Source: an uncultured Chloroflexia bacterium (GTDB taxonomy: Bacteria; Chloroflexota; Dehalococcoidia; GIF9; UBA5629). Taken from it: a stretch of 64,000 nt of DNA. Below are positions 1 to 64,000 of the stretch, piece by piece. Under the pieces are notes generated by a model. The model did not search any database and was not told the DNA's origin. It was given only the letters and a program-made list of their open reading frames with translations. Numbering within the stretch: the stretch's first letter is position 1; every line of letters begins with the position of its first letter. The DNA lies in assembly GCA_963705905.1 (NCBI GenBank), contig OY970123.1, positions 275,051 to 339,050 of the forward strand, read 5' to 3'. A program made the translations under genes and the position numbers.

Positions 1-715
1 GGTCCGTTGCATCGGAAAGGCTGCCCGGTCGCATACCGTCTCCAAGGCTGAGTGTGACGTCATATTTGCGTGCGATATCGAGTAAACGCTCATAATTTTC
101 AAAAAGGGGATTTTCTTTATCGTGATATAGCATCCACCCAAGAAGGAAAGCCCCTCCGCGTGAGACTACATCCGTCACTCGCCGCTGGTTTTTAAGAGAT
201 TTTATGGCAGCTTGTGTCACCCCGCAATGTACGGTAATAAAATCCACGCCGTCGGCGGCCTGCTCTTCTATGGCCTTGAAAATATCATCGGCCGTTGCTT
301 GGACAATGGGGCCATATTTCTGACCGGCTTCGATCATTGCCTGGTAAATCGGGACAGTACCCACCGGTATAGTGCTTTCCTGAAGTACAGAACGGCGGAT
401 TTTATTGATGTCTCCGCCGGTGCTAAGGTCCATCACAGTGTCGGCGCCGTGTTTAATCGAAACATTGAGTTTTATCAGCTCTCCGGCCAGGGTGCCGACA
501 TCCGAAGATGTGCCGATATTAGCATTGACCTTGATTTTAAGGCCCTTGCCTATGCCGCATACTCCGCTGACCGGGTGATTAGTGTTGGCGGGAATGACTA
601 CTTTGCCGCAAGCTATATTTTCGCAAATAAAGTCATCGCTCACCTGCTCCAGATGAGCGACCTGCTTCATCTCCGGAGTAATAACTCCCTTGCGTGCGAA
701 TTCAATCTGAGTCAT
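1..715 (-). CDS. thiC: Phosphomethylpyrimidine synthase ThiC (runs off the window's left edge)
   Basis: Not in the ORF track. Manual minus-strand translation from ATG at 715 gives MTQIEFARKGVITPEM...KVNANIGTS...GADTVMDLSTGG...PVGTVPIYQA...GVDFITVHCG...VSRGG...SLGDGMRPG, all ThiC-family motifs. The upstream TPP riboswitch favours ThiC over the BzaA/B/F paralogs. Confidence 0.92.
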   Translation of the reverse strand, partial: MTQIEFARKGVITPEMKQVAHLEQVSDDFICENIACGKVVIPANTNHPVSGVCGIGKGLKIKVNANIGTSSDVGTLAGELIKLNVSIKHGADTVMDLSTGGDINKIRRSVLQESTIPVGTVPIYQAMIEAGQKYGPIVQATADDIFKAIEEQAADGVDFITVHCGVTQAAIKSLKNQRRVTDVVSRGGAFLLGWMLYHDKENPLFENYERLLDIARKYDVTLSLGDGMRPGSLSDATD

Positions 716-723
716 TTTAATAC

Positions 724-768
724 AAAAACAAAAACCAAGAGCTATAGTATATTAGACTTAACCCTTGG
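724..768 (-). terminator. Intrinsic terminator (expression platform of the TPP riboswitch)
   Basis: Minus strand CCAAGGGTTA pairs with TAGCTCTTGG and is followed by TTTTTGTTTTT, just upstream of the thiC ATG. Confidence 0.7.
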
Positions 769-776
769 CCGGTGTA

Positions 777-868
777 CCGCTTCCCTACGCTCGAATTACC
801 GAGGGCAGGTTTCAAGGGTTCCCCACTCATGCGGAGTCTCAGCCGGTAAATCTAAGCACCCCTAGCGG
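777..868 (-). promoter_or_regulatory. TPP (THI-box) riboswitch aptamer
   Basis: Minus strand reads CCGCT-AGGGGTGC...GCTGAGA...ACCCTTGAAACCTG...GGTAAT...GCGTAGGGA-AGCGG, matching the TPP consensus with P1 CCGCT/AGCGG, directly upstream of thiC. Confidence 0.92.
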
Positions 869-942
869 CCAGTTTATTTCTTTTGATTGTAACTATAGCA
901 TACGACCACTCGTAAAAACAAGTGATCTCAAGTTCACAAGTC

Positions 943-2562
943 CTATCTTTGTTTATTTCTATTAATCAGTGCGAAGACCCCGAAGGCCACCATTGCTAAA
1001 AGCAATATAATTATAGTTATTGAAAAAGTCATTACCAGCGGTGAAGCCGTGACGATATCGAAGTTCCAAGAATTGGACCATGGGCTGACACCTCCCGTAT
1101 CGCCCAAAGCTTTAACCCTCCAATAGTAGGTGCCGGCTGAAAGAAGGTTTGACTTGTAGAGATCGAAAGATGAAGTTGGTATATCATCTTTCAGTAAAAC
1201 TTCATCGGAGAAATCAGCTGTTTTTGCCACTTGCAAGCTATACGTAACCCCTGTTTCATCACCGTCGATTTTCCAGGTCAAACTGGTGAGCACTGAGCCC
1301 TTCTGTGCGGAACTGGATGATTCAAACAGGCCTCCGATATTTTTGAAGATGCTGAATATCACATCTATCACGGAGTTATTTTCTTCTATTTTGGCACCTG
1401 ATCCGGGTCCCAGTAGCTGTGGCGTAGGTGGAGCCGTCATCGTTGCCGTATAGGTTTTTTGGGCTGTTGCGCCTTTGCTGCCGTTAGCTGTGACTGTGTG
1501 CTCTTTCCCCGCCGAGAAGGGAGCTTGGAAAGTGACGTTGAAACTCCCATTGCCATCGGTCGTCGCAGTGGACCCTGTGTTTGTTTTGTCATATGTGATA
1601 GCTATAGATTCACCCGCATAAAATCCATATCCCGATACTGTGACGTCCCTGCTGCCGATAAGGTCGCTAAAACTTAGTTGAATTGAGGGTGTGACTTCAA
1701 AGTCAATGTTTGGTACTATCCCCTTGGGCGTAAAACTGCTGCCATAAATTCCTACGGTGTGTGTACCCTTAACGGCGGGCGGAACTGTAATGGGCCAGCT
1801 AAACGTCCCGTTGGGTTGGGCCGTAAAATTGGTATCAATGATCGGTCCATCCCAGGTAAACGTGATGCCGTCCTCACCCGGGCGGAATCCCTTGCCGCTT
1901 ATAGTAATCACGGTTCCAACAGGGCCTGAAAGTGGGGTCGCCGTGCAATAAGGCCCAATAGTGAAAGTGGTAGAAGGAACGTCTCCCTCCGTTGTGATGG
2001 CTCCAGAGGCAGTGATCGTATATTCCCCCTTGGCCATAATAGGGACATCAAACAGGACGCTCCACGAACCCATATCATCCGCTGATAATGGGGCTCGAAA
2101 AAGGTCCTTGCCGTCCCATTGGGCGATAATACCGCTTTCAGACGGGGCAAATCCCGAGCCGAAAAGAAGGACGTGATTACCGGGCTTTGCCCACAGAGGT
2201 TCGGTAGTTATGGAGGGTGTTACCGAAAAAGTCAATGATGCGTTGATGGTCGTCCAGTTGCTGTCATCTGTTACCTTTAAAATGTGAGATCCTCTGGGCG
2301 TATATGGCACTTTAAATACATAGTCTATCTGCCCATCTTTGGAAACCGGCACATTCTGCACCAATTTCTTGTCATCCCAGTAAATGGTTGCCAGTTTACC
2401 GATAAAACCGTCGCCGGTTAAGGCGATGGATGAGCCTACTGCCCCGGAAGTGGGATTTAGGGCGATCGTAGTTGCAGTGGCGTACGCAGGCACCATAGAA
2501 AACAGGCAAGTTATTATGACGAGCAAACCAGATGCAATTAATAGAATCCGTTTAGAATTCAA
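943..2562 (-). CDS. Secreted, C-terminally membrane-anchored protein with tandem IPT/TIG-like Ig domains and an FN3-like domain
   Basis: Signal peptide; about 4 repeats of the P.SG.VG..I.I.G.GF...WD type; FN3-like GTYYWRVKA...SPWS; C-terminal TM helix plus basic tail. Confidence 0.75.
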   Translation of the reverse strand: MNSKRILLIASGLLVIITCLFSMVPAYATATTIALNPTSGAVGSSIALTGDGFIGKLATIYWDDKKLVQNVPVSKDGQIDYVFKVPYTPRGSHILKVTDDSNWTTINASLTFSVTPSITTEPLWAKPGNHVLLFGSGFAPSESGIIAQWDGKDLFRAPLSADDMGSWSVLFDVPIMAKGEYTITASGAITTEGDVPSTTFTIGPYCTATPLSGPVGTVITISGKGFRPGEDGITFTWDGPIIDTNFTAQPNGTFSWPITVPPAVKGTHTVGIYGSSFTPKGIVPNIDFEVTPSIQLSFSDLIGSRDVTVSGYGFYAGESIAITYDKTNTGSTATTDGNGSFNVTFQAPFSAGKEHTVTANGSKGATAQKTYTATMTAPPTPQLLGPGSGAKIEENNSVIDVIFSIFKNIGGLFESSSSAQKGSVLTSLTWKIDGDETGVTYSLQVAKTADFSDEVLLKDDIPTSSFDLYKSNLLSAGTYYWRVKALGDTGGVSPWSNSWNFDIVTASPLVMTFSITIIILLLAMVAFGVFALINRNKQR

Positions 2563-2738
2563 TAAAGTCTCCTTTCTTTAGCTTTAGAATAAAAATTTAG
2601 TCTTCCTTTGTTGAGATTGGAGTCGAATTAAAGATTATAACAAATAGCTACAAAAATCAATTTGTTTGACACTGGTAATAGTCTGTTGATAGACTTTTAA
2701 AGTAAATTTTCAATCCGTACCCTCATACGGAGAGTTAT

Positions 2739-2815
2739 GGCCCCGTGGTGTAGCGGTCAAACATGCCACCCTGTCACGGTGGAGATCGTGGGTTCGAATC
2801 CCATCGGGGTCGCCA
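2739..2815 (+). tRNA. tRNA-Asp(GTC)
   Basis: GGCCCCG acceptor stem, anticodon arm CCACC-CTGTCAC-GGTGG, GGTTCGAATCC T-loop, encoded CCA. Confidence 0.97.
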
Positions 2816-2883
2816 ATACCCATACAACGTGATGCAAAGAGATACTTAACAATGATATGTCATGAATTCACTTTGCGTTTATC

Positions 2884-2940
2884 AATAGTGCTGTAGTATT
2901 CATCATCAAGATGAGCATCCAGAAGTATTGTATGCCCCGA
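2884..2940 (+). repeat. Imperfect ~58-bp direct repeat, copy 1 (copy 2 at 4381-4438)
   Basis: AATAGTGCTGTAGTATTCATCATCAAGATGAGCATCC-AGAAGTATTGTATGCCCCGA vs AATTATGCTCTATTATTTATCACAGTGACGAGCATCCCATAGGTATTGGATGACCCGA; 43/58 identical by manual alignment. Confidence 0.7.
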
Positions 2941-3079
2941 TGCCACCAGTTCTTTATCAACCCAACGTATCCCAACAAAAGATTCGCCAAAATCAACAGG
3001 CTTATTTAACTACCATGTCAGAACAAGGGCAAAGTGGAAGAGATAAGAGACATTGTATAATTAGATAACGGGACTGAAT

Positions 3080-4303
3080 ATGCAAAATAAAGGAAACACC
3101 CTCTTATATCTAATTCCAATTCTTGTTCTGCTTGTGAGTCTGGTATCAAGCCCATTCATAGCATGCAGCGAGCCCCCGGCAATCAATTATTTTAACGCTT
3201 CCCCGACTGCGATCACTAGCGGGCAGGCGGTTACTCTTCAGTGGGACGTCAGTGGTGCTACCAGGGCCAATATAAGCGGAGTTGGCGCCGTAGTGCCTTC
3301 AGGCCAGGCGATAGTCACGCCGGCGACGACTACGACGTATGTTCTGACTGTCCCGGACAGCACGCTGAGTCTCTCGGTTACTATTGATGTTACATCATCA
3401 GTGGATACAAGTGGGGTGGAACCAGCCGGTGCAAATGAACCGATGCCGGCAACCAGCTCAACCGACAACTCTTCTGTCCCCATGGTTATACTCAGATATG
3501 ATAATTTGAATACTAGTTCCGATGACTATTTGTCTAGCCAGATTGCAGTATGGCACACATATGCAAAATTGCCCGGTTCCAGTATTTCAGCCTCAGCGGG
3601 CTACTCGGCAGATACTCATCAGGAGTTTACTTCGTCCAGCACCACGGGAATCCCGGTGAAAAGTCCGCTAATAATTTTGCCCTTTAGAGAAGGCATGGTT
3701 TGCATTATCAGGAATTATTCCAGCCTGTCGTACCAATACTTTAAGCTGGGAACAGCATCGTATTACGACCAGGTGGACGAGTCAGATCGACTGAAAGAAC
3801 CCGGGTGGGGACTGATGACGACCTTTTCTCCCGGTCAGTCGCCTTTCAAAATCCAGAAATTAGATGTTGCGGGAGTTGCTAACATTACCGGTGGTTCTTC
3901 CGATGACTATAATAGCCGTCTCTTTATCGTGCGGATACTGGATGAAAATGGTCGTCAAGTATGGACCAAATTGTTACCCTGGAGTATATTTCGAAGTGAT
4001 TCATCGGATAAGATACCCAAGGCAATCTGGAGAAGCGTCGAGGTAGGCGATGTCACTATGACCGGGGATTTTTCTGTAGAAGTTTTAACCGAGAGCAACG
4101 AATGTATTTTGGGTAAGAATCCGTCTTTCAATTATCTTGCCTTGGCATACGAAAAGGTCAACAGTAAGGACGTGAACACCAGATCAATTATTTCGGAGGA
4201 TGGAGCCAAACCAGACGGTTGGGTACGCTTGTATGGCCAGTACGGCGATCCCCTTGCCTTTAATTTATGCATACGAGTTGAGGGCAGTTACTTAGGTAAA
4301 TGA
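3080..4303 (+). CDS. Putative lipoprotein with an N-terminal PKD/Ig-like module and a C-terminal domain of unknown function
   Basis: Hydrophobic signal ending in FIAC (lipobox-like); PAINYFNASP...VTLQWDVSGAT...TTTYVLT Ig-like module; Ser/Thr-rich linker. Confidence 0.65.
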   Translation: MQNKGNTLLYLIPILVLLVSLVSSPFIACSEPPAINYFNASPTAITSGQAVTLQWDVSGATRANISGVGAVVPSGQAIVTPATTTTYVLTVPDSTLSLSVTIDVTSSVDTSGVEPAGANEPMPATSSTDNSSVPMVILRYDNLNTSSDDYLSSQIAVWHTYAKLPGSSISASAGYSADTHQEFTSSSTTGIPVKSPLIILPFREGMVCIIRNYSSLSYQYFKLGTASYYDQVDESDRLKEPGWGLMTTFSPGQSPFKIQKLDVAGVANITGGSSDDYNSRLFIVRILDENGRQVWTKLLPWSIFRSDSSDKIPKAIWRSVEVGDVTMTGDFSVEVLTESNECILGKNPSFNYLALAYEKVNSKDVNTRSIISEDGAKPDGWVRLYGQYGDPLAFNLCIRVEGSYLGK

Positions 4304-4380
4304 CTCTGGCTTTCACCAGCGTAATAACAGAAGGGGCGCATCATGCGATGGAGCCCAAGCTTTACGTGGCTTCAAGAGGT

Positions 4381-4456
4381 AATTATGCTCTATTATTTAT
4401 CACAGTGACGAGCATCCCATAGGTATTGGATGACCCGACCCCCATCGGGATCGCCA
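4381..4456 (+). repeat. Direct repeat copy 2 followed by an att-like copy of the tRNA-Asp 3' end
   Basis: 4441-4456 CCCATCGGGATCGCCA matches tRNA-Asp 2800-2815 CCCATCGGGGTCGCCA at 15/16. Confidence 0.75.
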
Positions 4457-4490
4457 TCAATATCCCGGGATTAAAGCTCACTGATAAAGT

Positions 4491-4520
4491 TAAGGCCGCA
4501 GCAGAAATGCTGCGGCCTTT
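4491..4520. terminator. Probable bidirectional intrinsic terminator
   Basis: AAGGCCGCAGCA-GAAA-TGCTGCGGCCTT perfect hairpin followed by TT, between convergent genes. Confidence 0.8.
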
Positions 4521-4543
4521 ATTAATTCAGCTTTAAATAACTG

Positions 4544-6553
4544 TTACCGCGGCCTTCTCATCGCCATGAAGATAATCCCGCCAGCCAATGCGAAGAGCAG
4601 CAGTGCTCCGCTGATATAGAGGATGAGGTTGGGGTCGGCGAGCCGGTCGACCTCAAAGGTGCCAGCGGGTAGGCTGCCTACGTAAACGGAGTAGCTGCCG
4701 GGTTCATTGCGGCTGACGGTGAATTTGATGGGTGTATTGCCGCCACCCGAGAGCGTGACGCCCTGATGGGCCTCTTCCTGTCCGTTGACGTAGAGCTTGA
4801 CCTGCGTTGAGCCGTTGGCCGTGCCCTTGTTGGCTATGTTGGCGGTGACGGTAATGGGTGCGCCCGGCGCTACCTTGGCGGTAGAGAGCGAAGCGCTCTG
4901 AACTGCGATATTGGCCATGGGTGCCGGACCCTGTGGCGCCATGGGCTGCAGCGTGGAACCCCGGTGATTATTGCTGGTGTCGGTGAAGGCTGGGCCGCAG
5001 GGATCGACGATGGTGCCGTTGGCTACTCCATCGGCATCGCCCGGGCCGCCATCTGTGACGGTCAGACGGAAGGTATTGGCATCGATCTGGATGGAGTTAG
5101 CCGAGAAATCGGTCAGGCTGCCGTTCTGGCACTTGAAGACCTTGGCGCCCATGGGTATGGCGATTGGTGTGGTGATGGTAACTATAACAGTCGCACCCGG
5201 TGCCAGGTTGGTGATGCTGTAAGAGAACATGCCGAAGGGGAAAATAAAGCCGCCCGATGAGCAGGGCATACTATCGGCCGGTAGGTTTACCAGGCCTGAA
5301 ATAGAGCCTGAGTTGGTGGAGAAATTCACGAGACCCAGGCTGGTATTAACCGATGCTGTCGGCTGTCCTGTCGATTGAAACTCGTAAGCGCCGACATCGC
5401 AAATTCCTGCCTGAGGCCTGGATACGCCGCGCTGGTCGGTTGCCGGCGCCCCATCATTAGTACCCCGGTTATAGGCCGGGCTGGACGACGTAATGGCCAT
5501 GGTCGAGGTCGGGCCGCCGTTATTCTGCAGCGGGCCGAGCATTGGATTGTTGTTGAGCTGGTCGGTTGGATCGTGAAAATAGCTTTCTGGCCCTCCCTCG
5601 ATGTTATGTCCCAGGGAGTTTATCCCAGAGCCGAGACCGTTATAGCTGTTGTTGTATTGACTTTGTCCAGCTGTATTGTTGGCCACTATGCAATTCGTGA
5701 AATACATTGACGAGGCTGAGCTGTTGCTGAAGCCGCCGCCGAAAGAGTTTGCACTGGTGGCGTGGTTATCGGCGATTGTTACGTTCAACAGGGTTACATC
5801 GGCGAGAGCGCCGTTATAAAGTCCTCCGCCTACAGCCAGGGCACCCGTGACCGTGTTTCCGCTGATAGTGCAATTGGTGAGCCACGTCTTACCGAAATCC
5901 GTGGCCGGAAGATCGCAGAGGTTGGCGATGCCGCCCCCAAAGCCGGTCGCAGTATTTCCGCTGACCGTGCAGCGGTTCATGTATACGTGCCCATTATCAT
6001 TGCAAAGGCCGCCGCCCTCCCCCGGCTTCATCCCGCTTCCCGGGCCCTTGCTGTTGTTGATGATGGCGCAATCGTTGATGGTCAAAATATGAGCTGATGT
6101 CACGTAAATTCCACCACCGGGATCGGAACCTGCGGCTGCGCCATTCTGAATGGTGAAACCGGAGATGGTGTTATTCTGAAGAGGGGCGCTAGAGACCTCC
6201 AGCACATATCCGTGGGCGCCTCCGTCTATAATGGTGGTGAGAGCGCCATCGCCCACCAGGTTCATATCGAATTGCAGATCGATGTGATATTCATTGTAAA
6301 TGCCAGAGGCCACGTGGACAGTCCCGTTATCGGCAACCGTATTTATGCCCTGGACAATGGTTTTTTTCGGCCCTATACTTCCGGACGAATGTACGGGTGA
6401 ACTACCGTCATAACCTGCACTCCCCGTCGTACCATTGACATAGATATTGGCTAAGGCTCCCCCATCACCAGCGTATACCGGGAATGAAAGAGTGATTGGT
6501 AGAAGAAGAGCCAGTAGTAAAAGAACTGCAATTGACCCGGCTATTTTAAACAT
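4544..6553 (-). CDS. Cell-surface protein: parallel beta-helix / choice-of-anchor Q, choice-of-anchor U-like and CARDB-like domains, C-terminal TM anchor
   Basis: Signal peptide; GGG..N beta-helix repeats; LGPLQNNGGPTST...DQRGVSRPQ...CDVGAYE (anchor Q); TDGGPGDADGVANGTIVDP (anchor U-like); VTANIANKG...VKLYVNG (CARDB-like); TM helix plus RRPR. Confidence 0.8.
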   Translation of the reverse strand: MFKIAGSIAVLLLLALLLPITLSFPVYAGDGGALANIYVNGTTGSAGYDGSSPVHSSGSIGPKKTIVQGINTVADNGTVHVASGIYNEYHIDLQFDMNLVGDGALTTIIDGGAHGYVLEVSSAPLQNNTISGFTIQNGAAAGSDPGGGIYVTSAHILTINDCAIINNSKGPGSGMKPGEGGGLCNDNGHVYMNRCTVSGNTATGFGGGIANLCDLPATDFGKTWLTNCTISGNTVTGALAVGGGLYNGALADVTLLNVTIADNHATSANSFGGGFSNSSASSMYFTNCIVANNTAGQSQYNNSYNGLGSGINSLGHNIEGGPESYFHDPTDQLNNNPMLGPLQNNGGPTSTMAITSSSPAYNRGTNDGAPATDQRGVSRPQAGICDVGAYEFQSTGQPTASVNTSLGLVNFSTNSGSISGLVNLPADSMPCSSGGFIFPFGMFSYSITNLAPGATVIVTITTPIAIPMGAKVFKCQNGSLTDFSANSIQIDANTFRLTVTDGGPGDADGVANGTIVDPCGPAFTDTSNNHRGSTLQPMAPQGPAPMANIAVQSASLSTAKVAPGAPITVTANIANKGTANGSTQVKLYVNGQEEAHQGVTLSGGGNTPIKFTVSRNEPGSYSVYVGSLPAGTFEVDRLADPNLILYISGALLLFALAGGIIFMAMRRPR

Positions 6554-6656
6554 ATTCTGCCGCCTCTATTAAAGTCTCAAGAAATTGAAGGATATTACTA
6601 ATTTAAGCGCATGATAACATACCAAACATAATGTGTAAATAGCCTTAGCCATATAC

Positions 6657-6685
6657 TTGACAGCCAGGTTGTTTTTATTTAGACT
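6657..6685 (+). promoter_or_regulatory. Sigma70-type promoter for plsY-GT2
   Basis: TTGACA-17 nt-TAGACT, 48 nt upstream of the ATG. Confidence 0.6.
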
Positions 6686-6733
6686 TCCCATCGTAGACAG
6701 ATTTGAAAATAGGGTGTTCGAGGAGCTGTAATA

Positions 6734-7357
6734 ATGGACACAGCTTTAGTTGTAGTTCTGGCCGTTGGTGCTTTCCTTTTAGGGGCCTGTCCGTTTGCTG
6801 TCTGGATAGGTAAGTGGGTGCTCAATAAAGATATACGCAACTACGGAGATGGCAACCCGGGCTCAACCAATGTATTCAAGGCAGGCAGCAAGTTTTGGGG
6901 TGGGGTAGCTGTTGCCGTGGAAATGTGCAAGGCCATGCCCTTCATCCTGATTGGCAGGTTGATTTTCGATATTACGACGCCCACTTTGTACCTAATCGCG
7001 TTTTGTGCAATCCTGGGCCATGCCTTCTCCCCCTTTCTGAATTTCCGTGGCGGAAAAGCCCTGGCGGTATTCGGGGGTGCGGCCCTGGCTTTACCGCAGT
7101 GGGACATCTTTGCAAGCATGATCATTTTATTGTTTTTGTGCGCCCTGTTCATCGGCAACGATTCGTGGGTTGTAATGATTAGCACTATAGGGACATTAGC
7201 GATGCTGCTGGTCAACAGGGCGGATATGTGGGAAATCGTATTCGTTTGCGGCGTTACCGCCGTTTTTGTGGTCAAACATTTTCACGATCTGTGGTTAGAT
7301 ATTATGCAGCCCGGCCGCCTTATAGTTTGGATAAGGTCCAAAAGGAAAGCGGCCTGA
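6734..7357 (+). CDS. plsY: Glycerol-3-phosphate acyltransferase PlsY family
   Basis: DIRNYGDGNPGSTN, GHAFSPFLNFRGGKALA and KH motifs; multi-TM. Confidence 0.85.
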   Translation: MDTALVVVLAVGAFLLGACPFAVWIGKWVLNKDIRNYGDGNPGSTNVFKAGSKFWGGVAVAVEMCKAMPFILIGRLIFDITTPTLYLIAFCAILGHAFSPFLNFRGGKALAVFGGAALALPQWDIFASMIILLFLCALFIGNDSWVVMISTIGTLAMLLVNRADMWEIVFVCGVTAVFVVKHFHDLWLDIMQPGRLIVWIRSKRKAA

Positions 7358-7383
7358 AAAGTCTGCTTTGGAGCTGACTGAAT

Positions 7384-8547
7384 TTGATTTATCAACTGCT
7401 GGTCTTAGCGGGACTGGTCATTTTTTTAATTAACCTCCTATTGAACCTTTTGACTCTTAAACGTCCCTCCCAAAAAGCCGGCTTGCCCGCTATCCCTCCG
7501 CTTGTTTCCGTGCTTATTCCTGCTAGAAATGAAGAGAAAAATATTGTCAATTGCCTCACATCGGTTTTGAAACAGGACTATCCCAATTTTGAGGTGCTGG
7601 TTATAGACGATAATTCTACTGATCGGACGTATGAAATAGTAAGTAAGATTGCGGAGGCGGATCCAAGAGTCCGCCTTTATGCCGGTAAGCCGTTGCCTGC
7701 GGACTGGGCCGGTAAGCCGTACGCCTGTTTTCAGATCGCTCAACATGCGAAGGGCAACTGGTTCTTATTTTTGGACGCAGACACGATTTGCGAAAGTCAT
7801 ATGATCAGGGGCACTCTCAAAATTGCCATCAAACACCGGGTAGCTCTTCTTTCGGGGTTCCCAAGGCAAAAGTTGATGGGGCTCACTCAGAAGATCGTGT
7901 TGCCGGTCCTCTTTTATTTTGCTCAGATGGCCTGGTTCCCGCTGTGGTTATTTCATACTTCCAAAAAGCCCATGCCAACCATGATAATAGGGCAATTTAT
8001 CCTGTTTAATAAAGATGACTACTGGCGTATAGGCGGGCACGAAGCCGTGAAGTCGAGGATAATGGAAGATGTCTGGTTTGGTCTGGAGATGAGCGGACAT
8101 GGCGGGCGGACCCTAGCGGTTGATCTGTCGAAAACCCTTACAACAGAGATGTACTCTAACCTGGCGGCAATGACCGAGGGTTGCATGAAATGGTTTTATT
8201 CGGTTGCCGCTCTATCCCCGTTAGCTCTCGTTGGTTTTGTGTTCGCTGCCTATATATTCCTTTTGGCCCCATTCTACTGGGCATACGTTGGTCCGGTAGA
8301 TGCTCTGATGAATTCAGCTCAGTTAACAGAGTTGAGCCTAATCATAGCAGCGCAGGTGCTTGTCATTTTACTCATGAGGGTTATAACGGACCAATATTTC
8401 AGGGGATCATCTATTTCTTTTATTTTTCATCCGCTGGGCGTAGCATTCTTGATTTTTGCTGTAGTTGTTGGGGCGTCCCGACGTGCCCTGGGAGCCGGAG
8501 TGGCCTGGAAAGACAGGGTCTATCAGGGCTTTACACATATTAAATAA
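7384..8547 (+). CDS. GT2 family glycosyltransferase (CrtQ/CruC/HpnB-like membrane type)
   Basis: VSVLIPARNEE, DDNSTD, W.GK..AC, FLDAD, GQF, GGHEAV...EDV and C-terminal WKDR motifs. Confidence 0.85.
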   Translation: MIYQLLVLAGLVIFLINLLLNLLTLKRPSQKAGLPAIPPLVSVLIPARNEEKNIVNCLTSVLKQDYPNFEVLVIDDNSTDRTYEIVSKIAEADPRVRLYAGKPLPADWAGKPYACFQIAQHAKGNWFLFLDADTICESHMIRGTLKIAIKHRVALLSGFPRQKLMGLTQKIVLPVLFYFAQMAWFPLWLFHTSKKPMPTMIIGQFILFNKDDYWRIGGHEAVKSRIMEDVWFGLEMSGHGGRTLAVDLSKTLTTEMYSNLAAMTEGCMKWFYSVAALSPLALVGFVFAAYIFLLAPFYWAYVGPVDALMNSAQLTELSLIIAAQVLVILLMRVITDQYFRGSSISFIFHPLGVAFLIFAVVVGASRRALGAGVAWKDRVYQGFTHIK

Positions 8548-8627
8548 ATTTTTTTATCTGACGCTGTCAAAAGGGCCGGTTTAAAATCTTACTGGTTACT
8601 GTTACCATTGAAAGCTGAGGAGCCGCC

Positions 8628-9833
8628 ATGGATTTTGAATTCAGCGAAAAAGAAGAGCAATTGCGCCGGGAAATCCGTGAATTTGCCAGATGTGAGATGG
8701 CTGGCCGGGACATAGTAACCGGCCTGGAAGAGGAGAGCCGTGACGAGGACTGGGAATTCGCCATGCAAATGTCAAAGAAGCTTTCTCAGAAAGGCTGGCT
8801 GACGATGGCCTGGCCTAAGGAATATGGGGGCAGAAACGCCTCTTTTTTTGAGCAACACGTCTACATGGACGAAGCCAGCTACTGGGGTATTCCTGGCACC
8901 ACTATGGGAGTGAGCGGAATCGGTTGGGTGGGGCAGTCTCTGATGCTCTTTGGAAACGATGAGCAGAGGAAAAAATATATACCGCTAATTGCCGCTGGTG
9001 AGCCGGACGGCGTATGGTGTACGGCTTACAGCGAGCCCAATGCCGGCTCAGATTTTTCCAATATTCAGACACGTGCAATCAGGGACGGAGACTTTTATAC
9101 TTTGAACGGACAGAAAATATGGACCAGTTGCGCCCATAGGGCAAGGTGGTGCTGGCTGGCGGTGAGAACGGACACTAGTGTAAGCAAAAAACAGCACGGT
9201 ATTAGCCTGATCATTCTGGATATGAAAAGCCCGGGTATCACCGTTAAACCGATTTACAACTACGCCGGCCTTCACATTTTCAATGAACTTTTTTTCGATA
9301 ATGTGAGGGTACCGGTAGTCAATCTGGTAGGTACGGAAAACAGGGGCTGGTACCACCTTATGCAATCTCTTGCCTTTGAAAGACACAGCGTTGCACCCAT
9401 GTTTTACGGGACGGCCAGACGAATACTTGAAATCGTTGTTAAATATGCCCGCGACACAAATTTACATGGAAGGTCGCTGGCGTCCGACCCACTTGTAAAG
9501 CGCAAGCTGGCAGAAAGGGCAATTGAGCTGGAGACGCTTAAATTATTCGGCTATGAAATTACCTGGAAGCTGAGTAAAGGGTTGATTCCAATATATGAGG
9601 CAGCTCGTAATAAGGCTTATTGCGATTTCGTGATGCAGCGCCTGGCGACCACTGGAAGCGAAATAATCGGCGCGTACTCGCAGGTTGACATGCGGTCTAA
9701 ATGGGCAAAAGTGGAGGGAAGTATCACACGTCTTTATATGATGTTCCCGGGAATCTCGATCGCTGCCGGTACGGACGAAATACAGAAAAATATTATCGGC
9801 CAGTTCAAGATGGGATTGCCCAGGCCTTACTAA
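8628..9833 (+). CDS. Acyl-CoA dehydrogenase (probable catalytic subunit of a paired ACAD)
   Basis: WPKEYGG, YSEPNAGSD, NGQKIWTS, FNELFFDNVRVP, LAFER, IAAGTDEIQKN. Confidence 0.9.
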   Translation: MDFEFSEKEEQLRREIREFARCEMAGRDIVTGLEEESRDEDWEFAMQMSKKLSQKGWLTMAWPKEYGGRNASFFEQHVYMDEASYWGIPGTTMGVSGIGWVGQSLMLFGNDEQRKKYIPLIAAGEPDGVWCTAYSEPNAGSDFSNIQTRAIRDGDFYTLNGQKIWTSCAHRARWCWLAVRTDTSVSKKQHGISLIILDMKSPGITVKPIYNYAGLHIFNELFFDNVRVPVVNLVGTENRGWYHLMQSLAFERHSVAPMFYGTARRILEIVVKYARDTNLHGRSLASDPLVKRKLAERAIELETLKLFGYEITWKLSKGLIPIYEAARNKAYCDFVMQRLATTGSEIIGAYSQVDMRSKWAKVEGSITRLYMMFPGISIAAGTDEIQKNIIGQFKMGLPRPY

Positions 9834-9852
9834 GTCGCTTAAGAGGGGAAAA

Positions 9853-10986
9853 ATGGATTTCGATCTTAATGAACAGCAGCAAATGTTGAGGACTATGGCC
9901 AGGGACTTTTTATTACGTGAATGTACCAGACTGCATGTGAGGGAATTGGAGAATGACAGCCGCGGTTATGATCCTGACATGCTGGCAAAAATGGCGGAAT
10001 TAGGATGGTTGGGCCTGGTATTACCAGAGAAATATGGCGGTACGGGAGCAGGTCTACTGGATCTTGTTGTGCTGCTGGAAGAAATGGGAAGAAATATTAC
10101 GCCGGGTCCGTTCTTTTCCACTGTAGCGTTATGTGCCCTGCCACTGATGAAGTTTGGTACGCAAGCACAAAAAGCAGGATATGCGGCCGATATTGCCGCA
10201 GGTAAAAAAATATGGTCACTGGCTTTAACCGAGGAGTCCGGCAGGTATGACGCTGACGATATAAACTGCCGGGCTGATTTTAACGGTACGCACTATTTAA
10301 TCAACGGTGAGAAATGGTTTACACCGTTCGCACATATTGCGGATTTCTTGATAGTTATGTGCCGGAGCGAGGAGGCAAGCAGTCCAAAGCATGTTTTGAC
10401 TGCATTTATCATAGACACGAAGTGCCGGGGCTTGAAGATTGAACTGATACCCACTATAGCTGGGGACGGACAATGCAGGATCAGGTTCAAGAACGTAAAG
10501 GCGGGTAAACGGGACATATTGGGCGGAGTGGGGAAAGGCTTGAAAGTATTTGATTTTATTATGCAGAGCGCCACCATTTTGAAGTGCGCTGAAGTATCCG
10601 GCGCCTGCCAGGCAATACTGGACATGACCCTGGCCTATGCCAAGGAAAGGGTACAGTTCGATAAACCCATTGGTTCATTTATGGCCATTCAGCATAAGCT
10701 TGTGGATATGCTGACTGAGGTAGAAGGTCTTCAGTACCTGGTTTATTATGCCGCCTGGCTGCTGGCGTCGGATCAGAAAGCAGCTATGCAAATATCAATG
10801 GCTAAGGCCAAAGCAGCCGAGGTATACCAGCAGGTATGCATAGACGGTATTAAGATACACGGAGCGATAGGATTTAGCATGGACCACGATATAGGCTGCT
10901 TTTTCAGGCGCATAAAATCAGCCGAATTTATGCTGGGAGACAGAGACATGCATCTCTACAAAGTTGCAAACGGTATCGGGCTTTAA
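9853..10986 (+). CDS. Acyl-CoA dehydrogenase (short partner subunit)
   Basis: PEKYGG, ERVQFDKPIGSFMAIQHKL, QIHG-like KIHGAIGF; C-terminus lacks the IYEGT-type motif. Confidence 0.88.
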   Translation: MDFDLNEQQQMLRTMARDFLLRECTRLHVRELENDSRGYDPDMLAKMAELGWLGLVLPEKYGGTGAGLLDLVVLLEEMGRNITPGPFFSTVALCALPLMKFGTQAQKAGYAADIAAGKKIWSLALTEESGRYDADDINCRADFNGTHYLINGEKWFTPFAHIADFLIVMCRSEEASSPKHVLTAFIIDTKCRGLKIELIPTIAGDGQCRIRFKNVKAGKRDILGGVGKGLKVFDFIMQSATILKCAEVSGACQAILDMTLAYAKERVQFDKPIGSFMAIQHKLVDMLTEVEGLQYLVYYAAWLLASDQKAAMQISMAKAKAAEVYQQVCIDGIKIHGAIGFSMDHDIGCFFRRIKSAEFMLGDRDMHLYKVANGIGL

Positions 10987-10999
10987 TTGACTGGTCAAT
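10986..10999. promoter_or_regulatory. Palindromic operator candidate overlapping a -35 box
   Basis: ATTGAC-TG-GTCAAT inverted repeat; TTGACT-18 nt-TATAGT promoter-like arrangement upstream of 11151. Confidence 0.45.
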
Positions 11000-11150
11000 A
11001 AAAAATTAGCTATAGTAGCACCATATTATTGGAATATTCAGATACAATAAAGTACGTATATGTAGTTGTTATTTACGATAAGATAGTGTAAAATTTTTTG
11101 CTGACGGATTAGCGACAACATTCAATACCGTTCCGGACAAAGGAGGAAAA

Positions 11151-12593
11151 ATGGTAGGCATCAGGTCGTATGGGGCTCATATACCAAGATTTCGGTTGGA
11201 TCGCAATGTAATGCAATTGGCTCTTTTATTCCTGGGTTTTGCGCCGTTGAGGGGCGAAAAGGCGGTGGCCAATTGGGATGAGGACAGCATAACCATGGCA
11301 GTTGCGGCAGCAGTAGATTGCTTGAAAGACGAGGATAGCGACCGGGTTGACGGATTGTACTTTGCCAGCACATCTCAGACATATGCCTTAAGGCAAAACG
11401 CAGGCATTGCGGCTGCAGCTCTGGATCTTAAGACCAGTACCAGGACCGCAGATTTCACTGACTCGACCAAGTCAGGCACTGCTGCATTACTGGCTGCCGC
11501 CGACGCTATCTCTGCCGGATCGCTAAACAGTTGCCTGGTATCCGCAGCGGACTGCAGGGTCAGCAAGGTTGGCAGTAATGGCGATTATACTTATGGAGAC
11601 GGTGCAGCCGCATTTTTACTCGCTAAAGAAGATGTGATAGCAAATATTGAGGGAGCTTTCTCAACCACTCATGATTTTGTTGACCGCAGGCGCCTTGAGG
11701 GTGAACGCATGGAACATTTGTGGGAGGAGCGTTTTATCCGCGATGCCGGCTATATGAAATTTATTCCAGAGGCGGTTAAAGGGCTGGTCGATAAATACAA
11801 GTTAAATATCAAGGATTTTTCCAAGGTAATCTATGCATGTTCTTTCGCCGGCGCTCATTCCGCTCTGGCCAAGGTGATGGGGCTAGTGCCTGAGCAGGTG
11901 CAAGATCCGATGCTGAACAATGTGGGCGAAACAGGCGTGGCTCAGTCGCTGATGATGCTGGTAGCAGCCCTGGAAGATGCCAAACCCGGAGATAAGATCA
12001 TGGTTGTAAGCTTCGGGCAGGGATGTGATGCCTTCTACCTGACCGTTACAGATAATATAACTAAAATGAAAGGCAAGAAGGGCATTAAAGGCAACCTGGC
12101 AAATAAAGCACCATTGGGGAGCTATGAAAAGTATCTGGCTTTCCGCAAATTGATGCCTTCTGAAATTGGTATTAGAGGTGAGGAGACGCTCTATACCTCG
12201 TTTTCAATAGTCTCAAGGGATAGCCGGGAGATATATGGCATGGTTGGAACAAAGTGCAAGAAATGCGGCACTCCGGCCTGGCCTGCTCAGAGAATCTGTC
12301 CGAACCCCGACTGCGGTGCGGTCGACCAGATCGAACCATATAGATTTGCGGATAAGAAAGCCAACATATTTACGTACACCAGCGACTTTCTGGCTGCCAG
12401 CATTGATCCGCCTTCTTCCTACGGGTTCATTGATTTCGTAGGCGGTGGCAGGACCGGAGTAGATTTTACAGACTGTGACGCAAACAGCCTCAAAGTAGGC
12501 CTGCCGGTCGAGCTGAGTTTCAGGATAAAATTTACGGATGAGAAACGCGCGGCTGTGAACTATGGCTGGAAAGGGATCCCAATCATCACATAA
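11151..12593 (+). CDS. HMG-CoA-synthase-like domain fused to a C-terminal DUF35 (zinc ribbon + OB-fold) domain
   Basis: GIRSYGAHIPRFRL, DEDSITMAVAAA, GDGAAA, VGETG, SFGQG (HMGS fold); C-terminal CKKCG...ICPNPDC, ANIFTYT, VGLPVELSFR (DUF35). Confidence 0.85.
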   Translation: MVGIRSYGAHIPRFRLDRNVMQLALLFLGFAPLRGEKAVANWDEDSITMAVAAAVDCLKDEDSDRVDGLYFASTSQTYALRQNAGIAAAALDLKTSTRTADFTDSTKSGTAALLAAADAISAGSLNSCLVSAADCRVSKVGSNGDYTYGDGAAAFLLAKEDVIANIEGAFSTTHDFVDRRRLEGERMEHLWEERFIRDAGYMKFIPEAVKGLVDKYKLNIKDFSKVIYACSFAGAHSALAKVMGLVPEQVQDPMLNNVGETGVAQSLMMLVAALEDAKPGDKIMVVSFGQGCDAFYLTVTDNITKMKGKKGIKGNLANKAPLGSYEKYLAFRKLMPSEIGIRGEETLYTSFSIVSRDSREIYGMVGTKCKKCGTPAWPAQRICPNPDCGAVDQIEPYRFADKKANIFTYTSDFLAASIDPPSSYGFIDFVGGGRTGVDFTDCDANSLKVGLPVELSFRIKFTDEKRAAVNYGWKGIPIIT

Positions 12594-12622
12594 CCAAAGG
12601 GAAAAACAAGGAGGACATGTAA

Positions 12623-13816
12623 ATGGCCGAGGGAATTAAAGATAAAGTTGCCATAATCGGTATGGGTTGCACTAAATTTGGCGAGCGCTTTGACGCAAGT
12701 CCGCAAGATCTTATCGTGGAGGCGTTTGTTGAGTGCCTGGAAGATGCGGGCATGGAAAAGAAGGATATTCAAGCCGCATGGTGGGGTGTGCACATGCCTG
12801 ATATCAGTGTCGGACGGGGTGCCACCATATTAGGACACACTCTGAAGTTGCCTTTCATTCCCATAACACGTGTTGAAAATTTCTGTGCTACCGGGTCCGA
12901 AGCACTGCGCGGCGCAGTATATGCAGTTGCATCCGGGGCTTATGATATTTGCCTGGCGCTGGGGATGGAGAAGTTGAAAGACACAGGTTACGGCGGCCTG
13001 CCGGTAGCGGGTATGTTGGGTTATAAGTTACCTTTGGTCAATTTCAATTTGTCAGCGCCGGGCGGTTTTGCCATGCTGGCTACAAAATATTTTTCGCAAT
13101 ACAACCTTGATCCTCAGGAAGGCAAGATGATGCTCGCCCGGGTTTCAGCCAAGAGCCATAAAAACGGCGTCCTCTCTCCCAAGGCACATCTACGCAGGGA
13201 AATTACTGTGGAACAGATTGTTAATGCCCCGATAATAGCCTGGCCGCTCGGGCTTTTCGACTGCTGTGGAGTAAGCGACGGCGCGGCTGCAGCCATAGTT
13301 TGCAGGGCTGATATGGCCAAGAAATTCAGGCAGGATCCCATTTTCGTTAAATCCCTTCAGATCGCAGTTTCTTCCGGCGAAGAGATGCTTTACACCAAGT
13401 GGGACGGCTCGCATGTTGAACCTGCCTATCGCGCTGGCATAGCTGCATACAAGGAAGCAGGTATTAAGAACCCGCGTGAAGAAGTAAGCATGGCGGAAGT
13501 CCATGACTGTTTTTCCATCACCGAAGCGGTTACGATGGAAGACATGCAGTTCAGCCCGAGGGGCAGGGTGAAAGAAGATATTGAGTCGGGCAGATTTAAC
13601 CTGGACGGCGCTCAGCCTATTCAGCCCGACGGTGGTTTGAAATGTTTCGGACACCCCATAGGGGCCAGCGGACTAAGGATGATGTATGAGATGTACAAGC
13701 AATTGCAGGGTAAAGCCGATAAAAGACAGATAAAAGACCCCAAAATAGGGCTTACGCATAACATGGGTGGTTTTCCTTCCATGAACATAGTAAGCGTCTG
13801 CATCGTTGGAAAATAA
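12623..13816 (+). CDS. Thiolase, SCP2/archaeal type
   Basis: VENFCATG, DGAAA, AEVHDCF, GGLKCFGHPIGASG, THNMGG. Confidence 0.9.
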   Translation: MAEGIKDKVAIIGMGCTKFGERFDASPQDLIVEAFVECLEDAGMEKKDIQAAWWGVHMPDISVGRGATILGHTLKLPFIPITRVENFCATGSEALRGAVYAVASGAYDICLALGMEKLKDTGYGGLPVAGMLGYKLPLVNFNLSAPGGFAMLATKYFSQYNLDPQEGKMMLARVSAKSHKNGVLSPKAHLRREITVEQIVNAPIIAWPLGLFDCCGVSDGAAAAIVCRADMAKKFRQDPIFVKSLQIAVSSGEEMLYTKWDGSHVEPAYRAGIAAYKEAGIKNPREEVSMAEVHDCFSITEAVTMEDMQFSPRGRVKEDIESGRFNLDGAQPIQPDGGLKCFGHPIGASGLRMMYEMYKQLQGKADKRQIKDPKIGLTHNMGGFPSMNIVSVCIVGK

Positions 13817-13838
13817 GAATAGGGGAGGCGGTTTCACC

Positions 13839-14312
13839 ATGGCTGTATTTGTGGTTCCCGAAAGCTTGAAAAAAATGGTCGGGCAGACCGAGGAACCCAT
13901 TGTTTTCAAAGTCGAGGAGGGCGCCATACAAAGATATGCGCGGGCGGTAGGAGATACTAATCTATTATATAATGATGTCGAGCATGCCGCTAGAAGCAGG
14001 TGGGGGCGTTTGCTGGCGCCGCCGGCATTCGCTGGCTGGCCCGTAAAATCCGACGGTTTTGACATGATCAAATTCGTAGAAAAGCTGATCAAAGCGGGTG
14101 CTCCTGCGGGGCTGCTGGATGGTGGCGTAGACTATGAGTTTTTTTCGACCGTAGCCGCAGGCGATACTCTTATCGCGGTTACTAAGATCGAAAGTATTGA
14201 AGGTCGTGAAACAAAGCTGGGTCCCACAATGATAACTACGGTGGAAACCATGTTCACTAACCAAGGTGGGGGCAAGGCATTCGTCATGCGTAATATGTTC
14301 CTGAATTTCTAA
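13839..14312 (+). CDS. MaoC-like (hot-dog fold) dehydratase, N-terminal-type subunit
   Basis: VEEGAIQRYARAVGDTN.LY...APP motif; ATG at 13839 follows GGGGAGG. Confidence 0.8.
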   Translation: MAVFVVPESLKKMVGQTEEPIVFKVEEGAIQRYARAVGDTNLLYNDVEHAARSRWGRLLAPPAFAGWPVKSDGFDMIKFVEKLIKAGAPAGLLDGGVDYEFFSTVAAGDTLIAVTKIESIEGRETKLGPTMITTVETMFTNQGGGKAFVMRNMFLNF

Positions 14313-14339
14313 GAAGTCCGTCTTTTATGCGGGAGGAAT

Positions 14340-14807
14340 ATGGCAGAGCAGATATATTATGAGGATCTGGAAGTTGGGTATGAAATAACTCCCCTGAAAA
14401 AAGTGGCGACCACCAGGATGCTGGTGCAATGGGCCGGTGCTTCAGGGGACTTTAATCCTCTTCACTATGAAGAAGATTTCGCAAAAAACCTTGGAGTCGG
14501 CCATCCAATTGTTCACGGGGCGCTCAAGAGAGCGTGGCTCGTGAACCTGATGACCGACTGGATAGGTGAAGAGGGAAGATTGAAGAAGTTGTCCTGTCGT
14601 TACCGCGGTATGGACTATCCGCGAAAAATGAAGAATTTCGATGAACCGTTGGACGGCGAAACCTGGTGGTGCAAAGGCAAAGTAATCAGAAAATATGTAG
14701 AAGGTGGCGAGCTCCTGGCTGAGTGCGAGATCTGGGTTGAGAACGGAAAGGGAGATAAAACAACGCTGGGACATGCTCTAGCGGTTCTCCCTTCAAAATC
14801 TAAATAA
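14340..14807 (+). CDS. MaoC-family (R)-enoyl-CoA hydratase
   Basis: Hydratase-2 motif WAGASGDFNPLH...PIVHG. Confidence 0.85.
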   Translation: MAEQIYYEDLEVGYEITPLKKVATTRMLVQWAGASGDFNPLHYEEDFAKNLGVGHPIVHGALKRAWLVNLMTDWIGEEGRLKKLSCRYRGMDYPRKMKNFDEPLDGETWWCKGKVIRKYVEGGELLAECEIWVENGKGDKTTLGHALAVLPSKSK

Positions 14808-14932
14808 CAGTCCTTTTTCGAGCGAATTCATAGCTGTGGTTGATGCCGTCCATATTCGGCGGACATCTGCTTATGCACAATCAAGAGAATTTTAGCGGAT
14901 AATGCATTATAATAGGCCGTGGAGAAACTATT

Positions 14933-15637
14933 ATGTATAACATAATCTGGGATCTGATTCTGACGGTCATAATAAGCTATCTGCTGGGCTCCATTCCTTC
15001 GGCTTACCTGGTTGGCCGCGGGTTTAAAGGCGTAGATATAAGGCAGATCGGCAGCCACAATATGGGCGCCATGAATGCTTTCTATGCGATCGGGTTTTGG
15101 CCTGGCATGCTGGTGCTGGCGTGCGATGTCGGCAAAGGCATATTGTCACTGTATTTTTCGTATCTTCTGTCTGTATTTATCTTACCCGTTGACGCCAGCT
15201 ATGTTATCCCTATTGAAATGCTATCCGGTGTTGCTGTAATTGCAGGACACAACTTTACGGTTTTTCTCAAATTCAGGGGTGGCAAAGGTGGAGCAACGGC
15301 TATCGGGGTACTTGCTTTTTTGGTTGCTTGGGTAAATTGGTTCGAGTTGGGTCCAATAAAGTTGCCGATACCTTACGGATGGCTGATTTACCTGGCGTCA
15401 TTTCTTACGATAATGGCCATTACCCGCTGGCCGACGGCCGCGTACGGAGTTTCTTTTGCAGCTTTCCCGCTAATAGCGTGGTACGTTTATAAAGACCCGG
15501 GGTTGACGATATATTCTACATGCATCGCCCTGGTACCTATATTAATGTATATACCGCGCCTTAAACAGATCCTAGGCAAGTCGGATGGCAATGTTAAAAG
15601 GGCTCTATTCAGGAAAAATCTCAAAGACAGGATGTAA
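14933..15637 (+). CDS. plsY: Glycerol-3-phosphate acyltransferase PlsY family (second paralog)
   Basis: YLLGSIPSAY, DIRQIGSHNMGAMN, DVGKG, GHNFTVFLKFRGGKGGAT. Confidence 0.85.
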   Translation: MYNIIWDLILTVIISYLLGSIPSAYLVGRGFKGVDIRQIGSHNMGAMNAFYAIGFWPGMLVLACDVGKGILSLYFSYLLSVFILPVDASYVIPIEMLSGVAVIAGHNFTVFLKFRGGKGGATAIGVLAFLVAWVNWFELGPIKLPIPYGWLIYLASFLTIMAITRWPTAAYGVSFAAFPLIAWYVYKDPGLTIYSTCIALVPILMYIPRLKQILGKSDGNVKRALFRKNLKDRM

Positions 15638-15650
15638 AAGGCGAGTCAAG

Positions 15651-16634
15651 TTATTTAGCCCGGAAAGGATGGTCCTGGCGTTGGAAGTCGGGCAGGTAGC
15701 AGTCGGAGGAATCCATTTCCTGAAGCCATCCATTTTCCATACCCAGATTTTCTAACAGGGCAACAACCCGCCGGTATTCATCCAAAGAAATCCTGCGTGA
15801 AAGCAACGGTTCACCATCGGCCATATAACAGGGACGATATTGTGCCATAAGGCTTATCGTAATATTCCTGGAGATATGATCAGCCAGCCATCTCAATGAA
15901 TCCTCGCTTCCGGCTATCCCATTAGGCAGGATAAGGTGGCGGACTATCAAGCCCCGCTGAGCTATACCCGAGGAGTCGGTTACGAGGTTGCCCACCTGCC
16001 GGTACATTTCACTTATGGCCTGTCTGCTTTGCATTACATAATCCTTACCCTGAGAGAATTTTAGCGAGTACTCATCGGAGGAATACTTAATATCGGGTAA
16101 GTAAATGTCTACTACGCCGTCAAGCAATTTCAAGGTGCGTGTGGAATCGTAAGCATTGGTATTATAGACGATAGGCAATTTCAGTCCCATGCGGGCTGCA
16201 TATAATACCGCCTCCACGATTTGCGGCACGTAGTGTGTAGGAGAAACCAGGTTTATATTGTGGCAATGGAGTTGCTCCTGAAGGTAAATCATCGCGTTCG
16301 CCAATTCCTCTGAGTTAAGATAGCTGTCTTTGCAGTCCATCGCCTGGCTGATCTGGTAGTTCTGACAGTAACAGCAGCGCATGTTGCATCCGCTGAAAAA
16401 TATTGTGCCTGACCCCCTGGAACCCGAAAGAGCGGGTTCCTCACCATGATGGTCGCAGTAGCTGGATACACGAACCAGACGACCGGCCCGGCAAAATCCG
16501 TTATTGAGTTCCAGCCGGTTAACGTGACATTTACGCGGACACATCTCACATTCAGCTAATAACCCGTTAAGGGTAGCGACTCGTTTTTCCAGCTCTCCCG
16601 ATTTACATAACGAAAGGTAAGATGGTTCAAACAT
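15651..16634 (-). CDS. Radical SAM protein, PflX-like
   Basis: CEMCPRKC, HHGEEP, GSGTIFFSGCNMRCCYCQN, YLPDIKY, IVRHLILP. Confidence 0.88.
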   Translation of the reverse strand: MFEPSYLSLCKSGELEKRVATLNGLLAECEMCPRKCHVNRLELNNGFCRAGRLVRVSSYCDHHGEEPALSGSRGSGTIFFSGCNMRCCYCQNYQISQAMDCKDSYLNSEELANAMIYLQEQLHCHNINLVSPTHYVPQIVEAVLYAARMGLKLPIVYNTNAYDSTRTLKLLDGVVDIYLPDIKYSSDEYSLKFSQGKDYVMQSRQAISEMYRQVGNLVTDSSGIAQRGLIVRHLILPNGIAGSEDSLRWLADHISRNITISLMAQYRPCYMADGEPLLSRRISLDEYRRVVALLENLGMENGWLQEMDSSDCYLPDFQRQDHPFRAK

Positions 16635-16762
16635 TTGAGGCCTTTGTTACGAAATTAGTATATGGATTATAAAAGAGCCGGGTTAAAAACTTATTAACTG
16701 ATAGGGAAGAAGGTTCAAGCCGTTCAGATTTGCCGGGTGATACCAACGGGCACTGGCAACGC

Positions 16763-17308
16763 TTAAATAGTTGGTTGATCGGCATGGTTGTTATCCATGG
16801 CCTCAATCTCGCTACGGAAAAAGGCAATAACCTGCTCCGCGCTTGTCTTTGCCTGTGATTTTTCCGTCCCACGCCATGATATGCTTGCATCTCGAGCCCT
16901 TTGAAGCATTTCGTTCAAAGCTGTCAATTCATCGGCCGAGAAGCTTTTCTGGAATATTGCTCGTATTGAAGATTGCCAGGCGGGCAGAATTTTACCGATC
17001 AGTTGTTTTCCTTCGCTGGTCAGGGAAACCGCAACCTGCCTCCTATCACTCCTCGAGCGCCTGCGGCGTACCAATTTGCGCTCCTGGAGCTTATCGAGAA
17101 GCTGCACCATCGAGTGCGGCTCTCGCCTTGCGAGAGCGGATAGCTGTGTAGCTGTCATAAGTTTATCGGCAAAGAGAAGGACCCACAAAACAAAAGCCTG
17201 CGATAATGTAAGGTCTGCAGGCTTCATAATCGCTTCTTCCACCGCAGACTCATATTCTTCCCATGCCTGGACTAGATGATAGGGCGTAACAAACGAATCC
17301 AGCATCAT
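16763..17308 (-). CDS. MarR family transcriptional regulator
   Basis: LTLSQAFVL...TATQLS...LDKLQERKLVRRRRSRSDRRQVAVSLTSEG winged-helix signature; divergent from the kinase-RLP operon. Confidence 0.85.
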   Translation of the reverse strand: MMLDSFVTPYHLVQAWEEYESAVEEAIMKPADLTLSQAFVLWVLLFADKLMTATQLSALARREPHSMVQLLDKLQERKLVRRRRSRSDRRQVAVSLTSEGKQLIGKILPAWQSSIRAIFQKSFSADELTALNEMLQRARDASISWRGTEKSQAKTSAEQVIAFFRSEIEAMDNNHADQPTI

Positions 17309-17711
17309 TGTCTTTTTCGAACGACCCTTTCCCGCGTGGCGAATTATCCATTCTTACCGCTCATCATAATGGCATAGTTTACCATATTTCGAACAAATTT
17401 CTGCCTTCACATAAAAACGTATCATTATAGCAGATATATGTCAAAGCAGATAGAATCTGTATAGACATTATCTTCACTGATATGATATTATGGTTATGCC
17501 CACTGATAAAGCTTTGATTCGAGGGTTATTCACATAGTTAATTTATCTTGCCGGCCAAGGCAATGTTGAACAACTCAATGGTTGTACGCAGAAGGAAATC
17601 CGTTACTGTTCGAATGAACCAGTACGAGGCGTTGATTCCCAGTAGGATAATATGTATGATAGTGCATGTTCGAGCAGTAACAAAATTTTCTTTTAACGGG
17701 GGTGTGGCCGG

Positions 17712-19250
17712 ATGACACAGTACATAATAGCTCACGATGTTGGTACCAGCGGTAACAAGGCAGTTTTGGTTGATGTGCAGGGTGGGGTCCACGGAAAGTG
17801 TCTGGCGCCGTATGAAATCAAATATCCCAAGCCTGGATGGGCGGAGCAGGAGCCGGAAGGCTACTGGAGGGCGGTTACTCAGACCACCAAACAACTTCTT
17901 TCCGATACGGGCGTGTCGGCCTCTGATGTCGTTTGCATTGCTTACTCGACCCAGATGCTGGGCATCATTCCTATGGATGAAAAAACGGGCCCACTTAGCG
18001 ATGCCATTATATGGCTCGACTGTCGTGCTCCCGAGGAAGCCAGCTGGGTTATGAATAAATTTCTCGGACCGACGGTTTTTTCTGTTATTGCAGGGGCTAT
18101 GATTAATGGGAAAGATGGCATACCCAAGCTGGTATGGATGAAAAAAAACCAGCCTGAGATATATAAAAGGATGAAATGTTTTCTGGATGTTGACGGTTAC
18201 CTGATATACCGCAGCACTGGCAGGATGGTTATGGATTGGAGTAACGCATCGGCCTTCGGGCTGGACCTAAAAAAGAAAGTCTGGATGGATGCTATCTTTA
18301 AATATGTAGGGATCGATCCGGGTAAGCTGCCGCCCCTGGCCCGTTCCATAGACAAGGTGGGTGGCTTGACCAGGGAAGCGGCTCAACAGCTTGGCCTGAT
18401 GGAGGGTACTCCGGTAATGGGCGGATCCGGCGATGTCCCATCGGCCGCGGTAGGTTCCGGCGCAGTTGGAGAAGGTGAGGGTCATATCAGCATGGGGACA
18501 TCAGCCTGGGTTGGAGTCGTGACCAAGACGACGCCAACTGGTAAAAACGGCATAGCCGCCATACAATCGGCAGACCCTGAAAAGGCTTTGCTTTTAGCGC
18601 AAATGGAGCTGGCGGGCGGCTGTCTGAAATGGCTTGGCGACCAGGTGTGCAAAATTGAAAAAGCGGATCCGTCAATAACCAATATTTTCGGCTTCATGGA
18701 TGATAAGGTCCTCCAGGTACCCGCAGGATCGGACTATCTTATATTTATGCCCTGGATGTACGGGGAAAGGTCTCCTGTAGCTGATAGCTATATACGCTCC
18801 GGCTATCTTAACCTGACACCTGAACATACCCGTGAACACTTGCTGCGGGCTGTTTATGAGGGTGTGGCCTATAACCTGAGATGGATTATAGAAAGGCTTG
18901 AAAAAGAGTACCATTTCCCCTTGCCTTCGCTTAGACTGATCGGCGGTGGAGCTCTGGGTCAACCCTGGATGCAAATACTGGCCGACGTAACCGGCAAGCG
19001 TATCGAGACCGTAAAAAATCCTCAGGAGGCCGGAGCCGTAGGGGTCGCCATGGCGTCGGCGGTTGGACTGGGGATATATAAGGACTTTGAGTCGTTGAAA
19101 CAGGTAGTAAGTGTGGCTCATACCTATGATCCACAGGAAAAAAATAGAAGTGTCTACGATACACTCTTCAGTTCTTATAAGGACCTGTACGGCTATCTGC
19201 GAAAATTTTACACCAAGCTAAATAAGCAGAGGTGTGAAGTTAATGTGTAA
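17712..19250 (+). CDS. FGGY-family carbohydrate kinase (xylulokinase-like)
   Basis: HDVGTSGNKAVL, PGWAEQEP, IIWLDCRA, GD..SAAVGSG, GERSP, RAVYEGV, IGGGA...WMQILADV. Confidence 0.9.
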   Translation: MTQYIIAHDVGTSGNKAVLVDVQGGVHGKCLAPYEIKYPKPGWAEQEPEGYWRAVTQTTKQLLSDTGVSASDVVCIAYSTQMLGIIPMDEKTGPLSDAIIWLDCRAPEEASWVMNKFLGPTVFSVIAGAMINGKDGIPKLVWMKKNQPEIYKRMKCFLDVDGYLIYRSTGRMVMDWSNASAFGLDLKKKVWMDAIFKYVGIDPGKLPPLARSIDKVGGLTREAAQQLGLMEGTPVMGGSGDVPSAAVGSGAVGEGEGHISMGTSAWVGVVTKTTPTGKNGIAAIQSADPEKALLLAQMELAGGCLKWLGDQVCKIEKADPSITNIFGFMDDKVLQVPAGSDYLIFMPWMYGERSPVADSYIRSGYLNLTPEHTREHLLRAVYEGVAYNLRWIIERLEKEYHFPLPSLRLIGGGALGQPWMQILADVTGKRIETVKNPQEAGAVGVAMASAVGLGIYKDFESLKQVVSVAHTYDPQEKNRSVYDTLFSSYKDLYGYLRKFYTKLNKQRCEVNV

Positions 19251-19266
19251 TTAAGGAGGTATCCTC

Positions 19267-20571
19267 ATGAAAGAAGATGAGTTATTAAGTCAACCGATCG
19301 CTCTGCCCGATGGGATTGACTACGATGAGTACATAATAGGTACTTATACAGTCACATACCCGGCTATCTTCCCCATGCCCAAGCTGGCGCCTCTACTTGC
19401 AGTTGAGCAGAGTACTGGAACATGGGTCGCCGTACCCGGCGAGACACCCGAAGTAAGGCGGAATCATATCGCCAAGGTAATAGGTGTTTATGAGTTGCCT
19501 GACTATGAGTTCTCCGTGCCCGGCGGCTTGCAGGAAAGGAACTGGATGATACAGATCGCCTTCCCTGAAGTCAATATAGGATCCCAGATTCCCATGATGC
19601 TGACTGCCGTTGTGGGCAACATCTCCATGGCGGGACAGATAAAACTGGTAGACATAAGATTTCCTAAGAAATATGTGGATGGCTTTAAGGGTCCAAAGTT
19701 CGGTATCGAAGGCATAAGGAAGCTGCTGGGCGTGAAAAAGAGGCCTTTACTGAACAACATGGTCAAACCCTGCACCGGTTATCCCCTGGAAGTGGGTGCA
19801 GAGTTGTTTAAGCTGGCGGCCCTGGGGGGTTGCGACATAGTTAAAGACGATGAACTGATCGCTGATGCATCTTTCAATTCGGTGAAAGGCCGGGTTAAGC
19901 GCTATATGGAGATAGAGAAGCAAGTCTTTGAGGAGACGGGAGAGCATACGCTTTATACCGTAAATATATCCGACTCGGTGCCCAAAATATTTAAGAACGC
20001 CAAGCGGGCAGTAGAGTTGGGTGTAAACGGCATAATGATAAATTACATTGCTGTGGGGCTGCCTGTTTTGCAGGCACTTGCAGAAGATCCCGAGATCAAT
20101 GTACCGATCCTTGCGCATATGGACGTAGCCGGTGCTCTTTATATGTCACCATTCCATGGTATGAGTTCTCACCTCGTTCTCGGCAAATTGCCCAGACTGG
20201 CCGGTGCAGATATAGTCGTTATACCCGCACCCTATGGCAAAGCTCCTGTCATCACGGAGAAATTCGATGCCATGGCCAGAAATCTCACTTATCCGTTTTA
20301 TAACATCAAACCCACCTGGCCAATGGCATCAGGTGGGATAACCCCTTCAATGGTGCCGAAGGTCATGCAGGAGCTGGGCAACGATATCGTCATCGGTTCC
20401 GGCGGCGGAATCCACGCCCATCCCGGTGGACCCGTAGCCGGCGGCAAGGCTTTCAGACAATCTATCGAGGCGACAATGAAGGGCATATCGCTTGAAGAGT
20501 ATGCCAAGACTCACAAGGAGTTGGCCGCTTCAATCCGGGCATGGACTGACCCCTTTAAGAAAGGCGTATAA
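19267..20571 (+). CDS. RuBisCO-like protein (form IV)
   Basis: EQSTGTW, GPKFGIEG, KPCTG, GGCDIVKDDE (carbamylation motif), SGG and GGGIHAHP. Lacks the form I-III KPKLG Lys and HRA motif. Confidence 0.92.
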   Translation: MKEDELLSQPIALPDGIDYDEYIIGTYTVTYPAIFPMPKLAPLLAVEQSTGTWVAVPGETPEVRRNHIAKVIGVYELPDYEFSVPGGLQERNWMIQIAFPEVNIGSQIPMMLTAVVGNISMAGQIKLVDIRFPKKYVDGFKGPKFGIEGIRKLLGVKKRPLLNNMVKPCTGYPLEVGAELFKLAALGGCDIVKDDELIADASFNSVKGRVKRYMEIEKQVFEETGEHTLYTVNISDSVPKIFKNAKRAVELGVNGIMINYIAVGLPVLQALAEDPEINVPILAHMDVAGALYMSPFHGMSSHLVLGKLPRLAGADIVVIPAPYGKAPVITEKFDAMARNLTYPFYNIKPTWPMASGGITPSMVPKVMQELGNDIVIGSGGGIHAHPGGPVAGGKAFRQSIEATMKGISLEEYAKTHKELAASIRAWTDPFKKGV

Positions 20572-20603
20572 ATTAAACGTAAATCCTAGTCACAAGTTTC
20601 CAG

Positions 20604-20634
20604 AATCAGGCCCCTGCCAGGGGCCTGATTTTTT
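20604..20634 (+). terminator. Intrinsic terminator after the RLP
   Basis: AATCAGGCCCCT-GCC-AGGGGCCTGATT followed by TTTT. Confidence 0.85.
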
Positions 20635-20738
20635 GTTTTACATACATATATATATTATTAATGTAGAAGCGAAAGCCCGTAGCACCCGTCAAACATATGG
20701 GCTGTGTCCGGGCATTACTTTGTTGAGGAGGAAACGGG

Positions 20739-22103
20739 TTGAAGGAATACGACTTTATTGTGGTTGGCTCTGGCTGCGGACTGATAATTGTTGATGAGGC
20801 TGTTGAGCATGACTTAAAAGTGGCGCTGGTGGATACGGGGCCGCTGGGTGGTACCTGCCTCAACGTAGGTTGTATACCGTCCAAGATGCTCACTACCGTT
20901 GCTGACCGCGTAGTTGATATACAGGAGGCAAGGAAACTGGGCGTCAGAGGCAGGGTTACCTCCGTCGATTTCCAATCGGTCATGAGACGAATGCGAAAGG
21001 TAGTAAGCGACGGGAGAGAGCATGTCAGAAAGACTATAGCCAGACAGAAAAAACTCGAATTTTATGAGGGGAAAGGATGCTTTGTAGACGACATGACCAT
21101 GGAAGTAAACGGGGAGAAGATAAAAGGCAAAAGGATATTTTTAGCCTCCGGCTCGAGGACACTGATACCTCCCATCAGAGGGCTTGAAACGGTTGATTAT
21201 CTCACTAATGAGTCGGTTCTAAATCTTAAAAATCAGCCGGAGAGCCTGGTGATTATAGGCGGCGGTTACATAGCGGTGGAGTTGGGACATTTCCTTGCTG
21301 CTATGGGCACCAGGGTCACAATATTGGAGATGGCGGACAGGCTGATTCTTTCGGAGGAGCCGGAAATTTCCGAATTACTGAAAGAGAGGTTGGGCCGGCG
21401 CCTAGAGGTACGTACAGGCGAACTGGTGCAGGAAGTCAGACGTGGGGTGTCCGGGCAGGGTGCAATAGTGCTGACCCAATTTAAAGCTACTGGGGAACAG
21501 AGAGAGTATTCCGCGGAAAGGATTCTGGTTGCGGTCGGCCGCAGGTCTAACGCTGATACTCTGCGGGTGGAAAAAACCGGCGTACAATTGGATCAACGCG
21601 GCTTCATCAAGGTTAATGGCTATATGCAAACGTCGCACCGTCATATTTTCGCAGTCGGAGATGCCAACGGCCAGCAGATGTTCACCCATATCGCCAATAG
21701 AGAAGCCGTTCTGGCAGCCGACCACGTTCTGCACGGCACACGGAAAAAGATGGACTATGGAGCCGCTCCTCATGCCGTTTACTCATATCCTCAGATAGCG
21801 TCTGTCGGCATGACTGAGGAACAGGCACGCATGGAACACAAAATAAGGGTGGGTAAAACAAAATACAGGAGCGTGGCGTACGGTGAGGCCTTGATAGAAA
21901 AGAAAGGCTTTGCCAAAGCTGTAATTGAGGAGAAAACCGACAAGATACTTGGATTCCATATTATTGGGCCGTACGCGCCCATTTTAATCCAGGAAGTCAT
22001 CAATGCCATGCAGTCAAAAGGGAATGTATATGAAATATTTGAAGGCATGCATATACACCCGGCTATGACAGAGCTTATACCTACTACGCTCGGCAATACC
22101 TGA
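20739..22103 (+). CDS. Class I pyridine nucleotide-disulfide oxidoreductase (dihydrolipoyl dehydrogenase / mycothione reductase-like)
   Basis: VVGSG, GGTCLNVGCIPSK, IIGGGYIAVE, FAVGD, HPAMTE. Confidence 0.88.
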   Translation: MKEYDFIVVGSGCGLIIVDEAVEHDLKVALVDTGPLGGTCLNVGCIPSKMLTTVADRVVDIQEARKLGVRGRVTSVDFQSVMRRMRKVVSDGREHVRKTIARQKKLEFYEGKGCFVDDMTMEVNGEKIKGKRIFLASGSRTLIPPIRGLETVDYLTNESVLNLKNQPESLVIIGGGYIAVELGHFLAAMGTRVTILEMADRLILSEEPEISELLKERLGRRLEVRTGELVQEVRRGVSGQGAIVLTQFKATGEQREYSAERILVAVGRRSNADTLRVEKTGVQLDQRGFIKVNGYMQTSHRHIFAVGDANGQQMFTHIANREAVLAADHVLHGTRKKMDYGAAPHAVYSYPQIASVGMTEEQARMEHKIRVGKTKYRSVAYGEALIEKKGFAKAVIEEKTDKILGFHIIGPYAPILIQEVINAMQSKGNVYEIFEGMHIHPAMTELIPTTLGNT

Positions 22104-22124
22104 TAATAGGTAATTCTAGCGACG

Positions 22125-22730
22125 TCATTTGTCCGTAACTTGAGCCTGCTTCAATTCCTTCAATAAGAAGGCAAATATAAGGATACCAAGAGTGTCCGCC
22201 AGGATCATAGGTACGGCAATTATACTGACGAGCTTTAATGCATCCGCGAAAGGGCGGGCGAGAAGAAGCAGCAGGCCCATATCGGCAGCTTCCATAAGGA
22301 AGGCGAAAAGTGCCGGTTTCCAGATACCGATATTGCCCTTCCAGAGCAGGAAAAGAAGGCCGCCGGCCAGGCCGCTGACTGTGGTGCCGATTGCGCAGGG
22401 TACCGCGGTAAAACCACCCATGAAATAGCGGTGCACACCACCGAGCAATCCCGCTCCAAGCCCTACCCATGGGCCTCCCAGCAGGCCGGCAATCATGGGA
22501 CCCAGGTTTCTGATATTGGCAATGGCCCCCGACGTTTGGATGCCCGTATAAGTCCCGTAAACGGCAAAAAGGCCGAATATAACCGCCAGTATCACCTGAT
22601 CGAGGATGCTAAGTTTTTTTGCCAGCATACGATTGAAAAACTCGATGTGGAAAAGCAAAAAGAATACCACCAGCAGGAGACTGGCCCTTTCAATGAGGGT
22701 CCACAAGATGCCGAAAACGGATAAGTCCAT
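22125..22730 (-). CDS. Stand-alone LytS/YhcK-type 5TM receptor domain protein
   Basis: IFGLFAVYGTYTG...AIANIRN...AGLLGGPWVGLGAGLLGGVHRYFMGGFT..PC signature; no kinase domain follows. Confidence 0.85.
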   Translation of the reverse strand: MDLSVFGILWTLIERASLLLVVFFLLFHIEFFNRMLAKKLSILDQVILAVIFGLFAVYGTYTGIQTSGAIANIRNLGPMIAGLLGGPWVGLGAGLLGGVHRYFMGGFTAVPCAIGTTVSGLAGGLLFLLWKGNIGIWKPALFAFLMEAADMGLLLLLARPFADALKLVSIIAVPMILADTLGILIFAFLLKELKQAQVTDK

Positions 22731-23299
22731 GATTACTCCTTTCCCTTGGCGGGCATTATAAAAGACCTGTGTTAATTTTTAACGGCACATATTCTACACC
22801 CTCGTCGGCGGAGCTTTCCATGGCCTGACCATTTACATAAGATTAAAAGTTGGCGGAAGGCGATTTACAAAACTGCGCAAAAACTCTAAATAGCCGATGA
22901 TGTTTTGTTGACTTGAGGCAAGTCCTGAGGTTTAACCGCCTGCCCGGCTAAAACGGTATCAAGATTTAATTGAGACTAAACTTGCCTATTTATTAAAGTA
23001 AATCAACTATACGAATTAATTTGCTACGCATTTTAGGGTACGCTTTGGGTTGCACATTTCTGTAAAAAAATCACGCTCAAAACCGATGTATTGAACATCG
23101 GCGTATGGTTTACTTTAATCAAGGTGAGATAAACCTAGATGCAGAAATTCCTGCTTGCGCAGTAAAGATATCAAAAAGCTGAATCATTCAAAATGACTGT
23201 GCCGGGTCCCGGCCGGTTGCCTGGCGGAGGTGGGGCTCCCGCACCTGGTATTGATCATTCTAGCGCGTCGAAACCTTGAATATTTAAATCAGGAGTACT

Positions 23300-23713
23300 T
23301 TGATGAAAGCGTCACATGCTGCCGTATTCTACGCGATCTTTTTTGTCGTGATCCTGGTTGTGACAGGTGGGTTTGTATTTAAAAGAACCACGCAGGATGT
23401 CTCACCGTTATGGCTAACTCCCCAGGAAGCCAAGAACCTGATCGACAAGACATCCGACGTGGTTGTAATAGATCTGTCACGCCATTTCTTCAATGACGGA
23501 CATCTTCCCGGCGCACTTAACTATCCGCGCTGCGCTCTACCCTATGTGATCTCAAATCTCGATAAAAATAAGACATATATTGTCTACTGCCATTGGACCG
23601 GGGCTCCGCTTGCCAGTGCTTACGATTTGAAAGAAGCCGGATTTAACAATGTCTATGCACTGGAAGGTAATTATGGCGCCTGGGTAGACGCCGGTTACCC
23701 GGTCGTGAATTAA
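23300..23713 (+). CDS. Rhodanese-like domain protein with an N-terminal TM anchor
   Basis: VVVID...GHLPGALN...IVYCH...LKEAGFNNVYALEGNYGAW. Confidence 0.85.
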   Translation: MMKASHAAVFYAIFFVVILVVTGGFVFKRTTQDVSPLWLTPQEAKNLIDKTSDVVVIDLSRHFFNDGHLPGALNYPRCALPYVISNLDKNKTYIVYCHWTGAPLASAYDLKEAGFNNVYALEGNYGAWVDAGYPVVN

Positions 23714-23714
23714 T

Positions 23715-24089
23715 CTATTTAATGAATTTCCCTCCTAGTGTAAAAGGCGTTGCGTATCCGGCACGCGGGATCGATGCCTTAGGAGAATGAGAAGTGTCAG
23801 AATATTCATACGGTTTTGAGACCAGGGTATCCGAATATGGCTTATCAGCCTCTTTGGCGGTCTCCGAAGCGCTTTGCTTGGAGTGGCCGAGCATGATCAA
23901 TAGTCCCGTAACATATAGGCCCAGGAAAGTACCAAGGAACGGAAATATGAACTTCAAGAAATGGATATTTGCAGCGGCGTCGATCTGGTATCCGATCCAG
24001 AAAGCACCGCCCATGCAACCCGGCATGATGATGAACAGCGACAGCGGGAATTTAATGAGGAATTCCCACAAACTGGTATTAACGCCCAT
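23715..24089 (-). CDS. Small membrane protein, AtpZ/AtpI-like
   Basis: Start re-called to ATG 24089 (MGVNTSLWEF); pattern GGAFWIGYQID...FPFLGTFLGL resembles AtpZ/AtpI. Confidence 0.5.
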   Translation of the reverse strand: MGVNTSLWEFLIKFPLSLFIIMPGCMGGAFWIGYQIDAAANIHFLKFIFPFLGTFLGLYVTGLLIMLGHSKQSASETAKEADKPYSDTLVSKPYEYSDTSHSPKASIPRAGYATPFTLGGKFIK

Positions 24090-24097
24090 TACCCTTT

Positions 24098-24211
24098 TTA
24101 ACATGTTCCCAGCACCCAGGTCAGCATTGAGAAGGCCACTATGATAGCTGTAAGAATCCCAACGGCAATAAAAGTGGACACTAATCCGATAGTCCAACCT
24201 TCAGTTTCCAT
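24098..24211 (-). CDS. Unannotated 37-aa single-TM peptide (METEGWTIGLVSTFIAVGILTAIIVAFSMLTWVLGTC)
   Basis: Strong RBS AGGAGG a few nt upstream of ATG 24211; clean hydrophobic helix; stops 8 nt before the next ATG. Confidence 0.6.
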   Translation of the reverse strand: METEGWTIGLVSTFIAVGILTAIIVAFSMLTWVLGTC

Positions 24212-24414
24212 GAATAACCTCCTATCTATTATTTCCGCGGTTCCCGGGCCTACCGTCTTCAATCGCCGGTCCGGGGCCGCCGGATTGCTTAGCCTTTATG
24301 CCAGGATGATGTACACAATAAGGTTTGAATACAATACTATAATCAATTCCTGTAACTATATTATGTTAAAGCGCTTGGTAAACCTTCTTCCAAGACAACT
24401 TGCCGTTGACAGTT

Positions 24415-24627
24415 CTACGATCTGGCGGGAATTCGATCCTGTAAATATTTCAGGCAAATATCCGGGTAGTTGGTGGCGAGGCCCTGCAGAAACCGTCGCC
24501 CCGGCTTTTTATCACCGGTTAAGACCAGACACAGCATCGATGGGGATATGCCCAACTTGGCTGCCAACTTGGCATTGGTCAGCTTCTCCTGTCGCATTAT
24601 ATTGTAAAGCTCGGACTCCAATTTCAT
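24415..24627 (-). CDS. Small XRE/Cro-like HTH regulator (70 aa)
   Basis: MRQEKLTNAKLAAKLGISPSMLCLVLTGDKKPG HTH_XRE pattern; start re-called to ATG 24627. Confidence 0.8.
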   Translation of the reverse strand: MKLESELYNIMRQEKLTNAKLAAKLGISPSMLCLVLTGDKKPGRRFLQGLATNYPDICLKYLQDRIPARS

Positions 24628-24628
24628 G

Positions 24629-24715
24629 TTTACTATATTAAATAAAAAGTTTACTAAAATCAATATCCAAATGGGTAATTTTGACATGATTTTTAAAAAG
24701 ATTTACCATGGTAAA
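24629..24715. promoter_or_regulatory. Divergent promoter region with three related operator-like sites
   Basis: Perfect palindrome TTTACCATGGTAAA (24702-24715); related TTTACTATATTAAA (24629-24642) and TTTACTAAAATCAA (24650-24663); TTGACA-17-TACCAT on + (24681-24709); TTGATT-17-TAATAT on -. Confidence 0.6.
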
Positions 24716-24746
24716 GCGACAGCTTGCCAATAGGCGGTATAAATAG

Positions 24747-25328
24747 ATGTTAAGAGATTTTGTTAAGGATACGCGGTTCAAAAGGGGCTTGTCTCAAGCA
24801 GAGCTGGCCAAGTTGGCCGACCTGTCGCCTTCTTTTATTTGCCGTATTGAAAAAGGTGATTACAAGTCGGTTACCCTGAGTTCCCTGCAAAAACTCTCAC
24901 GCGCCCTGAAGGTTAGCATAAGCGACCTCAGCAACCTCGTTTTAGATAAGAATCCGAAGGAAGATTTGCTAAAGAAAACGCCATATGAGATAATAAGTGA
25001 GCTTTCGCTTTCTTTACCGGCGATCGTGCCGGTTTATGCGGAAATAAATAGCAGGCAGATAATTGAATACGTTTTCGTTCCACGGGAGTTGGCAGCATAT
25101 GGGGGCAAGGAGATGAAGCTGATAGGGATTAAGGCTGCGGAGGTGGAGTACGGCAATGTGGTTCACAAGGGAGACGTAATAATTTGTGGTAAGGACGTGC
25201 CGGCCTCACCAGGTGACCTTTGCCTGAAGATGGAAGGTGAGGAAATGGTCATTGCTCCCTATAAAAAGAAAGACGACTATTTTGCGGTCATACTCCAGGT
25301 CGTCAGAGTCGTTAAAAAGCTCAACTGA
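24747..25328 (+). CDS. XRE-family cI/LexA-like repressor with a degenerate S24 C-terminal domain
   Basis: RGLSQAELAKLADLSPSFICRIEKG HTH; C-terminal IVPVYAEI...EYVFVP...KGDVIIC...PGDLC resembles the S24 fold. Confidence 0.8.
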   Translation: MLRDFVKDTRFKRGLSQAELAKLADLSPSFICRIEKGDYKSVTLSSLQKLSRALKVSISDLSNLVLDKNPKEDLLKKTPYEIISELSLSLPAIVPVYAEINSRQIIEYVFVPRELAAYGGKEMKLIGIKAAEVEYGNVVHKGDVIICGKDVPASPGDLCLKMEGEEMVIAPYKKKDDYFAVILQVVRVVKKLN

Positions 25329-25395
25329 ACCTCAATTAAACCTCCACCCTACTAAGCCGGTGGTAACTCTTATATTCCTTTGTCGCCAGGTAAGT

Positions 25396-26013
25396 CTAAT
25401 GTAAATCCATTACAGACTCTATTGACGCTGGAAGCTGTCTTTGAATCGTAATACTGGAACCTATCGCAGGTTTCACCTGCACTGTAAAATAGGTATTTAC
25501 TGTCAAATTGTCCGACATTGTGTTTCCGGTACCGAGATCGGTAAGGTCTATGGTTATCTCCTTCTGCTCACCGGTTTCCAGCAAGTTATTACCATTTGTA
25601 TACCCCAGGTCTTGAACGGACCATTTCACATTATTGATATAAGTCTGTGCGGTGGTCAGGCTGATGACACATTTATTCTGTGCGCTGGAGGTGCCATCGC
25701 ACGGAGTCATGTCAATAGGATTCCCGGCAATTGCGTTCTTAACTGTAAAAATGATTTTATCCACCGTTGCATTATCGGCGCTGCAGGCCACCACGGAACC
25801 CGATAGCTCCAGGTTACTCTTAGCCTCATTAAGGCCTGCATAAATGGTCTCCTTTCCCTTTTCAGCGGAAAATAGCCCGGCGCTCAGAATCGCGTAGCTG
25901 AAAACAGCGGCCACAGTAACAAATGCGATCAAAATAATCGCAGTCTCCAGCCCGGTCATACCTCTCTGACTACGGTGCATATTAGCTATGGCACTGATCA
26001 ATTTACTAAACAT
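25396..26013 (-). CDS. Archaellin (archaeal-type flagellin, ArlB/FlaB family)
   Basis: Class III signal QRG|MTGLETAIILIAFVTVAAVFSYAILSAGLFS; NLLETGE; C-terminal QVKPAIGS.ITIQRQLP...VMDLH. Confidence 0.9.
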   Translation of the reverse strand: MFSKLISAIANMHRSQRGMTGLETAIILIAFVTVAAVFSYAILSAGLFSAEKGKETIYAGLNEAKSNLELSGSVVACSADNATVDKIIFTVKNAIAGNPIDMTPCDGTSSAQNKCVISLTTAQTYINNVKWSVQDLGYTNGNNLLETGEQKEITIDLTDLGTGNTMSDNLTVNTYFTVQVKPAIGSSITIQRQLPASIESVMDLH

Positions 26014-26189
26014 ATATTTCACCTTCCGAGGTTTTCTAAATTATAGCTATAGGCTAAGGGCAATACAGTAGCCGAAGGTTTAATATAGGTGAGCCAAACG
26101 TCTCTATTTGACTCGATAAACGAAGAAATATGAAATAGATTGGAGTCGAGTGAGCGAACGGTTAAAAAGTAAAACTGTGCCTGAAAATT

Positions 26190-26266
26190 CAATAACGGTT
26201 GCTTCCTAATCACCGAGCCTCACCGAGAGAAGCTCGATGACGGGTCGATTGAAGCAACCGTTATTG
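26190..26266. repeat. Long stem-loop between the two archaellin genes
   Basis: 16-bp perfect inverted repeat CAATAACGGTTGCTTC (26190-26205) / GAAGCAACCGTTATTG (26251-26266), with internal pairings AATC/GATT and CGAGC/GCTCG. Confidence 0.75.
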
Positions 26267-26279
26267 CCGCAGGGAAAAT

Positions 26280-26903
26280 TTAATGCAGATCCATCACGGC
26301 AACAATAGCCGGAGGTAGCTGCCTCTGAATGGTAAGGCTGGACCCTACTGATGGTTTAACCTGAATGTTAAACTGGTCATTGGATGTCAGGTTTTCAGAC
26401 ATGACCTGCGAATAGCCGAGATCGTTGAGGTTGATGGTGATTTCGAACTGCAGGCCGGGGTCCAACAGGTTACTGGTATTGTCAGTGCCGAGAGCGACTT
26501 TGGACCATTTTACAGTATTGAAGTAGTCATATTTGGTCGTCAGGCTCATGACGGTTTTGTTTTGAGAACTAGTTGTGCCGTCGCACTCGGTCATGTCGAC
26601 AGGGTTGTCCGACATGGTGGCATTCCGCAAAGTGAATTTTATTGTCGTGAGAGATTGGCTAACATTATCTCCCAAACCTATTACAGACCCCGATAGCTCC
26701 ATTGCGCTCTTGGCTTCCGTGATACCGGCATAAATCGTTTCCTTAGCCCTTTCGGAAGAAAACAGGCCTGCGCTGAGGACGGCATAGCCAAAAACCGCGG
26801 CCACAGTTACAAAGGCAATGAGGATAATGGCGGTTTCCAACCCCGTCATGCCCTTTTCCCCCTTGTGCATGTTGGATAGAGTTTCTATAAACTTGTTAAA
26901 CAT
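26280..26903 (-). CDS. Archaellin (archaeal-type flagellin), second paralog
   Basis: EKG|MTGLETAIILIAFVTVAAVFGYAVLSAGLFS; colinear with 25396-26013; start re-called to ATG 26903 after GGAGGG. Confidence 0.9.
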   Translation of the reverse strand: MFNKFIETLSNMHKGEKGMTGLETAIILIAFVTVAAVFGYAVLSAGLFSSERAKETIYAGITEAKSAMELSGSVIGLGDNVSQSLTTIKFTLRNATMSDNPVDMTECDGTTSSQNKTVMSLTTKYDYFNTVKWSKVALGTDNTSNLLDPGLQFEITINLNDLGYSQVMSENLTSNDQFNIQVKPSVGSSLTIQRQLPPAIVAVMDLH

Positions 26904-26976
26904 TTTCCCTCCGTTTGCGTGTCCGGTCCCAAATGAAAATACCATAGCTTGTCCAATCGACTGCCTTCAATTATAT

Positions 26977-27148
26977 CTGTGCACACTCAATAATCAATGA
27001 CCTATCCGTACTGATCGGCCCCGTACTTTAGTCCCTGTGCACACTCTAGAGCGTCTATTTCTACGCATTTCGGCTTAGTGCAAGAGGGTATATATGCGCT
27101 TTTGTGCACATGCATATTAGGTCTCATAACGGATGGCGCTGTGCATCA
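26977..27148. promoter_or_regulatory. Repeated palindromic TGTGCACA boxes
   Basis: TGTGCACA at 26978, 27036 and 27103 (first two within identical CTGTGCACACTC) and variant TGTGCATC at 27140. Confidence 0.6.
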
Positions 27149-27207
27149 TGCATGTTAAATTAAGGCATACGAACAAAAAGGGAAAATCAATAAAGGAGGA
27201 AAAGACA

Positions 27208-27546
27208 ATGGCGGCAATAAAGATTGAAAACAGAAAGGTAAATGGGGTTGAGGAAGAGGCGAGGTTAAACTTCTGGGCAGGCAAGCAGACATGCTGGGGT
27301 ACATGCCATTGTCCCGACATGATAAAAGCCGAGTGCCCCGCTACCAAATACCAGTTCCTGCCCTGCTGGGAGATTGAAGGGACTTACTGCAAATTGGATG
27401 ACAGGGGAGCGACGGGCAGGGATACGAGCATTTGCGAAGTGTGCCAGGTATACAAGAAATATGGGGATGGGAAACCGATAGCGTTGAAGCTGTTCGGCCG
27501 CGGCCTGGACACCGCGCTGAAAGACCTGGAAAAAGTGACGCAGTAA
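27208..27546 (+). CDS. Small Cys-rich 'two-CW'-type putative metal-binding protein
   Basis: TCWGTCHC...ECPA...PCWEIEGTYC...ICEVCQVY (8 Cys, two CW dipeptides); ATG 27208 after AGGAGG. Confidence 0.7.
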   Translation: MAAIKIENRKVNGVEEEARLNFWAGKQTCWGTCHCPDMIKAECPATKYQFLPCWEIEGTYCKLDDRGATGRDTSICEVCQVYKKYGDGKPIALKLFGRGLDTALKDLEKVTQ

Positions 27547-27577
27547 CATTTAATAACGAAGAAAGTACTCACTGAAT

Positions 27578-27612
27578 AAAAAGGGCTGGAGTGACGCACC
27601 AGCCCTTTTTTT
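27578..27612 (+). terminator. Intrinsic terminator
   Basis: AAAAAGGGCTGG...CCAGCCCTTTTTTT. Confidence 0.8.
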
Positions 27613-27691
27613 ATGCGTTTGAGACCGAAAGCCTAAATGCGCCCCACGCTAAACGTTTTAGAATCCATCCCCTGTGAGATAGAATGAATAT

Positions 27692-29314
27692 ATGCGGTCT
27701 TTAAGGTCCATCAAGATTATCACTCTCATACTGGTTGCGGGTGTTGTGCTGAGCTGCTCGCCAAGGATTGCATCATCAAGTCAGTCTCCGGTCATGTCGT
27801 TCGATCCCAGGGGCTTGATAACAGTCGGCGATCCCGCTATACAAGCACGTTTAAAGGTGATTCTATCCGATAATACAGATATCAGGACGGATTTCAGGCG
27901 CATACAGGACTGGGTAGCTTCTTATGTGGTCTATGATCCTAATACTTCGACATACTGGCAATCGCCATCTGAGACCATTTATAAGAAAACAGGAGATTGC
28001 AAGGACTATTCCACTTTGCTATGTTCCCTCTGGCGCGCCGACGGCGTGCCCGCCTCTGACGTCTATGTAGCTATCGGGCAGAGCCGTGACAGCAAGCTTC
28101 ATGCATTCTTGATCGAGAGGTATTTGAATGGCAAGTGGCAGGTGATCGAGCCGCAGGTGGGCGGCTTTATAACCTCTGATTTGGGTGCTATAGATACTGC
28201 AGAGAAATATGCCATAACCTTTTTATTTAATGACGTGGAATATGTTAGTGACACAGTCTCGATTAATCAGATAATCCGGAGCTCAAGCACGGTTGCAGCA
28301 TCCCCGCCGGCTCAAGCTAAAAAGCCTCTGCCGGTTGTAAAATCCTTTACCGCCGATCCTCCCAGAATTTATTTAGGGAAATACACTACTTTGAGTTGGG
28401 TGGTCGATGGCGCTAACTACGTGGGGATAGATCAGGGCGTCGGGCACGTCGATCCCGTTGGCACTTCGGTTGTTTCGCCCAGGGATTCAACCCTTTATAA
28501 GCTGGTCGCGTCCAATTCCGGAGGTTCAATCACTGAAAATTTGACTGTCACGGTAATAGATTTGGATACAATGCAAAATTCACAACCCGCTCTGGTCATG
28601 CAGCAGGACGTGCAGCCGCCATTTTCTATCGGCTTCGACGGATGGTACCGCGAGGATGCGCCTGCCAGCACTGTAGATGTAGGACAACAGGTCAGTGCCA
28701 TAATCAATCTTAAAGGAGGGAGCCCGGGCCAATGCGTAGTGCGGATTTGGCGCTCAATAGAAACAGGCCATGATGAGGTAGCAGCGCAGTGGGGATTTAA
28801 ATATGATGGCGTCGAAGGCTCCGGGCAAATTTCTTTTGCGCCGTCTTATGCGATTGGTGAATCAGGCACACAAGGATACTACTTGGACTTGATGAAGGAT
28901 GGGGCGCAGGTATGGACAATGCCGGATGGCTACCCGCCACGTTTGACGGTAGCACCCAGGCCCGGATATGGAGAGCTTTCAGTGGGCTTTGCCGGCTGGC
29001 GCACGGGAGCCGATAATGTCTATACTGCAAAAAAAGGAGAGCCGGTAGCTACTGCAATCACCCTGAGCGGAGGAGACAGCGGACAATATACACTCAATGT
29101 AAGAAGGGACACGACAGGGCTAATGGACGATGCTATCCAACAGCTTACCTTTTATTATGACGGCAGCAGCGCCGTCCAGGGGCTAATGTTTATACCTCCC
29201 TACGCTACGGGGGAATCCAGCACCCGCGGGTATTACCTGGACCTTTATAAAGAAGGTAAGTTCATTTGGAGCCTCGGCGGCCCTTACCCGCCGAGATTAG
29301 CTGTCACGAAGTAA
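27692..29314 (+). CDS. Lipoprotein with a transglutaminase-like cysteine protease domain, an Ig-like module and two tandem C-terminal repeats
   Basis: Lipobox VLSC; YWQSPSET...GDCKDYS...HAFL...WQVIEPQ; two ~113-aa repeats each ending GYYLDL.K.G..W...YPPRL.V. Confidence 0.8.
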   Translation: MRSLRSIKIITLILVAGVVLSCSPRIASSSQSPVMSFDPRGLITVGDPAIQARLKVILSDNTDIRTDFRRIQDWVASYVVYDPNTSTYWQSPSETIYKKTGDCKDYSTLLCSLWRADGVPASDVYVAIGQSRDSKLHAFLIERYLNGKWQVIEPQVGGFITSDLGAIDTAEKYAITFLFNDVEYVSDTVSINQIIRSSSTVAASPPAQAKKPLPVVKSFTADPPRIYLGKYTTLSWVVDGANYVGIDQGVGHVDPVGTSVVSPRDSTLYKLVASNSGGSITENLTVTVIDLDTMQNSQPALVMQQDVQPPFSIGFDGWYREDAPASTVDVGQQVSAIINLKGGSPGQCVVRIWRSIETGHDEVAAQWGFKYDGVEGSGQISFAPSYAIGESGTQGYYLDLMKDGAQVWTMPDGYPPRLTVAPRPGYGELSVGFAGWRTGADNVYTAKKGEPVATAITLSGGDSGQYTLNVRRDTTGLMDDAIQQLTFYYDGSSAVQGLMFIPPYATGESSTRGYYLDLYKEGKFIWSLGGPYPPRLAVTK

Positions 29315-29383
29315 AACCTGAATCCATGTCTGAGAATATTGATCTAACACCCTGGTTAATCAGAGTAAAAACATCATAATAGG

Positions 29384-29587
29384 CTAGGCTTGCAGGATCG
29401 GGCAAAGATCACCTACTCTTTTGAATGCTTTCCAGGACGACTTCAAAGTATTCAACTTTCTCTTTTTGAGCATGTCCTCGATCTTTTTCTTGATGTCCAT
29501 TGACTTGTTGGCTACCTTGCTGGGCTCCTCATCCGGAAGGGTAATACGTACAGCAATGTGAACGTCATTTGGCCTTGCATGTGTCAT
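29384..29587 (-). CDS. Hypothetical basic 67-aa protein
   Basis: Strong RBS AAGGAGGT upstream; co-oriented 32 nt after glpX. Confidence 0.5.
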   Translation of the reverse strand: MTHARPNDVHIAVRITLPDEEPSKVANKSMDIKKKIEDMLKKRKLNTLKSSWKAFKRVGDLCPILQA

Positions 29588-29619
29588 GTTGGCTGACCTC
29601 CTTTCTTGACCTGCCTGTT

Positions 29620-30627
29620 TTAGTGGATCTCGAAGAAACTTAGCTTATCAAGCCTCTCGAAATTGTGGCGGGAATCGATCCAGCGAACGGTGCCTGAGCG
29701 GCCGCGCATCTCGATAGATTCGGTAAAAGCCCCGCCTCCGAAATAGCGTACCCCCTTTAGCAGCTCGCCGCTACTTACACCTGTGGCCGCAAAAAATACG
29801 TCATCACTGCTTATAAGGTCTTCGGTCTTGTAAACCATATCTATATCGACGCCTGCTGCTACGCAGCTTTTTCTCTCTCTGTCGTCACGAGGCCAGGCTT
29901 TAGCCTGAATGCCGCCACCTATGCAGCGTATAGCTGCGGCCGATAGTACCCCTTCGGGTGTGCCGCCGATGCCCATCAACACGTCGACTTCTCTCTCGGG
30001 CAAGGCTGCCTCGATGCTGGCAGCCACATCGCCGTCGGTAATCAATTTGATCCTGGCGCCCACTCTCCTGATCTCTTCCAGAAGTTCTTCGTGGCGTGGC
30101 CTGTCCAGGACCACGACTGTGACTTCGGATATCCTCTTTTTCTTAGCGTCAGCTATATTTTTCAGATTTTCTTCCACTGAGGCATTTATATTGATGCGGT
30201 CTTTAGCCTCGGGTCCGGTGGCGATCTTTTTCATATAATAAAATTCTCTGGGGAAATGCATGGTACCCCTGGCTGAGAGAGCTACCACGGCAATGGCGCC
30301 CGGCAGGCCCCTGGCAACCAGTCTTGTACCGTCGACGGGGTCAACAGCGATATCAACCTTCAATTCGGAGCCGTCTCCTATGTGCTCCCCTATATACAGC
30401 ATGGGAGCATGATCTTTTTCGCCTTCCCCGATGACTACGATCCCGTCCATACGTACATAGCCCAGCGTGTAACGCATTGCGGTTACCGCCGCCTGGTCCA
30501 CCAGGTTTTTATCACCCCTGCCCAGAAAGCGGGCCGCGCCCAAGGCCGCCGCTTCGGTAACGCGCACCAACTCCATGGCTATATTACGTTCGATAGGTCG
30601 CTCAAAACGGTCGTTTTCTGTATCCAT
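29620..30627 (-). CDS. glpX: Fructose-1,6-bisphosphatase class II
   Basis: ELVRVTEAAAL, VVIGEGEKD.APML, DPVDGT, LDRPRH, DGDV, GGTPEGV, FAATGV. Confidence 0.95.
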   Translation of the reverse strand: MDTENDRFERPIERNIAMELVRVTEAAALGAARFLGRGDKNLVDQAAVTAMRYTLGYVRMDGIVVIGEGEKDHAPMLYIGEHIGDGSELKVDIAVDPVDGTRLVARGLPGAIAVVALSARGTMHFPREFYYMKKIATGPEAKDRININASVEENLKNIADAKKKRISEVTVVVLDRPRHEELLEEIRRVGARIKLITDGDVAASIEAALPEREVDVLMGIGGTPEGVLSAAAIRCIGGGIQAKAWPRDDRERKSCVAAGVDIDMVYKTEDLISSDDVFFAATGVSSGELLKGVRYFGGGAFTESIEMRGRSGTVRWIDSRHNFERLDKLSFFEIH

Positions 30628-30767
30628 TACTCAACCTCATCCCTATAAATAGAAACGTATTGTCTTTATTTCTGCAGACGACGGTTAGATAACATTATTG
30701 CACCTCTATCTGGGTGATGCAAAAAGATAGGTAGCAACTGAAGGTTTGATTGTAATTGTCAGGCGGG

Positions 30768-31160
30768 TTAACTTTTTGCCGATTCGTCACGTTCTTTAAA
30801 GACCTCTTTCGCTGCAAACAATCCATTAAGCGCTGCCGGAAATCCAGCGTAGACCGCCATTTGCATGATGATTTCGACAACTTCTTGTCGGCTGCAGCCA
30901 ACGTTTAGCGCTCCATGAATGTGAACCTTCAATTGAGGGGCTGCATTTCCAAGAGCTGTAAGCGCTGCAACTACGGCTACTTCGCGTGACTTGAGATCAA
31001 GGCCTGGGCGAGAGTAAATATCTCCAAATGGAAACTCAATCAAGTAACGGGCAAAGTCGGGGGCGATATCCCGTAAGCTTTGGATAACGCGTTCTCCGGC
31101 TTCTCCATCAACTTCTTTAAGCTTTTCCCAGCCACGTTGATAACGATCTTGATTTGTCAT
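30768..31160 (-). CDS. Carboxymuconolactone decarboxylase family protein
   Basis: [18 protein letters not shown]...[13 protein letters not shown]...YAGFPAALN. Confidence 0.9.
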
Positions 31161-31405
31161 TTCTTTCCTCCAAACGACCGCACGATCCAGGGTAACGTTT
31201 ATTAGGGGTCTTCCACTTATATAGTAATTTTATTTCGGAAGGGTAAGAATTACCATAAGAAAATTGACAGGCTATTATGCTTCGCTTCTGGACATCCTGC
31301 CTGCGTATACCCCACACACAGTTTGCCGGATTAGTTTAACTACGCTAAATCTATGGGCCGGCGGGTTTGCCTTTTAGGCAGAATTAAGCCCAAATTTCAT
31401 ACTTA

Positions 31406-31482
31406 TGGTCGGGGTGGTCGGATTTGAACCGACGACCACCTGAACCCCATTCAGGTGCGCTACCAGGCTGCGCTACACCCCG
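31406..31482 (-). tRNA. tRNA-Pro(GGG)
   Basis: Reverse complement CGGGGTGTAGCGCAGCCTGGTAGCGCA-CCTGA-ATGGGGT-TCAGG...GGTTCAAATCC...CCCCGACCA. Confidence 0.96.
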
Positions 31483-31575
31483 GTGTCTATAAGGCGAAAA
31501 TATGTTATCATATTGAGCGATTGCGGGCAATGTGAGTTGCCTCAATTTTTATTTTATTCACGAGAGGTTTCTGAA

Positions 31576-32856
31576 TTGGCTGGAAAACATCGCAAAGAAA
31601 AAATTGAAAGGGCCCCCACCAAACACCAGATTTCAAAATGGAAGAAACAGGAAAGATTATCCCGTATCATCATGATTTGTACTGTGGTTGTGGTTGTAGC
31701 TATCGCCGGCATCATTGGATACGGTATCTATAGCGAGCAGGTATTACCTTACTCCAAAACTATACTGAAAGTTAACGATGTTTCCTTCAATATGGACTAT
31801 TACATCAAAACGATGGATATACTCACCACGCAAGCCACCACTGATATGCTTCAATACTATGTCGACACTACGGCTACTGCGATAGCGCAGAGCGAGGTGC
31901 TCAAGGAGAAAGCGGCAGCGGAAAACTTAACGGCAAGCGATGACGAGATCAATAAAGCATTCACTCAGATGAATGTTCCCAATAGTGATGCTGCAATGGA
32001 TATGGCAAGAGCCAGAGTGTATACCACCGAGTATTACCAGCAGCAATGCCTTCCAAAGCAACCGCAAACTGCGGAACAAGTTGAAGTTGAAGCTATGTTT
32101 CTTGAGACAAAAACCATGGCATTGGACCGCCAGCAAAAATTATCATCAGGACTGGGCGACAATTTTACTCAGACGGCTTCCAAGCTCTCAATCGATCCGA
32201 CCACACAGGGTAGTAAAGGATACCTCGGTTGGATAGCCAAAGATTATGAGAGTTATGGGTTGGGGAATCTGAAGGAAGCGTCTTTTAAAGATGTTATCTT
32301 TACTCTGGAACCCGGTAAGCTCAGCGACCCCATATATGATGATAATATCTCCAAACCATTCGGCTATTGGATACTCCAGGTAATCGAAAAAGACGATACC
32401 AAGGGCTATCATGTCAACGGTATGTTGCTTCCAGCCAGCGATCTGGCCGATGACATTCATACAAGATTACTCAACGGCGAAAGCTGGGCTTCGCTTGCGA
32501 AGCAATATTCACAGGATGCCAGCAAGGATAACGGCGGCGATATGGGCTGGATTGCTCCCGCACAGACCAGCAATCACGGTATGCTGGATCGCATTTTACC
32601 AACACTCGCTGCAGGTAAGATCAGCGATGTAATACGGGACACAACCATTTCCACTAAAGGTGGTTACTGGCTGGTGGAGGTGTTGAATAAGAGTGCCGAC
32701 CGTCCTTTGGATGATACGGTGCGCCAGGCGTTGGCAGGGGACTGTCTCAATGCCTGGATGCAGGGCCTTATGAGCGATGCCAAGATAGAGAATCTACTTG
32801 ACCAGACGCAGAAAGACTTCGCAGTAGCCAAGATTACCAAGGAGAGGGGTAAATAG
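31576..32856 (+). CDS. Membrane-anchored parvulin-type peptidyl-prolyl isomerase (PrsA/SurA-like, two rotamase domains)
   Basis: N-terminal TM; ASKLSID...KGYLGW...LSDPI...GYW and LAKQYSQD.SKDNGGDMGW; TTG start after GAGAGG. Confidence 0.85.
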   Translation: MAGKHRKEKIERAPTKHQISKWKKQERLSRIIMICTVVVVVAIAGIIGYGIYSEQVLPYSKTILKVNDVSFNMDYYIKTMDILTTQATTDMLQYYVDTTATAIAQSEVLKEKAAAENLTASDDEINKAFTQMNVPNSDAAMDMARARVYTTEYYQQQCLPKQPQTAEQVEVEAMFLETKTMALDRQQKLSSGLGDNFTQTASKLSIDPTTQGSKGYLGWIAKDYESYGLGNLKEASFKDVIFTLEPGKLSDPIYDDNISKPFGYWILQVIEKDDTKGYHVNGMLLPASDLADDIHTRLLNGESWASLAKQYSQDASKDNGGDMGWIAPAQTSNHGMLDRILPTLAAGKISDVIRDTTISTKGGYWLVEVLNKSADRPLDDTVRQALAGDCLNAWMQGLMSDAKIENLLDQTQKDFAVAKITKERGK

Positions 32857-32859
32857 GTT

Positions 32860-34161
32860 TTGGTTAAAAAAGGGACTATCAACATAGCTTTGCTGGGAAT
32901 AGGCACAATAGGAAGCGGCGTGGCCAGAGCGCTCTCGGCTAAAAAGAAAACACTTGCGCGCCAGGCCGGCAGTCCGCTGGTTCTCAAGCTGGTGGTTGAA
33001 AAAGATAGTGCGAGGCACGGCGCCCTTGGTCTCGATCCGGAGATATTTACCACCAACTACAAAAAAGCGATTAATAATGATGAAATCGATATCGTTATCG
33101 AATTGATCGGTGGCGAATACCCGGCCTACGACTATATCAAAGAAGCACTGTCAAAAGGAAAACATGTTGTAACGGCTAACAAAGAGGTCATGGCAAAACA
33201 TGGCACCGAGTTGCTCTCCATCGCTCAAAAGAACCATGCTGGACTGCGGTTTGAAGCCAGTGTTGGGGGTGGTATACCGCTCATCTCACCTTTTCAACGT
33301 GACCTGGTGGCCAACGATATTCAGGCTATATACGCTATAGTCAACGGCACCACCAATTTTATCCTCAGCAAGATGGCACATGACAAGATCGATTTCAGCC
33401 TGGCCTTGAAGCAGGCGCAGAAACTGGGATATGCCGAGGCAGACCCGGCCAACGATATAGGCGGTCTGGATGCCGCCTATAAGCTTGCCATACTCACGTC
33501 GCTGGCATTCGATATGGACGTAAATTTTGACGAAATCTATTTCGAAGGCATAGCCAAACTAAAATCCCGCGATTTTCGTTACGCCGCAGAATTTGGCTAT
33601 GCTATAAAGCTACTGGCTATAGCCAAACGGTCCAACAGTTTGGTAGAGGCCAGGGTGCACCCGGTGCTTATTCCCGCCGAATCGCTGCTAGCCAAGGTGG
33701 ATGGCGTTTACAATGCGATTTATGTTAATGGCGATCTTGTTGGCAATGTGCTTTTCTACGGGCAAGGGGCCGGGCCTTCGGCTACTTCCAGCGCAGTGAT
33801 TGCCGATGTCATAAATATAGCGCAGAATATTAATACGCGGCGGGATAACGCTCCCAGGTTTGTCCCCGAGAAAACTTCGGGAATTAAGCCTATGGAGGAT
33901 ATCGAGACACGTTACTATTTTAGGATGAGCGTGCTTGATGAGGCCGGCGTGCTGGCGCAGATATCCAGTGTGATGGGCAGCCAGTCCATAAGCATTTCCT
34001 CGGTCATGCAGCAGGAGACGGACCCGTCCAACAAGACGGCCGAAATAGTCATAATGACCCATAAAGCACGTGAAAGTGCAGTGCAAAAAGCCGTCAAGAT
34101 GCTAAACAAATTGAAGGTAGTCAGAGAAATCAGCAATTTTATCAGGATTGAGGCAATTTAG
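32860..34161 (+). CDS. hom: Homoserine dehydrogenase
   Basis: [40 protein letters not shown]-terminal ACT domain. Confidence 0.95.
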
Positions 34162-34163
34162 AT

Positions 34164-35219
34164 ATGATTCGAGGAGTTCTACAGCGTCACAAGGAGTACC
34201 TGCCCATCACTTCTAAGACACCCATGATCTCATTGGGAGAGGGTGATACTCCGCTTGTAAAATCGGTAAACCTGGCCAGGGAATTGGGTGTGGGTGAGCT
34301 TTACTTCAAGCTTGAGGGCTGTAATCCCACTGGCTCGTTTAAGGACCGGGGTATGGTTATGGCCGTGGCCAAAGCCATTGAAGAAGGTAGCAAACAGGCC
34401 ATCTGCGCTTCGACCGGCAATACCAGCGCATCGGCTGCTGCCTATGGAGCCCGCTTCGGACTCAAGGTTATTATCCTGGTGCCCAAGGGAAAGATAGCAG
34501 TAGGCAAAATGGCCCAGGCGATCGCGTATGGGGCGGAAATAATATCCGTAGAAGGCAATTTTGACCAGGCGCTTAAAGTCACCCGCATTCTGGCCGATAA
34601 ATATCCCATAACCCTTGTGAATTCACTCAACCCTTTCCGCATCGAAGGGCAGAAGACATCCTCCTTCGAAATAATCGATGATTTGGGCAGCGTTCCTGAT
34701 TACCTTTTCATACCAGTTGGCAATGCTGGCAACATAACTGCTTACTGGAAAGGTTTTAAGGAATGGAAGGCTAACGGCAAAGTTGATAGGACACCCATCA
34801 TGATGGGTTTTCAAGCAGCCGGGGCTGCTCCTATAGTCAACAACATGATTATCGAAAGTCCGCAGACCATTGCCACCGCCATACGTATTGGCAACCCGGC
34901 AAGCTGGAAGCAAGCGGTAGCAGCCAGGGACGAATCAGGTGGTGTCATCCAGGCCGTTATCGACGATGAAATACTGTCAGCCTATAAACTCATGGCATCC
35001 AAAGAAGGTGTATTCGGCGAGCCGGCATCGGCCGCACCTCTGGCAGGTCTGGTCAAATTGATAAAACAAGGCAAGAGTTTCAAAGGAAAGAAAATAGTCT
35101 GCATTGTTACCGGCAACGGTCTCAAGGACCCGGACATTCCTACCCGGTACGTGGAACCTTTCCCTGAGCTGCCGGCTGATCTGGAAGTGATAGAAAAACA
35201 CCTCGGCCTGAGAAAATAG
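34164..35219 (+). CDS. thrC: Threonine synthase
   Basis: [40 protein letters not shown]. Confidence 0.95.
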
Positions 35220-35247
35220 ATTATCCTATTTGCAGAGGAGGACCGCT

Positions 35248-35826
35248 ATGTTGAAGGGTGTTGCGGAGAATGCGGGAGAATTCTATCAGCACTACCCCCG
35301 GGCCGCTACCATAGTGACTGTTAGCAGCAACGGCAGAAAGAATGCTATGGCAGTTGCCTGGCATTGCCCGGTTTCCTTTAAACCGGCGCTATATGGCATA
35401 GCAATAGCGCCGAAACGCCATACTTACCATATGATTAACGAGAGCCGGGAGTTTGCTGTCAACTTCATGCCTTATGAGAAGGCAGAAAACCTCGCCAGGG
35501 TAGGTGGCAGCAGCGGGAGCTATACCGACAAATTTACCGAGTTCAACCTGACGGAGGACCAGCCCGTTAAAACGGATGCGCCGATACTGAAAGATGCTTA
35601 CGCCGTATATGAATGCAAAGTTATCGATGATAGGCTTTTCGGCGACCATGCCTGGATCATCGGCGAGATAGTAGCTGTGCACGCAGCAAGTAATGTCTTC
35701 AAAGAAAACGGCATACTGGATCTTAACCTCATGAGACCAGCCCTTTATCTTGGCGGTGAGACTTACTGCACCGGGGATATAGAAAGCATTCAGGTTTTTG
35801 ACAGAGAGAAGTACGGTAAGCGCTGA
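35248..35826 (+). CDS. Flavin reductase family protein
   Basis: NAMAVAW...P...EFAVN...ECKV...GDH...GEIV; ATG after GAGGAGG. Confidence 0.85.
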   Translation: MLKGVAENAGEFYQHYPRAATIVTVSSNGRKNAMAVAWHCPVSFKPALYGIAIAPKRHTYHMINESREFAVNFMPYEKAENLARVGGSSGSYTDKFTEFNLTEDQPVKTDAPILKDAYAVYECKVIDDRLFGDHAWIIGEIVAVHAASNVFKENGILDLNLMRPALYLGGETYCTGDIESIQVFDREKYGKR

Positions 35827-35854
35827 TTCCAGCGATAGCAAACAGGCAATCATA

Positions 35855-36421
35855 ATGATAGACGCCGATAAAATCAAAAAAGCGGTACAAGAGATAATCA
35901 AAGCTATAGGAGATGACCCGAAGCGGGAAGGCCTGGTGGATACGCCGCAACGGTTGTCAGATATGTACGCGGAGCTCTTCTCCGGCATCAACATGGATGC
36001 AGGGGAGGTACTGTCAACCGGGTTTTCTGCCGGCCATCACGAGATGGTGATTGTAAGGGACATACCATTCTATTCTATGTGCGAGCATCACTTTCTTCCG
36101 TTTTACGGGGTAGTAGATATCGGCTATATACCCAACGCTAATGGATGGGTAGTAGGAGTAAGCAAGCTGGCCAGAGTGGTCGAGATATTTTCCAGGCGAC
36201 TGCAACTCCAGGAGAGGATGACCAAGCAGATCGCAGACGTAATTATGCAGTCACTGAAACCTGACGGTGTCGGAGTGGTCATTCAAGCTGAACACCTGTG
36301 CATGACAATGCGCGGCATTAAGAAACCTGGCAGCAATGTCGTTACTTCAGCTATGCGTGGTATCTTTGAAAAACGCGCCGTAACGCGAGCCGAGTTCCTT
36401 TCCCTGGTCCGGGGAAAATAG
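35855..36421 (+). CDS. folE: GTP cyclohydrolase I
   Basis: REGLVDTPQR, SMCEHHFLPF, GVSKLAR, LQLQER, HLCMTMRG. Confidence 0.95.
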   Translation: MIDADKIKKAVQEIIKAIGDDPKREGLVDTPQRLSDMYAELFSGINMDAGEVLSTGFSAGHHEMVIVRDIPFYSMCEHHFLPFYGVVDIGYIPNANGWVVGVSKLARVVEIFSRRLQLQERMTKQIADVIMQSLKPDGVGVVIQAEHLCMTMRGIKKPGSNVVTSAMRGIFEKRAVTRAEFLSLVRGK

Positions 36422-36434
36422 ATCCGGCGCACTT

Positions 36435-38033
36435 CTAATCCTGGATAAGGACCTTCTCTCCCTCTTTGAGGCCGGATATGACCTCCGTCGACGTCTTAGT
36501 TTGCAGTCCAATAGTTACTTTCCTTTGCTCGGTAATGCCTTTATCCGGATCCACGACAACAGTGACTGTGAGGTTTCCGGCGGGCCCCCTCAAAGCTCGG
36601 TTAGGTATTATCAGCACGTTCTCACGCTTACCTGTTACTATATCCGCCGTGGCAGTGAGGGTCCCCTTTAGTTCCAGTCCCTCGGTGGGGTCCAGGTAGA
36701 TTTCGACCGGGAAATCGACCTCTCCCGCATTGAGGTCGCCAAAGGGGGATATGAAGCTTACTTTGCCCGTTACCCTGCGTCCCGGGAATGCGTCAATACT
36801 GATTGTGGCTTCCTGGCCTACTTTAACGGCGGATATATCGACTTCGTCTACGGTGCCGATCATCTTAATAGTTTTGGTATCAACCAGATGAACAACCGGT
36901 TTGGACGAATAGTCGAACTGCGAAAGCTGATCATTCACCTTGACAGGTATATCTACTACTGTCCCGTCAAAGGGAGCCAGTATTTCGGTTTTAAGCAGGT
37001 CCTGCTTAGCCTGATCCAGGTTGACCATGGCAGTTTCTATATTCAGGTTATACGATCTCAGGGTCTGCGGGCTGAGGCCGGACCGGTAAATGGTCTCGCT
37101 CTCGTCCAATATCATGTTACTCATAAGCAGGTCGTGCTCGGCCATGCGCAGTTTCTCCGACATTTTAACCCTATCCGGATTGTCGCTATACATCATGCCC
37201 TCTATTTCGGAGAGCGAGTCGAGCACCTGTCGCGATATAGCCAGGGAGGTCGAGGTATCGGGGTAAGTATATGCTCCCGGTAGACGCGAATTGTTTTTTA
37301 CAATGGTGTGCACATCGTTAAGGTCTGAAGAGAGAGCATCTATGGCACCCGCAGCAGCCGTGTAGTCGCCTGATTCAAGGAGTGACTGTATCCCGTCCAG
37401 ACTTTTGACCTTTGCGTCCAAGAGCGCAATTATCTGTTTGAGTTCTGGAAAGACCGGTAGCGGCTGCTGCAAATCGTTGTATTGCGTCTGGATTGTATCC
37501 AGCTTCGGATCGGCATATACCGCTCTCGCCGCTGACAGATCATATTTTGCCAGAGAAAGGCTGCTGGCAGCATCATAAGACATATTGTCGGATAGGTATG
37601 TTCCGGCCTGCTTTATTTCATCTTGAGCCTGTTCGAAGCGCATCAGCGCAGTAGCCAGGGTGTAAAACGTCGGGTAGTGGCTACCGCAGCAGTCCTGTAC
37701 CACGTTATTGATGGCCTGTTCCACCAGGTATTGTTGAGCTTTAACTGCCAGCACCTCAGTTGTATCGTCGAGTGTTGCCAGCAATGTTCCTTCCCGAACC
37801 ACATCGCCCTTGGAGACAAGGATTTCTTTAACCGTGCCCGGAAGGCCGAATTTCAAGTAGGCTTCGTTGGGCATATTAAGATTACCGTCCGAAGTTATCG
37901 AGATCACCATGTCACCCCGGGTGACCGTGGCCATCTGGTCAACTGAAATCTGTTTCTTCGATTGAGAACAGGATGTGGCTGAAATTACCACCACTATGAC
38001 CAGTAAGGCGTCTCTAATAGTTCTTTTGATCAT
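36435..38033 (-). CDS. Efflux RND/ABC periplasmic adaptor (membrane fusion protein), lipoprotein
   Basis: GTVKEILVSKGDVVREG..LA, ILAPFDGTV, VDEVDI..VKVGQ, LIIPN.A, EVISGLKEGEKV. Confidence 0.85.
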   Translation of the reverse strand: MIKRTIRDALLVIVVVISATSCSQSKKQISVDQMATVTRGDMVISITSDGNLNMPNEAYLKFGLPGTVKEILVSKGDVVREGTLLATLDDTTEVLAVKAQQYLVEQAINNVVQDCCGSHYPTFYTLATALMRFEQAQDEIKQAGTYLSDNMSYDAASSLSLAKYDLSAARAVYADPKLDTIQTQYNDLQQPLPVFPELKQIIALLDAKVKSLDGIQSLLESGDYTAAAGAIDALSSDLNDVHTIVKNNSRLPGAYTYPDTSTSLAISRQVLDSLSEIEGMMYSDNPDRVKMSEKLRMAEHDLLMSNMILDESETIYRSGLSPQTLRSYNLNIETAMVNLDQAKQDLLKTEILAPFDGTVVDIPVKVNDQLSQFDYSSKPVVHLVDTKTIKMIGTVDEVDISAVKVGQEATISIDAFPGRRVTGKVSFISPFGDLNAGEVDFPVEIYLDPTEGLELKGTLTATADIVTGKRENVLIIPNRALRGPAGNLTVTVVVDPDKGITEQRKVTIGLQTKTSTEVISGLKEGEKVLIQD

Positions 38034-38100
38034 CGTAAATTGTGCAGAAGACCGGTAACTTAATTAATCTTCGCGAAATATAAATCACAAAGGGAAGAAA

Positions 38101-38295
38101 TTAAAGCTTGCCGGCGATTCCTAAGTAAGCAAAATAGATAGCGAACACGACAATAGTAACCAGAGCAACGGCAGCCGCAAATATCACTACGCGAAAAACT
38201 TCGAATTTACGTCCGAGAAAGCCGCCGAGGGAAAGTACAAGACATGATAAGAGCACAGCAGCAAAGATATAGGTCGCTGTTTTAGGGTCCAGCAT
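38101..38295 (-). CDS. Small two-TM membrane protein (64 aa)
   Basis: RBS GAGGAGG; two hydrophobic helices; paralog of 38737-38931. Confidence 0.65.
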   Translation of the reverse strand: MLDPKTATYIFAAVLLSCLVLSLGGFLGRKFEVFRVVIFAAAVALVTIVVFAIYFAYLGIAGKL

Positions 38296-38319
38296 GTTAA
38301 CCTCCTCTTAAGTTATACA

Positions 38320-38709
38320 TTATCGCGAAGAACTAATCAGTGAATCAACGAACAACAGGGCTGCGATGATAACAATGCAGATGACTATCAAGGTAATCCA
38401 AAAACCTGGCCTGCGCGTCATGCTGGTCCTTACGTCGGTCTGCATGATGATTACCCTGGGCGGGCTGGTATCCTGCCTGGGGGGCTTGACCGGGGGTGCA
38501 GAACTCATCATTTCTGTTTCCAGAGTCTGCTGTATTTGTAAGCTCCAGACAAATGCTGTCCCGCAAGTCGGACAATTGGAATAGCGGTTATTGATGGGAC
38601 TTCCACAGACCGGGCAATTGTAAGAGAATCTTTGCTTGCAATTCGAGCAAACAGGTTCGCCAAAGGCATTAAAATTGCCGCAGACCGGGCATCGAAAGCT
38701 CTGGATCAT
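38320..38709 (-). CDS. Double zinc-ribbon protein with a C-terminal TM helix
   Basis: Four CxxC motifs (CPVC, CSNC, CPVC, CPTC); Pro-rich linker; TM. Confidence 0.75.
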   Translation of the reverse strand: MIQSFRCPVCGNFNAFGEPVCSNCKQRFSYNCPVCGSPINNRYSNCPTCGTAFVWSLQIQQTLETEMMSSAPPVKPPRQDTSPPRVIIMQTDVRTSMTRRPGFWITLIVICIVIIAALLFVDSLISSSR

Positions 38710-38736
38710 TCTACAAATACAATAACATATTAGGTA

Positions 38737-38931
38737 TTAGCTCGCACGGGCAACAAAGTAATAAGCAGCATAGACAGTAAAACAGACGACTGCTATAAGC
38801 GCCAGCACGCCTGCAAACGTGACCAGTTTGCCCGGTGTGATTTTCTTACCCAGGAATGCACCCAGGGCAAGCATAACACAGAATCCCAAAATGGCGAACA
38901 ATGTCACTGCCAGTGATTGTGCACTAGGCAT
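38737..38931 (-). CDS. Small two-TM membrane protein (64 aa)
   Basis: RBS GAGGAGG; colinear with 38101-38295 (LG.FLG.K and FA...AL motifs). Confidence 0.65.
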   Translation of the reverse strand: MPSAQSLAVTLFAILGFCVMLALGAFLGKKITPGKLVTFAGVLALIAVVCFTVYAAYYFVARAS

Positions 38932-38967
38932 ATAAACCTCCTATAAAAATGTCTGCTACTTTTATAT

Positions 38968-39387
38968 TTATTCTCCCATAATTTGCAGGATGATTTCACG
39001 TGAGCGCGGCCTTACATCGAAATCCACAATTACAATCTGTTGCCAGGTGCCCAGGGTTAGCCTTTTGTGAACAAAAGGAACGGTAATTGACGGGCTCAAC
39101 AGTGCGGCCCTCACGTGTGCATGGCCGTTGCCGTCGCCCCAGGCCTTATTGTGTTCATAAGTTATATCTGAAGGCACGATGCGCTCCCACATATCCTTCA
39201 TATCCGTCAGAAGGCCGGGTTCGAACTCAATAGTAGTTACACCGGCCGTGGAGCCGGGTATAAAAACGGTTACAGTACCGTCATTCAGGCCGGAATTATT
39301 GACTTCCCGGGCAATTTCGGATGTAACGTTGACTATTTCGCCCTGCCCCTGCGTGTCGATTTGGATCCTTTTGCAACTGACTGTCAT
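38968..39387 (-). CDS. yjbQ: YjbQ/UPF0047 family protein (secondary thiamine-phosphate synthase)
   Basis: GSTAGVTTIE, YEHN...GNGHAHVRA, LGTWQQI; start re-called to ATG 39387, overlapping the pyrK stop (ATGA). Confidence 0.88.
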   Translation of the reverse strand: MTVSCKRIQIDTQGQGEIVNVTSEIAREVNNSGLNDGTVTVFIPGSTAGVTTIEFEPGLLTDMKDMWERIVPSDITYEHNKAWGDGNGHAHVRAALLSPSITVPFVHKRLTLGTWQQIVIVDFDVRPRSREIILQIMGE

Positions 39388-40205
39388 ATCCTGACCTCCT
39401 GCCATATTATATCGTTTATATTGAATACCGGTCCTTCTTTGCAGACTCGTTTCATTCCCTGCCTGGTGCGTATGCTGCATGAGTAGCAGGCGCCCACTCC
39501 ACAGCCCATGCGAACTTCAAGAGATACCTGGATAGGTTTCTCGACCGGCCAATCATTCATGTGTCTGTGCATTGTTTCATACATAGCCTCCGGGCCGCAA
39601 GCAAAAACCTGATCGACTCCGGTTATATATTCCGGGATCAGATCAGCAACTGAGCTTTTCTTTCCAAAACTTCCATCGTCCGTGGCAAAAATGATTTCTG
39701 CCCTTCTCGGTAACAGGCTTGAGGGGTAGACAGCAGCCTTGGTGCGAGCACCTACCAAAAGAGTAACACTTCTACCTGAGGCCAAGGCTGTTTCAGCCAG
39801 GAATTTCAGCGGAGCTATGCCAATCCCTCCTGCGGCAATTAATATATTTTTAGAAGTTGAATCTATAGTAAAGCCGTTACCCAACGGGCCGATCAAATCA
39901 AGTTCATCCCCCTCTCTAAGCTCGCAAAGCTGTCGGGCGCCGTTTTTATGTGCAACCCGGCCGCCTACGGGCACCGCGATCAGCAGGCTTATAATATCTG
40001 AGCCCTTTACATCGTGTATGCTGATAGGTCGCCGTAAAACCAAATTGCTTCTACATTGTAGCATGAAGAACTGCCCGGGCTTGCTGTCCGACGCCAGGCC
40101 CTCTGATTGGATATGCATAAGGTAATAGGCGGCCTTCTCGCAACGCAGAAGTGCTTTGTTGTATAAGATTTTACCTTTAATCTGCTTCAATTGATTTAGT
40201 GGCAT
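39384..40205 (-). CDS. pyrK: Dihydroorotate dehydrogenase electron transfer subunit
   Basis: PGQF, LRRPISI, GPLGNGF, GGIGIAP, ACGP, MGCGVGACYSC...VCKEGPVF. Confidence 0.92.
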   Translation of the reverse strand: MPLNQLKQIKGKILYNKALLRCEKAAYYLMHIQSEGLASDSKPGQFFMLQCRSNLVLRRPISIHDVKGSDIISLLIAVPVGGRVAHKNGARQLCELREGDELDLIGPLGNGFTIDSTSKNILIAAGGIGIAPLKFLAETALASGRSVTLLVGARTKAAVYPSSLLPRRAEIIFATDDGSFGKKSSVADLIPEYITGVDQVFACGPEAMYETMHRHMNDWPVEKPIQVSLEVRMGCGVGACYSCSIRTRQGMKRVCKEGPVFNINDIIWQEVRI

Positions 40206-40216
40206 CCTTTAATAAA

Positions 40217-43492
<3,276 letters not shown>

Positions 43493-43498
43493 TTATTC

Positions 43499-44596
43499 TT
43501 ATTTCCTTTCCTTTAACATATCCAGGAACCGCTCAAAGAGATAAATATTATCCTGCGGCCCGGGCGACCCTTCGGAATGATACTGGATGGAGATGATCGG
43601 CAGCTTGGCATGGCGCAGTCCTTCAACCGTGCCGTCGTTTAAATTGAGATGGCTTACTTCCAGTCCTCCTTTGAGCGTTTCCAATGCGATGGCGTAGCCG
43701 TGGTTCTGGGTCGTTATGTGTATGCGTCCGGTTTCAAGGTCGCGCACAGGGTGGTTGGCTCCCCGGTGGCCGAACTTCAGTTTAAATGTATCGGCGCCAA
43801 GCGCCCGGCCTATCAGTTGGTGGCCCAGGCATATGCCCATGATCGGGACCTTGCCCAGGAGCTCCTTGATATTCCCTATGATATCGCCCAACAGGGCAGG
43901 ATCTCCCGGTCCCGGCGAAAGGACTATGCCGTCGGGCTTTAGTTTCAATATTTCAGCCGGTGGAGTAGCGGCAGGGATCACCGTCACCGTGCAGCCCAGC
44001 CCGGCAAGTATGCGGGCTATGTTATAACGCAGCCCTGTATCGACTATGGCAACTTTGTATTTTCCTGGCCGTTTATCATTTTTGGCCCAGTCATATTTAT
44101 GGTCTGTAGTTACCTCGCGAACGAAGTCGGTCACACCATAGGTAGGGATTTTCTTTAGCTCGCGCATGCACTCGGCTACGGTAAGTTCGCTGGATATCAT
44201 GCCCATCATCACGCCAAGCGAACGGATATGCCTGGTCAGGCTGCGAGTATCTATACCGCTCAGGCCGGGTATTCCGCTGGCTTTAAGATACTCATCCAGT
44301 GTTGCAGTCTTTTGCCAGTGGCTGGGCACTTCGCAGTATTCCCTGACTACGAATCCCCGGACCTGTATCTTGCATGACTCAAAGTCAGTATCGTTGATGC
44401 CGTAGTTGCCGATCAGAGGGTAAGTGGGCACAACTATTTGACCTGCGAACGACGGGTCGGTCAGCATTTCCTGGTAGCCGGTCATACTGGTTATAAATAC
44501 GATCTCGCCGGGCGTAGTCGACGCTGACCCGAACGACATGCCCTCGTAAAAGGTCCCGTCCTCGAGTACCAGGACGGCATTCTTTGAATTTGTCAT
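43499..44596 (-). CDS. carA: Carbamoyl-phosphate synthase small subunit
   Basis: TGYQEMLTDPS, SPGPGDP, GICLGHQ, QNHG, QYHSE. Confidence 0.97.
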   Translation of the reverse strand: MTNSKNAVLVLEDGTFYEGMSFGSASTTPGEIVFITSMTGYQEMLTDPSFAGQIVVPTYPLIGNYGINDTDFESCKIQVRGFVVREYCEVPSHWQKTATLDEYLKASGIPGLSGIDTRSLTRHIRSLGVMMGMISSELTVAECMRELKKIPTYGVTDFVREVTTDHKYDWAKNDKRPGKYKVAIVDTGLRYNIARILAGLGCTVTVIPAATPPAEILKLKPDGIVLSPGPGDPALLGDIIGNIKELLGKVPIMGICLGHQLIGRALGADTFKLKFGHRGANHPVRDLETGRIHITTQNHGYAIALETLKGGLEVSHLNLNDGTVEGLRHAKLPIISIQYHSEGSPGPQDNIYLFERFLDMLKERK

Positions 44597-45936
44597 TTGG
44601 ATATCCTTACCGATTTATCGATGTAGGCCATCTCGCCGGCGTGAATTGTGCCGACAACCATGCCCTTGAACTGCTGTCCTTTGAAGGGCGTGTTTTTGCC
44701 ACGCGACAGCATGTCAGCCTCATCCATAGTCCATTCCCTGGATATATCCAGCAGGGTTACATCGGCACGTGCCCCGGTTTTAAGGGTTCCGGTGTGACCG
44801 TATTCTTGCGGCAGGACGGCCACTGGACCGCACGTCAGAAGAGCTATCAGAGTATTCAATTCAATCTTTCCTGAATTAACCAGCATCATCAGTGCGGAAA
44901 AAGCAGTTTCAAATCCACTTATTCCGAAGGCTGCCTCCTCGAATTCGCAGAGCTTATCCTGGCTGGCATGAGGAGCATGGTCGGTAGCGACTACGGAGAT
45001 CGTCCCGTCGTTGACGGCCTTTATCAGCGCTTCGACATCGGAAGAAGTCCTTAATGGAGGGTTGACCTTGGCATTTGTATCATATAACAATGGAACGTCC
45101 GGTTCCCCCGGAGAGGCGATGATCCGCTCTTCGGTCAGAGTCAGATGATGAGGTGTGGCATCCGCGCTGATTTTCATACCCCGGGCCCTGGCCGCCCTGA
45201 TAATTTCCACTGAGCCCCGCGTGCTTATATGGGTGAGGTGCAGCCTGGCACCGGTCATTTCGGCCAGGGCTACATCACGGGCCACCATGGACTCTTCGGC
45301 GGCTGCCGGAATCCCTTTTATGCCCAGCCGGGCCGCGACCCAGCCATCGTGAAGGTGACCTCCCCTCGAGAGGTTAAGATCCTCGCAGTGGTCGATTATG
45401 GGGATATCCAGCCCGGAAGCGCAGCGCATTGCGAGTAGCATCAATTGCGAGTCGCTGACCGGGCTTCCGTCGTCACTGAAGCCGGCACAGCCGGCATCGG
45501 ACAGCTCCGACATGTCGGTCAGTTCCTTGCCCGCCCTGCCTTTGGAGATACACCCGATCGGCAAAACGGTTATGAGCGGCGCCTGGGAGGCGGCCGTTTT
45601 AAGGACGAAATCGACGGTTGCCGCATTGTCCAGCGGTGGGTTGGTATTGGGCATACAGCAAATGGTGGTAAATCCGCCGCGGATAGCCGCAGCCGCCCCG
45701 CTGGCTATGGTCTCTTTCTCTTCGAACCCGGGTTCCCTGAGGTGGCAGTGAAGGTCAATGAAGCCGGGGCAGGCTACCAATCCATCTGCCTGGATGGTAA
45801 CGCCCTGGGAGGATTTCAAGTTTGCGCCCCATGATTTTATGAGCCCCTCTTCGATTAAAATATCCGTTGTTTCATCGACATTCTGTGAGGGATCGATAAC
45901 CCGCGCGTTTTTAATCAATATTGATCTGGACATCAT
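44593..45936 (-). CDS. pyrC: Dihydroorotase
   Basis: PGFIDLHCHLREPG, MPNT, KVNPPLR, ATDHAPH. Confidence 0.95.
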   Translation of the reverse strand: MMSRSILIKNARVIDPSQNVDETTDILIEEGLIKSWGANLKSSQGVTIQADGLVACPGFIDLHCHLREPGFEEKETIASGAAAAIRGGFTTICCMPNTNPPLDNAATVDFVLKTAASQAPLITVLPIGCISKGRAGKELTDMSELSDAGCAGFSDDGSPVSDSQLMLLAMRCASGLDIPIIDHCEDLNLSRGGHLHDGWVAARLGIKGIPAAAEESMVARDVALAEMTGARLHLTHISTRGSVEIIRAARARGMKISADATPHHLTLTEERIIASPGEPDVPLLYDTNAKVNPPLRTSSDVEALIKAVNDGTISVVATDHAPHASQDKLCEFEEAAFGISGFETAFSALMMLVNSGKIELNTLIALLTCGPVAVLPQEYGHTGTLKTGARADVTLLDISREWTMDEADMLSRGKNTPFKGQQFKGMVVGTIHAGEMAYIDKSVRISK

Positions 45937-46955
45937 TGGCTCTTCACCCCCGCCACTAAATAAAGGAGTGCCATGCGTATTGCCACCCCATTGGTAACCT
46001 GTTGTTCGATCAGTGAATTGCTGCCGTAGGCTACATCATGGCTGATCTCAATGCCTTCGTTCATGGGCCCGGGATGCATTACTATGGCATTGGGCCTGGC
46101 TTTCTTGAGCCTCTCACCGTTGACCTGGTACAACCTTATATATTCGCGGGTTGAGGATATGAAACCGCTCTGCTGCCGCTCCTTTTGGAGCCTGAGAGGC
46201 ATGATGACGTCTGCATCTTCCAGAGCCCGGTCGAGGTTATGTTCAATACTGACATGGTCCAGCCCGCATTTCTCAAGCATTTCCGGCATACCCTGGGGTA
46301 TAAACGTCTTAGGGGCGCAGAGCACCACATGCAGGCCGGTCGAACGCATGCCCCAGATGTTGGACCTGGCGACCCTGCTGTGCATGATGTCTCCTATGAT
46401 AACCACCTTGCGGCCTTTCAGATCGCCGAGCTGTCTTTTAATCGTGTAGAGGTCCAGTAGACCCTGGGAAGGGTGTGCATGGCAGCCGTCGCCGGCATTG
46501 ATAATGCAGGTCTGCAGGTGCCGCGCAGCGACATAAGGAGCGCCCGAGCAGGGGTGCCGGATTATGATGGTATTGACCTCCAGCGCCTGTAATGTGCGCA
46601 GGCTATCGATGAGAGATTCTCCTTTGGCTACACTGCTTCTGCCCGCGTCCAGGCTTACAGTATCTGCGCCCAGGTATTTGGCCGCCAGCTCGAAGGAAGC
46701 ACGCGTCCTGGTGCTTGGTTCATAGAACAGGATTGCGATGGTCTTACCTCGCAGAGTGGGGACTTTTTTCACATCGCGGGCCAGGATTTCCACCATGCCG
46801 TTGGCTATTTCAAAGACCAGCGTGATCTCATCTGGAGAAAAGTCGTCCAAATCGAGGACGTTCCTGTGCCGCCATAACCCGATGGAAAGTGGAGGCAAAG
46901 ATTCCTGCCCGGCCGTGCTCAACTTCGGTTCATTTAGGCTCACTATTTTCTCCAT
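45933..46955 (-). CDS. pyrB: Aspartate carbamoyltransferase catalytic subunit
   Basis: [38 protein letters not shown]. Confidence 0.95.
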
Positions 46956-47487
46956 CCAACCTCCTGACCGCCACTTTATCTACGGCGTCCACCTCGCTCA
47001 GGTATACTTTTATTTCCTCATTATTGGCGGTAGGTATGTTTTTACCTACGAAGTCGGCTCGTATCGGTAGTTCCCGGTGGCCCCGGTCTATCAATACTGC
47101 CAACTGAATGGTATGAGGCCTGCCGAGGTCCATTAAGGCATCCAGAGCGGCCCGGATGCTCCTGCCGGTATAAAATACATCGTCCACCAGGATAACTTGC
47201 TTATTGGTAATATCGAAAGGCAGGTAGGTCTGCTGAACGACATGCTTAAAGCCCAGGGAGGTTACGTCATCCCGGTAAAGTGTTATATCAAGTGACCCGA
47301 CTGGTATATCCACCTGCTCCATAGCGCGGATTATAGTTGCAAGGCGTTGGGCCAGGGGCACGCCGCGGGTTTTAATGCCTACAAATGCGATGCTTTTTGC
47401 ACCCTTGTTGTGCTCCACTATTTCATGCGCGATACGAACAAGGGCCCTTTCGATGTCGGAAGAGTTAAGCAGAATCTTTTCAGGCAT
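46930..47487 (-). CDS. pyrR: Pyrimidine operon attenuation protein / uracil phosphoribosyltransferase
   Basis: [43 protein letters not shown]. Confidence 0.95.
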
Positions 47488-47601
47488 AAAAAAACCTCTC
47501 GCCGCGCTGGCAAGAGGTCATATACAAGCGAAAACTTGGACTACAGTATGATGAATTTACTTCATCATTCCCTTGCCAGCCTCGCTGGGCTGACTTAAAG
47601 G
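47488..47601 (-). promoter_or_regulatory. PyrR-binding attenuator
   Basis: Minus strand CCTTTAAGTCAGCCCAGCGAGGCTGGCAAGG (PyrR binding loop); GCTGGCAAG/CTTGCCAGC antiterminator; terminator ACCTCTTGCC...GGCGAGAGGT-TTTTTT directly before the pyrR ATG. Confidence 0.88.
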
Positions 47602-47763
47602 TTTATTTTCTAAAAGTATACCATATGAGTTGGCGTTTAAGCAAAATACAGGTAGGATGATGAAAAGGTTGGGTTGTGTTTGATTATCGATTAGTTTCAG
47701 ATAAAATAACAGACGGTAGATGACAATTATCAAATTGACATAATATTATCGAGGGAGGATTAA

Positions 47764-49263
47764 TTGAAATTTGAAGTAAAGACAGGCGATATCAGCAAGA
47801 TTAAATGCGATGCTATAGTCGTGAACCTGTTCGAAGGGATTGCCAGGCCCGCGGGCGCCACCGCTGTTGTCGATGTTGCATTGGGAGGGGCCATCAGCGG
47901 TTTAATAAAGAATGGTGAGTTTAAAGGCAAAGCGAGCGAAGTACACGTACTGCATACTCTGGGGAAAATACCTGCCAGGCTGGTAGCTATCGCAGGGCTG
48001 GGCAAGAAGGAGGATTTTAAAGTTGATATCGTGCGCAACGTTATGGCTGAAGTGATACGCGCACTGGCCAGGCATAACTGCGATTCGGCAGCTACCATAT
48101 TGCACGGGGCCGGGTCGGGCGGTCTCTCCGTTGAGAAGGCAGCCGAAGCCATTGCCGAGGGCAGCATGCTGGGAGCCTACAAGTTTAAGAAACACTTAAC
48201 AAAAAAAGATGACGGGCACGATGTTAACAATATTATTTTGCTCGATAAGGATGCATCTAATCTGAAAGCTGTTAAAAAAGGAGCTGAGATCGGCGAAATC
48301 ATCGCAGAAGCCACTACGCTGGCACGCGATATGGTGAATGAACCGGGCAACCATATGACCCCTACTGATATGGCGGAGATAGCTAAAGGAGTAGCAGAGG
48401 AATGCAATCTCGATATCCTGATCATGGACCGCAAGCAGATGGAAAAAGAGGCCATGGGAGCTTTACTGGGCGTGGCACAGGGCACCAGCCAGCCGCCCAA
48501 ATTCATCGTACTCTCCTATAAAGGCAACCCGCAAGCGAAGGAAACGGTCGCATTTGTAGGCAAGGGATTGACCTTCGATTCGGGCGGTATCTCTTTGAAG
48601 CCGCAGGAATTCATGTCGGATATGAAAGGAGACATGTCCGGCGGCGCCGCAGTCATAGCTGCCATTAAAGCAGTGGCCAAACTTAAATTGAAGATCAATT
48701 TAACGGCTATAGTTCCTGCTACTGAGAACCTGCCGGGCGGGCGGGCGCTCAAGCCGGGGGATGTATTGAAAGCGTCTAACGGCAAGACCGTCGAAGTCGT
48801 CAATACCGATGCCGAGGGGCGGCTGATACTCTCGGATGCGTTATCCTATGCGGTAAAGAAAGGTTTTTCACCACTTATAGACCTTGCCACACTGACAGGC
48901 GCTTGCCATGTGGCGTTGGGCGACATTTATGCGGGGGTCTTCAGCAATAATCAGGCTCTGGCCGATAAGGTAATCAAGGCGGGTAAGGAAGCCGGAGAAA
49001 ACCTCTGGCAATTACCATTACCGGAGGAGTACAAGGAACTGAACAAGAGCGATATCGCCGATATAAAGAACTCCGGCGGCAGGTATGGCGGAGCAATCAC
49101 GGCGGCGCTGTTCCTGCAGGAATTTGCCGGCGGCAAACCCTGGCTGCATATGGATATTGCCGGGCCGTTCATGTCGGAAAAAGATAAAGGAGTACTGGTT
49201 AAGGGAGCAACCGGTTTTGGCACCAGGACCCTAATAAGATTGGCTACAAATCTAAGTAAATAG
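47764..49263 (+). CDS. pepA: Leucyl aminopeptidase (M17)
   Basis: VGKGLTFDSGG, MKGDMSG, NTDAEGRL, DLATLTGA, HMDIAG. Confidence 0.95.
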   Translation: MKFEVKTGDISKIKCDAIVVNLFEGIARPAGATAVVDVALGGAISGLIKNGEFKGKASEVHVLHTLGKIPARLVAIAGLGKKEDFKVDIVRNVMAEVIRALARHNCDSAATILHGAGSGGLSVEKAAEAIAEGSMLGAYKFKKHLTKKDDGHDVNNIILLDKDASNLKAVKKGAEIGEIIAEATTLARDMVNEPGNHMTPTDMAEIAKGVAEECNLDILIMDRKQMEKEAMGALLGVAQGTSQPPKFIVLSYKGNPQAKETVAFVGKGLTFDSGGISLKPQEFMSDMKGDMSGGAAVIAAIKAVAKLKLKINLTAIVPATENLPGGRALKPGDVLKASNGKTVEVVNTDAEGRLILSDALSYAVKKGFSPLIDLATLTGACHVALGDIYAGVFSNNQALADKVIKAGKEAGENLWQLPLPEEYKELNKSDIADIKNSGGRYGGAITAALFLQEFAGGKPWLHMDIAGPFMSEKDKGVLVKGATGFGTRTLIRLATNLSK

Positions 49264-49276
49264 TGGAGGGAAAAAG

Positions 49277-49930
49277 GTGAAGATTAAATGGCTGGGACAT
49301 TCATGTTTCCTGATCACGTCGGATCAGGGCGTCAGGCTTCTCGCAGACCCGTTTCATGCTGATAAAAGCTCCGGGCTGAAATACGCTGAGGTAAAAGAAC
49401 CCGTCGATGTGGTTACGGTCAGTCATGATCATTTTGATCACAATAATACGGAGGCCCTGCCTGGAAAGCCCGAGATATTGAAAGGGCACGTCAGTAAAAC
49501 AATTAAGGATATATCCATCGGGGCGATAGCTTCATACCATGACGAGACCAAGGGCAGCCAGAGGGGCGCTAATATTATCTTTTGTTTGGATGTTGACGGG
49601 GTCAGAATCTGCCATCTGGGCGACCTCGGCCATGATTTAGCAAAGGATGAAATCGGCAAAATGGGGCAGGTGGACGTCCTGCTCATCCCTATCGGAGAGG
49701 TGTTCACGGTTGGCGTTGATATAGCGAGCAAGATTTGCATGGAAGTTAAACCCCGGATAGTAATCCCCATGCATTACAAGACCGATCAATGTGACTGGTT
49801 GAAATTCAACGCGGAGGATTTCATAAAGGGCAAGAGTAATGTCAGCAAGCTCAGCAGCAACGAAGTCGAGGTAAAAAAGGAAACCCTGCCCCGGCAGATG
49901 GAGATCATCGTTTTAAAATATATGGGCTAA
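49277..49930 (+). CDS. Metallo-beta-lactamase-fold hydrolase
   Basis: WLGHSCF, SHDHFDH, HLGDLGH, IPMHY. Confidence 0.88.
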   Translation: MKIKWLGHSCFLITSDQGVRLLADPFHADKSSGLKYAEVKEPVDVVTVSHDHFDHNNTEALPGKPEILKGHVSKTIKDISIGAIASYHDETKGSQRGANIIFCLDVDGVRICHLGDLGHDLAKDEIGKMGQVDVLLIPIGEVFTVGVDIASKICMEVKPRIVIPMHYKTDQCDWLKFNAEDFIKGKSNVSKLSSNEVEVKKETLPRQMEIIVLKYMG

Positions 49931-50634
49931 TTGGGCGAACTTATATCAAGGGACAGCTTTTCTAGGGCGATGCGCGCCGCTTCAGATTCGGCTACTTTCC
50001 TGGTCTTGCCTGATCCGATGGCCAGCACGACTTCTCCTAACGAGACGGACACGCAAAATACCTTGTCGTGGTCGGGGCCGGTGGCCTCTATAATCTCATA
50101 ACCCGGCAGCGTTTTAAATTTGGCCTGCATTAGTTCCTGTAAAAGGGCCTTATAATTCAGGACCGGCTTTCCAGCTTTGACAGACGAGATATCTCTGGCG
50201 AAATTTGACAGCACGAACTCACGGGCTTTGCTGATTCCCTGGTCCAGAAAAATGGCGGCTACCAGAGCTTCGAAGGTATCCGCCAAATTATTGCGCCGCC
50301 CCCTTCCGCCCGAAGAATCCTCTCCCTTTCCGAGTACCATATAGCCGCCCAATTTTAGGGCGGATGATTTTTCGGCCAGCTTTTCCTGTCTTATCATAGA
50401 TATGCGCAGCTCGGTAAGCTTGCCTTCCGGCAGGTTTGGGAATTCCCGATAAAGCAGTTCTGCGAAGATCATGTTGAGCAGGGCATCGCCGAGAAATTCC
50501 ATACGCTGGTTGTCATGTGTATCAGCGCCCGGATTTTCGTTTACATAGGAGGGATGGATAAACGCCTGCTGGAGAAGAGAAGGATTACGGAAGGTTATCC
50601 CTAACGCTGATTGAATTTCGTGTATATCGGACAA
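49927..50634 (-). CDS. rnc: Ribonuclease III
   Basis: NQRMEFLGDALL, ADTFEALVAAIFLD, dsRBD NYKALLQE...GPDH. Confidence 0.95.
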   Translation of the reverse strand: MSDIHEIQSALGITFRNPSLLQQAFIHPSYVNENPGADTHDNQRMEFLGDALLNMIFAELLYREFPNLPEGKLTELRISMIRQEKLAEKSSALKLGGYMVLGKGEDSSGGRGRRNNLADTFEALVAAIFLDQGISKAREFVLSNFARDISSVKAGKPVLNYKALLQELMQAKFKTLPGYEIIEATGPDHDKVFCVSVSLGEVVLAIGSGKTRKVAESEAARIALEKLSLDISSPN

Positions 50635-50661
50635 TATGCGGCCCTATAGGGAAGGTCCAAC

Positions 50662-51039
50662 TCAGTTGAACTCATCTTTTGCAAGAGCAGTGATAATTAC
50701 CGATGGAATACCGAAGAAAGGAAAGGCTATGCAGGAACTGATGGCACCTGCCAGGGCAAAGATCCAGATCCTCCTCTGCAGCGCGTAGACACCGCCAATG
50801 ATTGATATAATACCGATGAAAACTAATACGAATGGCACGGCGAATAAGGTGGAGAACATGTTCTCAACCCACTTAATCACGACAGGTTGTACCAGCTGGG
50901 GATTAAAACGCAGGACCTCCTTGTCGATAGTTTCGAAAAGCAATTTAAGCATCGCCAAAGCAATGCCGCCGACCATGCCGATGGCGCCCGCTACGATATC
51001 GAGTATGCCGGCCATGACGGGCTTCCAGGTTAGTTTCAT
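50662..51039 (-). CDS. Hypothetical membrane protein
   Basis: Three to four TM segments; ATG 51039 after GGGGAG. Confidence 0.6.
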   Translation of the reverse strand: MKLTWKPVMAGILDIVAGAIGMVGGIALAMLKLLFETIDKEVLRFNPQLVQPVVIKWVENMFSTLFAVPFVLVFIGIISIIGGVYALQRRIWIFALAGAISSCIAFPFFGIPSVIITALAKDEFN

Positions 51040-51184
51040 AATATGCTCCCCAATTACGACACGCGTCGTCTCTTCAGTTTTCATTACCCTATTTTACAGG
51101 AACTGTCAACAAGGGTGAAAGGGGCGGAGATTAATCCGGCCCGGTTGCCCGTAAATATGTACCGATGATATAATCTCGACGCAC

Positions 51185-51258
51185 TGGGGATTAGTCTAGC
51201 GGTAGGACAGCGGACTCTGGATCCGTGAGGCCAGGTTCGAATCCTGGATCCCCAGCCA
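51185..51258 (+). tRNA. tRNA-Gln(CTG)
   Basis: TGGGGAT acceptor; anticodon arm GCGGA-CTCTGGA-TCCGT; GGTTCGAATCC; CCA. Confidence 0.96.
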
Positions 51259-51318
51259 CTCCTTGGTGTGCGGCGGTTAAATGTGCAGAGGAATAATTAA
51301 AGTTCACCCGCAATAAAT

Positions 51319-51738
51319 ATGGCGAAGCACTTTATTGGCGTGGTTCCACGGGAACATGTGCTCTATGCAGTTTCGCAGGGCATTGCTCAAACCGGTCACG
51401 GGAAAAGGGCAGGACTTTCCCGGATGAAAAAAGGAGACTGGCTCATTTACTATTCACCCAGGGTAGCCATGAATTCAGCAGAAAAATTACAGGCGTTCAC
51501 TGCCATAGGACAAATTGCCGACGACGAGATATATCAGGTTGAGATGTCTCCTGACTTCAAGCCCTATAGAAGAAAGGTAAATTTCAAAGAAGCTAAAGAA
51601 GTGCCCATTCTTACGCTGATCGGCAAGCTGGATTTTATAATGGACAAAGCTCATTGGGGTTATATGTTCCGTTTGGGACTATTTGAAATCCCGGAGAAAG
51701 ATTTTAACACCATCTCAAACCTGATGCTGGCTAAGTAA
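51319..51738 (+). CDS. EVE domain-containing protein
   Basis: HV...V..GIAQ.GHGK...L.RMKKGDWLIYYSP...FTAIG...F.PYRR...WGYMFR.GLFEI. Confidence 0.85.
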   Translation: MAKHFIGVVPREHVLYAVSQGIAQTGHGKRAGLSRMKKGDWLIYYSPRVAMNSAEKLQAFTAIGQIADDEIYQVEMSPDFKPYRRKVNFKEAKEVPILTLIGKLDFIMDKAHWGYMFRLGLFEIPEKDFNTISNLMLAK

Positions 51739-51885
51739 TTTTCTCTAGTAGTTCGCACATAATCGCCGGATGGCAGCCGGCTTCTTAATTTCTTTCAACC
51801 TCTATCTTTACAGTACTGCGCCGTTGAATATAGAATTAGCCCGTCTTCAAAGCGCATTATGCCCGGGCAAGGGAGGGAATTAAGT

Positions 51886-52257
51886 ATGAGTTCGAAGCTA
51901 TCGCTGTCAATTCGCGTCGCCGTCCAGATAATTTCCTGCTTGTTACTACTGGCATGTATAAGTTTAAATACGGCCTGTCATCAGAATGATGTAGTGATGT
52001 ATGAAGTGGTCGGCAGCGCACCGGTCGTGGATATCCAGGTGACTAATCCTTCAGGTGCTACGGATGAATTTCAGGATGTCAACCTGCCGTGGAGGTTCTC
52101 TTACGAAGGGTTTGAAAACAGCCAGGCGTACGTCTATGCGCATAATAACACGGAAGAAGGCGGCATTACCGTGAATATTTACGTCAACGGCAAGCTTGAG
52201 CGCACCGCCACCAGTACAGGCCCTTATCAGACCGCCGTCACCTACTGGGATAGATGA
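51886..52257 (+). CDS. Small exported Ig-like protein (MmpS-like)
   Basis: Signal/lipobox-like N-terminus; VMYEVVG...VNLPW...ITVNIYVNGK. Confidence 0.55.
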   Translation: MSSKLSLSIRVAVQIISCLLLLACISLNTACHQNDVVMYEVVGSAPVVDIQVTNPSGATDEFQDVNLPWRFSYEGFENSQAYVYAHNNTEEGGITVNIYVNGKLERTATSTGPYQTAVTYWDR

Positions 52258-53530
52258 GTAACTTTTGCAGGTCCTGTCCAAGCGGGCTCAAATTTCCCTT
52301 CTGCATGCTGCTCATCGAAGCCTGGGTTGCCAGCCTGTTTAACTCTATAGTTGAGAGATCATGTGAGGTAGCCTGGTAGTCCAGGTAGCTGAAAAAATAG
52401 CGGCTCCAGAAAAAGGAAACGAAGTCCATACCGGCCGCGGCGGATATGCTTACCATCATGCGGATGAATTGGGCATCCAGCGGCTGCCAGAAGCTGTAGT
52501 AGTCACGGTCCATGATCGTCTCGGCATTGCCCAATCCATTTCCCAGTTCTTCGGGCAGGGCTTTATATAGCCAGCTCTCGCTGACTGTCACGCGTTTCCT
52601 GTTGCTGTGAGCAATTTGCGAGTAGTTTAATGCCCGGTCCAGGTATGCGTTGTCCGTGCCCATCGGATAGATGTGAAGGTCGACATAGTCGAGGCCGGTC
52701 ATGTTGATAATCGAGTTCATGTAGGCGGGGTTTTCCCAGGTGCCCGTACCGGCGCCGACCAGGATGCCATGGGAGCGGTCGATCCTGCCGGCTGTGGAGC
52801 TGATAAAGCTGCTCCAGTCCCCGGGAGTTATTTTGAGCCCGGTTAATCCCTCGTCCGTGACCGGCTCATTGGCCAGCGTCAGATAGTCGGGTTGCACCTG
52901 GCCGGCCACCAGTAATAGCTGGTCTTCCAGTCCCTGTAAAAAGGATTGAGTTGTATACTTCGACCAATCGACGTGGACTGGAGAATAGGGCGTGCCCGCG
53001 AAAATGGCCCCTACTTCCACCAATACCTTCATATTGCGGCTGTGGCATTCAGAGATAATATCCTGGTAAAACTTGAGGAATTCGGATGAGCGCGGGAAAT
53101 CCGGGCTGAGCAAGGGGTACTTAATAGCTACCACCACGCCTTTGATCCCGATGGATTGTAGACGGTCCAGCACCAGCCGGTTTAAGCTCATGACTTGGGG
53201 ATTCAGAAGTCCGTCGCCCACGTTGCCGTTGGCATAAAGAAGTTCGGAGGCAAAAGTGGTCCTGTCAGCCGCGGCGCTCCCGCTCGGCATGACGTCGAGC
53301 TTTGTCTGGAATTGGTCCATCTGAGCGGCCAGGCCTCTGTATAGCTGCTGATATTCCTGTGGCACAGCGGGCGTCGATACGTTGGGGGTAGTCACCTGGT
53401 TCGTTTGGCTTGCATTGGATTGGTTGGATTGGGATGGAGCGGTAACGATTTGGCTTGCATGACGGCAACCCGGGACCACGATTCCAGCCAGGACTGCTAA
53501 TATGAGCATAGTAAACAAGGTTTTCTTCAT
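52238..53530 (-). CDS. Lipoprotein with a putative clan-A glycoside hydrolase TIM barrel
   Basis: Lipobox VPGC; LANEP (acid/base-like), DYVDLHIY, VTVSESW (nucleophile-like). Confidence 0.6.
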   Translation of the reverse strand: MKKTLFTMLILAVLAGIVVPGCRHASQIVTAPSQSNQSNASQTNQVTTPNVSTPAVPQEYQQLYRGLAAQMDQFQTKLDVMPSGSAAADRTTFASELLYANGNVGDGLLNPQVMSLNRLVLDRLQSIGIKGVVVAIKYPLLSPDFPRSSEFLKFYQDIISECHSRNMKVLVEVGAIFAGTPYSPVHVDWSKYTTQSFLQGLEDQLLLVAGQVQPDYLTLANEPVTDEGLTGLKITPGDWSSFISSTAGRIDRSHGILVGAGTGTWENPAYMNSIINMTGLDYVDLHIYPMGTDNAYLDRALNYSQIAHSNRKRVTVSESWLYKALPEELGNGLGNAETIMDRDYYSFWQPLDAQFIRMMVSISAAAGMDFVSFFWSRYFFSYLDYQATSHDLSTIELNRLATQASMSSMQKGNLSPLGQDLQKLLIYPSR

Positions 53531-53659
53531 ATTTCCCCCCGGGGGCTGACATAAATAATTGCCGGAATGGGAATATTATAAGTCTTTACTGATCGGGGTC
53601 TAAATAATGCTGAATTGTCGTTTGGAGGGGGCGTTGATATAATATTTAACGCTTCGTGT

Positions 53660-53736
53660 GGCGCATTCGTCTAGGGGTTTAGGACGCTGCCCTCTCAAGG
53701 CAGAGATCACCGGTTCGAATCCGGTATGCGCTACCA
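53660..53736 (+). tRNA. tRNA-Glu(CTC)
   Basis: GGCGCAT acceptor; anticodon arm CTGCC-CTCTCAA-GGCAG; GGTTCGAATCC; ACCA. Confidence 0.96.
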
Positions 53737-53799
53737 ATCTTTATTTCAGCTTGATTTTGATAGCTAAAACCGGCCGTACAGCGTGCCAGATTCTAGTAT

Positions 53800-53935
53800 T
53801 CGCTACTAATTTGCTCGGCGTGAGATGGTATTCACCGATAATACGCTTGTAATCCTGAAAAATGGGATCATCGGCATCCGCAAAGCCGATCACGGGGTCG
53901 TCAAAAATCGGCTCATTATCGAAAGACGGCAGGCG
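53800..53935 (-). pseudogene. Fragment resembling the N-terminus of a QueG/reductive-dehalogenase-related Fe-S protein
   Basis: RLPSFDNEPIFDDPVIGFADADDPIFQDYKRIIGEYHLTP; no credible start and no continuation. The family assignment is from recall only. Confidence 0.5.
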
Positions 53936-54301
53936 TACTACGCGAACTTTATGGATGTGGCGAAGCTCAGCACTATGACCGAACGGTGACGTATCTCCGG
54001 GCACCGATGGACTCAGATCACGTTCGCGAACTTGAGCTTAAGCGGAGATACCTGGCCGCCATTGAACTATTGGAACGTAACCTTTAGATGCCACATCTTA
54101 GACGTGAGTCGTGAGAGGTCATGCAGCGATCTATAATATTTGCCATATTTGATTCAGATGCCCGTTCAGTTAGCTACTTATATTTTTCAGAAGTGATGGT
54201 TCTCGGGAAATAGTGTGGCTGCTTTTCAAGACTCGGTCACAATACCGTATTTTAGCCTTCCGTGTATTCAAAAAACTTGATGTTTACCTCTCGTGGTTCT
54301 A

Positions 54302-55078
54302 CTACAATGCAATGGTCTCATTCATGGTCATCACCCGGACTTCTGTAGATGGGCATCTCTCTTTTACTGCTTTTATAAAGGGTGCGATATCCACGTATGT
54401 GGAAAGGGGTGGATAAAAGTCATCTTGGTGGTGAGGTATGACCATGTATGGCTTGAGTTCTCGAACGTATTCGAAAGCGATATCGCAGATATGGGTGTGC
54501 CCTTGTAGCGGGATCAGCAGGACATCGAGTGGGTTGGTTGCAAGGCGTGCCAATTCCTCTGGCGTCGACCCACCGCTACCGAAATGATGTATGGTGAATC
54601 TGCCTAATGTGAAGCGCCAACTGAGCACCTGGCCTTCCGGGTACCGGCTATGCATATTCCCTAAGCGGTGGTAGTCCGGACCAATCCGCAATAAGGTTTG
54701 TTCCATAAGCTCCTTGTCGAATTTGATGTGCCGACTGAAAAAAGCCTCGGCCTTGTAGCTGTCGAAATCGATTTTATAGGCGTCCCCTTTGACCACATGT
54801 ATGCGTCCTTTGTCAACACCCTCGCGTACCAGCGTGCCGGCCGCAATCTCCGAACAGTACACGGTGGCTGCGCCGTGCGCCATAATTGAGGGAATATCGT
54901 AAATATGGTCGAAGTGACCGTGAGTCAGGAAAATATGACCAGCGTCGGAAATATTGCCCGGCTGCAAAGTTTGGACTGGTTTAGCCTTGGGGTTACGGGA
55001 GAAATAAGGGTCAATGAGAAATACCTGACCGCCGGTGTCAACTTGGAAACCGGCAGTACCCAACCATTTGAGCTTCAT
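54302..55078 (-). CDS. Metallo-beta-lactamase-fold hydrolase (UlaG-like)
   Basis: WLGTAGF, LIDPY, THGHFDH, IPHHQD. Confidence 0.85.
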   Translation of the reverse strand: MKLKWLGTAGFQVDTGGQVFLIDPYFSRNPKAKPVQTLQPGNISDAGHIFLTHGHFDHIYDIPSIMAHGAATVYCSEIAAGTLVREGVDKGRIHVVKGDAYKIDFDSYKAEAFFSRHIKFDKELMEQTLLRIGPDYHRLGNMHSRYPEGQVLSWRFTLGRFTIHHFGSGGSTPEELARLATNPLDVLLIPLQGHTHICDIAFEYVRELKPYMVIPHHQDDFYPPLSTYVDIAPFIKAVKERCPSTEVRVMTMNETIAL

Positions 55079-55538
55079 ATGAGCCTCATCATCAACACAT
55101 TATAAGATATATCCCTATCTTTTGTCTGAGACACTACGAATCCATCCACTATTCTTGCCACTTTAAGGGATGAAGCTTTTGAAACCTTTGCACAGTGATT
55201 GGAAGATATTTTCATCAGAGTATATCAGAGAACTGGCCACCTTCTTCAAGGATTTGCACAATAGGCCTCCAAGCAAAGACTGATCTTTAGTATGCTGCTG
55301 CCACGGAGTATAGCGCACACTATCACGAGATAGTAACAACTTTCCAGGCACTGGTGATATAGGCTAAGTGCAGTTGCCCACGTCCGCATTGCGGTACCGT
55401 TAGAATTTATTACCATTGAACAAACAACGGCATCACCGTTCCGCTGTAGGTATAGCTACGTCGAGGGTCAGGGGTATGCATTGTCAAGGGCATAGCTTTA
55501 ATTACACCTAGGTCTACCAGTTGGGGTACCTCCACTCA

Positions 55539-55566
55539 TTGACATCCTCTATTTTGAAAGTATAAT
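55539..55566 (+). promoter_or_regulatory. Consensus sigma70 promoter upstream of the GPH transporter
   Basis: TTGACA-16 nt-TATAAT. Confidence 0.7.
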
Positions 55567-55719
55567 ACTGACGCGAACACTAGCGCCCCTCGGAGTTTGG
55601 TTGAATGCCAAAATTTGGCAGGTATGAATGAACTCTAGCGATACAGTCCAAGGGTCTGAAGAATTTAGAGTAAATTGAAAAGAGCCTGGTAGACATTTAT
55701 CGAAATACGGGGTGTAAAA

Positions 55720-57087
55720 ATGGAAGAGAAGAAGCTTTCCCTGCGGACGAAGCTCGGTTACGGCGCCGCCGATTTAGGCAACAACCTGTTTGCACAGGCG
55801 ATTGGTTTCGTGCTGCTAATTTATCTTACCGACACAGTGGGGCTTTCTGCTGCCCTGGCAGGCATTGCCCTTATGGTCGGCCGTATCTGGGATGCTTTTT
55901 ATGACCCTGTTATAGGCTATATCTCCGATAGGACCACAACCAGGATGGGACGCCGCAGGCCGTTCATGCTGGGCGGCGCAATACCCTGGTTTATAGCCAT
56001 GATCATCATGTTTGCTAACCCTTCGCTGGTCATTGGCTCGGGAATCAGCCAGGCAGCGCTTTTTGCCTATGCTCTGATTGTCTATATAATCCTATGCACT
56101 GCATACTCCACGGTAAACATCCCTTATTATTCGTGGGCGCCGGAATTGACCTCAGATTATCATGAGAGAACATCTCTGAACGGGTACCGCTCCGCTTTTG
56201 CATTCTTCGGCAATCTTATTGCACTGGGCGCTGCCCTACCGATCGTCGCTCTCAGCAAGGACAAAAGTATGGGATTCATTTTAATGGGGCTGATATTCGG
56301 CGGCGTAATGCTTCTTACGACATTATCCACGGTATTTGCGATAAAAGAACCTGCCAACCTGAAACCCGCAAAGTCCCTGGACATTGGGAAAACCTATCTA
56401 GCAGTTTTTAAGAACAGGCCTTATGTCCTCATCCTGCTATCATACATAATCAACTTCACCGGCATTACCATCATCTCCGGTATAGCGATTTACTACTTCA
56501 AATATATTCTCGGGGCCGAAAATATGGTGACATATGCCATGCTCTTATTGCTGGTGACCTCGGTGGTTTTCATACCGATAAGCGTCGTTATAGCCAAGAA
56601 GACGGGTAAAAAGCTCGTTTATGGTGCAGCCAGCATTATCACGGCAGCCTCGGTCATGGTCCTCTTTTTCTTCGGCCACACCCTGGGTTTGAATTTCGCC
56701 CTTGTAATGATGTTTTTCCTGGGGATAGGCCTCGGCTTTACATATGTACCTCCGTTCGCAATGGTGGCCGATGCAATAGAGTATGACTACCTGGTGACGG
56801 GAGAGCGCAGGGAGGGGGCATTCTTTGGCATCTGGACATGGGGACTCAAGCTCGGCCAGGCGCTGGCGGTTTTTCTCATGGGTATGATACTTGAAGCGAT
56901 GGGCTATGTGGCAAATGCCATGCCTCAGTCAGCGAGCGCCCAGCTTGGCATCCGGCTTTTCCTTGGGCCTATATCCGCTGCCATTTTCATCCTGTCGGCC
57001 GTGGTCCTCTATTTCTACCCCATAACTGAAAAGCGTTATAAAGAGATACTTGCAGAGATCGCTGAGAGAGATGCGAAGAAGGCCTGA
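55720..57087 (+). CDS. Glycoside-pentoside-hexuronide (GPH) cation symporter, MFS
   Basis: KLGYGAAD, RIWDAFYDP..G.ISDRT.TRMGRRRP, NIPY...ELT.DY.ER, GERREG; about 12 TM. Confidence 0.92.
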   Translation: MEEKKLSLRTKLGYGAADLGNNLFAQAIGFVLLIYLTDTVGLSAALAGIALMVGRIWDAFYDPVIGYISDRTTTRMGRRRPFMLGGAIPWFIAMIIMFANPSLVIGSGISQAALFAYALIVYIILCTAYSTVNIPYYSWAPELTSDYHERTSLNGYRSAFAFFGNLIALGAALPIVALSKDKSMGFILMGLIFGGVMLLTTLSTVFAIKEPANLKPAKSLDIGKTYLAVFKNRPYVLILLSYIINFTGITIISGIAIYYFKYILGAENMVTYAMLLLLVTSVVFIPISVVIAKKTGKKLVYGAASIITAASVMVLFFFGHTLGLNFALVMMFFLGIGLGFTYVPPFAMVADAIEYDYLVTGERREGAFFGIWTWGLKLGQALAVFLMGMILEAMGYVANAMPQSASAQLGIRLFLGPISAAIFILSAVVLYFYPITEKRYKEILAEIAERDAKKA

Positions 57088-57710
57088 GCCGGCAGTTGGG
57101 CGGATGCGGGCAGCCCTTTGCCCTGCCAGTCCACCCATACACTGTGAATACCGATTTGCTTGGCGCCGGCCACATCCCGCGCCAGGTCATACCCGACCAT
57201 CCATGCATCCTTATGATCAACACGTAGCCAGCCCAGCGCATGTTCAAAGACACGCCGATCTGGTTTACCGGTACCGAATTCACTTTCAACTATAATGCGA
57301 TGGAAAAGAGGCTCCAGTTCAAACCTTCTGATCTTGCGCCTCTGCACATCAGACTCACCGTTGGTCACCAGGGCCAGCATTACATTATTCTGTCGGAAGT
57401 GATTCAGCGTATCTATGGCTCCCGGGAAAGGCTGCATGTGCCTCTCTATTTCATCCCCATATACTTTGGATAGCTCCCCTGCTGCTTTGACGTCGTTAAA
57501 ACCCAGCTTCGATAGGGTTATCTCCACCACCTCCCATCTTGCCAATGCCAGATTAAGCCGCCCTCTCCTGTGCCTTTCCAGGTCGCTCCAGTACCAGTCC
57601 TTCACCTCGCCGATGGCAGCCATTAACTTCTTAATCTGCAGGCCGTCATACCTTGAAGCAAAATCCGCACTGACCTTATACCAGCACTGCTCTACCCGGG
57701 CGGAGGCAAT
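57088..57710 (-). pseudogene. HAD-superfamily hydrolase, 5'-truncated
   Basis: PFPGA, LVTNG, GKPD and MVG.D..RDV.GA motifs present. The frame extends upstream only to a TAG at ~57711, so motif I (DxD) is absent. Confidence 0.7.
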
Positions 57711-57906
57711 CTAAGCGGGCGAAAGGTTAGAAGCATCACTATACTTCAGCGCTACCAAAGAAGAAATTTGCAGATGGTTAGACGTATCTGAAACGACTTT
57801 GGACGAGGAGTGCAGCGCACATTGTCACAAGATGACTGTTAAGTGAAAACGTCAGCCTATGAGAGGAGTGGGAGGGGCATCAGCAGCCGCATGCGGTTGG
57901 TTAGCC

Positions 57907-59277
57907 CTAGCGGTTTTTAGCCTCCATCTCAGCGATTTCCTTGCAGATCTCCTTATAGCGTTTTTCGGTTATCGGGTAGAAATATAGCACGGCGGCGGCG
58001 GCGATGAATATAGCCGCGGAGATCGGCCCCAGAAAAAGCCTTATACCTAGCTGGGCGGTGGGTAACTGAGGCATGACATTAGCCATGTAACCCATAGCCT
58101 CCAATACCATGCCCATGATGAAGATGGCCAGCGCCTGACCGATCTTCAGTCCCCATGTCCACACGCCGAAAAATGCGCCTTCCCTGCGCTCACAGGTCCT
58201 CAAGTAATCAAACTCGATGGCGTCGGCCACGATGGCATACGGCATGGCATAGGTGAAACCGAAGCCAATGCCGGTGAAAAACATCATTATAAGCATGAAG
58301 GTTACGCCCAGGATGTGGCCCAGGAAGAAGATTATAAGGAGCATGGCTGCCATGATAACAAAGCCTGCCCCGTACACGAGTTTCTTGCCTACCTTTTTAC
58401 TGAGTGCGACGCTGACTGGGATAAAGATCATGGCCGTCACGATCAGTATCACCATGGCGTAGGTAGTCATGCCTTCCGCACCTAGTATGTATTTGAAGTA
58501 ATAGATGGCTATGGCACTGACTATGGTGATGGCCAGGATATGCAATACGTATGTAAGCAGTATCAGCACGTAAGGTCGATTCTTAAAGACTTCGGTATAG
58601 GTCTTGACGAAGCCCATTGTCCTGGCCGGTTTCAAATGCTCCGGTTCTTTTACCGTAAATATGGTAACCAGTGCGGAGACCAGCATAACAATGCCGAAGA
58701 CGGTGCCCATCAGCACAAAACCCAGGTTCTTGTCCGGCGCCAGGCCCACAATTGGCAGGGCCAGGCCGGCGCCCAACAATGTACCCACCGCGGCGAAGCC
58801 GAAACGGTAACCGTTGAGCGAGGATCTCTCGTTGTAGTCGGTCGTGAGCTCGGGTGCCAGGGAAGAATAAGGGATGTTTACCGTCGAGTAAGCTGTGCAC
58901 AGGATAATGTAAACTACCATAACGTAGATAAAAAGCGCCGCCTGGCTTATGCCGGCCCCGGCTATGAGGGTCGGATTGGTAAACATGATCACCATAGCGA
59001 TGAAAAGGGGGATGGTGCCGCCCAGCATGAAAGGCCTGCGCCTGCCCATTTTTGTCGCCGTTTTGTCGGAAATAAAGCCTATGACAGGGTCATAGAAGGC
59101 ATCCCACAGCCTGCCCACCATCAACGCTATGCCTGCCAGAGCAGCGGAAAGGCCCACCGAATCTGTAAGGTAGTTCATCAGCACAAAGGCTGTGGCTGTG
59201 AAAAACAAGTTCCCGCCAAAGTCGCAGACGCCGTAGCCGAGCTTTAGTCCCACCGAAAGTTTCTTTTCTTCCATCAT
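57907..59277 (-). CDS. GPH cation symporter, MFS (close paralog of 55720-57087)
   Basis: Same motifs, with long identical stretches shared with the + strand copy. Confidence 0.92.
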   Translation of the reverse strand: MMEEKKLSVGLKLGYGVCDFGGNLFFTATAFVLMNYLTDSVGLSAALAGIALMVGRLWDAFYDPVIGFISDKTATKMGRRRPFMLGGTIPLFIAMVIMFTNPTLIAGAGISQAALFIYVMVVYIILCTAYSTVNIPYSSLAPELTTDYNERSSLNGYRFGFAAVGTLLGAGLALPIVGLAPDKNLGFVLMGTVFGIVMLVSALVTIFTVKEPEHLKPARTMGFVKTYTEVFKNRPYVLILLTYVLHILAITIVSAIAIYYFKYILGAEGMTTYAMVILIVTAMIFIPVSVALSKKVGKKLVYGAGFVIMAAMLLIIFFLGHILGVTFMLIMMFFTGIGFGFTYAMPYAIVADAIEFDYLRTCERREGAFFGVWTWGLKIGQALAIFIMGMVLEAMGYMANVMPQLPTAQLGIRLFLGPISAAIFIAAAAVLYFYPITEKRYKEICKEIAEMEAKNR

Positions 59278-59324
59278 AAACTCCTCGTCGTTAGCCTTAG
59301 AAAATTATTTCGCTTACAGTGTTA

Positions 59325-60803
59325 TTAGAACTTACGTTTCCACTCTTTCGGCCAGCGCTCAATGACCACTTTCTTTTGTGTAAAGAATTCCACGGCATCC
59401 ATGCCCTGCCCGTGTAAGTCGCCAAAGAAGCTCTCTTTCCATCCCGTGAAAGGGAAAAAGGCCATGGGTGCTGCAATGCCGAGATTGATTCCTATATTGC
59501 CGGCTATAACCTCATAGCGGAACTTACGCGCTGCGGGCCCGCTGCTGGTAAAGAGGCAGGCCATATTTCCGTATTTGCCGCTGTTGATCATGGCTATAGC
59601 CTGGTCCAAGCTATCTGCTTGCATCATCCCCAGCACCGGTCCGAATATCTCTGTTCTGACGATCTCTCCGTCAGCGGGCACATCCTGCAAGATAGTCGGT
59701 CGTATGAAGTTGCCTAGTTCATATCCGGGAATACGGGTATTACGCCCGTCCACCGGGACCTTCGCCCCCTCCTGCAGGGCTTTTCCAATTAATGCTTCGA
59801 TGCGTTCCTTGCTCTGCGGTGTAATGACCGGCCCCATCTGCACTTTCTCATCGAGGCCATAGCCGACCACCCTGTTCTTGGCGGACTCGGTGATGGCTTC
59901 AGTAAAAACCCTGCGCGCTTCGCCTACCGTTATCACCAGCGAAGCGGCCAGGCAGCGCTGTCCTGCGCAGCCAAAAAGGCTATCTGCGATAATACGCGTG
60001 GATGCCTCCATATCGGCGTCAGGCAGGACCACCACCGGATTTTTAGCCCCGCCCTGGCACTGTGCGCGTTTGCCGTTGGCCGTGGCCCGGCTGTAGATAT
60101 ACTTGGCTACAGGCGTTGAGCCTACAAAGCTGATGGCCCGAATGGCCGGGTTATCCAGGATTGCATCAACTGCGACCTTAGAACCGTTCACAAGGTTAAG
60201 CACCCCTGCCGGCAAGCCCGTTTTCTCCACCAGACGGAATATCTTCTGCATGGTCAGAGGAACTCTCTCCGAAGGTTTTACGATGTACGTGTTTCCACAT
60301 GCTATGGCGTATGGCAGGAACCAGAAAGGCACCATTGCGGGGAAATTAAAGGGGGCGATCACGGCGCAGACTCCAACAGGCTGGCGGATCATGAATTCAT
60401 CTATGCCGGGGGCGATATCTTCGGAATTATAGCCCTGCATTAATATGGGTATGCCGCAGGCTACCTCCACGTTTTCGATCAGACGTCGCGTTTCACCCCT
60501 GGATTCTTCGATCGTCTTCCCGCTTTCCATTGTGATCGTACGTGCAAGCTCTTCGAAATTCTCTTCCAAAAGATTCTTCAGTTTGAAGAGAAACTGTACA
60601 CGGTCAACAGCGGGCGTTTGTCTCCAGTGTGTGAAAACACCGGAAGCAGCTTGAGCGGCCAGGTCTATATCAGCTGCCGGGGAGAGTGGCACGCGTCCCA
60701 GCACCTCGGCCGTGGCCGGATTGACCACATCCTGGTAATCAGCACCGCTGGAAGGCTGCCATTTTCCCCCGATATAGTTAAGGATTTCAAGATTATTATC
60801 CAC
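59325..60803 (-). CDS. mmsA: CoA-acylating (methyl)malonate-semialdehyde dehydrogenase
   Basis: [53 protein letters not shown]. Confidence 0.9.
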
Positions 60804-60831
60804 AGATGAACCTCCCGGATTGCTCGATAGC

Positions 60832-61908
60832 TTATTTCAAATCGTCCGGCTTCACCTCGCGTCCTGTTTTAGACGATTCCAGCGCTGCCAGAGCGAACTG
60901 CAATACTGCTTTGCCACCAGGCCCGTCGAGGACCGGCTTGCCGCCCTTTTGAATAACGTCGATCATTTGGCGTGTGCAGTCAATGAAACTGTCCGCCCAG
61001 TCCACCCGGGGCACCTCGCAGGCCGTCGTTTTTCCATTGCAAAATATCATCAGCTCGGGCAGATCAACGGTACGAGTGGTATAGCGGTTGATAAAAATGG
61101 TCCCCTTGTCGCCGATGATTTCAATTCTGTCATCATCGACATAATATTTAGACTCTATCTCCATATTGGGAGTGTGCTCTACATCGAATGTTCCGTAACG
61201 CCTCTTGCCTTTGAACTGAAATGAAATCACTGCAGGCGCATCCAGGTTGATGCCGGGCATAACGGCAGTATGGTCTATCCAGGCATGTACCCTTTCGACC
61301 GGTCCCATCAGGTAATATGCCAGTGAAAAGAGATGATATCCGTGATCGAAAACTAGTGGACCGCCGCCGCACTTTTTATTATTAAAACGCCAGACCCAGG
61401 CACTTAAGGGAACGTCCCAGCCATTGGCAGTTTTGCCGGTATTGACGTGCATGCGTAGCATCTGTGGTTCTCCTATCTCGCCTGCTTCGATCATTTTTTT
61501 AGCCTGTACGGCAGGGGGATAGAATACGAACGTTTCATAGATCCGCAACAATACGCCGGCCTTCCGTGCCGCTTCTATCATGCGGTCCGCGTCGGAGACG
61601 CAGGTAGCCATGGGTTTTTGCACGCTGACATGCTTGCCTGCCGTGCAGGCGGCCACGGTCATTTCGGCATGAAGGAAATGTGGTACGAGCAGTTCGACCA
61701 GGTCTATATCCTTGTCATCCAGCAACCTGTTATAGTCGTAGAAAACCTTTTCCACGCCCCAGGCTTTAGCTTTGGCATTGGCAGCGCCCTTGTTGGTATC
61801 GCATACGGCCATGATCCTGGCGTCTTCAAGTCCGCGGTACCCCAATTCATGCAGGTCGGAGATACGGCCGCAGCCGACGATAGCGACATTTACCGGTTTC
61901 CTGATCAC
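60832..61908 (-). CDS. Gfo/Idh/MocA family oxidoreductase
   Basis: [21 protein letters not shown]...DHGYH. Confidence 0.88.
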
Positions 61909-61946
61909 TTTTCCAACCCCCTTTTATCATGGTCAGTTCAATCCAT

Positions 61947-62582
61947 TCAACTGCGTTGCGATCTTTTTCTCAACGAGGATAAGATCGCCTGATCGGATTT
62001 TGCGCTTGATTCTATCAGAGGTAAAAAACCGGGATAGTTGACGACGGTACTGACAATATCTTCCGGAAGTAGCGGGATAATTTCCAGCATATTTTTGTGC
62101 GTTAGCTTGCTGAGTTTTTCCAGAAGCAATCGCGACTGTCTCTGTGGATCACGCCGGTGAGGCGGATAACCGAAGCCTCTTTCAACACTAAACAGTTTTT
62201 CGAAGATAAATTTGAGGTCTACCTCTCCTGCCCAGCCATAGCCCTGGTTGAGCCCCAGCGAAATGCAGTTTCCACCGTTAATCTGCATGAAAAGCCAGCC
62301 ATCGAGGGGTGACCGTATCAGTCCGCAGGAGACGCCGGGGTACTGCATGACCGAATTGAGGAAACCCTGACCCGTGCCGCAGCCGCCCACTACAAAATCA
62401 ACAGTTCCTGCATTAAGTAATATTGCGGCCATCAAGCCGGTATGGATATAGGATAGCTCAGTCTGTTCGCCGCTTTTTTTCATGCCGACGTTGATAACTT
62501 CATGTCCCAATCCATCCAGGGCGGCCATGATATCGACATTTTTATCTACTGCGCTGGTCTCGCTAATAACAGCTATACGCAT
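61947..62582 (-). CDS. RpiB/LacA/LacB family isomerase (long, DhuI-like type)
   Basis: LSYIHTG...DFVVGGCGTGQG...QINGGNC...GYGWAGE; C-terminal extension GYPPHR..PQ. Confidence 0.85.
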   Translation of the reverse strand: MRIAVISETSAVDKNVDIMAALDGLGHEVINVGMKKSGEQTELSYIHTGLMAAILLNAGTVDFVVGGCGTGQGFLNSVMQYPGVSCGLIRSPLDGWLFMQINGGNCISLGLNQGYGWAGEVDLKFIFEKLFSVERGFGYPPHRRDPQRQSRLLLEKLSKLTHKNMLEIIPLLPEDIVSTVVNYPGFLPLIESSAKSDQAILSSLRKRSQRS

Positions 62583-62594
62583 ATTCCCTCCGGC

Positions 62595-63539
62595 TTATTT
62601 TGTCTTCTTTTCCATAACTTTCAAAGCCGCATCGGCAATATCCCTGGCGCCAAGACCGTAGGCATCCATGATGGTCTCGGGATCGGGCCCGGTGCAGGCG
62701 AAGGTGTCCTTGATGCCCACGCAGACCTGAGGCACGGGCATTTCCTGCGCCAGAAGTTCGGCTACCGCCGATCCCAGTCCGCCTATCACCGTATGTTCTT
62801 CAGCTGTAACCACTCCACCGGTTACTCCGGCCATCTTCAGGATTAAATCATTATCCAGCGGCTTGACCGTGTGTATATCCAGCACGCAGGCGTCGACCCC
62901 ACGGCCGGCCAATATGTCTGCGGCCTGCAGGCCGCGTCCGACCATGGATCCGCAGGCAATTATGGTAACATCATTTCCCGGTCTGCGCACGATACCCCTG
63001 CCTATTTGTAAGTTATCATGGGTTTGTGAAACCGGTTGTGTGGCTGAGCGGTTGAGCCGTAGATAAACGGGTCCATCATATTCAGCAATCAATTTGACAA
63101 AGGCTACAGCCTCCCCGGCGTCTGCCGGAACGATAACGGTCATCTCGGGTAAAGATCGCATGATGGCAATATCCGTGATGGCATGGTGGGTTGGGCCGTC
63201 CTTGAAATCTGAGACGCCGGCATAGCCGGCCGCAATTTTGACGTTGGCCCTGTTATAACATACGCAGGTGCGTATTTGCTCGAGCGCCCGCAGGGTAACC
63301 AGAGCGGCAAAAGCATTAACGAAGGGCAGCATACCCCCCAACGCCAGCCCTGCGCTCATATCTATCATGCATGGCTCCGCAATGCCGACATTGAAAAAAC
63401 GCTCGGGGAAACGTGATGCGAAATAGCTGGAGAGGGTTGAGGACGATGTGTCCGCATCCAGCACCACCACCGCGGGATTGACTGCACCGTAATCGGCCAG
63501 CGCCTTTCCATAGGCTTCACGCATGGCCGGGTTGCTCAT
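62595..63539 (-). CDS. Transketolase, C-terminal (pyrimidine-binding) subunit
   Basis: MREAYG, FFNVGIAE, DGPTHH, GPVYLRL, TVKPLD, TAEEH...GGLG. Confidence 0.92.
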   Translation of the reverse strand: MSNPAMREAYGKALADYGAVNPAVVVLDADTSSSTLSSYFASRFPERFFNVGIAEPCMIDMSAGLALGGMLPFVNAFAALVTLRALEQIRTCVCYNRANVKIAAGYAGVSDFKDGPTHHAITDIAIMRSLPEMTVIVPADAGEAVAFVKLIAEYDGPVYLRLNRSATQPVSQTHDNLQIGRGIVRRPGNDVTIIACGSMVGRGLQAADILAGRGVDACVLDIHTVKPLDNDLILKMAGVTGGVVTAEEHTVIGGLGSAVAELLAQEMPVPQVCVGIKDTFACTGPDPETIMDAYGLGARDIADAALKVMEKKTK

Positions 63540-63540
63540 A

Positions 63541-64000
63541 TTAGTTACTTCCTCCGCCCAACTCAGCCATAGCAGCCTGGAATTGCTCTTTATTTGGCGC
63601 TACGCCGTGCCACTGGGCTTTGTTTTCCATGAAGGAGACGCCCTTCCCTTTAACTGTGTGGGCAATTATAACGCTGGGCTTTCCTTTTACACTATGTGCT
63701 TGATCCAGGGCAGCCAGTATCTGAGCTATGTTGTGCCCATCGATCTCGATCACATTCCAGCGGAAGGACCGCCATTTATCGGCAAAAGGCTCCATTGGCA
63801 TTATGTCTTGCACCGGCCCGTCGAGTTGTACTTTGTTATAGTCCACGATCGCCGTAAGGTTGGCCAGGCCGAATTTGGCGCAGGAGTTGGCTCCTTCCCA
63901 GACGATACCTCCCTGGCACTCGCCATCCCCCAGCAGTACGTAGACTCGATATCTCCTGTTCTTCAGCTTTGCCGCCAACGCCAGCCCCCCTCCCACTGCG
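63541..64000 (-). CDS. Transketolase, N-terminal (TPP-binding) subunit (start beyond the window's right edge)
   Basis: LGDGECQGGIVWE...IVDYN, IDGH, TVKGKGV...WHG. Confidence 0.9.
   Translation of the reverse strand, partial: AVGGGLALAAKLKNRRYRVYVLLGDGECQGGIVWEGANSCAKFGLANLTAIVDYNKVQLDGPVQDIMPMEPFADKWRSFRWNVIEIDGHNIAQILAALDQAHSVKGKPSVIIAHTVKGKGVSFMENKAQWHGVAPNKEQFQAAMAELGGGSN

Follow-up and report, generated by a model that had tools for sequence, protein, structure and literature searches.

The window, a stretch of 64,000 nt, carries a two-gene operon for an FGGY-family kinase and a RuBisCO-like protein (RLP), together with a divergent MarR-family gene. The features of the locus are as follows.

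16763..17308, minus strand: MarR-family regulator, divergent from the operon; the MarR domain is present in Pfam as MarR_2 (PF12802, 38.3 bits, cut-off 27) and MarR (PF01047, 28.9 bits, cut-off 24.6)
17309..17711, no strand: divergent control region of 403 nt, holding a promoter-like site
17712..19250, plus strand: FGGY-family kinase of 512 aa, with both Pfam domains, FGGY_N (191.1 bits) and FGGY_C (105.2 bits)
19251..19266, plus strand: intercistronic gap of 16 nt with the ribosome-binding site AAGGAGG, read from the sequence
19267..20571, plus strand: RLP of 434 aa from a kinase-linked clade, recognised by Pfam, active-site signature and tree
20602..20642, plus strand: intrinsic-terminator-like hairpin (20602-20632) and T run at the end of the operon

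The kinase and RLP genes are a real two-gene operon. Position 19250 is the last of the kinase stop codon (TAA), and the RLP start codon (ATG) begins at 19267. The hairpin begins 31 nt past the RLP stop; its stem of 14 pairs, 7 of them G-C, encloses a 3-nt loop, and the T run comes after it. It is the sole terminator-like site on either strand of positions 16500-20800. Such sites are not more frequent here than in shuffled sequence (1 observed vs 3.8 +/- 2.4), so the hairpin draws its weight from its position. An earlier sequence-only reading had described the operon, the 16-nt gap, the terminator and the divergent MarR gene, and the coordinates, the AAGGAGG motif and the single hairpin bear this out.

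The spacer between the divergent genes contains a promoter-like site, TTGATT-17-TATGAT, at 17632-17660 on the plus strand (9/12 matches). In an alignment of five close loci, one block, running from about 17630 as far as the kinase ATG, is kept in all of them (5/5), including L007, which has no MarR gene. A second upstream block, at about 17380-17520, is common only to the MarR-bearing loci. Either block is a candidate operator. A search of the control region for inverted repeats yielded only one, a palindrome of 10 nt at 17679-17692, which is weak. The regulator itself reached no equivalog in an NCBIfam search. It had been counted as part of the unit, which holds for its divergent position at this locus but not for the clade, where only L004, L005 and L006 (3/67 clade loci) have orthologues (78-80% identity) upstream of the kinase and the regulator at other loci is TetR or ArsR. 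MarR is lineage-specific and lies outside the conserved module.

The kinase resembles xylulokinases, yet it stays under every equivalog cut-off in NCBIfam. It scored 325.3 bits with the XylB model TIGR01312 (cut-off 380.25) and 202 with NF011601 (cut-off 912); gluconokinase came second (242.2 bits), and the AI-2 kinase model gave 194. The top solved structures were also xylulokinases (2itm, 177.5 bits; 3hz6, 174.2 bits). By these scores the protein is an FGGY kinase that is not assignable to xylulokinase. Xylulokinases take neutral ketoses, and the likeness to them counts against an acid as the substrate.

The RLP matched RuBisCO_large (PF00016, 153.7 bits, cut-off 30.1) and RuBisCO_large_N (PF02788, 36.9 bits, cut-off 20.7). 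Searches against solved structures gave 99 matches at E values up to 0.001, and all 60 among the matches listed were RuBisCOs or RLPs. The nearest characterised relative by sequence, among the matches listed, is MtnW (288 bits to 2zvi), a proton-transfer enzyme; this nearness, like the score with the OiaX model NF042437 (189.4 bits, cut-off 700), speaks against a decarboxylating RLP. Automatic annotation, from one source, labels many close relatives as MtnW. That the RLP is this enzyme, a 2,3-diketo-5-methylthiopentyl-1-phosphate enolase, would agree with its top NCBIfam models and structures, but it scored under both MtnW cut-offs (NF007095, 375.8 vs 409; TIGR03332, 336.1 vs 513.6), which the representatives P0153 and P0156 both clear. 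The 13 MtnW rows form an exact bipartition in the tree (SH-aLRT 100) with the RLP outside it, and its active-site signature differs from that of MtnW at E60, N123, K334 and other positions in every member. There are also no mtnK, mtnB, mtnX or mtnD neighbours: as the sequence-only reading had noted, methionine-salvage genes are absent from the surroundings, here a tested set of 12 ORFs spanning 11151-25328. We regard the MtnW label as highly improbable.

The form III models were likewise not reached (TIGR03326, 254.1 vs 497.45; NF003252, 238.3 vs 438). The DeepYkr group was represented by a proxy, the RLP-cupin fusion P0213, and not by a named R. rubrum sequence; the cupin part of this fusion matches Rru_A2000. 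P0213 gave 235 bits to its best structure match, 3qfw, to which the window's RLP gave 106 bits, and it branches elsewhere in the RLP tree. On model scores and tree position, the RLP belongs to no characterised clade, being neither MtnW nor OiaX nor form III RuBisCO. Its description as an unassigned RLP was thus upheld by cut-offs, bipartition and distance from the DeepYkr proxy. The clade spans anaerobic Chloroflexota, Actinomycetota, Caldisericota and Asgard archaea.

The motifs VKPCTG, VKDDE and AHMDVAG were found in the RLP translation, in agreement with the KDDE, KPCTG and HMD reported before. The carbamate/Mg2+ motif VKDDE (residues 192-196) is invariant in 61/61 clade rows, and a 21-position signature, ETWN-MKC-KDE-HMAV-KA-SGG-GG, is identical in 58/61, Asgard archaea included. 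We use RuBisCO numbering and the roles that we take K201, D203 and E204 to have. Compared in the same alignment with 11 form III enzymes from AMP-pathway loci, the RLP is the same at 15/21 positions, and only T173, K177, R295, H298, H327 and L335 differ. The kept RuBisCO positions include K175, K201, D203, E204, H294, K334, E60 and N123. The form III rows have K, R, H and H at K177, R295, H298 and H327, where the RLP has C, M, A and V; T173 is M (I in form III) and L335 is A (M or L in form III). In this alignment the RLP retains the P1 phosphate site and the carbamate/Mg2+ site and has lost the second phosphate site, whose replacements (M, C, M, A, V, A) are apolar. Such residues would also suit a non-carboxylated substrate with an apolar tail, like that of MtnW. 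The fold family and most catalytic residues would suit a bona fide form III RuBisCO, but K177C, R295M, H298A and H327V are found in every member, the score of 254.1 is under the cut-off of 497.45, and AMP phosphorylase and ribose-1,5-bisphosphate isomerase are neighbours only at loci of 34-37% identity, so we give this assignment almost no credence.

E60, N123 and K334 are retained in the RLP, in form III and in three OiaX-like representatives, and all three are lost in 13/13 MtnW-clade representatives, which carry G, K and S/T/N. At the N123 position every clade row has Asn, while all of the MtnW-clade representatives have Lys, which we take to be the catalytic base of the MtnW enolase. K334 is R in P0213. 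The roles that we assume for these three residues are those in RuBisCO, and the pattern here is a correlation across few labelled groups. Given their joint retention, the RLP may carry out (de)carboxylation chemistry as such.

The sequence-only reading had staked its proposal on a conserved kinase linkage, and this is what we found. In 49/56 testable genome loci from several phyla a kinase gene is found no more than 3.5 kb away from the RLP gene, in 39 of them directly upstream on the same strand, and no kinase is nearby in 7/56. A second kinase-RLP pair is also present in this genome (RLP 87%, kinase 73% identity to the window's pair). In a more peripheral metagenome sample, where many contigs are short, a kinase occurred in the fetched flanks of only 27/48 loci. 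All five Asgard genomes (5/5) have the RLP without an adjacent kinase; their FGGY homologues (34-39% identity) lie directly beside genes for the amine enzymes of the other loci, saccharopine-dehydrogenase-like (45-54%) or class-III aminotransferase.

The kinase-RLP adjacency is real, but the compact pair is an incomplete unit. An amine enzyme is close in 36/55 testable loci (23 saccharopine-dehydrogenase-like enzymes and 13 HemL-like class-III aminotransferases) and at the paralogous locus, and all of these partners come from families that act on amino acids. Gene orders vary among the metagenome loci (kinase-aminotransferase-RLP, aminotransferase-kinase-RLP and dehydrogenase-kinase-RLP), which argues for function over mere synteny. 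Many uncultured anaerobes carry the kinase-RLP pair, in most cases alongside an amine-handling enzyme, and our literature search found no paper on a kinase-RLP-amine-enzyme module. The nearest clade with informative context is a sister clade of five metagenome loci (L135, L174, L176, L178 and L179; 47-48% identity). In 4/5 of these loci a beta-keto-acid cleavage enzyme is encoded upstream of the RLP, and in 4/5 an acid-sugar kinase of the DUF1537 type is encoded downstream. The surroundings also hold genes for TctA/B, Dak1/2 and RpiB and one resembling xylose isomerase, and they lack an amine enzyme.

Within this genome, the paralogous pair is accompanied by an MFS transporter and a HemL-like aminotransferase, a gene found once more elsewhere in the genome. 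The window's own copy has no adjacent amine enzyme, and a genome search for a saccharopine-dehydrogenase-like homologue was negative. The MFS importer matches anion-type transporters best, albeit weakly (D-galactonate transporter family, 87.5 bits). The genome also has adjoining mtnA (418.8 bits, cut-off 279) and mtnP (312.9 bits, cut-off 274.85) genes, which would make substrates for a salvage of S-adenosylmethionine by-products in which the RLP acts on 5-methylthio- or 5-deoxy-ribulose-1-phosphate, like R. rubrum DeepYkr. An apolar pocket in place of the second phosphate site would suit such a role, as would a radical SAM neighbour in 17 loci, but this neighbour is limited to close relatives. 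Neither mtnA nor mtnP, both located about 393 kb away from the RLP, requires an FGGY kinase, the genome has a class II aldolase with which a DHAP shunt could be completed, and a genome search with the cupin part of P0213 returned no cupin like Rru_A2000 (best E 6.9). Salvage would also leave the amine enzyme and the importers unexplained. Together with the distance to 3qfw and P0213, this makes it very unlikely.

We interpret the kinase, the RLP and the amine enzyme as very probably a real functional module that acts on a monophosphate by enolisation. The module is probably catabolic, judging by its variable repressors (MarR, TetR, ArsR) and its transporters. In the route that we propose, the amino carbon of an imported hydroxylated amino acid would be converted to an oxo group by the class-III aminotransferase or the saccharopine-dehydrogenase-like enzyme, and the FGGY kinase would phosphorylate a terminal hydroxyl. 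The RLP would hold the single phosphate in its conserved P1 site, where the carbamylated Lys of KDDE and Mg2+ would form an enediolate and release CO2 from the beta-keto acid that results. This step would be an OiaX-like decarboxylation, the reverse of the RuBisCO carboxylation step. The product, a 2-keto-1-phosphate, could enter central metabolism, for example via a class II aldolase. MarR would keep the operon repressed as long as it has no pathway metabolite bound. The gene layout, the linkages and the residue pattern are observations; the substrate class, the sequence of the steps, their direction and the decarboxylation are inferred.

For the outcome at the RLP, decarboxylation of a phosphorylated beta-keto acid is our tentative preference, one that could well give way, with proton-transfer isomerisation almost as likely. 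An acid substrate is favoured by the anion-type importer (weakly), the amino-acid families of the amine enzymes, and the acid-sugar and beta-keto-acid context of the sister clade. Alternatively, the same module could use the RLP as a proton-transfer enzyme (a tautomerase or a 1,2- or 1,3-isomerase, like MtnW and the RLP of R. rubrum) on a non-carboxylated, apolar-tailed 2-keto-1-phosphate, which could come from a 2-amino-1-ol or an amino-polyol via the amine enzyme and the kinase. Retention of the P1 site is expected for a phosphate adjoining the carbonyl carbon, and the tight pairing of kinase and amine enzyme also agrees with this. The second phosphate site, replaced by six residues that are apolar or small, points the same way, but the sister clade is equally apolar in its acid context, so these residues do not prove an apolar substrate. 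The invariance of E60, N123 and K334, residues lost in the MtnW-clade representatives or changed in P0213 (K334), and the Asn at the presumed catalytic Lys position of MtnW argue against proton transfer. On the other side, the nearest characterised relatives are MtnW enzymes, and both characterised functions on the MtnW side are proton transfers in the accessible parts of PMC5893883 and PMC6302742. We consider proton transfer possible, if somewhat doubtful.

The earlier verdict of "not CO2 fixation" stands for carboxylation of RuBP but not for (de)carboxylation in general, given the three retained residues. A true carboxylase would work with RuBisCO chemistry on a substrate other than RuBP, a monophosphorylated ketone or ketose, whose enediolate would receive CO2 before the adduct is cleaved. 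Carboxylation is a frequent anaerobic route to activate ketones, and the 15/21 active-site positions shared with RuBisCO show no variation across the clade, from Chloroflexota through to Asgard archaea. However, no clade member retains K177 or H327, and the context, with its importers and repressors, looks catabolic. No RLP is known to be a carboxylase, and the RLP activities in the accessible parts of PMC5893883 and PMC6302742 are only tautomerase, isomerase, decarboxylase or transcarboxylase/hydrolase. We deem a carboxylase unlikely, and similarly improbable that the clade performs RuBisCO-type carboxylation, or freely reversible (de)carboxylation, on a monophosphate enediolate from an N-containing hydroxy compound. 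If it did, the clade would be an extant case of near-RuBisCO chemistry with a non-RuBP substrate, close to the enzyme type from which CO2-fixing RuBisCO arose.

Among known systems, MtnW/YkrW (PDB 2zvi, 2oek) shares with the RLP the KDDE carbamate/Mg2+ site, apolar residues at the second phosphate site and a monophosphate substrate, which we predict for the RLP. It differs in forming a separate clade, in having lost the residues at E60, N123 and K334, in the curated cut-offs that the RLP does not reach, and in its partners, which are mtnK/A/B/X/D in place of an FGGY kinase and an amine enzyme. Form III RuBisCO of the archaeal AMP pathway is alike at 15/21 active-site positions and all Mg2+/carbamate residues, and is set apart by the six substitutions and by the AMP phosphorylase and isomerase neighbours that the RLP lacks.

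The OiaX/OiaT systems of D-apionate catabolism are likewise kinase-coupled and catabolic, and the RLP would, like them, act on the monophosphate product of its kinase. E60, N123 and K334 are kept in the OiaX-like representatives as in the RLP, but these also keep R295 and H327, which the RLP has lost. The RLP is about 36% identical to the OiaX-like representative P0207 and scored 189 of the 700 bits set for the OiaX model. The kinase of the apionate route, OiaK, is presumably DUF1537-type, as against FGGY here, and we know of no amine enzyme partner in apionate routes. OiaX is a 3-oxo-isoapionate-4-phosphate decarboxylase and OiaT a transcarboxylase/hydrolase, according to part of PMC6302742, citing Carter et al. 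2018. The DeepYkr RLP (R. rubrum; R. palustris RLP1) is described in part of PMC5893883 as an oxygen-independent 5-methylthioribulose-1-phosphate 1,3-isomerase, acting on an apolar-tailed ketose-1-phosphate. Unlike it, the RLP has no cupin partner (1-methylthioxylulose-5-phosphate methylsulfurylase) in the genome, and the proxy P0213 is distant. The sister clade, finally, has S instead of C at K177, a DUF1537-type kinase and no amine enzyme, and has in common with the RLP the ETWN-MK core, K334, the apolar second-site residues and a direct coupling to a small-molecule kinase.

The three gene positions proposed by the sequence-only reading match the open reading frames that we found, and each gene was assigned unambiguously from its ORF and Pfam domains. 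The unit consists of the following features:

16763-17308, minus strand, MarR regulator
17632-17660, promoter-like TTGATT-17-TATGAT, upstream of the kinase gene
17712-19250, plus strand, FGGY kinase
19267-20571, plus strand, RuBisCO-like protein (RLP)
Starting 31 nt past the RLP stop, terminator-like hairpin (14 pairs, 7 of them G-C, 3-nt loop) followed by a T run

Between the stop codon of the kinase gene and the start of the RLP gene lies a 16-nt gap that contains AAGGAGG. The hairpin behind the RLP is the sole terminator-like site on both strands of 16500-20800; because this count of 1 is not above that in shuffled sequences (3.8 +/- 2.4), its weight rests on its position. The promoter-like site lies within a block kept in all five aligned close loci, including L007, which is without MarR. 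A search for a MarR operator yielded a weak 10-nt palindrome at most, and we claim no operator. The KPCTG, KDDE and HMD motifs quoted earlier are present in the RLP translation, and the reported absence of methionine-salvage genes nearby holds for all 12 ORFs tested from 11151 to 25328.

The surrounding genes were treated separately. A radical SAM gene (15651-16634, minus strand) without a close curated family lies beside the kinase (or MarR) in 17 related loci. We rejected it as a functional source of 5'-deoxyadenosine because it accompanies the kinase in close relatives only. The downstream flavoprotein disulfide reductase (20739-22103) was excluded from the unit since it lies past the terminator and is adjacent in only four loci. 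Further downstream are a stand-alone 5TMR-LYT membrane domain protein (22125-22730, minus strand) and a rhodanese-domain protein (23300-23713, plus strand), each found in 11 related loci with the module, by which we mean the FGGY kinase, the RLP and an amine enzyme (a saccharopine-dehydrogenase-like enzyme or a HemL-like class-III aminotransferase). On the other side, 11151-13816 encodes a 480-aa fusion of an HMG-CoA-synthase-like protein with a ChsH2/DUF35-type zinc ribbon and an OB fold, followed by a thiolase-like protein; this pair is archaeal in style, in a Dehalococcoidia genome.

The two top NCBIfam models for the RLP are both MtnW models, and each score is under its cut-off (NF007095, 375.8 for a cut-off of 409; TIGR03332, 336.1 for 513.6). 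The form III model scored 254.1 (cut-off 497.45) and the OiaX model 189.4 (cut-off 700). Among the structure matches listed, the best are the MtnW structures 2zvi (288 bits) and 2oek (287 bits), followed by a C. tepidum-type RLP (208 bits) and form III RuBisCO (about 196-220 bits). Many close relatives are named '2,3-diketo-5-methylthiopentyl-1-phosphate enolase' by one source. On the scores, the active-site pattern and the tree, we consider the MtnW name unjustified for these relatives.

We mapped 21 RuBisCO active-site positions by alignment. As a check on the columns we used 11 form III enzymes whose loci encode AMP phosphorylase and ribose-1,5-bisphosphate isomerase as well. Spinach numbering and residue roles are those that we take to apply at the mapped positions. 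The form III signature is ETWN-IKK-KDE-HRHH-K[M/L]-SGG-GG, and that of the window's RLP is ETWN-MKC-KDE-HMAV-KA-SGG-GG. The RLP retains the carbamate/Mg2+ site (K201, D203 and E204), K175 and H294, the P1 phosphate site (T65, W66, G381, G403 and G404), and E60, N123 and K334. At the second phosphate site, R295, H298 and H327 are exchanged for M, A and V, and the RLP also has C, M and A in place of K177, T173 and L335. From this replacement we infer a monophosphate substrate, and we predict that the protein cannot act as a RuBP carboxylase. The window's signature is carried by 58 of 61 rows of its own clade (the related kinase-linked RLPs), five of them Asgard rows whose overall identity is 52-58%. 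Of the other three, L069 and L047 deviate at the H298 position only (G and S), and L038 has A at S379, in an ORF that ends at the contig end. Judged by these residues, the clade's active site is the nearest to real RuBisCO among the RLP groups compared.

A search of 1.84 billion representatives returned 2096 RLP relatives (E up to 0.001), and 65 full-length representatives were scored with NCBIfam to label the tree. Both MtnW cut-offs were passed by P0153 and P0156, one of them by P0150, P0172 and P0175, and the form III cut-off by P0220; none of the 65 passed the OiaX cut-off. The tree was labelled by these cut-offs plus an RLP-cupin fusion proxy, in place of named R. rubrum, C. tepidum, OiaX or OiaT sequences. 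The proxy, P0213, stands for the DeepYkr type; its cupin part matches R. rubrum Rru_A2000 (80 bits) and its RLP part best matches 3qfw (235 bits). The FastTree tree (102 of 109 rows, with seven left out for gaps at signature columns) and the IQ-TREE quick tree (87 rows, with 25 representatives of odd signature or long branch taken out) were concordant. The MtnW group of 13 rows is an exact bipartition (SH-aLRT 100). Ten bacterial kinase-linked RLPs form another (95), and these ten with the five Asgard rows, P0137 and P0124 form a wider one (97). Two other fusions were seen within the RuBisCO superfamily, one of an IF-2B-family isomerase with a form III-type RuBisCO (P0260) and one of a TIR domain with an RLP (P0271).

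In a one-genome-per-species collection, 567 stretches encode an RLP relative; 80 loci were kept, 67 of them with an RLP at least 50% identical to the query (own clade). An FGGY kinase lies within 3.5 kb of the RLP in 49 of the 56 loci testable for it (enough flank present, or kinase seen); in 39 it immediately precedes the RLP, on the same strand and no more than 250 nt away. No kinase lies within this distance in three bacterial loci (L009, L043 and L045) and four Asgard loci (L050, L053, L054 and L069); more distant downstream FGGY genes in L038 and L051 were left out of the count. Among the taxa that the record titles give for these loci are Dehalococcoidia, Anaerolineae, Caldisericota, Actinomycetota, Acidimicrobiales and Planctomycetota.

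Of the 55 loci testable for an amine enzyme, 36 have one within 3.5 kb. In 23 cases it is saccharopine-dehydrogenase-like (Sacchrp_dh_NADP/_C), with a weak match to carboxynorspermidine synthase (67 bits) and 75-98 bits to solved saccharopine/carboxyspermidine dehydrogenases. The other 13 are class-III aminotransferases nearest to glutamate-1-semialdehyde aminomutase (292 bits, cut-off 398; solved structures up to 225 bits). The regulator varies: ten loci have a TetR gene between those of the kinase and the RLP, seven have an ArsR-type regulator and three a MarR orthologue. In L009 and L043, the RLP occurs with TetR and without a nearby kinase. Upstream, these loci encode an HpcH/HpaI-type aldolase together with an amino-acid dehydrogenase of the Glu/Leu/Phe/Val type, giving a third class of amine/oxo enzyme near an own-clade RLP.

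The window's genome, a single 2.46-Mb contig, contains a second kinase-RLP pair at 2197418-2200272 (RLP 87% and kinase 73% identical to the window's). With an MFS transporter before it and a HemL-like aminotransferase after it, this pair forms a four-gene cluster (G000:C1:2196114-2201892; locus L003 6115-11896). The transporter has its best, though weak, scores with anion-type sugar-acid transporters, and the genome encodes two more MFS paralogues. A dual-specificity phosphatase-like gene lies just upstream of the cluster. In the tree, the window's RLP joins L010, a dehydrogenase-type locus, and the paralogue joins L019, an aminotransferase/TetR-type locus. No saccharopine-dehydrogenase-like homologue was found across this genome. 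A second, solitary aminotransferase copy (96% identity) at 1341113-1342567 probably serves the window's pair. The genome also encodes adjoining mtnA (418.8 bits, cut-off 279) and mtnP (312.9 bits, cut-off 274.85) at 688623-690382 and one class II aldolase at 1833716-1834219, and therefore has a DHAP-shunt-like set for methylthioadenosine without the RLPs. Elsewhere on the contig we observed a 1146-aa ORF (L084 10034-13474; G000:C1:1344033-1347473) in which a molybdopterin oxidoreductase with Fe4S4, molybdopterin and dinucleotide-binding domains is fused to a domain of the class-V aminotransferase / cysteine-desulfurase-like type, and two tandem genes that each encode an alpha/beta-hydrolase-TIR fusion (L086 10153-12748; G000:C1:2418152-2420747).

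All five Asgard genomes reached through the loci encode the RLP without an adjacent kinase, and all five carry FGGY homologues (34-39% identity). The Asgard FGGY gene is directly beside a saccharopine-dehydrogenase-like gene in three loci (45-54% identity), a HemL-like aminotransferase in two (44-48%) and another class-III aminotransferase in three. In two of the genomes (G001 and G002), the kinase is about 9-10 kb from the RLP on one contig. The module therefore centres on the kinase, whose gene is linked with that of the RLP in bacteria and with that of the amine enzyme in archaea. Other neighbours of the Asgard RLP (ThiS, an acyl-CoA ligase-like protein, aldehyde:ferredoxin oxidoreductase and a 368-aa protein) were rejected as convergent or of doubtful relevance. 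The gene for the 368-aa protein immediately precedes the RLP gene, in the same orientation, in L054 (492-1595), L137 (4627-5733) and nine further Asgard-type metagenome loci. Two copies are 75% identical, Arf-family GTPase genes are nearby, and no Pfam or solved-structure match was found for it. In the Heimdall-type genome G001, an alanine-dehydrogenase/PNT-type gene and a full saccharopine-dehydrogenase gene (L109 13653-16354; G001:C27) form a saccharopine-pathway pair about 4 kb from the aminotransferase-kinase pair.

A metagenome scan with an alignment of sister-clade representatives kept 80 loci, 48 of which contain a complete RLP ORF that bears the own-clade signature. Within the fetched flanks of these 48, many on short contigs and about ten Asgard-type, we found an FGGY gene in 27 and an amine enzyme in 25, with 21 loci having both. 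Gene orders include kinase-aminotransferase-RLP (five loci), aminotransferase-kinase-RLP (two), dehydrogenase-kinase-RLP (one) and an RLP with an inverted kinase-dehydrogenase pair (two). One sister clade, with the signature ETWN-MKS-KDE-HLG.-KF-GGA-GG, is 47-48% identical to the window's RLP and 32-33% to the OiaX-like P0207. Four of its five loci have a beta-keto-acid cleavage enzyme directly upstream, and four of five a DUF1537-type kinase (SBD_N + NBD_C) directly downstream. Xylose-isomerase-like barrel, Dak1/Dak2, RpiB and TctA/TctB genes are also present around these RLPs, and other sister RLPs neighbour PEP-hydrolase-like, UPF0261 and SorC-type genes. Judging by gene context, kinase-coupled catabolism of oxo-acid/sugar-acid phosphates therefore probably runs across this part of the RLP family. 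Apolar residues at the former second phosphate site occur also in this acid-sugar setting.

We propose that the kinase would produce a monophosphate substrate for the RLP, which would open with an enolisation dependent on carbamate/Mg2+, and that the amine enzyme would supply (or consume) the oxo group. In RuBisCO, E60, N123 and K334 serve the CO2-derived carboxylate. We favour decarboxylation of a phosphorylated beta-keto acid, itself formed from a hydroxy-amino acid, because these three residues are invariant over more than 40% sequence divergence and lost from the labelled proton-transfer clade, because the partner amine enzymes all come from amino-acid-handling families, and because importers and the sister-clade context point to carboxylates. 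Nearly as likely is that the RLP is an isomerase, as its sequence is closest to MtnW and the replaced pocket is apolar. For the favoured decarboxylation, a purely illustrative route would lead from 4-hydroxythreonine through 2-oxo-3-hydroxy-4-phosphobutanoate to dihydroxyacetone phosphate and CO2.

The clade is large and frequent in peat, wetland and sediment anaerobes, and its members are routinely mislabelled as MtnW or RuBisCO, which distorts metabolic reconstructions of Dehalococcoidia and Asgard archaea. The module is small, needs no special cofactors, and its partners point to an undescribed connection of amine metabolism with the metabolism of sugar phosphates or oxo acids. Once known, the RLP reaction would indicate which residues set proton transfer versus CO2 chemistry in the superfamily.

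To our knowledge, few RLP reactions have been described: tautomerase, 1,3-isomerase, and decarboxylase or transcarboxylase. PMC7325909 describes the range of RLP functions as unknown. In the openly readable full text that we searched, we found no paper that connects an RLP with an FGGY kinase, with a saccharopine-dehydrogenase-like enzyme or with this taxon-specific module. Among the characterised types, DeepYkr and its cupin partner are covered in PMC5893883, and MtnW, the R. rubrum RLP and the apiose RLPs in PMC6302742. The DeepYkr proxy P0213 branches away from the window's RLP, on a long branch of unsure placement, and the window's RLP scores only 106 bits with 3qfw. Three OiaX-like representatives keep E60, N123 and K334, as the window's RLP does. 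In contrast, these positions are G, K and S/T/N in all 13 MtnW-clade representatives.

Follow-up and report, generated by a model that had tools for sequence, protein, structure and literature searches.

A cI/Cro-type switch kept without a phage in one uncultured bacterial group, with a probable role in controlling a few adjacent genes for membrane proteins

In phage lambda, the operator region OR lies between the divergent genes for the cI repressor and Cro. It contains three operators, two of them over the cro promoter and one over the promoter of the repressor. Lambda cI itself is made of an HTH and a LexA-fold domain that is used for pairing. Pairs of repressor and Cro are known to outlive their phage, in cases that each concern a single species and still lie inside decaying prophages.

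Several relatives of this design have been described in bacteria. According to one source (PMC3121763), the Gifsy proteins GfoR and GtgR are non-cleaved lambdoid repressors, which are inactivated by antirepressors. The PaaR2/YdaS-YdaT system of E. coli is bistable, and one of its partners is translated leaderless, as has been reported (PMC8630535). For DicA/DicC of the Qin prophage, a preprint describes a repressor that controls small toxic or regulatory products (bioRxiv 10.1101/2023.04.14.536235).

A switch of the same general layout can be found in the window analysed here, a stretch of 64,000 nucleotides from an uncultured Chloroflexia bacterium. A cI-like repressor of 193 aa (24747..25328, + strand) and a Cro-like small HTH protein of 70 aa (24415..24627, - strand) are encoded by divergent ORFs, and the spacer between them, read from the sequence, covers 24628..24746 (119 bp). 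These coordinates confirm the description of the pair in a sequence-only reading of the same DNA. The explanation favoured here, at a probability of roughly 0.6, is that a phage immunity module was captured by the chromosome and retained as a host regulator, with the mechanism proposed below. The switch would have been kept without a phage in one uncultured group, where it probably controls a few membrane-protein genes next to it.

The cI promoter (24681..24709, + strand) consists of TTGACA at 24681-24686, a spacer of 17 bp, and TACCAT at 24704-24709. It scores 10/12 in a promoter scan, and its -35 is largely kept in relatives in an alignment of the spacer. A cro promoter can be read by eye on the - strand, with the -10 TAATAT at 24635-24640, the -35 TTGATT at 24658-24663, and again a 17-bp spacer; its score is just 8/12, and it is absent from the listing of the promoter scan. 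The start codon of cro is separated from the end of TAATAT, a box read by eye, by 7 nt. As the earlier reading had proposed from this distance, the transcript from which cro is translated is probably leaderless or nearly so. That reading also saw no evident Shine-Dalgarno sequence at either gene, which is wrong for cI. The Shine-Dalgarno-like AGGCGGT lies 9 nt 5' of the cI ATG, and relatives have AAGGTGGT or AAGGAGG in the same place of the spacer alignment. A longer cro product of 90 aa, starting at an ATG at 24687, was rejected. By eye, a stop breaks its frame in one congener, and because of this interruption the 70-aa form stands.

Three operator-like sites are located in the spacer. O3 (24702..24715), which covers the -10 and the start point of the cI promoter, is the perfect palindrome TTTACCATGGTAAA. 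O2, TTTACTAAAATCAATA (24650..24665), lies 52 bp away, over the -35 of the cro promoter; the 14-bp copy TTTACTAAAATCAA (24650-24663) within it has 3 mismatches to the palindrome. O1, TTTACTATATTAAA (24629..24642), follows at a distance of 21 bp, with 1 mismatch, over the -10 and the start point of the cro promoter. The sequence-only reading had placed a perfect palindrome over the -10 of the TTGACA-17-TACCAT promoter and two degenerate copies over the opposite one. This stands: 24702-24715 overlaps 24704-24709, and the copies with 1 and 3 mismatches cover TAATAT and TTGATT. What was found is a divergent repressor and small HTH gene with multiple common operator sites over both promoters.

The palindrome alone is unremarkable against chance. 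A genome-wide scan had been proposed with the earlier reading; in the 2.46-Mb genome, the site class TTTACN4GTAAA occurs 5 times, against 0-4 times in five Markov simulations, and the exact 14-mer occurs once. Counts in five relatives, each given against its reversed-pattern control, are 4/4, 1/2, 8/9, 2/0 and 6/0. A wider palindrome regulon is rejected, with counts at or near the controls in the genome and the five relatives. Likewise discarded was a near-perfect site at genome position 462722, which is not retained in relatives.

Judged from the alignments, the weight for the operators beyond chance lies in their conservation, rather than in the palindrome itself. When nine orthologous spacers from five genera are aligned, O1, O2 and O3 stand out as invariant or nearly invariant blocks. 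Invariant columns (54/120) are clustered in the three operators and the -35, while the stretches between operators and the cI leader are variable. Synonymous sites are saturated between these five genera. The O3 position holds the identical palindrome or a one-base variant in the relatives searched.

The cI-like protein has an XRE/HTH_3 domain at residues 1-65 (Pfam HTH_3, E 5e-12), a linker, and a truncated LexA/S24-fold domain at residues 92-189. Peptidase_S24 (PF00717) reaches just 12 bits on the second domain, below the gathering cut-off of 23.3, and a genome-wide PF00717 search that recovers the genome's LexA does not have the protein among its matches. A search of 1.84 billion representatives gave 782 matches at E <= 1e-3, and 44 full-length matches were aligned with the window protein; among these 45 sequences, 28 reach Peptidase_S24 at E <= 0.01. 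A profile built from the 45 matches LexA 3k2z (E 2.6e-12), the C-terminal domain of mycobacterial LexA, and UmuD'.

The predicted structure agrees with this assignment. The AF2 model of the protein has a pLDDT of 92.9. Comparisons with VIA-align were run domain-wise, full-length Foldseek matches being blurred by the orientation of the two domains. Residues 92-189 superpose on LexA 3k2z_B with Z 10.7 and an rmsd of 2.5 over 95 aligned residues; superpositions on LexA 1jhc and on 2ho0, a lambda repressor domain, give Z 9.7 and Z 9.1. Because of the profile matches and the superpositions on LexA and lambda cI, a LexA fold is assigned to the C-terminal domain, and the S24-like domain named by the sequence-only reading is borne out by both kinds of comparison.

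The residues needed for self-cleavage are missing from this fold. In the Ser column, which belongs to the G-x-S-M/L motif, the window protein has E134, and 27/45 homologues have S or C. In the column of the Lys general base it has A170, with K in 12 and R in 10 of the 45. At the Ala-Gly cleavage site it reads INS followed by a gap; AG is found there in 10/45 homologues and in LexA. A 1-residue deletion is common to the window protein and 13 close members of its clade, all of which lack Ser or Cys at G-x-S, Lys or Arg at the base position, and Ala-Gly; about 20 residues near the C-terminus are missing as well. The genome's own LexA (TIGR00498, 163.5 bits) serves as a positive control and keeps all three features. 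Its aligned motifs are AAG, GNSM and LKK, against INS, EVEY and IAP in the window protein. The alignment with 44 homologues and LexA, with its gap, E134 and A170, agrees with the earlier reading, in which the three elements had appeared absent. Because Ser, Lys and Ala-Gly are all absent, RecA-stimulated self-cleavage of the repressor is not expected. The switch may nonetheless be connected to SOS by an indirect route.

The shortened domain may still serve for pairing. In a structure model, the C-terminal domain forms a homodimer via its last strand with an ipSAE of 0.50, and the best of three controls reaches 0.00. The model runs agree in at least 95% of contacts, with a partner pLDDT of at least 81. 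The score mark used is attained by 20/30 solved pairs and by 1/23 single chains. The model supports a homodimer of the cI C-terminal domain, a pass that may only reflect likeness to solved LexA dimers.

The Cro-like protein shows a weak HTH_3 match (E 0.0024), and its best PHROG is phrog_3642 (E 6e-7). A word-based search with it returned only close relatives, at 77-100% identity in 29 clusters. Both HTHs of the switch contain SPS[FM][IL]C, with 42% identity over 26 aa. This common recognition-helix motif fits recognition of the same half-site by cI and Cro, without proving it.

Evidence for a phage origin can be provided by the genomic context of relatives. The nearest non-orthologous relatives of cI, at about 40% identity, have the same dead domain and lie on integrase-bearing phage contigs. 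Context was queried for eight non-orthologous members of the dead-domain clade and recovered for three, the other five not being in the collection. The relative P0002 (40% identical) lies on a 9.3-kb metagenome contig with Ant, a cro-like gene, divergent cI, a 138-aa gene, integrase and HNH; tail and peptidase genes are additionally present. P0003, on a 40.7-kb IMG/VR contig, is accompanied by Ant, a cro-like gene (also phrog_3642), a 184-aa gene and integrase. P0008 lies on a 43.7-kb IMG/VR contig between a cro-like gene and a 75-aa gene followed by integrase. The order is cro, divergent cI, one further gene and integrase in all three recovered contexts, and an Ant gene comes after cro in two of them. 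By eye, the spacers on the three contigs have repeated inverted repeats and TTGACA upstream of cI. The window Cro matches two of the phage-contig Cro proteins over about 60 residues, at 28-32% identity (E 2e-6 and 6e-8).

The gene order, together with the relatedness of both cI and Cro, implies that the whole module is homologous to a phage immunity region. The phage-borne relatives likewise lack the catalytic residues, so the loss of the cleavage residues would predate capture. Other scans returned less. IMG/VR scans gave no match for the window protein, P0004, P0005, P0006, P0009 or P0011, and P0002 searched against genome contigs matched just an HTH, in an unrelated genome. Among records of cultured phages there are 15 matches, mostly covering little beyond the HTH; none has at least 80% query coverage, and all are below 60% identity. 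A phage origin of the switch is supported by these comparisons, and the direction from phage to host is read from genomic context rather than from a rooted tree.

The opposite course, in which phages picked up a native XRE-family regulator pair of the host, is improbable. It would account for the absence of phage genes nearby and for a synteny that is deep and stable, and the direction of transfer is itself drawn from context. Against it, three phage contigs with an integrase have both genes in this divergent arrangement, together with a tripartite operator. The wider family also grades into canonical S24 repressors, as the 28 Peptidase_S24 matches among 45 sequences indicate. Finally, among 401 sampled genomes of the class, strong cI orthologues (E about 1e-77) occur in a single family only.

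Around the window switch itself, no phage is found. Pfam searches of 17 neighbouring ORFs returned metabolic, membrane and archaellin families; integrase and phage families were not among them. Four ORFs close to the switch have no PHROG match. Both results uphold the earlier statement that integrase and phage genes are absent nearby. The Bro-N domain was not found in the genome, which is a single contig and 97% complete.

A prophage or island that is still mobile or has only recently decayed is extremely unlikely. In its favour are the phage-like gene types and a tRNA-Pro gene at a distance of 6 kb. Integrase, Ant and structural genes are nevertheless not found among the 17 neighbouring ORFs, nor a Bro-N domain in the genome. 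Several genera share the same flanks, and the GC content of 0.44-0.47 is unremarkable.

The switch has instead the marks of vertical inheritance. All five congeners have the cI-like repressor, with 90-94% identity, and copies with 66-80% identity are found in other genera. Rhodanese, memb129, orf37, cro and cI follow one another in this order in all five congeners and in three further genomes (G018, G053 and G215); in G019, the stretch where cro is expected reads N. Matches are found in 25 of 77 family genomes for cI, 24 for cro, 26 for memb129 and 27 for the rhodanese gene. All four occur in the same genera (g1, g31, g14, g15, g2 and g32), adjacent to each other where contigs allow, and cI additionally occurs in g9, at a contig end. 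None of the four was found in 14 g3, 5 g33 and 4 g13 genomes, and the rhodanese gene was not found in five genomes without the switch. This equal phyletic pattern may merely reflect one gene-sharing subclade, kin not being independent. The synteny check proposed with the sequence-only reading shows that the pair is not a sporadic remnant: the order is fixed, and the genes are found in 24-27 of 77 family genomes.

Both regulators are also under constraint. Pairwise dN/dS is 0.075 for cI (24/45 pairs usable), with 0.063 for the N-terminal and 0.093 for the C-terminal part. It is 0.116 for cro (23/36 pairs usable) and 0.166 for the rhodanese gene (15/21 pairs usable). From these values, both regulators are constrained at least as much as their rhodanese neighbour. 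The comparisons support vertical inheritance of the cro/cI pair in fixed synteny and under strong purifying selection. The word 'domesticated' in the sequence-only reading can therefore be kept. It suits a pair that is phage-free, vertically inherited and related to phage repressors; it does not extend to a loss of the residues on domestication, the phage copies lacking them likewise.

On its other side, the repressor gene is convergent with an archaellin-family gene, and so no gene is co-transcribed with cI. Two archaellin-family genes lie just downstream of cI, adjacent to it in seven loci (the five congeners, G018 and G019), an arrangement that could suggest that the switch is their dedicated regulator. 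Such a role is very doubtful. In G053, the block of archaellin, orf137, transglutaminase and glpX is missing beside cI, and the unit of cI, cro, orf37, memb129 and rhodanese is intact. Neither archaellin upstream region contains a match to TTTACYATRGTAAA with up to 3 mismatches, and a different repeat, TGTGCACA, is found in the archaellin upstream region.

The cro arm leads to two small genes. The first, orf37, encodes a one-helix small membrane protein (24098..24211, - strand) and lies 3' of cro. The small ORF comes 152 nt beyond cro, and its true start (METEGW...) is set by a conserved Shine-Dalgarno sequence, TAGGAGG, in an alignment of nine loci. The orf37 stop overlaps the start of memb129 (ATGTTAA), a lineage-restricted gene for a small membrane protein (23715..24104, - strand) that always adjoins cro/cI. 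Family and profile searches gave no family match for orf37 or memb129, and the memb129 relatives found are close ones only, every one labelled 'hypothetical'. An Atlas lead to an AtpI/AtpZ-like protein (score 0.83) was set aside for memb129, the score being under the level that counts. Across genera, the nine-locus alignment shows that the two frames stay open, that the Shine-Dalgarno sequence is conserved, and that the start and stop codons remain coupled.

A conserved GC-rich hairpin with a predicted fold (24234..24284, - strand) occupies the leader directly 5' of the orf37 Shine-Dalgarno sequence. By eye, two other genera have one compensatory change from a G-C to an A-T pair. Rfam gave no credible match over 22600-27700, hairpin included, and nothing in 22600-23500; two sub-threshold chance matches at 27.5-27.6 kb are beyond the locus. 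The hairpin could be an attenuator or a stabiliser. There is no room for a promoter after it, and therefore orf37 and memb129 would have to be transcribed through it. Transcription would come from the cro promoter or from an internal promoter, and the hairpin between cro and orf37 leaves read-through from cro not assured.

These small genes give room for a different account of why the switch persists. The repressor might be kept as a silencing remnant of the RacR/YdaS type, since its loss would free harmful products of orf37 and memb129. The module would then be an addiction-like leftover without host regulatory use and without switching. The layout matches, with a divergent repressor and Cro and small membrane proteins without a family 3' of cro. 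In E. coli, RacR is essential and represses the adjacent ydaS-ydaT, as has been reported (PMC5700377). This account is nevertheless rather unlikely. Harmful genes should decay, yet cro is strongly constrained at the dN/dS given above, and orf37 and memb129 keep their frames, Shine-Dalgarno sequence and coupled start and stop across genera. Operator-like sites at the rhodanese gene also suggest a host use.

The rhodanese gene (23303..23713, + strand) is convergent with memb129 and encodes a membrane-anchored rhodanese-domain protein (Rhodanese, E 1.7e-12). The region of 570 bp upstream of it holds two operator-like sites. Site A, TTTACTTTAATAAA on the - strand, is located at 22989..23002. Site B, TTTACTTTAATCAA, is located at 23109..23122 on the + strand, 194 bp upstream of the rhodanese ATG and 120 bp from site A. 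Site B is identical to O2 at 12/14 positions and to site A at 13/14. In 14 genomes of six genera, site A is kept as half-sites and site B is nearly invariant. These two conserved operator-like sites upstream of the adjacent rhodanese gene are new here. Two links from the switch to adjacent genes were absent from the earlier note, namely the succession of cro, orf37 and memb129 and the operator-like sites at the rhodanese gene.

On both strands of the 2.46 Mb, TTTACTNNAATMAA is matched 4 times, against 0 for a reversed control. O2, site A and site B account for three of them; the fourth, within the ORF of a DNA methyltransferase, was taken as chance. The pattern was chosen after O2 and site B had been seen, which leaves site A and the genome-wide rarity as the only independent observations. 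A connection that wires the rhodanese gene to the switch is suggested, rather than proved, by sites A and B, and AT-rich promoter regions can mimic operator-like motifs of this kind. The gene is a probable further target.

Taken as a mechanism, the favoured capture of an immunity module would run as follows. A temperate-phage module of repressor, operators and Cro would have been captured in the ancestor of several genera of one family. The 193-aa repressor would bind DNA by its HTH and pair through its LexA-fold domain, which is shortened and catalytically dead. It and the 70-aa Cro-like protein would act jointly on the three TTTAC-type operators. Occupation of O1 and O2 would turn off the leaderless cro promoter, and probably orf37 and memb129 too. 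Occupation of O3 would turn off the repressor's own promoter. The two O2-type sites upstream of the rhodanese gene would probably put that gene under the same control. Inactivation of the repressor by RecA-stimulated self-cleavage would be impossible, Ser, Lys and Ala-Gly being absent. What the comparisons show is the anatomy of the switch, its fold, the missing residues, the conservation, the synteny, the selection and the relatives on phage contigs; in this scheme we infer which protein acts at which site, the co-transcription of cro with orf37 and memb129, the control of the rhodanese gene, and any bistability.

A bolder version goes further and is unlikely as a whole. Here, the captured switch would have been rewired by copying of O2-type operators, after a capture that took place before several genera diverged. 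Its outputs would be the membrane rhodanese and the two small membrane proteins, turned on or off heritably in subpopulations. The dead domain would act as a receiver for a signal other than SOS, with a host protein or small molecule in the role of the lost antirepressor.

Whatever its signal, the switch that the capture of an immunity module would explain differs in scale from known survivors. It is a bare two-gene switch with operators intact to the base, under strong selection in several genera, and further sites at a host-type gene seem to have been added to it. Confirmation would make it a clean example of a viral decision circuit that now serves the regulation of its host. As a compact natural toggle whose repressor is non-cleavable, it would then also be useful for studying how a switch can be triggered without SOS.

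Like lambda, the window switch has a divergent repressor and Cro and three operators, two over the cro promoter and one over that of cI. Unlike lambda cI, its repressor lacks Ser, Lys and Ala-Gly, and its domain is about 20 residues shorter. The spacing also differs. O2 and O3 are 52 bp apart, so that a protein bound at O2 does not abut the cI -35. In the window switch it is cro that looks leaderless, not cI, and there is no phage around. Compared with self-cleaving S24 repressors, the window protein misses four of five defining features and has the LexA/UmuD beta fold.

The Gifsy repressors are similar in one respect. Like them, the window repressor is not built for self-cleavage. The antirepressor of the Gifsy systems is under LexA and located elsewhere, according to that source (PMC3121763), unlike the Ant of the phage contigs. 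In the phage-borne relatives of the window switch, an Ant (Bro-N) gene directly follows cro in 2/3 contigs, inside the immunity region. Unlike the Gifsy systems as described there, the window genome was found to have no Bro-N/Ant gene.

For DicA/DicC, the likeness is one of description. That pair lies within a prophage remnant, unlike the window switch, and the NCBIfam model DicA matches the HTH of the window repressor at just E 0.01. A further parallel is the persistence of an immunity repressor and Cro without a working phage, as reported for RacR/YdaS-YdaT (PMC5700377) and PaaR2/YdaS-YdaT (PMC8630535). The RacR and PaaR2 switches lie inside recognisable defective prophages of single species. 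In the window switch, just the two regulators are left, in at least six genera, and a neighbouring gene of host type has additional operator-like sites.

Beside the cI-like repressor gene (cI), this bacterial genome carries two paralogues that belong to the archaeal flagellin family (PF01917). Both archaellin-family gene 1 (25396-26022) and gene 2 (26280-26945) lie on the reverse strand, match the family with E about 7e-26, and have products whose signal peptide is of the class-III type (…RG/KG|MTGLETAI). The pair is followed by a Cys-rich 137-aa gene (orf137) and a transglutaminase-domain gene. This block is found in 7 related loci; in the related genome G053 it is absent beside cI.

Repeats occur in two spacers at the archaellin genes. 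Between the two genes lies a 15-bp perfect inverted repeat, AATAACGGTTGCTTC (26191-26205) and GAAGCAACCGTTATT (26251-26265), possibly a terminator whose loop is long. Gene 2 and orf137 are divergent, and the spacer between them holds three copies of TGTGCACA, at 26978, 27036 and 27103 (spacings of 58 and 67 bp), two of the three in the form CTGTGCACACTC. No such copies were found at the equivalent position in 7 of the 8 related loci searched.

Directly upstream of their ribosome sites, the small membrane-protein gene orf37 (leader at 24234-24284, reverse strand) and the rhodanese gene (23195-23245, forward strand) have GC-rich structured leaders. The orf37 leader shows one compensatory pair change between genera. 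Neither leader matches a family in Rfam.

Alignment of rhodanese orthologues shows that the active-site loop YCHWTGAP reads YSHWTGAP in the related genome G018. Because serine replaces the active-site cysteine there, the domain may be non-catalytic in some members.

Elsewhere in the window, a RuBisCO large-chain-like gene (19267-20571, forward strand) immediately follows an FGGY sugar kinase gene and precedes one for a pyridine-nucleotide disulphide oxidoreductase. This order is kept in relatives.

In contig C21 of the related genome G215, identical copies of the rhodanese-memb-cro-cI set are inverted about 110 bp apart; the contig folds back on itself, which looks like an assembly artefact. 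Distant, longer repressor homologues (about 217-227 aa) can be found in G168, in three identical copies, and in G094, in several copies. Both are single-contig genomes of the same class, about 1.5 Mb, and the multiple copies suggest repeated mobile elements there.

Follow-up and report, generated by a model that had tools for sequence, protein, structure and literature searches.

Two archaellin genes in a Dehalococcoidia genome, encoded apart from its archaellum motor operon

Introduction

Archaella of Bacteria were shown only in 2025, in a survey that centred on the motor locus (Sivabalasarma et al. 2025; PMC12488501). Archaellum loci were reported there for 243 of 3,780 genomes of Chloroflexota, Dehalococcoidia among them. 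In the same study, the archaellum of Litorilinea aerophila was solved by cryo-EM, its filament was found to be O-glycosylated and swimming was shown. The prepilin peptidase is described there as encoded outside the archaellum locus and as being of the bacterial type in most lineages. In the ArlIJ tree of that work, Methanotecta with arl2-like clusters are sister to Chloroflexota, and the legend of its Fig. 6 names Methanomada as closest. The genus of the two nearest named relatives of the genome described here is filed in its table under Dehalococcoidia, order GIF9, with one archaeal-type locus. The accompanying locus sheet holds one gene per arCOG per locus, and the words "orphan" and "paralog" are absent from the main text (PMC12488501). 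The archaellum of this lineage had thus already been catalogued, and an earlier note on this DNA, which regarded archaella as rare here, overstated the case.

Archaellin genes at a distance from the archaellum accessory genes are known from haloarchaea. In H. salinarum, the tandem arlA1/A2 lies apart from arlB1-3, yet the filament contains the products of all five genes (PMC10117864). In H. marismortui, the plasmid-encoded FlaA2 is the main subunit, and FlaA2 and FlaB have been described as ecoparalogues which differ in stability (PMC6528647). In these precedents, one motor builds all of the subunits into filaments.

Here, we describe a pair of archaellin genes, arlB_a and arlB_b, in a stretch of 64,000 nucleotides (hereafter, the window) of a closed Dehalococcoidia genome that consists of a single contig of 2.46 Mb. 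Since the genome is closed, every archaellin gene in it can be counted and placed. The pair resembles the haloarchaeal precedents in its remoteness from the accessory genes. However, the haloarchaeal clusters are of the arl1 type and the subunits there are N-glycosylated, whereas the present genome is bacterial and has an arl2-type machine, with seven archaellin genes detached, at five places.

The archaellin gene pair and its products

Both genes lie on the minus strand. The gene arlB_a, at 25396..26013 (stop at 25396, ATG at 26013), encodes a pre-archaellin of 205 aa and has the ribosome-binding site GGAAGGTGA 5′ of its ATG. The gene arlB_b, at 26280..26903 (stop at 26280, ATG at 26903), encodes a pre-archaellin of 207 aa and has the ribosome-binding site GGAGGG. 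The Arch_flagellin profile PF01917 covers both ORFs from end to end (profile positions 1–162 of 162) with 91.8 bits against a cut-off of 29.5 and with E-values of 7.5e-26 for arlB_a and 7.6e-26 for arlB_b, confirming that the span 25396..26903 holds two archaellin genes, as the earlier note had read it. With TIGR02537, which describes the archaellin/type IV pilin N-terminal domain, arlB_a scores 20.5 bits, above the cut-off of 20, and arlB_b scores 17.3 bits, under it. Between the two proteins, identity amounts to 62%, as compared with 65–66% to the ArlB copies of the genome's archaellum operon.

A class III signal peptide consists of a short basic leader with Gly at position −1, followed by a hydrophobic helix. 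Both window proteins begin with a basic, Gly-terminated leader of 18 residues (...KG and ...RG), namely MFSKLISAIANMHRSQRG in arlB_a and MFNKFIETLSNMHKGEKG in arlB_b, each with a predicted cleavage site before MTGLETAI. The sequence that follows Gly18 is MTGLETAIILIAFVTVAAVF, and the predicted mature N-terminus of both proteins is MTGLETAIILIAF. Cleavage is predicted after Gly18 because residue 2 of the mature chain in the structure 9i5h aligns with Thr20 of the query. This alignment, together with the leaders, upholds the class III signal peptides and the archaellin N-terminal helix that had been proposed for both ORFs, and a putative class III leader motif is likewise recognized in 63 of 64 aligned relatives.

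The closest protein of solved structure, both by sequence and by fold, is the ArlB of L. aerophila, which is also a Chloroflexota archaellin. A sequence search of the PDB with arlB_b returned its structure, 9i5h, as the best match (E 7.7e-26). An AlphaFold model of arlB_b, built from an alignment of 64 sequences (pLDDT 83), has a helix at residues 21–64 followed by a ten-strand β-sandwich. When this model was compared with the PDB using Foldseek, ranks 1–16 were all solved archaellins, the top match being 9i5h_C with E 2e-15 and 35% identity. The model thus predicts that the archaellin fold, i.e., a long N-terminal α-helix and a C-terminal β-sandwich, is present. The N-terminal helices of the two proteins are alike (TALETAIILIAFV against TGLETAIILIAFV), and the helix plus β-sandwich fold is the same; however, about 65% of the residues differ, and L. 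aerophila belongs to Anaerolineae/Caldilineales rather than Dehalococcoidia. Moreover, the L. aerophila filament is known to be O-glycosylated (PMC12488501). Among arl2-type archaellins of archaea, FlaB3 of Methanospirillum hungatei (5tfy) has the same GLE(A/T)AI(V/I)LIAFV helix and is matched by sequence at E 1.3e-14, but there is little resemblance in the outer domain (24% identity, Foldseek) and its host is an archaeon.

Bacterial type IV and Tad/Flp pilins share with the window proteins the Gly-cut leader, Glu at +5 and the hydrophobic helix, and a PilD-type peptidase is present in the genome. They differ in that the window proteins have the archaellin β-sandwich and match neither N_methyl (PF07963) nor Flp (PF04964) at E ≤ 1 in a Pfam scan of both ORFs. 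DUF4244 reached E 0.07–0.14 only, below its cut-off. The window pair are therefore genuine archaellins and not type IV or Tad pilins; an assignment to ordinary pilins, which the earlier note had named as the finding that would overturn its reading, was not obtained in the profile searches. The stator proteins ArlF and ArlG also match PF01917; these are proteins of about 130–170 aa with an uncleaved N-terminal anchor, and their genes lie between arlX/CDE and arlH. That the window pair might be such stators is ruled out by the lengths of 205 and 207 aa, by the identity to ArlB and by the position outside the operon.

Two further features had been singled out in the earlier note, a Cys in a shared motif and a richness in glycosylation sequons. 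The protein arlB_a has three Cys and two sequons, and arlB_b has one Cys and five sequons. The motif DMT.CDGT does occur in both, as DMTPCDGT and DMTECDGT, but its Cys is not a family-wide feature, being found in four of the nine paralogues of the genome and, among the 64 Dehalococcoidia archaellins that were aligned, in 33. N-glycosylation at sequons is usual in archaeal archaellins and is not a defining trait. In mature arlB_b, the five N-x-S/T sites compare with a mean of 2.49 in composition-preserving shuffles, of which 165 in 2000 reached that number; in mature arlB_a, the two sites compare with a mean of 2.71, and 1578 of 2000 shuffles reached that number. Both counts are thus no more than composition predicts, and the description of the pair as rich in sequons does not stand.

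The archaellum operon and partner genes

The genome holds nine PF01917 genes at six places, seven of which are detached, at five places. In three of the paralogues elsewhere in the genome, the last 120 residues make up a second archaellin-type head domain. An arl2-type operon lies at 1.043–1.051 Mb, about 750 kb from the window pair, with the gene order arlB-arlB-X-arlG-arlF-arlH-arlI-arlJ, where X is a 333-aa protein. This order matches the arl2 order described for Chloroflexota (PMC12488501). ArlI is matched by NF058587 (676 bits, cut-off 550) and ArlH/FlaH by NF004723 (268 bits, cut-off 194); ArlJ is matched at E 2e-120, yet below its cut-off. ArlG and ArlF gave weak matches with E about 1e-7, and their candidate genes are at L018:12159-12677 and L018:11815-12201, respectively. 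The ArlD/E profile PF04659 has no match in the genome, the 333-aa operon protein matches no family, and ArlC/D/E or ArlX is without an identified gene. Judged by gene content and order, the operon is complete in the arl2 arrangement, with the cytoplasmic ring component lacking a profile match.

The window itself contains neither an archaellum motor gene nor a prepilin peptidase, according to genome-wide searches with PF00437, PF01478 and PF00482 and a Pfam scan of 57 window ORFs. The description of the pair in the earlier note as detached from any motor genes is thus correct within the window; for the genome it is not, since the arl operon is present about 750 kb away. The genes for which that note proposed to search the genome (arlFGHIJ, a prepilin peptidase and an oligosaccharyltransferase) were all found, with ArlG and ArlF matched weakly. 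As in L. aerophila, an arl2-type machine is combined with a bacterial PilD-type peptidase encoded outside its locus (PMC12488501). However, arlB of L. aerophila heads the motor locus, whereas the window genes, two of nine paralogues, are remote from it.

An ArlI-type ATPase is encoded in a single copy in the genome, the remaining T2SSE matches being PilB and two PilT-like proteins. The arl operon is flanked by genes for two-component regulators and HD-GYP proteins, and a chemotaxis cluster lies 6–18 kb from it, comprising cheR, cheB, two MCP genes, cheD, cheC, cheA and cheW. Directly after this che cluster follows the gene for a PilD-type peptidase, one of two PF01478 peptidases in the genome, each of which has the bacterial A24 N-terminal domain. 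The second PilD belongs to a type IVa pilus cluster at 362–375 kb, i.e., 24–36 kb beyond the window's end, which also encodes PilB, PilC, an N_methyl pilin, PilN and PilT. Three STT3-family genes lie away from the operon, and the bacterial flagellin profile PF00669 has no match in the genome.

Among the gene families flanking the archaellin loci, only HD-GYP is common to any of them (the arl operon and the long-archaellin pair), besides weak partial matches. Such matches link the transglutaminase-like protein of the window to two ORFs at the archaellin locus at 2.12 Mb. Shared regulators or two-CW proteins beside the paralogous archaellin loci were looked for, and none was common.

An alignment of the nine paralogues has 76 invariant columns, with the stretch from Gly18 to Phe38 almost unbroken, and the outer β-sandwich has diverged (52–66% identity). 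Glu at +5 of the mature N-terminus is found alike in the window pair and in the operon archaellins. The dS values between the paralogues are saturated, and a helix that nevertheless stays invariant is expected if all subunits share the filament core, the peptidase and the platform. The combination of a common core helix with a diverged outer domain suggests that the paralogues can pack into one core and differ in surface or mechanics.

Transcription signals

A promoter-like site of arlB_b, TTGATT-16 nt-TATAAT, lies at 26970..26997 on the minus strand and has 10 of 12 consensus matches. In seven aligned orthologous loci, its −10 hexamer shows no variation, whereas the −35 hexamer differs at one base in one locus. 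Just upstream of this site, the blocks ATAGGTCATTG and GGGACTAAAGTAC are conserved, again in seven orthologous loci. Three other detached archaellin genes are also preceded, at a distance of 82–99 nt, by the block GGTCATTGA, which is absent from the arl operon's own promoter region, and therefore co-regulation of the detached genes with the motor is not indicated. The sequence TGTGCACA, which has three copies within 126 bp upstream of arlB_b and 17 copies in the genome, was considered as a shared operator and rejected, two of the three copies not being conserved in the orthologous loci.

In the 266-nt spacer between arlB_b and arlB_a, a long stem-loop at 26180..26273 on the minus strand directly follows the arlB_b stop, with a minimum free energy of −47.7 kcal/mol and a z-score of −7.0; none of 200 shuffled sequences folds as well. 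Its sequence and 34 pairs are kept in all five orthologous loci compared, with only one compensatory pair. A repeat element was rejected because the stem-loop has a single copy in the genome, and a comparison with Rfam gave no match at the gathering score. It is likely a terminator or another element of the mRNA end. Because both the promoter-like site and the 3′ stem-loop are conserved, arlB_b and arlB_a are probably separate transcription units.

Assembly of the window archaellins

We think it likely that the window pair supplies alternative or minor filament subunits, which would be transcribed separately and assembled by the genome's single ArlHIJ motor. According to this proposal, the host uses, or is able to use, an archaellum for swimming. 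The two genes would be transcribed individually, with a sigma-70-like promoter and the 3′ stem-loop at arlB_b. A bacterial PilD-type peptidase, for which the copy beside the chemotaxis cluster is the likeliest candidate, would then remove the leader by cleavage behind Gly, and the mature subunits, beginning with MTGLETAIILIAF, would enter the base of the filament through the sole ArlH-ArlI-ArlJ motor. Once there, they may act as condition-specific "ecoparalogues" or as parts of a mixed filament. The first of two interpretations offered in the earlier note, in which an orphan locus supplies subunits to a motor whose genes lie elsewhere, fits the arl operon, the PilD-type peptidase, the STT3 genes and the invariant helix, from which co-assembly may be inferred.

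The main alternative, which we regard as improbable, is a separate pilus that does not rotate, made from the detached archaellins by PilB/PilC or by a second mode of ArlIJ and having a role in adhesion or in some other function at the cell surface. A complete type IVa pilus cluster is close at hand beyond the window's end, and archaellin-fold pilins of non-motility pili exist, one of which, 8fk7 from Pyrobaculum, is among the fold matches. However, the archaellin profile is matched end to end by both proteins, with no pilin family at E ≤ 1. The mature Glu +5 is a feature of bacterial type IV pilins too, but the operon archaellins also have it, so the detached ones are not distinguished by it. 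The upstream block common to four detached genes and lacking in the arl operon may indicate a separate system, whereas the helix that is invariant between detached and operon archaellins is what co-assembly predicts. In addition, the detached archaellins travel with arl operons in the relatives. On assembly by a different type IV filament system, the second interpretation in the earlier note, nothing was found that favours it.

Archaellin matches were obtained in 13 of the 40 relatives examined, including all five of the genus and 13 of 24 in the family, as compared with none of 16 from other families of the order. ArlI scored above the cut-off in nine of these 13. In two of the 13 (G005 and G010), the contig breaks off within the arl operon, and in three archaellin-positive genomes that are 74–88% complete (G002, G015 and G017) the profile search found no ArlI. 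One relative (G009) has ArlI and no archaellin. Of 77 related archaellin loci, 29 have motor genes nearby, 26 are clearly without them and 22 are too short to tell. Those clearly without motor genes have 3 kb or more of sequence on either flank, and one of the 26 matched only the 333-aa protein. This split shows that detached archaellin genes are the rule in this group. We retain assembly by the genome's own archaellum motor as the preferred reading.

Conservation and selection

The window pair is syntenic in four loci of relatives (L030-L033), with the same neighbours in the order GlpX, transglutaminase-like protein, Cys-rich two-CW-like protein, arlB_b, arlB_a, XRE-type regulator, 90-aa protein, 160-aa protein and rhodanese; in L030 the transglutaminase-like protein is without a match, and the L032 contig ends before the genes of the 160-aa protein and rhodanese. 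A tree of 114 rows was built from the nine archaellins of this genome and 105 of 110 HMM matches from the 77 loci, those shorter than 170 aa being dropped. In this tree, arlB_a and arlB_b each fall in an own clade made up entirely of detached genes, with SH-aLRT supports of 100 and 99, respectively. The two operon archaellins of the genome fall in a clade of 18 rows, 17 of which adjoin motor genes.

These data bear on the possibility that the pair are redundant duplicates without a distinct role, drifting towards loss, to which we give little credence. Such drift would agree with the truncation of the pair in one relative (L066, in which 124 of 207 and 158 of 205 residues are matched) and with a copy number at the orthologous locus that ranges from one (L080) to three (L048). 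It would also agree with the faster evolution of the archaellins relative to their neighbours. In L030-L033, the archaellins are 75–87% identical, versus 91–96% for GlpX and the regulator. The dN/dS ratios are 0.105–0.141 for arlB_a against four syntenic orthologues and 0.18–0.29 for arlB_b against four orthologues, as compared with 0.018–0.071 for the neighbours HTH193 and GlpX. However, ratios of 0.105–0.29 over dS values of 0.4–0.9 between the window archaellins and their orthologues speak against drift. Both frames are intact and have ribosome-binding sites, the two genes keep distinct orthologue clades from genome to genome, and the promoter and the 3′ stem-loop are conserved. The substitution pattern indicates that the window pair are old duplicates kept by purifying selection and not decaying genes, which is in line with the preferred reading of them as working subunits of the archaellum.

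Host and genomic setting

The host is a bacterium. Its SSU rRNA is matched best, within the SSU clan, by the bacterial model RF00177 with 1515 bits, and the 57 window ORFs scanned with Pfam include ordinary bacterial housekeeping genes, among them PlsY, GlpX, CarAB and RNase III. The placement of the archaellins in a bacterium, as claimed in the earlier note, is thereby corroborated. The relatives recovered with the archaellin alignment are labelled Dehalococcoidia or Chloroflexota. That archaeal DNA entered the sequence of a bacterial genome through an assembly or binning error is scarcely credible: archaellins are otherwise archaeal, and a few related matches are on short contigs or under other-phylum labels (L034, L040 and L097), but the genome is one contig, bacterial housekeeping genes stand on both flanks of the pair, the GC content is even over the region (0.45–0.51) and the synteny is repeated in at least five independently assembled genomes.

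Implications

A study of 2025 had already described archaella in Chloroflexota, including this lineage, and haloarchaea provide precedents for detached archaellin loci. What is added here is the bacterial setting together with the extent of archaellin dispersal. It is conceivable, though rather doubtful, that a single imported archaeal motor is combined with a library of subunit genes, each with its own promoter, that rebuild the filament on demand; the library would then draw on the seven detached archaellins, which are grouped in five conserved lineages and include the three that have a second outer head. If it were true, the surface or mechanics of the filament would be changed, for example, to evade phages that make use of the filament, to match shifts in peat or sediment chemistry, or for a switch from swimming to adhesion. 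This would then be the first programmable multi-archaellin system in Bacteria, and a transferred machine would have diversified after its transfer.

Independently of such a library, most archaellin genes of one Dehalococcoidia family lie away from the motor, in conserved lineages under purifying selection. The main picture of archaella in Chloroflexota is unchanged, and concrete genes are now named with which the composition of multi-archaellin filaments can be studied. The dispersal of the genes, their conserved lineages and the extra head domains together suggest that the imported machine was elaborated inside bacteria and not merely kept.

Long archaellin paralogues with a C-terminal extension

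Outside the window, the host genome (G000) encodes three long archaellin paralogues, one on the forward strand at 1418295-1419323 (9295-10323 of locus L027) and two on the reverse strand at 2119451-2120461 and 2120855-2121886 (9451-10461 and 10855-11886 of locus L028, respectively). Counted from the starts given with these coordinates, the proteins are 337-344 aa long, and in all three the chain continues past the usual archaellin end (...MDLD) into a Gly-rich linker and then an additional domain of about 120 residues. No Pfam family covers this C-terminal extension. Structure prediction gave the extra domain a pLDDT of about 88, and the predicted model superposed on the archaellin heads 5tfy_I (Z 13.4, rmsd 2.3 over 115 residues) and 5ya6_B (Z 12.4), as well as on FlaF 4p94 (Z 11.0). 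Together with a weak internal sequence match inside the long archaellin (E 3e-5 over 26 aa), the head-domain superposition suggests that the extension arose when the head was duplicated in tandem. Orthologues of the long archaellins are found in at least six related loci.

Surroundings of the archaellin pair

Divergent from arlB_b, one of the two archaellin genes of the window, lies a forward-strand gene for a Cys-rich protein (27133-27546, the start being probably a later ATG near 27208), which matches the NCBIfam two-CW domain weakly (19.6 bits, cut-off 35) and is kept adjoining the archaellin pair in six related loci. A 126-bp stretch upstream of arlB_b holds three copies of the palindrome TGTGCACA, at window positions 26978, 27036 and 27103 (genome 302028, 302086 and 302153); genome-wide there are just 17, vs. 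about 37 expected from base composition. The orthologous loci keep, roughly, only the first of these sites. Adjoining arlB_a, the other archaellin gene, are a reverse-strand gene (24415-24687) whose 90-aa product matches no family and a forward-strand gene (24747-25328) for an XRE-type HTH protein of 193 aa, which has an additional part at its C-terminus. The two are divergent, 59 bp apart and both syntenic in the closest relatives (89-94% identity), and by analogy their layout recalls a CI/Cro-like switch.

Also in the window, a RuBisCO large-chain-like gene, possibly of form III/IV type (19267-20571, forward strand; 91-97% identity in relatives), lies directly 3' of an FGGY-family sugar kinase gene, with a pyridine nucleotide-disulphide oxidoreductase gene downstream.

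Related archaellins under other phylum labels

An archaellin with 74% identity to arlB_b (match 8001-8618 of locus L034) is located less than 2 kb from the end of a public contig of 1.47 Mb that carries the name Acidobacteriaceae bacterium in its record title. Its flanking genes share only 27-48% identity with host-genome genes, and the GC content is 46-53%. The presence of this archaellin there may be due to a bin with the wrong label, a chimera at the contig end or a transfer. Non-Chloroflexota labels are also carried by L040 and L097, both 3-kb contigs with archaellin matches.

STT3-family and PAS/HD-GYP genes elsewhere in the genome

Outside the window, the bacterial host has three genes of the STT3 (oligosaccharyltransferase) family, 781-849 aa in length, at genome positions 915447-916688 (reverse strand), 1134053-1135240 and 1136367-1137584 (both forward strand); among 14 control genomes, the STT3 profile matched the four archaea and no others. 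The single archaellum motor (arl) operon, likewise outside the window, is flanked by three genes for PAS/HD-GYP (HD_5) proteins (3314-5098 and 18724-19908 of host locus L018, and genome 1055945-1057099), and another such gene lies directly upstream of the long-archaellin gene pair (12055-13878 of L028). These proteins are putative c-di-GMP phosphodiesterases, and the presence of their genes at both the arl operon and the long-archaellin pair hints that an imported archaellum machine has been wired to a bacterial second messenger.
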